From Candidatus Bipolaricaulia bacterium (GTDB lineage Bacteria > Bipolaricaulota > Bipolaricaulia > JBHIAT01): 16,523 nucleotides of DNA. The notes under the pieces were generated by a model. It did not search any database. It was given only the letters and a program-made list of their open reading frames with translations, and had not been told where the DNA came from. Below, in pieces: positions 1 through 16,523 of this stretch. The position numbers were made by a program, and so were the translations under genes. Location of the stretch: the NCBI GenBank assembly GCA_046758705.1, contig JBHIAT010000074.1:1-16523 (forward strand), read 5' to 3'. Within the stretch, counting starts at the first letter, position 1, and each line of letters opens with the position of its first letter.

Positions 1-1049
1 TCCCCCCGGATGAGGTCACGGAACTTCTCCAGTTGCTTCTTCTTCTTGGGATGCTTCAGTTTCTCGATCGCCTTGATCTCGATCTGGCGGACGCGCTCCC
101 GGGTGATATTGAACTCTTTCCCCACCTGTTCCAGGGTCCGGGGATGGCCGTCCCGAAGTCCGTAGCGCAGTTCCAGGATGCGCTTCTCCCGCTCGGAGAG
201 CTGGGCGAGCACCTTCTCAAGCTCGTCCTCCATCATGGTCTTGTATGCCTCTTTGGTCGGGGAAAGCGTCGTCTGATCCTCGATGAAGTCCCCGAGGACA
301 TTGTCCTCATCGTCGCCGATCGGTTTCTCCAGTGAGATGGTATATTGGGAGATCCGTTCGACCTCTTTCACCTTCTCCGGTGGGATTTCGAGCTCTCGAG
401 CCAGGAGATCCAGGTCGGGCGGCTCTCCGTTCTCCTGGACGTACTCGCGTCGCAGCTTATTGAGCTTTTGGACGGTCTCGATCATATGGACGGGGATGCG
501 GATGGTGCGGGACTGGTCGGCGATCGCTCGGGTGATCGCCTGGCGGATCCACCAGGTGGCATAAGTGCTGAACTTATATCCCTTGCGATAATCGAACTTC
601 TCCACCGCCTTCATCAGCCCCATGTTCCCCTCCTGGATCAGATCCAAGAACGACAGCCCTCGTCCCATGTACTTCTTGGCGATGCTCACCACCAGTCTGA
701 GGTTGGAGAGGATCAGGCGGCTCTTAGCACGTCTATCCCCCATTTCGATCCGTTTGGCCAGCTCCACCTCCTCCTTCCGGGTGAGCAGATTGACCTTGCC
801 GATCTCTTGAAGGTACATCTTGACCGGGTCCTTGGTCCGCTCCCCTGAGATCCCTAACCCGACCTCGGCACCCTCGGAGGCGGATTTCAGGATGGAGTAG
901 AGTTCCTCAACCTCGGGCGCCTCTTTTCCCTCCTCGAGGTTGCCCTCGTCACCCTTCGCCCACGTCCCCTTGTCGATGAGGTTCTCTTTCCAATCTTCCT
1001 CTTCCCACACCTCATCGCCGTCTACGAGGCCCTTTTCTGGCTCGCCCAT
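1..1049 (-). CDS. rpoD: Primary RNA polymerase sigma-70 factor (SigA/RpoD); 3' end runs just off the window
   Basis: Manual translation from ATG at 1049 (G-rich RBS upstream, 13 bp after the dnaG stop). Region 1.2 [12 protein letters not shown], region 2 [13 protein letters not shown]...[54 protein letters not shown], region 4 [21 protein letters not shown]. Open to base 1, so absent from the ORF track. Confidence 0.98.
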
Positions 1050-1062
1050 TCTGATCCCCCCC

Positions 1063-2820
1063 TTAACCCTGGCTCGATCGCTCCCGTTGCACCTGTTCGA
1101 AGAGCTCCTCTCGCAACCGCTTGGCTCGCTCTCGCTCACCACCTCCCTCCGCCTTCATCAGCTCCTGTCTCAACCGTTCGATCTCACGCCTCACCCTGGG
1201 ACGGGTGAGCTGGGCCAGCTCATCTTTGATCGCCTGCTCCCGGTCACTGAATTGCATCTCCGTCAATGCAAGTCGGGTGATCCGCTCGCGATCCTGATCC
1301 TCCAATGAGTCGATCAACTGATGCAACTGGAGGTCGTGATGCTGTTGGTAGAGATCGAATATCCGGTGAAACAGACCCTGATATTCGGCCCGGACCTCGG
1401 AGAGATCGATCTCTATCTGCGCTCGTTCAGGATCCAGATCACCCTGGAGCAGGAAGAAGAGCAGATACTCCTCCGGACACCATTTGACCCGTTCCCCATC
1501 CATCCTGTCCCCGTCCCCCTGGGGCTTCGCTGCCACTGTTGCTGCCACGCTTTCCCTGACCATCAGTTCCGCTCCGAGTGCCTCCTCAGGGAGGCCGGTG
1601 AGCGCAGCGAGCTGCTCGATGATCTCATGCCTGAGGGGGAGGCTATCGATCCCCCTTAGGAACTCGCGCGTCTCCTCCAGGGCGCGTTCCTGCCCGGTCA
1701 CGCGCTTCAGGTCATGGATCTGATTGAGATGCTCCACGTAGAATCGATGGAACGGAACTGCCCGCTCCAGTTTGTCTAGGAACATCTCTACGCCACGGTT
1801 GTGGATGAAACTGTCGGGATCCTCACCGGCGGGAAGATCGAGGATGGCCACATCCAGCTTCGCGTTCCTTAGGATTTGCATTCCTCGTAGACAAGCTGCG
1901 CTTCCGGCCGTGTCACGATCGTAGGCGATCACCACCCGGTCGAAGAAACGCTTCAACAGCTTCGCTTGGCGCTCGGTCAGCGCGGTGCCCATGCTGGCCA
2001 CGACGTTCTCCATCCCGGCCTGATGGAGCGAGATCGCATCGGTGTAGCCTTCCACCAGGATGACGTTCTCCTCGCGACACTCCTTGGCGAGGTTCAGGCC
2101 GTACACCAGGCCACCCTTGTCGAAGAACGGGGTATGCGGTAGGTTGATGTACTTGGGCTCAGCCTCGTCGGAGAGGGTTCGGCCAGCGAACCCAGCAACC
2201 TCTCCGTTTAGGTCCAGGATGGTGAAGATCAGCCGGTCCCGGAACCGATCGTAGTACCCGTCGTCCCCGGCCACGACCAGACCCAACTTCTCCAGTTCCT
2301 CCGTCCGGTAGCCGTGGCTTTGGAACGTGCGCAGTAGATCGTCCCAGCTGGCCAGCGCATACCCCAACCGGAACTTCTCAAGCGTCTCGGGGCGAAATCC
2401 CCGTTGCTTTAAGTACACGCGTGCGCTTCTTCCCTCCCGCCTCCGGGTCAGGCTGTAGTAAAGATAACGACTCACCCTGCGATTGAGCTCTCGGAGCCGA
2501 TCGCGTTGCTTCGATCTCGTCCTCGTCTTGCGATCCGAAAGCGTCACCCCGACTTGGTCGGCCAGTTGCACGACGGCCTCAGGGAAATTGAGGTGCTCAA
2601 TCCGCATCAGAAACCCGAATAGATCTCCACCGGCTCCGCAACCGAAGCAGTGGAACAGCCCCTTCTCCCGGTTGACGACGAACGATGGCGTACGATCATC
2701 ATGGAATGGACACCGTCCCTTATAATTATTCCCACTCTGTTCCAACTTCAGGTATCGGGAGATGATCTCAACGATATCAGCCCGCTCCCGGATCGCTTCA
2801 AGCTCTTCTCTGGTTGCCAT
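1063..2820 (-). CDS. dnaG: DNA primase
   Basis: CHC2 zinc finger [11 protein letters not shown]...[26 protein letters not shown] motifs VEGYTD and YDRDTAG, EDPD; directly upstream of rpoD. Confidence 0.98.
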
Positions 2821-2916
2821 GATGACTTAGACGGAATCGGATCCTATAAGAGCCAGAGGAGAAGTTCGAGGACACCGACGGCAAATCGAACGGTGTACCA
2901 GGCTTAGATGGCTGAA

Positions 2917-3150
2917 TCACTGGAAGAAGTTCGCGTTTTTTTGGATATAGCTCGCCCATTGATCGGGGATGTCCTCCTCAGGGTAGATCGCCTCGACTGG
3001 GCAAACCGCCATACAGGCACCACAATTGATGCACTCATCGGGGTGGATGTAGAATTGGTCGTCACCCTCGTAAATGCAATCGACCGGGCAGACTTCCACA
3101 CATTCCCCCGACTTCTCGCCGATACAGGGCTCTGCGATAATGTAGGACAT
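2917..3150 (-). CDS. fdxA: Ferredoxin, 7Fe ([3Fe-4S][4Fe-4S]) FdxA type, 77 aa
   Basis: [26 protein letters not shown]...[21 protein letters not shown]. Start moved to ATG 3150 because AGGAGG lies just upstream and a promoter lies inside the longer ORF call. Confidence 0.93.
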
Positions 3151-3203
3151 CTCTGCCTCCTGTTCGCAATTTGCATCTGGAATAGCAATGCGACTCTTGA
3201 AAA

Positions 3204-3232
3204 AGTATAACAAAGGGGTCGGAATCCGTCAA
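3204..3232 (-). promoter_or_regulatory. Sigma70-type promoter for the ferredoxin gene
   Basis: Minus strand reads TTGACG-17 nt-TATACT with an extended -10 TG, about 55 bp upstream of the ATG. Confidence 0.8.
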
Positions 3233-3277
3233 ATTGACATTGACAATGGATCCCACATCATAAGCCCGTTTTGCCGA

Positions 3278-4045
3278 TTAAGGAAGCGGGGTCACCTGGA
3301 TCGACCGGGTGATGGGGTGAATCTCGACCGCCGCATTGACCCGGTAGACCTCCCGGATCCGTTCTGCGGTGATCACCGTCTCCGGCGTCCCGCTTGCCAC
3401 GATCTGCCCGTTGGCCATGAGCAGTATGCGATCGCTGTAGCGGGCCGCCAAGTTCAGATCATGGATGGCCGTGATGACCGTCATACCCTGCTCCGTCTGC
3501 GAGCCAATCAACCGCATGATCCGATGCTCCGCCTTCAGATCGAGGTTGGCCGTCGGTTCATCCAGCAGCAGCATCTCAGGCTCCTGGGCCAGAGCGCGGG
3601 CGATGAACACCCGCTGACGTTCCCCGCTGCTCAAACTTCGCACCGACCGTGCCACATACGGCAGGGTGTCGGTGAGTTCCAAGGCGGTCGTGACGGCCGC
3701 AACATCCTGATGACGGAGACCGCGGAACCTGCCAAGGTGGGGATGTCTTCCCATGGTTACGATATCCCCGACGTTGAGATCGAACCGGATCTCCGTCTCC
3801 TGGCGTACCATGGCGATCGATCTCGCCCGCTCCCGGGGCGCTATATCGTGAATCGCTCTTCCATGCAGGTACACCACCCCTGCACTCGCCCGTAGCAATC
3901 CGCTAAGGTGCAGGAGCATCGTCGTCTTGCCGGCGCCGTTCGGCCCGACAAGGCTCACCAACTCCCCGGCTTCGATCTCGAGATCGATCCCCTTCAAGAT
4001 CTCATAGCCATCGACCCGGTAGCGCAGCCCACTGACTCGAATCAT
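3278..4045 (-). CDS. ABC transporter ATP-binding subunit, cobalamin/Fe-siderophore/heme family (BtuD/FepC-like)
   Basis: Walker A GPNGAGKT, signature LSSGERQR, Walker B LLLDEPT, H-loop HDLNLA; ATGA overlap with the permease stop at 4042-4045. Confidence 0.95.
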   Translation of the reverse strand: MIRVSGLRYRVDGYEILKGIDLEIEAGELVSLVGPNGAGKTTMLLHLSGLLRASAGVVYLHGRAIHDIAPRERARSIAMVRQETEIRFDLNVGDIVTMGRHPHLGRFRGLRHQDVAAVTTALELTDTLPYVARSVRSLSSGERQRVFIARALAQEPEMLLLDEPTANLDLKAEHRIMRLIGSQTEQGMTVITAIHDLNLAARYSDRILLMANGQIVASGTPETVITAERIREVYRVNAAVEIHPITRSIQVTPLP

Positions 4046-5085
4046 CCCATCTCCCCCTCACGCCGCAGAATGTAGAGGATGGCCGGGGCACCAGCGAGCG
4101 CGGTCACCAGTCCCACAGGCAGTTCGGCCGGAGCGATCGCCGTCCGAGCGATGACATCAGCCCAGACGAACAGCAGGCCACCGGCCATCGCTCCGGCTGG
4201 AATCAGGATGTGGTGATGGGATCCAAAAACCGCTCGCACCAGATAGGGGACGGCCAGCCCCACGAACACGACCAATCCGCTGACACTCGTCGCTGCCCCG
4301 ACCAGCACCGCGGTGATCACGATGAGCCAGAGTCGGGTGCGCTCCACATGAACGCCGAGATGGACGGCATCCTCCTCTCCGAGCAGCAGGACGTCCAGAT
4401 CTCGCCGGAACAGATAGCTCACCGAGATCCCGATCACGATCGGCAGGATGACGATCTTCACCTGGGTCCAGGTCGAGGTGGCGATCAGGCCGCCCATCAA
4501 CCAGAAGACGGCGGCGATCGAGGCCGTTTGGGACACCCCTCCGATGTACAGAGACAGCCCAACGAGAGCACCGAGGATCGCGTTGATCAGGATCCCGCTC
4601 AACAGCAGGGTGGCCACCGGCACCCGACCGTGGCGCTTCGCCCCGTAATAGGTGAGCCACGTCGCCAGCAGTGCTCCGACCGTCGCTAAGCCGATCGGGT
4701 AGCGCAGGCCAACGGAGACGGCAGCCACCGCACCCAAGGTGCCGCCCATCGAGGTGCCGACGATCGCAGGATCGGCCAATGGGTTTCTAAAAAAACCTTG
4801 CATCATGACGCCACCGGCGCCGAGTGCCCCCCCGATCAGCACGGCGACCAGCACTCGAGGCAGACGGATGGCGATCAAGATGTTTCGTTGCACCGGCGTC
4901 CAGCGGCTATCCAGATCGACGAACGGAAGCGCATCGACCAGGATCGCGGCGGCCGTCCCCGGCGGGATGTAGACGGCTCCTAAGCCGACCGACACGAGGA
5001 TGCTGATCGCCCACACCAGAGCCAGAGCGAGCATCCCGATCGCCATGCTGCGCTTGTGCGTCTTCCTGAGCTTGAGTTTGAACAC
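4042..5085 (-). CDS. ABC transporter permease, FecCD/BtuC family (start could be GTG 5085 or ATG 5046)
   Basis: IRLPRVL, QGFFRNPLADP, LGEEDAVHLGV, FVGLAVP, ELPVGLVTALAGAP; multiple TM helices. Confidence 0.95.
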   Translation of the reverse strand: MFKLKLRKTHKRSMAIGMLALALVWAISILVSVGLGAVYIPPGTAAAILVDALPFVDLDSRWTPVQRNILIAIRLPRVLVAVLIGGALGAGGVMMQGFFRNPLADPAIVGTSMGGTLGAVAAVSVGLRYPIGLATVGALLATWLTYYGAKRHGRVPVATLLLSGILINAILGALVGLSLYIGGVSQTASIAAVFWLMGGLIATSTWTQVKIVILPIVIGISVSYLFRRDLDVLLLGEEDAVHLGVHVERTRLWLIVITAVLVGAATSVSGLVVFVGLAVPYLVRAVFGSHHHILIPAGAMAGGLLFVWADVIARTAIAPAELPVGLVTALAGAPAILYILRREGEMG

Positions 5086-5111
5086 GAGCGGTTATCACCG
5101 TGGCCCACAGC

Positions 5112-6323
5112 TCAACGATCGCCGAAGGCGTAAACGAGGCCGTCATCGGCTCCGACCACCAGCAATCCGGTTGCCGTGATCGCCGGGGAGTGTCCCGCCT
5201 TCGGAAGGCGGACGGACCACTTCACAGCCCCATTAGGAGTCAGCGCATAGAGAGGGCTGGGCCGGGAGGCCTGTGGAGGAAACCCGCCGCTGATATCGAC
5301 GACCCAGGCCGGGATGTAGATCGTGCCATCGGCTCCGATCGCCGGCCGCTCTGTCACCGAGATGATCAACACCAGTCGAAATCGGCCCCGTCGGGTGCTG
5401 AACTGCCAGCGCTGCGATCCATCATCGGGATCGAGGGCGAACAGCACGCCGCCGATCTGACCGATGTAGACGGTACCATCGGCTCCGATCGCCGGTGGAC
5501 CGTTGATCCGGTTGCCGATCAACCGGCTCCACCGCAGGGTTCCGTCTGGATCGAGCGCGTAGACGATCCGATCGGTCGAGCCGAAGTAGATCGTCCCCTC
5601 GGGGCCGATCGCTGCGGTCGAGGTGATCGTCCCCTCAGTGGGAAGCCGCCATCGCTCGCTCCCGTCAGGAGCAACCGCATAGAAGATGTCATCCTCCGAG
5701 CCCACGTAGATGGTCCCGTCGGCTCCGACGGTGGGCGAGGCGGTGACCTTATCGCCAGTAGAAAATTTCCACCTCAACGATCCGTCCGGATTGACCGCAT
5801 ACAGGTGGCCGTCGGCGGCCCCGACGTAGATCGTTCCGTCATCCCCGATCGCCGGCGATGAGGTGAACACAATGTTCTCACCGACGTTGCTGAGTGGAAA
5901 CCGCCATCGCTCGCTCCCGTCAGGATTCACGGCATGAAGCGCAAGCAACGAGGCGACGTAGACCGTCCCGTCCACCCCGATCGCTGCTGAGGAACGGATC
6001 TCACCACCCGTGGGCAAGCGCCACCTCAACATGCCGTCCTCACCGATGGCATATAAAACCCCGTCGGTCGAACCGATGTAGATCGTCCCGTCTGTGCCCA
6101 CAGCCGGAGAGGCGGCGATCCGGCCGCCGGTCTCGAAGGTCCAGACGATCCCCCCCTGCTGTGGGCCGAGATGAGGGCTCAACCCGGTGCGCGCCGAATT
6201 TCCTCCGTAGGTGGGCCATGGCCCTCGCTGCAGGTCAGCCGCCGCGGCCATCTCCATCGTGATAACTATCACCATCACCATGACCGGGACGGCAAACCAA
6301 ACCGCTTGTCGAACCGTTTTCAT
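5112..6323 (-). CDS. Exported PQQ-like (BamB-type repeat) beta-propeller protein, about 8 blades
   Basis: N-terminal signal peptide, WPTYGGNSARTG, then repeats of consensus W.f.tgg.i.ssPAIG.DGTIYvGs.DG.LYAv.PDG. ATG overlaps the upstream gene's TGA (6320-6323). Confidence 0.9.
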   Translation of the reverse strand: MKTVRQAVWFAVPVMVMVIVITMEMAAAADLQRGPWPTYGGNSARTGLSPHLGPQQGGIVWTFETGGRIAASPAVGTDGTIYIGSTDGVLYAIGEDGMLRWRLPTGGEIRSSAAIGVDGTVYVASLLALHAVNPDGSERWRFPLSNVGENIVFTSSPAIGDDGTIYVGAADGHLYAVNPDGSLRWKFSTGDKVTASPTVGADGTIYVGSEDDIFYAVAPDGSERWRLPTEGTITSTAAIGPEGTIYFGSTDRIVYALDPDGTLRWSRLIGNRINGPPAIGADGTVYIGQIGGVLFALDPDDGSQRWQFSTRRGRFRLVLIISVTERPAIGADGTIYIPAWVVDISGGFPPQASRPSPLYALTPNGAVKWSVRLPKAGHSPAITATGLLVVGADDGLVYAFGDR

Positions 6324-7303
6324 TTAAATCCTCCTTTTTCTGACGCTGATGCCTCTGCCTCTGAAAACCGGTCGGGATGAAGCCAACGGGCGACCTCCAG
6401 CACGCCGTCGTAGAACCGGGGGCCGGTGAGGGTGGTCGTCGCCGGATCGACGACCAGCACCGCCATCTCACCCTGTCGTGCTGCTGTCGTCCCCTGGAAC
6501 TGCGGGCCCTCCAGCGCCCGCTTCGGTGACAGGTGGGCGGTCTCGGTTACGATCACCCGCTCGGGATCCATCGCCAGAATCGTCTCGATCGACATCTGCT
6601 GGTAGCCGACGATGCCGGCTGTCGAGGCGACGTTGATCCCACCGGCGAGCCGGATCATCAGGTCGACCGTCGTCCCTGTCCCACCGGTCAGATTTGCCGG
6701 AAACATGAAGAAGACCCGAGGCCGCTCTTCTTTCGCCACGTCCGTCAATCGCTCCGTTAACGACGCGAATTTTCCGCTCAGCTCGTTGATCAACGCTTGG
6801 GCATCGCCTTCCACTCCGAAGACCTGACCAACGAGATCGATCGTGTGATACAGGCTCTCCAACGTCTCCCGGTCTTCAACCACCACAGTCGGAATCCCGA
6901 CCGCCCGCAACTGGCCGTAGAGTGCTTGGGGTTGCAACGGGCTGTCCTTTTCGAGTACCAGGGTGGGGTCGTGGGCGATGATCTCCTCGGCGGCGATCGC
7001 CAGGGGTCGTCCGAGCTTCGGCAACGCCTCGATCTGAGGCGGGTAGTCGATCCAGGAGGGAACTGCGATCAGCTTGCTACCGACGCCCATCAGGTACATC
7101 AACTCCACCAAGTCATGGCTGGTGGCGATCACCCGGTCAGCGTTCTCGATGACCACTTCGGTTCCGGTGTCGTCCACGACAGCCGTTTGGGCAACACCCT
7201 CCGCTGCCCCGAGCCCGCACAGGAGCCAGATCCATATCGGTATGAGTAACAGGAACCGTTCCACGCTCATGATCAATGCCCAATGAAGAGTGTACCGCAA
7301 CAT
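6320..7303 (-). CDS. ABC transporter substrate-binding protein, BtuF/TroA-like, probably corrinoid (start could be ATG 7270)
   Basis: Signal peptide; VVDDTGTEV...RVIA, DYPPQIEALPKLG, EEIIAHDP, AGGINVA, SIETILAMDPE, GPRFYDGVLEVARWLHP resemble BtuF-type binding proteins. Substrate is inferred. Confidence 0.88.
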   Translation of the reverse strand: MLRYTLHWALIMSVERFLLLIPIWIWLLCGLGAAEGVAQTAVVDDTGTEVVIENADRVIATSHDLVELMYLMGVGSKLIAVPSWIDYPPQIEALPKLGRPLAIAAEEIIAHDPTLVLEKDSPLQPQALYGQLRAVGIPTVVVEDRETLESLYHTIDLVGQVFGVEGDAQALINELSGKFASLTERLTDVAKEERPRVFFMFPANLTGGTGTTVDLMIRLAGGINVASTAGIVGYQQMSIETILAMDPERVIVTETAHLSPKRALEGPQFQGTTAARQGEMAVLVVDPATTTLTGPRFYDGVLEVARWLHPDRFSEAEASASEKGGFK

Positions 7304-7399
7304 CCCGATTCCATCAATCGATGATTCCTAAGGTTCGAACATGAAACCTCAAAGGATGTGTTTTTTGAACACGGGACATCGCATAGATTAAACTCCCCG

Positions 7400-7525
7400 A
7401 ATGTCGCCATCCTCGAGGGGTTGCAACTCCGGGAGGTGCCACCGGGTGACTATGAGCTGATCGCGTTGCCTTTAAAACTGGACGTGGACGGCTCGCCCGT
7501 ACGCGCCGTGCTGCGCTCGCTATAA
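7400..7525 (+). pseudogene. C-terminal remnant (41 codons) of a cyclase-family / kynurenine formamidase (KynB-like) gene
   Basis: Translates as [41 protein letters not shown], the characteristic C-terminus of this family. Upstream in-frame sequence is AT-rich, unrelated, and closed by TGA at 7322-7324. Confidence 0.82.
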
Positions 7526-7542
7526 TATACGGTCCTGTCGGA

Positions 7543-7571
7543 TTGACCTCTGCCTCGGCGATAGGTATACT
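7543..7571 (+). promoter_or_regulatory. Sigma70-type promoter for the cytochrome c gene
   Basis: TTGACC (7543-7548)-17 nt-TATACT (7566-7571), 43 bp upstream of ATG 7615. Confidence 0.78.
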
Positions 7572-7614
7572 TTCTGCGAAACAGAAGGGACGGCTGATCC
7601 AGGTGAGAGAGGGG

Positions 7615-8340
7615 ATGACGTTCGCCAATACGATGTTGTGGTTGACGGTGGTGGTGATCCTCGGCTTGTTCGTCTACGAACTCGTCTTGTTCAGCCAAGG
7701 TTTCTCCGCGCCCGACCCCCGGGAGGAGGAGTCGATCGTTGACCCGTATGCCGAACTCAGCTCGGTCGCGGTGGGACAGCTCGTCTTCGAAGCTCAGGGA
7801 TGTCAGGCTTGCCACCTCGTCGATCTGAAAGGCGGGTCGATCGGACCGTCCCTCGACCATGTCGCGATACGCAGGAACGCCGAGTGGATTAAAGGCCATG
7901 TGACCAACCCCCGGAAGGATACACCGGGCACATTCATGCGCAGCTTTGCGCTCTCAGACCAGGAGTTGGACGACCTAGCGGAGTTTCTCGGCACGTTCAC
8001 CGCCGATCGTCAGGGACCTGCTTCGGCCGGTGAGGTGATGCTCGATCCTCCCGAACGGTTCACCGCCGATCAGGTAGAACGCGGTAAGCAGCTGTTCCGG
8101 ACAAGCGGATGTATCGCCTGCCATCGGATCGGAAGCGAGGGCGGGGTTATCGGACCGAACCTCACCCACGAGGCCCAACGGCTCCGGACAGACGAATGGC
8201 ATGTAGAGCACCTGAAAAACCCGGTCTCTGTCTACGTGTTCGGCCCGCCCCCTCGGGTCTCCTGGCCGATGCCGGGCTTCGACCGTCTCTCCGATGAGGA
8301 TTTGATAGCGCTGGTCGCCTACCTGCAGAGCTTGAAGTAG
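7615..8340 (+). CDS. Membrane-anchored diheme c-type cytochrome with two CcoO/FixO-like domains
   Basis: N-terminal TM helix; CQACH and CIACH, each followed by GP[SN]L, W..[GE]H..NP and a candidate axial Met (TFMRSF, WPMPGF). Start moved to ATG 7615 (purine-rich RBS; the TTG at 7543 is the -35 box). Confidence 0.9.
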   Translation: MTFANTMLWLTVVVILGLFVYELVLFSQGFSAPDPREEESIVDPYAELSSVAVGQLVFEAQGCQACHLVDLKGGSIGPSLDHVAIRRNAEWIKGHVTNPRKDTPGTFMRSFALSDQELDDLAEFLGTFTADRQGPASAGEVMLDPPERFTADQVERGKQLFRTSGCIACHRIGSEGGVIGPNLTHEAQRLRTDEWHVEHLKNPVSVYVFGPPPRVSWPMPGFDRLSDEDLIALVAYLQSLK

Positions 8341-8351
8341 GGGGAAGGAAT

Positions 8352-9326
8352 TTAAAGCGTTTGCTCCACCCCGATCTCCGCCTCGATCTCCGATCCGACC
8401 AAGCGGATCGCTCCTACCCACACCAGGCCCTGGCCGGCCTTATACCTGCCCAGTAGACTGATTCGATTCTCCGCATCGAAGGCCTTGAGGTTTAGGCCGA
8501 CGGTCCGGGGTCCTCTCACACGCTCTATTGAGATCAGATAACGGTAGACCGGGTCGGTAAAAGCGGCGGCGAAGTTCGCCGAGAAACGCACTCGCATCAC
8601 CCCAAAGTCCACCAACAGCAGGGGTCCCCACGCGCTTAGAAACCCGACAACACCGACACCGAGCGTCGGCGTGCCGGGAAGCGCGGCGGCCCGAAAGATT
8701 CCGTTTAGCAGCAGGTTGGTGAAGGATAGATAGCCGGTCTGGGCGTACGAGTCGGCCATCAGCGATCGCCATCCGGAGGGATAGATCTCCGATCCTGGAG
8801 CTTTGCCGAGCCACGGTTGCGCAAACAGTTCCCCGTTCACGATCTGGAGATGCCCGGTGAAGGAGAAGTTGCCGACCGTATACTCCCCCCGACCGAAGAG
8901 CAGAACTCTAAGCTCCGTCCCGTCGCTGGAGAGAGCTACGTCCCCAAGGGCTGACCACAGGCCGGCGAGGCCGATCGGCCTGCTCCTTCTGCCGTAAGCT
9001 CCGACCGTTGCCTCCAGACTCCCGGCCCTGATCCCGACGTCTAACGATCCGTAAGGTTGGAACGGGGTTCCTTGAAACACGAAGTTCAAGGACTCGAGCT
9101 TCGCAGCTGTCATCACGGCGGACTCGGAGACCTGATAACCCAGGACCGTGGGAATCCCTCCAACCTCGGTCTGGAGTGCGAATTGCGCGTCGAATCCCGT
9201 TGTCGAATCATCGAGCACCAGGACAGAGATCGCATCGCCGTAAACCGGCGATACCAGAGCGATCCAGGCCACGATCAAGCTGAAGATCAGGGTGAGCCAA
9301 CGGCAACGTCCGATCCTAAGTTTCAT
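8352..9326 (-). CDS. Exported hypothetical protein, beta-strand rich (possible outer-membrane protein)
   Basis: 324-aa ORF filling the gap between flanking genes; signal peptide; Gly/aromatic-rich alternating segments; 14 bp downstream of the aldolase-like gene. Confidence 0.75.
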   Translation of the reverse strand: MKLRIGRCRWLTLIFSLIVAWIALVSPVYGDAISVLVLDDSTTGFDAQFALQTEVGGIPTVLGYQVSESAVMTAAKLESLNFVFQGTPFQPYGSLDVGIRAGSLEATVGAYGRRSRPIGLAGLWSALGDVALSSDGTELRVLLFGRGEYTVGNFSFTGHLQIVNGELFAQPWLGKAPGSEIYPSGWRSLMADSYAQTGYLSFTNLLLNGIFRAAALPGTPTLGVGVVGFLSAWGPLLLVDFGVMRVRFSANFAAAFTDPVYRYLISIERVRGPRTVGLNLKAFDAENRISLLGRYKAGQGLVWVGAIRLVGSEIEAEIGVEQTL

Positions 9327-9340
9327 GCTGGAAAAACGTG

Positions 9341-10468
9341 CTATCTCATCCGCCCGCGAGCTGCCACCGGCCAGACGACCTCGACGCTCCCGTCCCGAAC
9401 GCCGATCAGTTCGTCATACATGTTGACCGTCCCGCACGCATGGTTAGAGATGATCTCCACCCGATCCCCGACCTGCAGAGTCCTGGCGTTTCCATTCAAC
9501 TCAAGAACGCCGTGCTCCTCGCTGGCGCGGACGAACGTCGCCTCGGGCAGGTCGTTGACGAACCCATAGCTCCCGTTGGCGGGCCGGGCATCGGAGCTCA
9601 TCGCCTTCGAACCGGCGTCGATCACCGCCTGATCCCGATTCGGTCGGCTGATCACCGTCGCATGAACGGTGAGCGCACAGTCGGCCGTCGTGCAGGTACC
9701 GGCCCGCACCTGGGTCAAGTCGTTGAAGATATAGTTGCCGGGACGGGTCTCGCTGATTCCGGCGACGGTACAAGTGTAGAGGGCGGCCGGCGTGGATCCG
9801 ACGCTCACCACATCGATCGCATATCCCGCCTCCCGCAGCAGCTCGGCCGTCTCGACCATCGCGCGGCCGGCGTTGAGCGCTGTCGCTCGGATCTCTTCAT
9901 GAGTCTGTCCCCAATAAACGTGGCCCTCATGGGTCATGATCCCCCGTAGATTCAATCCTGCTAACCCCGCGATCTTAGACGCCAGCGCCACGGTTGGTCC
10001 GCCGGAGCGCACACCGCACCGGCCTAATCCTGTATCGACCTCGATGACGACGTCGTGAATCAGCCCGGCTACCTGCATCGCCCGAGACAGCGGCTCGGTC
10101 ACCTCGACGCTGTCGACGGCGGTCATCAGTTTTCCCTGCTCCTGGAACTTCCGTTGCAACGCGACCAGACGGTCAAGCTTGACCTTACCGACGATCTGAT
10201 ACGAGATCAGGATATCGGACAACCCGGCATCGGCCATCACCTCAGCCTCCCCTAACTTCTGGACGGTGATCCCCCGCGCCCCCGCCTGTATTTGCAACTT
10301 GGCGATCTCAGGCACCTTGTGCGTCTTGGCATGGGGCCGCAGGTCGACTCCGACCTCTCGGGTGAACCGGGCCATCGACTCGATATTCTGTTCCATCATG
10401 TCGAGATCGATAACAGCAACCGGCGTGTCAATCTCATGAACCTCCATCTCGTTCTCACTTGCCTCCAT
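9341..10468 (-). CDS. PLP-dependent fold-type III enzyme, D-threonine aldolase / D-serine dehydratase (DSD1) family (start could be ATG 10447)
   Basis: TPVAVID, LRPHAKTHK (PLP Lys), EVDTGLGRCG, GSTP, RPGNYIFND, DAGSKAMS, SEEHG, metal ligands NHAC. Confidence 0.93.
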   Translation of the reverse strand: MEASENEMEVHEIDTPVAVIDLDMMEQNIESMARFTREVGVDLRPHAKTHKVPEIAKLQIQAGARGITVQKLGEAEVMADAGLSDILISYQIVGKVKLDRLVALQRKFQEQGKLMTAVDSVEVTEPLSRAMQVAGLIHDVVIEVDTGLGRCGVRSGGPTVALASKIAGLAGLNLRGIMTHEGHVYWGQTHEEIRATALNAGRAMVETAELLREAGYAIDVVSVGSTPAALYTCTVAGISETRPGNYIFNDLTQVRAGTCTTADCALTVHATVISRPNRDQAVIDAGSKAMSSDARPANGSYGFVNDLPEATFVRASEEHGVLELNGNARTLQVGDRVEIISNHACGTVNMYDELIGVRDGSVEVVWPVAARGRMR

Positions 10469-10531
10469 ATCAATTAAACTCTATCATAGGCTGGGTCGCA
10501 GGACAAGTGCGGCCGTTGGAGGGTGATCGAG

Positions 10532-11008
10532 ATGGCAGATTACGAAAAGCGCATCGAGGAGCTCGGCTTGGAGATCCCCCCGGTCCCGAAACCGGTGGCG
10601 GCTTACATCCCGGCGCTCCAGGTAGGGAACCTTGTCTTCTGCTCCGGCCAGGGTCCAATGGCTGACGGTCGGTTCGTCCACATCGGCCAGGTCGGCGCCG
10701 ATCTGACGGTCGAGCAGGGATATGAAGCGGCACGACTGTGTGCGCTCAACTGCTTGGCGGCGGTCAAATCGGTGATCGGCTCGCTCAATCGGGTCGACCG
10801 GATCGTCCACGTCCGGGGGTTCGTCAACAGCGCTCCCGGCTTCGAGGAACAGCCCGAGGTGATCAACGGCGCCTCAGAACTCCTGCAGCAGATCTTCGGC
10901 GAGCGTGGCCAGCACGCGCGTGCCGCCCTGGGCACCTCGGCCCTGCCCCGTAACATTGCCGTGGAGTTGGAGATGATCGTCAGCGTGAGCGCTGAAGCGT
11001 CAGCCTAG
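10532..11008 (+). CDS. Rid (RidA/YjgF/YER057c/UK114) family protein
   Basis: PVAAYIP, SGQGP, VNSAPGFEEQPEVINGASEL, HARAALG (conserved Arg), AVELE. GGAGG precedes ATG 10532. Its stop overlaps the convergent gene's stop in CTAG (11005-11008). Confidence 0.93.
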   Translation: MADYEKRIEELGLEIPPVPKPVAAYIPALQVGNLVFCSGQGPMADGRFVHIGQVGADLTVEQGYEAARLCALNCLAAVKSVIGSLNRVDRIVHVRGFVNSAPGFEEQPEVINGASELLQQIFGERGQHARAALGTSALPRNIAVELEMIVSVSAEASA

Positions 11009-12159
11009 ATCGTTGACGGGGAAACGGGTTGACCGTCTATAATCGTCAATACCGAAGTGAGCCTTTGGAGCCCCATGATGGTTTCCCCGACAGCATCCCG
11101 ATATTCGAACTTCCCTTCCAGAAGCTCCAACACGGTGATGTCCCCGACCGTCCCTTCGTGCAGCGTTCCGAGATCATCACGTCCAATGGCGCGTGCCGGG
11201 TTCACCGTAGCCGCTTCGATGACAGTCGTTAAGGGGACACCCAGATTGAGCAGCTTCGACATCGTCGTCGGCAGGTCATAGGCCGGTCCGTCGATGCAAA
11301 GCGCATGGATGTCGCTGCTGATGGCATCGGGGAGGAAGCCCTGGGCGATGGCGCGTCGGGCGGATTCGAACGAGAAACTTCCCATCCCATGGCCGATATC
11401 CATGATAACCCCACGCTCCTGAGCTTCCCAAAGCTCCGGGAGGATCTGTCCTCGACCGTCAAGCGGGCTGTTCGGACTCCCCCGGAAGACGTGGGTGAAG
11501 ATATCTCCAGGCCGAAGCAGCGGCAGGACCTCCGATCGCGTCGGCGGCGGGGCATCGGTATGGATCATCACCGGTTTCCCCAGGGCATCGGCGGCCTGCA
11601 ACGCCAGGTGGACGGGGGCAAGCCCTTGATCTTCACTGGCCAACAGACCGGCGCGCGCCTTGATTCCCAGGATCAGATCGCCGTGCTCGTTCGCGACCCG
11701 CACCGCCGCCGGGATGTCAGCCAATCTGAGATCGAAAAGCTCACCGACCATCACATCTTCGCTGAAGGCAAATATGCCAGGGAACGACAGGTTCAGAAAC
11801 GCCAGAATCCTGGCGGTTGAGCGCTCAATGATATGCTCTCTGAACCCCAAAAAGTTACCGGCTCCGGCGCTTCCGGCATCGATGAACGTGGTCACCCCGG
11901 TGTTCGCACATAGCCGATCGGGATCAACCCCGAGGCATGTCCCCCCCCAGTAAACGTGGGTATGCAGGTCGATCAATCCAGGGACCACGAGCTTTCCGGA
12001 TACGTCGATCACCTGCCGGGCCTCAGCGTTCGTGATGTCAGCCGCCACAGCGACGATCTTCCCGTCGTTCACGGCAAGATCCATCACCCCATCGATCTCC
12101 TGAGCCGGATCGATGACCCGCCCCCCGTTGAGCAACAGATCATAATCCAATTTGACCAC
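11005..12159 (-). CDS. Amidohydrolase/deacetylase family metallohydrolase (COG3964 / EF_0837-like; often mislabelled dihydroorotase); start could be TTG 12150
   Basis: PGLIDLHTH, GVTTFIDAGSAG, GIKAR (carbamylated Lys), MIH, PGDIFTH, DIGHGMGSF, ISSDIH. Confidence 0.9.
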   Translation of the reverse strand: MVKLDYDLLLNGGRVIDPAQEIDGVMDLAVNDGKIVAVAADITNAEARQVIDVSGKLVVPGLIDLHTHVYWGGTCLGVDPDRLCANTGVTTFIDAGSAGAGNFLGFREHIIERSTARILAFLNLSFPGIFAFSEDVMVGELFDLRLADIPAAVRVANEHGDLILGIKARAGLLASEDQGLAPVHLALQAADALGKPVMIHTDAPPPTRSEVLPLLRPGDIFTHVFRGSPNSPLDGRGQILPELWEAQERGVIMDIGHGMGSFSFESARRAIAQGFLPDAISSDIHALCIDGPAYDLPTTMSKLLNLGVPLTTVIEAATVNPARAIGRDDLGTLHEGTVGDITVLELLEGKFEYRDAVGETIMGLQRLTSVLTIIDGQPVSPSTI

Positions 12160-12190
12160 CCCCCTGTGGGGAACCTCAAATCGGTGATGA

Positions 12191-12718
12191 TCAGGGTTTT
12201 TCTATCGGTACAAAGTAAACGTCGGTCGGTTTGAACTTCGAATTTCGCTTGAACTTGGCCTCAACCTCCATTCCGACGTTGATCTCCTCGGGGCCGACGC
12301 CGACGAGTCGCGCCAGCAGCAACGTGTCGAAGCCATCGAACTCGACCAGGATCAGATTGAACGGCGTCTCTTTGAGAAACTCTTCGCCCCCGAAGTAGCA
12401 GGTCGTCCAGGTGTGCACCCGGCCCCGGTGTGGCATCTCGACCCACTCGGTTTTGATACCACAGTAGATGCAGTGTCCCTTCGGTGTAGCATAGCGATAG
12501 CCGCACTCCGGGCATTCGGTGCCGAGCAACTGCTTGTTGGCCAGTCCGGCAAAGAACGGGGAATCCTGGCCAAACGTGTGCAGATAGTCGATCTCATGAT
12601 GTTGCTTGATGATCGTCGGGGCCATCTCGCCCAATGCCGCAAGATCCTCGGGGAACGGGACATTGAACAGAATCGTTCCCTCAAGCGTTTCGGGAAGTTT
12701 TTCACTCTTTTTACTCAT
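12191..12718 (-). CDS. Zn-ribbon / OB-fold protein (DUF35), thiolase partner
   Basis: CPEC...CIYC zinc ribbon, GRVHTWT, IG/VGMEV-type OB-fold end; 12 bp downstream of the thiolase gene. Confidence 0.92.
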   Translation of the reverse strand: MSKKSEKLPETLEGTILFNVPFPEDLAALGEMAPTIIKQHHEIDYLHTFGQDSPFFAGLANKQLLGTECPECGYRYATPKGHCIYCGIKTEWVEMPHRGRVHTWTTCYFGGEEFLKETPFNLILVEFDGFDTLLLARLVGVGPEEINVGMEVEAKFKRNSKFKPTDVYFVPIEKP

Positions 12719-12730
12719 GATATGTTCCTT

Positions 12731-14047
12731 TCATGCCTCGCGCTCCAGAATCGAGATCGTTACGTAGGTCCCGGTCCCGGCGTGGCTGTGGATCGCGCCT
12801 CGTTCGGCATCGGAGATCTGGACGGTGGCGTCGCCGCCGTAGTGTTGTCCGATCGTCCCCTGGAGCTGCCACAGTGCGAACACCGCCTGCATCAGCCCCG
12901 TCGCTCCCACCGGATGGCCGCAGGCGAGCAGCCCGCCGGACGGGTTGACCGGGATCGTTCCCGGGCTTTTCAGATTGAGCCCGTAATCGATGTCGGTCAA
13001 GAACGGATGGCCCGCATCGACGAACTTTCCACCTTCACCATACCTGCACAGCCCCATATCTTCATAGGTTTGGATCTCCGAGGAGGTATAAGCGTCGTGA
13101 AGTTCGATGAAGTCGAGCGCTTCAACTGGATCGGTGATCCCGGCGTTTCGGTACGCCTCGATCGCGGCCATCCGCCCGGCGCGGAACGAGTGAACACCTG
13201 GATATTTTAGGTTCTCATAGCCGGACTCCGTCTCGTGGGGCAGGAGCGGCACACCCCCGTGAGGACGGTCGGCCATGCGCATCGCGTCCGTTCCGCGACC
13301 GATCCCGGCCACCTTGACTCGAGGGATCTCGGTCCCGGCCGCCTTCTCGATCTTTCGCAGGCCATCTGCACTTGCCAACAGGACCGCCGCCGCCCCATCT
13401 GACATCACACAGATATCGTAACGGGTGAGCGGCCAGGAAACCATCGGGGACTCCCGGACCGCCTCGATCGTGAGCCGCTCGCGCTTCTGGGCGTAGGGAT
13501 TGTATAGGGCGTTGATATGGTTCTTCACCGAAACTTTGGCCAGCTGCTCGACGGTGGTGCCGAACTCGTGCATATGGCGGACGACCATCATCGCGTAGTA
13601 CCCGGTATAGAAGCCGCCGACCGGGTAGTCGAAGTCCTGATCGGAGGCCATCGCGATGAACTCATTCCCCTTCCAGGTCTCGACATGGGACATCTTCTCG
13701 AAGCCGTAGGCGAGGCAGATATCCATATAACCGGAGGCGACAGCTTTGTAGGCTTCTTGAAAGCAGATCCCGCCGGTGGCCCCGCCGCCCTCCACCCGGT
13801 GGCTCGGCTTGGGGACGAGGCCCAGATAATCCTGAACCATGATCCCGGCCATCAGCTGCCGCGCAAAATGGTCGGAGAAGTACGAGGCGACCGTCCCGTC
13901 GATGAACTCGAACATCTGTTTGTGATCGAGGTCAAGGTCAGTGAGGATGTCATCGTAAGCCTCCTTGACCATTGGCTGGAACGTCACATCCGGCCGCGCT
14001 TTGGTAAACTTGCTTACACCGCCGCTGACGACGTAGACATCACGCAT
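12731..14047 (-). CDS. Thiolase-superfamily protein (SCP-x / archaeal type) lacking the nucleophile Cys
   Basis: VKNHINALYNPYAQ, SDGAAAV, ELHDAY, VNPSGGLLACGHPVGATG; RBS AAGGAGG; VEGGGATGG where VExACASG is canonical. Confidence 0.93.
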   Translation of the reverse strand: MRDVYVVSGGVSKFTKARPDVTFQPMVKEAYDDILTDLDLDHKQMFEFIDGTVASYFSDHFARQLMAGIMVQDYLGLVPKPSHRVEGGGATGGICFQEAYKAVASGYMDICLAYGFEKMSHVETWKGNEFIAMASDQDFDYPVGGFYTGYYAMMVVRHMHEFGTTVEQLAKVSVKNHINALYNPYAQKRERLTIEAVRESPMVSWPLTRYDICVMSDGAAAVLLASADGLRKIEKAAGTEIPRVKVAGIGRGTDAMRMADRPHGGVPLLPHETESGYENLKYPGVHSFRAGRMAAIEAYRNAGITDPVEALDFIELHDAYTSSEIQTYEDMGLCRYGEGGKFVDAGHPFLTDIDYGLNLKSPGTIPVNPSGGLLACGHPVGATGLMQAVFALWQLQGTIGQHYGGDATVQISDAERGAIHSHAGTGTYVTISILEREA

Positions 14048-14070
14048 AAGACCTCCTTTTTACCGTTTTT

Positions 14071-14100
14071 ATGGTACCCTAGGACACGCGCATCGTTCAA
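14071..14100 (-). promoter_or_regulatory. Possible sigma70 promoter for the thiolase-DUF35 operon
   Basis: Minus strand TTGAAC-18 nt-TACCAT upstream of the AAGGAGG RBS. Confidence 0.45.
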
Positions 14101-14159
14101 CCAGGGTGGCCAACCGTGGGGATTATCTGACCTTCATATCTAGAGAGAGCCTATAGGGG

Positions 14160-14165
14160 TATAAT
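14160..14165 (+). promoter_or_regulatory. Possible -10 box for the STAND-WD40 gene
   Basis: Perfect TATAAT 32 bp upstream of ATG 14198; no convincing -35 at standard spacing. Confidence 0.4.
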
Positions 14166-14197
14166 GGTACTGGATTCACAGTGATATATTTTCGGTT

Positions 14198-16523
14198 ATG
14201 AACGAGAGCAGAGAGTACCACGGGGGTATCGAGCCTGGTCCCGGTCCTGACCAGGCGATCTACGAAGGCGAAGCTCCTTACCGAGGTCTGGAGTTCTTTG
14301 ATGTGCAGCACGCTCCATTCTTCTTCGGGCGGGAGGCTTTGACCGATCAGTTGCTGAACGAACTACGTCTTTCGACCGGCTCGGGACAGGATAACCGCTT
14401 CCTGAGCATCATCGGTCCCTCAGGCAGCGGCAAGTCGTCGCTCGCCCGCGCTGGACTGGTTGCCGCACTGAGACACGGTGAGATCGAGGGCAGTAAAGAC
14501 TGGCTCATCGCCATCTGTCGGCCAGATGCCGACCCGCTGGAGAGCCTGGTCATGGCTCTCTCTAAAGCGACCGGCGCTGGACAAACCTCATCGGCCGTCC
14601 GTGATCTGATAGAAGCCCTGCGTAGTAACGAACGCACGCTGCATATCATAACTCGCCTCGCGCTGCGCGATGCCCCACAAGATCGGCGGCTAGTCCTGTT
14701 GGTTGACCAGTTTGAGGAACTATTCACCTTGTGCGACGATGAGCACCTCCGTCAGGCCCTGATAAACAATCTGCTTTATGCCGCTAGCATCGCAGATGGC
14801 CGAACGGTGGTGCTGCTCACCCTGGGCGCCGACTTTTACGACGAGTGTGCGACCTATCCTGTGTTGGCTGCTGCTCTATCTGATCACCAAATACTCGTGG
14901 GCCCAATGACGGACGACGAATTGCGGCGCGCTATCGAACGGCCGGCGCAACTGGTCGAGTGCGAGTTCGAAACTGGACTGGTGGAACGCATCCTTTACGA
15001 TGCAGGAGAGAAGTCAGGTAATCTGTCTCCCCTGGAGCTCGCCCTGACGGAACTGTGGACACGGCGGCAGGGCAGGCTGTTGACCCACGCTGCTTACGAA
15101 GACATCGGGGAGATAGCGGGGGTGATTGCCCAGCGGGCCGAGGAGGAATCTGCGAAATTCACGCCGGAGCAGAGAGAGGTCGCCGAGCCAGAGGCGCAGC
15201 CACAGCGCGAACCGGAACCGGCTCAAGCCTTGGCCGAAGAGCCGAAGCAAACGGCCGAGACAGAGCGTCAGCAGGCAGAAGAGCAGCAGCGACAGACTGA
15301 GGAGCCCGGGGTTGCTCGACGCCTGCGCCGAATGGCTCTGATAGTGGTGGTTCTGCTGGTGGTGGGGTTTGGAGCATTTGCGTTTATACAATACCAAGAG
15401 GCGATAGAGCAGCGTCAGGCGGCGGTAAAGCAGCTTCAAGAGACCGAAGTGCAGCGCCAGCTTGCCGAAAAGCAGCGCCGGATCGCCGAGGAGCAGCGCC
15501 AAGAGGCCGAACAGCAGCGCCAGCTTGCCCTCGCCCGTCAGTTATCAGCCCAGGCCGAGTCTGTGCGGGTCCAGCATGCCGCTTTGCTGCCGCGCAGTGT
15601 ACTCCTGGCCGTGGAGTCGTTGCGCCGCACCCCTACGCTGAAGGGTAACCAGGTTCTGAGCCACAACCTATCATTGATCCCACCCCCCAGGATGACGCAC
15701 GAAGACTCGGTGGGGGCGGTGGCATTCAGCCCCGACGAGCGCCGGGTGGTCTCAGGAGGCGGGACCACCGCCCGCGTGTGGGAGACAGAAACCGGCCGCG
15801 AGCTCTCCCACATGACTCACCAAGACACCGTGTGGGCGGTGGCGTTCAGCCGCGACGGGCGCTGGGTTGCCTCAGGAGGTGGGACCACCGCCCGCGTGTG
15901 GGGGGCGGAAACCGGGCAGGAACTCTCCCGTTTGACGCACGAAGGCTTGGTGCGGGTGGTGGCGTTCAGCCCCGACGGGCGCTGGGTCGCCTCAGGAGGC
16001 GGGACCACCGCCCGCGTGTGGGAGACAGAAACCGGCCGCGAGATCGCTCGCATGAGGCACCGGGACTGGGTGTATGCGGTGGCGTTCAGCCCTGATGGGC
16101 GTTGGATCGCCTCGGGAAGCTGGGATAACACCGCCCGCGTGTGGGAGATAGAAACCGGCCGCGAGCTCTCCCGTATGTTGCACGAAGACTCGGTGGGAGC
16201 GGTGGCGTTCAGCCCCGACGGACGCTGGGTCGTCTCGGGAAGCTGGGATGGCACCGCCCGCGTGTGGGAGGCAGAGACCGGCCGCGAGGTCGCCCACATG
16301 ACCCACCAAGACGAGGTGAAGGCGGTGGCGTTTAGCCCCGACGGACGCTGGGTCGTCTCGGGAAGCTGGGATGGCACCGCCCGCGTGTGGGAGGCAGAGA
16401 CCGGCCGTGAGCTCTCCCGCATGACCCACGGAGATCGGGTAGAGACAGTGGCGTTCAGCCCCGACGGACGCTGGGTCGCCTCAGGAGGCGGGACCACCGC
16501 CCGCGTGTGGGAGACAGAAACCG
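14198..16523 (+). CDS. NLR-like STAND NTPase (nSTAND1-type) + TM helix + WD40 repeat protein, more than 775 aa, 3' end beyond the window
   Basis: Manually translated with no stop from ATG 14198 to the window end. PYRGLEFF...FFFGRE, Walker A GPSGSGKS (14414-14437), Walker B LVLLVDQFEELFT (from 14690), LRRAIERPA, TM MALIVVVLLVVGFGAFAFI (15332-15388), coiled coil, ARQLSAQA, then WD40 repeats. Not in the ORF track because it has no stop in the window. Confidence 0.93.
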   Translation, partial: MNESREYHGGIEPGPGPDQAIYEGEAPYRGLEFFDVQHAPFFFGREALTDQLLNELRLSTGSGQDNRFLSIIGPSGSGKSSLARAGLVAALRHGEIEGSKDWLIAICRPDADPLESLVMALSKATGAGQTSSAVRDLIEALRSNERTLHIITRLALRDAPQDRRLVLLVDQFEELFTLCDDEHLRQALINNLLYAASIADGRTVVLLTLGADFYDECATYPVLAAALSDHQILVGPMTDDELRRAIERPAQLVECEFETGLVERILYDAGEKSGNLSPLELALTELWTRRQGRLLTHAAYEDIGEIAGVIAQRAEEESAKFTPEQREVAEPEAQPQREPEPAQALAEEPKQTAETERQQAEEQQRQTEEPGVARRLRRMALIVVVLLVVGFGAFAFIQYQEAIEQRQAAVKQLQETEVQRQLAEKQRRIAEEQRQEAEQQRQLALARQLSAQAESVRVQHAALLPRSVLLAVESLRRTPTLKGNQVLSHNLSLIPPPRMTHEDSVGAVAFSPDERRVVSGGGTTARVWETETGRELSHMTHQDTVWAVAFSRDGRWVASGGGTTARVWGAETGQELSRLTHEGLVRVVAFSPDGRWVASGGGTTARVWETETGREIARMRHRDWVYAVAFSPDGRWIASGSWDNTARVWEIETGRELSRMLHEDSVGAVAFSPDGRWVVSGSWDGTARVWEAETGREVAHMTHQDEVKAVAFSPDGRWVVSGSWDGTARVWEAETGRELSRMTHGDRVETVAFSPDGRWVASGGGTTARVWETET
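15692..16523 (+). repeat. Tandem coding repeat array, at least 7 WD40 units of 120 or 123 bp
   Basis: Units start at 15692, 15812, 15932 (120 bp, SGGGTT), 16052, 16175, 16298 (123 bp, SGSWD[NG]T) and 16421 (SGGGTT type, truncated). 74 nt are identical between 16211-16284 and 16334-16407. Confidence 0.96.

Follow-up and report, generated by a model that had tools for sequence, protein, structure and literature searches.

A headless, internally rearranged nSTAND1-TM-WD40 gene, probably a decaying or repurposed copy within a bacterial immune-receptor family

Results

An open frame at the end of the contig

The window, i.e., the whole stretch of DNA analysed, is the entire 16,523-nt contig C74 of a metagenome-assembled genome of 319 contigs that is 94% complete. 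Its last part carries a forward-strand frame that starts with an ATG at 14198 and continues for 775 codons to 16522 with no stop in the translation. The frame is recovered when open ends are allowed in the ORF listing; the ORF track had missed it because there is no stop before the contig ends. The original prediction of a hidden stop-free frame of more than 775 codons was therefore correct, the frame having 775 codons and being open at the contig end. An in-frame TAA, also predicted, lies at 14162-14164, with no ATG, GTG or TTG between it and the ATG at 14198. The features are:

14160..14165, + strand: TATAAT, a -10-like hexamer 32 nt 5' of the ATG that includes the in-frame TAA (sequence reading)
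14198..16522, + strand: ORF of 775 codons, truncated by the contig end (ORF listing and translation)
14198..14275, + strand: 26-residue N-terminus, remnant of the TIR end and TIR-to-ATPase linker (alignment to the conserved linker of TIR-nSTAND1 homologues)
14276..15193, + strand: nSTAND1 NTPase, nucleotide-binding domain and helical lid only, residues 27-332 (Pfam PF20703, E=2.2e-84)
14414..14440, + strand: intact Walker A, GPSGSGKSS (invariant columns G73 and S75-S81 kept)
14696..14719, + strand: intact Walker B, LLVDQFEE (invariant D170, E173 and E174 kept)
14825..14827, + strand: Gly210, replacing the Arg of LTLRADF (Arg in 121/121 relatives), at the end of the strand after Walker B (alignment)
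14966..15172, + strand: patch 82.6% identical in DNA to the TIR-headed paralogue on contig C5, where the second-lineage part begins (blastn)
15017..15034, + strand: GNLSPL in place of the relatives' GxLPLL, i.e., P277S (Pro in 121/121) and L278P (Leu in 117/121) (alignment)
15176..15316, + strand: E/Q/P-rich low-complexity stretch, residues 327-373, in place of the relatives' winged-helix domain and helical arm (alignment)
15317..15388, + strand: RRLRR and a 19-residue hydrophobic helix, residues 374-397, predicted single span with the N-terminus inside (hydrophobicity, flanking charge)
15389..15691, + strand: helical E/Q/R-rich stalk and conserved linker to the propeller (AlphaFold2, TRF, blastn)
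15692..16523, + strand: WD40 array of 6.9 blades of 120-123 nt with 78-85% mutual identity, running off the contig end (Pfam, blastn, TRF)

The order of STAND ATPase, RRLRR with a hydrophobic helix, helical stalk and WD40 repeats proposed from the sequence is borne out by Pfam, AlphaFold2 and hydrophobicity. Within 13950-14350, scanning for two-hexamer promoters gave no complete sigma-70 site, and a scan for terminators was also negative. No Shine-Dalgarno-like motif precedes the ATG, as originally noted, although this absence does not discriminate: it is shared by the two full-length paralogues and by roughly half the remaining genes of the window, and we rejected it as a mark of a non-native start. 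The surroundings are housekeeping genes, with a thiolase-like gene ending 150 nt upstream, no transposase and no adjoining effector.

The lost TIR head

Only 26 residues, following an in-frame stop, precede the ATPase, and Pfam found no N-terminal domain in the ORF; the N-terminal effector or adaptor domain of a tripartite NLR-like receptor is thus missing, in line with the prediction that none would fit. Residues 1-26 align, with a 4-residue gap, to the linker consensus of homologues (...AFHRLVCGIRGxEPGPGPGQAxYEGxCPYRGL), and the suspicion that GIEPGPGP is a leftover linker proved well founded, since it matches the TIR-ATPase linker that is conserved among the nearest homologues. Searches with the TIR of the paralogue (phmmer) found an N-terminal TIR in 115 of the 119 nearest homologues, which are 55-67% identical to the window protein, and 107 of the 119 have at least 153 residues before the PYRGL motif. 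The gene therefore has its origin among TIR-headed nSTAND1 proteins, and retains no more than the final portion of the TIR-ATPase linker. When TIR heads were used in tblastn searches, the only match in the window was at 14225-14275 (65-76% identity over 17 residues), and with four TIR heads no displaced copy was found in the 94%-complete genome.

Close homologues thus do not all begin at the same headless point. The four TIR-less ones among the 119 are truncated at differing positions, and a short, domain-free N-terminus occurs in only 5 of 74 wider relatives; across the family, forms lacking an effector are uncommon and sporadic. Since truncation points differ among the short-headed relatives, the headless form is not a conserved architecture, and of the suggestions originally made, a decapitated gene fits better than an ordinary arrangement.

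An ATPase core without its winged helix

Membership of the nSTAND1 family is clear, the match to PF20703 scoring 284.7 bits (283.2 bits in the genome search) against a curated cut-off of 27.1 bits. However, the domain is not full length: profile positions 1-282 of 379 are matched and 283-379 are not, whereas both full-length paralogues match positions 1-378. The AlphaFold2 model has pLDDT values above 90 over most of residues 41-320. Both Walker motifs expected of a STAND switch are intact, but the arginine at the sensor-1 position and the GxLPLL lid motif, which we take to be the equivalent of the NB-ARC GLPL/GxP motif, are not (R210G, P277S). Residue 210 closes strand 203-210 in the model, and it is from this location that we infer it to be the sensor-1 position. 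In addition, Glu replaces a Gly found in 120/121 relatives (G254E). In all, 10 of 100 conserved columns are altered, where the median is 2, and every other member of its clade has fewer such changes; however, two clade members differ at 8/100, so that the window protein is only slightly an outlier.

The winged-helix domain and helical arm have been deleted. From PYRGL to the membrane helix there are 352 residues, compared with 446-565 in all 66 of the other single-TM proteins. In the AlphaFold2 model the lid (239-319) leads through a disordered stretch to the membrane helix with no winged helix, pLDDT being below 55 across residues 331-400 (by block), whereas in the model of the paralogue residues 442-529 form a winged-helix domain and 531-582 an arm. 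Searching the 94%-complete genome by tblastn with two winged-helix/arm pieces revealed no displaced copy. STAND proteins depend on the winged-helix domain and the sensor-1 arginine both to hold the inactive, ADP-locked state and to oligomerise when driven by ATP. The original prediction had overlooked the winged-helix/arm loss, R210G, P277S, G254E and the mosaic structure described below. Foldseek searches against the PDB gave only generic AAA+/ORC-Cdc6 matches, and a PDB sequence search gave only P-loop matches to RecA.

A mosaic of two lineages

The same genome encodes, on another contig (C5:42966-47201), a TIR-nSTAND1-TM-WD40 paralogue of 1411 aa. It shares with the window gene the order of ATPase, RRxRR and TM helix, E/Q-rich stalk and conserved linker, with a near-identical blade type, but has the TIR, winged helix, arm and invariant residues that the window gene lacks. 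Where alignable, the two are 73-83% identical in DNA from 14966 on; by blastn, identity is about 73-75% over stalk, linker and blades, and 73% from 15464 onward. Over residues 27-266, identity per 30-residue window is 40-90% to members of the gene's own clade (at least 63% in seven of eight windows, and 40-53% in 117-146), compared with only 20-63% to the paralogue. At about residue 267 the relationship flips, and residues 267-326 are 60-87% identical to the paralogue versus 37-53% to clade members. From about residue 267 on, the 3' part thus derives from another lineage, to which the TIR paralogue of this genome is related.

A mosaic gene in a genome of 319 contigs, whose assembly breaks at WD40 repeats, might be an artefact, i.e., a chimeric contig of two genes or a mis-assembled repeat. 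Logan contigs make this very improbable. In run X1 a single contig of 2619 nt spans 13500-15780 with 0 differences; X2 contigs span 14053-14972 and 14984-15518, also with 0 differences, and an X3 contig spans 14075-15061 with 1 difference. Because the start region is confirmed in independent samples (X2 and X3) and the internal junction in X2, with 0-1 differences, the gene structure is not an assembly chimera. Moreover, the genome's other lineage, at only 73-83% DNA identity, is too divergent for co-assembly. Strain variants in the ATPase part in X4 (2 non-synonymous, 2 synonymous) are too few to judge selection.

A membrane span, a stalk and a WD40 array

The RRLRR motif (residues 374-378) is followed by the helix MALIVVVLLVVGFGAFAFI (379-397), whose Kyte-Doolittle mean is 2.96 over 19 residues. 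Its N-terminal flank carries five Lys+Arg residues and its C-terminal flank two, as predicted for a single-pass receptor with the sensor outside: one hydrophobic span, with the positive charge on the cytoplasmic side. The helix does not distinguish this gene, being an ordinary feature of the family: 67 of 122 proteins examined, including both full-length paralogues, have one such span. Lys+Arg is higher on the N-flank in 64 of these 67, a family bias that agrees with the original placing of the propeller outside by the positive-inside rule. The WD40 repeats are thus predicted, from the sequence, to lie outside the cell. Residues 370-469 form one long helix in the AlphaFold2 model, and TRF detects a 21-nt (7-residue) tandem repeat in the stalk at 15444-15529.

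Pfam identifies WD40 in seven stretches (E=8.5e-68), so that the C-terminal repeat sensor of a tripartite NLR-like receptor is present, although the array is incomplete at the contig end. Logan contigs from all four runs break within it, and no contig extending the gene turned up when the paralogue's C-terminal cap and the last 126 residues were used as tblastn queries. We rejected contig C89 as the 3' continuation, its opening blades being only 46% identical. Variation between blades is concentrated in three surface columns (4, 6 and 8), the pattern expected of a sensor under diversifying selection, although it could be inherited from the parental gene. Four of the seven blades are of a "GGGTT" type, 3 nt shorter and without Asp; this was rejected as a sign of decay, since relatives also have Asp-less blades, including SGGG (229/1425 blade ends by a crude pattern).

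The predicted N-in/C-out single span and the housekeeping neighbourhood would also suit a surface WD40 scaffold or adhesin-like protein, with a vestigial cytoplasmic P-loop as anchor and a role unrelated to immunity; Ser/Thr kinase-TM-WD40/TPR proteins with predicted periplasmic repeats are described as common in other bacteria (PMC11032199). We consider such a role unlikely: the receptor context is kept in every relative found, 300 well-conserved ATPase residues are retained, and we saw no independent sign of a new role.

Discussion

Relatives and possible partners

The nSTAND1 family (PF20703), named in Kaur et al. (eLife 2021, PMC8195603), comprises STAND NTPases of predicted bacterial conflict systems. 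The window gene shares their ATPase core (E=2e-84) and WD40 sensor array, but not the head, which in relatives is a TIR, trypsin, caspase, kinase, HTH, BTAD, EAD or cyclase domain, nor the last ~100 profile positions, comprising the winged helix and the first helix of the arm; it also has substitutions at the invariant Arg and Pro. The Planctomycetota receptors described in PMC11032199, with a Ser/Thr kinase and WD40, TPR or FGE-sulfatase modules, likewise have a signalling domain in the cytoplasm, a single span and long WD40 arrays that are predicted to lie outside, although their cytoplasmic module is a kinase rather than a STAND ATPase, and their topology came from DeepTMHMM whereas ours comes from hydrophobicity and flanking charge alone. 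PADLOC-DB 2.0 yielded no specific defence-protein match, only HEAT-ARM_XIII (on the WD40 repeats) and weak P-loop matches to mad3 and mad8. Truncated NLRs of plants and animals (TN, NL etc.) lack one of three canonical parts, and some modulate or partner full-length receptors; the window gene resembles them in missing a canonical part, homology being limited to the STAND fold.

The original check for effectors or paralogues elsewhere in the genome gave a positive answer. Full-length TIR- and trypsin-headed copies (TIR-nSTAND1-TM-WD40 and trypsin-nSTAND1-TM-WD40) sit in a conflict island on another contig, and the genome further encodes an ATPase-less TIR-arm-TM-WD40 protein as well as a TIR protein and a trypsin that each stand alone. 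With such candidate partners, a working sensor-only or helper receptor could bind a ligand through its WD40 repeats and, by hetero-oligomerisation via the ATPase domain or via the membrane helix and stalk, signal in trans to a full-length paralogue with a TIR or trypsin head or to a separate effector protein. The open frame with every change in frame, the intact Walker motifs, the hypervariable blade positions, the 73-75% DNA identity to the TIR paralogue over stalk, linker and blades, and the existence elsewhere of short-headed nSTAND1 proteins (5/74) are all consistent with this. However, the gene lies among housekeeping genes, on a different contig from its paralogues, with no effector beside it. 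It has lost the winged helix and the invariant arginine, both probably needed for regulated oligomerisation, and its short-headed relatives are truncated at different points. No orthologue of the same structure was found in 5.8 billion clustered proteins (best other match 67% identical); the best match in the genome collection was 56% identical, and the first 371 residues were matched in 0 of 40 relatives of the same class (84-99% complete). The idea of a sensor acting in trans, raised originally, thus keeps its candidate partners, but its working form is weakened by the winged-helix/arm deletion, R210G, P277S, G254E and the mosaic, and we regard it as doubtful.

Probably a decapitated and rearranged copy

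We favour, with a probability of roughly 0.55, a decapitated, internally rearranged TIR-nSTAND1-TM-WD40 paralogue that is incapable of acting as an autonomous STAND switch, and is either a relic or a modulator. The gene is real; the bacterial immune-receptor family to which it belongs is otherwise ordinary, and this copy is most likely decaying or has been repurposed. If made, the product would be a single-pass membrane protein, its crippled P-loop domain being cytoplasmic and its helical stalk and WD40 propeller(s) external; without winged helix, sensor-1 arginine and effector, it would not be expected to undergo autonomous NLR-like switching. Most likely it is a relic drifting to loss, and at most a ligand-binding decoy or modulator of full-length relatives. 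Several findings argue against a relic. The frame is open for 775 codons, the changes (4-residue linker gap, internal replacement, 3-nt shorter blades) are all in frame, Walker A and B are intact, and blade variation is focused on three surface columns. That all rearrangements seen are in frame points to selection keeping the protein intact or else to decay that is very recent. The 3' end of the array lies beyond the contig, and the relic reading concerns the sequenced part, 14198-16522.

A modulating role could, in its strongest form, mean that the gene encodes a naturally disarmed transmembrane NLR-like receptor, a decoy or dominant-negative that tunes the full-length TIR and trypsin receptors via mixed oligomers. 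The family would then combine outward WD40, TPR or FGE sensors with a STAND switch and a TIR or protease inside, i.e., a Toll-like layout with an NLR switch, of which the window protein would keep only the ATPase core, membrane helix, stalk and diversified propeller. We think this quite unlikely.

By itself, the decapitated gene carries little weight; it is an example of bacterial NLR-like receptor genes being shuffled, beheaded and left to decay, as also occurs in plants and fungi. The genome as a whole holds four modular variants (TIR-ATPase-TM-WD40, trypsin-ATPase-TM-WD40, TIR-TM-WD40 without ATPase, and headless ATPase-TM-WD40), a natural set for asking which receptor parts matter. A single membrane span, with a charge bias that predicts an outside sensor, is present in most of the family members that have repeat sensors. 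We found no statement of an outside-facing sensor for nSTAND1 in the literature searched, which is not proof that the idea is unpublished. If the prediction is true, these STAND receptors would sense outside the cell and not in the cytoplasm.

An Open Receptor Gene at the Contig End

A stop-free frame of more than 775 codons, missed by the ORF track, had been predicted, and the ORF list with open ends and the translation confirmed it: 14198..16522 (+ strand) encodes 775 aa, and the source ends before any stop. Upstream, at 14162-14164, is an in-frame TAA, with no ATG, GTG or TTG between it and the ATG at 14198, so that at most 26 residues precede PYRGL, the motif at the start of the ATPase, leaving no space for an effector, as had been claimed. 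Contig C74 (the entire window; genome 3.70 Mb, 319 contigs, estimated 93.9% complete) truncates the gene. A 123-nt unit occurs in 6.9 copies at 15692-16523 (Tandem Repeats Finder), the WD40 blades are 78-85% identical in DNA among themselves, and Logan contigs, i.e., assemblies of four sequencing runs (X1-X4), fragment within the array in all four runs. This repetitive array accounts for the contig end and for the omission of the gene by an ORF track requiring a stop codon.

The original prediction was also correct as to architecture (STAND ATPase, RRLRR plus hydrophobic helix, coiled coil, WD40). Pfam matched nSTAND1 (PF20703; E=2.2e-84) at residues 27-332, covering only positions 1-282 of the 379 in the profile, and WD40 in seven stretches (E=8.5e-68). 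Walker A and Walker B are intact. The membrane region comprises:

Residues 374-378: RRLRR
Residues 379-397: hydrophobic helix MALIVVVLLVVGFGAFAFI, directly after RRLRR; Kyte-Doolittle mean 2.96 over 19 residues

An AlphaFold2 model of residues 1-470 (71-row alignment; mean pLDDT 83.0, pTM 0.71) contained a nucleotide-binding domain and a helical lid (239-319), followed after a low-confidence stretch (334-351) by a single continuous helix (370-469), whose heptads are encoded by a 21-nt repeat (15444-15529, 4.1 copies). PADLOC had no specific model for the protein, and none of the solved structures was a sequence relative.

As read from translations, with no database call, a thiolase-like gene lies 150 nt upstream on the opposite strand, the other genes of the contig are of housekeeping type (OB-fold DUF35-like, amidohydrolase, RidA-like, ABC transporter, DnaG, RpoD), and no transposase is evident on it.

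Loss of a TIR Head

The 119 nearest proteins from a collection of 5.8 billion clusters were 49-67% identical over the ATPase. PYRGL lay at residue 153 or beyond in 107 of them, and TIR was detected in 115 (phmmer, E<=1e-5, the query being the TIR, verified with Pfam, of the TIR paralogue in this genome). These homologues share a conserved linker between TIR and ATPase (AFHRLVCGIRGxEPGPGPGQAxYEGxCPYRGL). The N-terminus of the window protein, MNESREYH--GGIEPGPGPDQAIYEGEAPYRGL, matches this linker in the alignment apart from a short gap, and has Ala where the consensus has Cys before PYRGL. The gene is therefore of TIR-headed ancestry, and the suggestion that it had been decapitated is supported by the heads of its homologues and by the linker remnant. 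The case that would have made it ordinary, i.e., headless homologues sharing a common start, was not found: the four in which no TIR was detected each start at a different place, within the TIR end or the linker. These may be miscalled or truncated records, and define no conserved headless architecture. In a wider set of 80 loci from representative genomes (best identity 56%), N-terminal parts could be extracted for 74. Their heads were HTH_31, protein kinase, BTAD/Trans_reg_C, TIR, EAD1/EAD7, caspase, cyclase, or had no Pfam match; five (L064, L067, L070, L074 and L086) consisted of just 33-67 residues with no Pfam domain, so headless nSTAND1 proteins exist, though they are rare. A tblastn search with four TIR heads revealed no displaced close TIR copy in the genome, matching just the 17-residue linker at 14225-14275 and distinct TIRs on contig C5.

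Loss of the Winged Helix and Altered ATPase Residues

When aligned with its close relatives and the two paralogues (TIR- and trypsin-headed), the window protein has one large gap. After AKFTPEQRE, the block CRRIFLRLTQPGEGTEDTKRR...VEVAHEALIRxW...LYRGARLAxAxEW... is missing, and about 47 E/Q/P-rich residues occupy its place. In a model of the TIR paralogue (residues 1-700, pLDDT 85.7) this block forms a winged-helix domain (442-529) and a helical arm (531-582). The distance from PYRGL to the membrane helix is 352 residues, versus 446-565 in 66 other single-span proteins.

Of 113 columns in which 93% or more of 121 relatives agree, 17 are changed or missing in the window protein, 10 of them within the ATPase core. 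Among the changes are R210G and P277S (R and P in 121/121 relatives), G254E (G in 120/121), W51Q and G110D. Arg210 would end strand 203-210, the next strand after Walker B in the AlphaFold2 model, which we take to be the sensor-1 position of AAA+/STAND ATPases. A leave-one-out comparison of the ATPase core gave the window protein deviations at 10 of 100 conserved columns (median 2), the highest count among clade members (the next two, 8); the two divergent paralogues, of another sub-lineage, exceed it.

A Mosaic of Two Lineages

Over residues 27-266, 30-residue windows were 12-27/30 identical to four clade members and 6-19/30 to the TIR paralogue; clade identity was at least 19/30 in seven of the eight windows and 12-16/30 at residues 117-146. 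Over residues 267-326 this was reversed (18 and 26/30 to the paralogue versus 11-16/30 to clade members). By blastn, the paralogue matched a DNA patch at 14966-15172 (82.6%) and the region from 15464 to the end (73-75%). The ATPase front of one lineage has therefore been joined to the back of another.

That the structure is an artefact seems very improbable. Sequences as divergent as those of the two lineages would not co-assemble, and Logan contigs reproduced the junctions: one from X1, possibly the source sample, spans 13500-15780 with no differences, two from X2 span 14053-14972 and 14984-15518 with none, and one from X3 spans 14075-15061 with one, although the independence of these runs is limited because all come from one study. 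The gene is thus not an assembly chimera.

Run X4 has a closely related strain at 13942-14521, which differs at scattered single bases; A90T and A105T, both within the ATPase, are among the changes.

The seven blades vary mainly at columns 4, 6 and 8 of 41 (4, 6 and 6 different residues), within the H-x-D-x-V-x stretch, which presumably faces the propeller top; most remaining columns are invariant. WD40 arrays of fungal NLRs would share this pattern. Blades 1, 2, 3 and 7 (15746-16510) read SGGGTTARVW, which is 3 nt shorter than SGSWDGTARVW, and blades 1 and 5 have identical variable residues (E, S, G), which hints at recent exchange between blades. Nothing further was drawn from the SGGGTT blades, since similar Asp-less blades occur in relatives. 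Elsewhere in the genome, C89:410-1384 encodes blades near a contig start with a diverged cap at the end. These are only 46% identical to the window blades and probably belong to the 3' end of a different receptor gene, not to the missing end of this one.

Candidate Partners on Contig C5

A genome-wide look for stand-alone effectors and paralogues found both on contig C5, none linked to the window gene.

Conflict island of the same genome, C5:21476-47201 (loci L001, L002 and L089-L093)
C5:21476-24820, trypsin-nSTAND1-TM-WD40
C5:30493-31284, stand-alone trypsin-like protein
C5:35101-37929 (L093:5104-7929, - strand), TIR-arm-TM-WD40 with no ATPase, 942 aa
C5:37960-38892, 310-aa protein ending in TIR
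C5:38908-40671, SLOG(LSDAT_prok)-SLATT
C5:40696-42969, RyR-TPR-S-adenylate/guanylate cyclase
C5:42966-47201, TIR-nSTAND1-TM-WD40

The 942-aa protein keeps the arm, RR-flanked membrane helix, WD40 array and two-cysteine cap and lacks the STAND ATPase; its loss is the mirror image of those in the window gene.

Possible partners in trans therefore exist. The idea of a sensor-only receptor acting through them is nevertheless weakened, since the winged-helix domain is lost and invariant ATPase residues are changed, and a working partner or sensor seems unlikely. The gene belongs to a known kind, the nSTAND1-WD40 receptors, and is in a damaged, mosaic state; we slightly favor a relic or non-autonomous remnant (probability about 0.55). 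A repurposed surface protein is less likely still than a working sensor.

Predicted Membrane Topology across the Family

Among 122 proteins (the window protein, 119 homologues and two paralogues), one span was predicted after the ATPase in 67, several in 9 and none in 46; 22 of the latter were long enough to have revealed one, many of them with cytoplasmic histidine-kinase modules. In the family-wide set (P0002-P0120, P0122-P0239), the single span of the 67 separates the nSTAND1 arm from WD40, TPR or FGE-sulfatase sensors, and its N-flank is strongly positive. In these 67 proteins, Lys+Arg in the 15 residues flanking the helix averaged 5.5 before and 2.5 after it, the N-flank being higher in 64 and lower in two. 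By the positive-inside rule this suggests that the ATPase is inside and the repeats outside, in agreement with the placement originally predicted for the WD40 propeller. The same bias in full-length paralogues means that this topology would not be peculiar to the window gene.

The C-terminus carries a two-cysteine cap (C...RNLT..EW..Y.GD..PY...C) in 69 of 118 proteins related to the C-terminal half, and so do three WD40 genes of C5; the cap would fit a disulfide outside the cytoplasm. The window gene is cut off within the WD40 array. The literature passages covered contained no explicit statement of a membrane span in nSTAND1 proteins. A PNAS paper predicts that one NACHT protein has C-type-lectin sensors in the periplasm (PMC10907252), and kinase-TM-WD40/TPR proteins of Planctomycetota are described with repeats predicted to be periplasmic (PMC11032199). 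Together, the charge-biased span and the two-cysteine cap suggest that the sensors of this family lie outside the cytoplasm.
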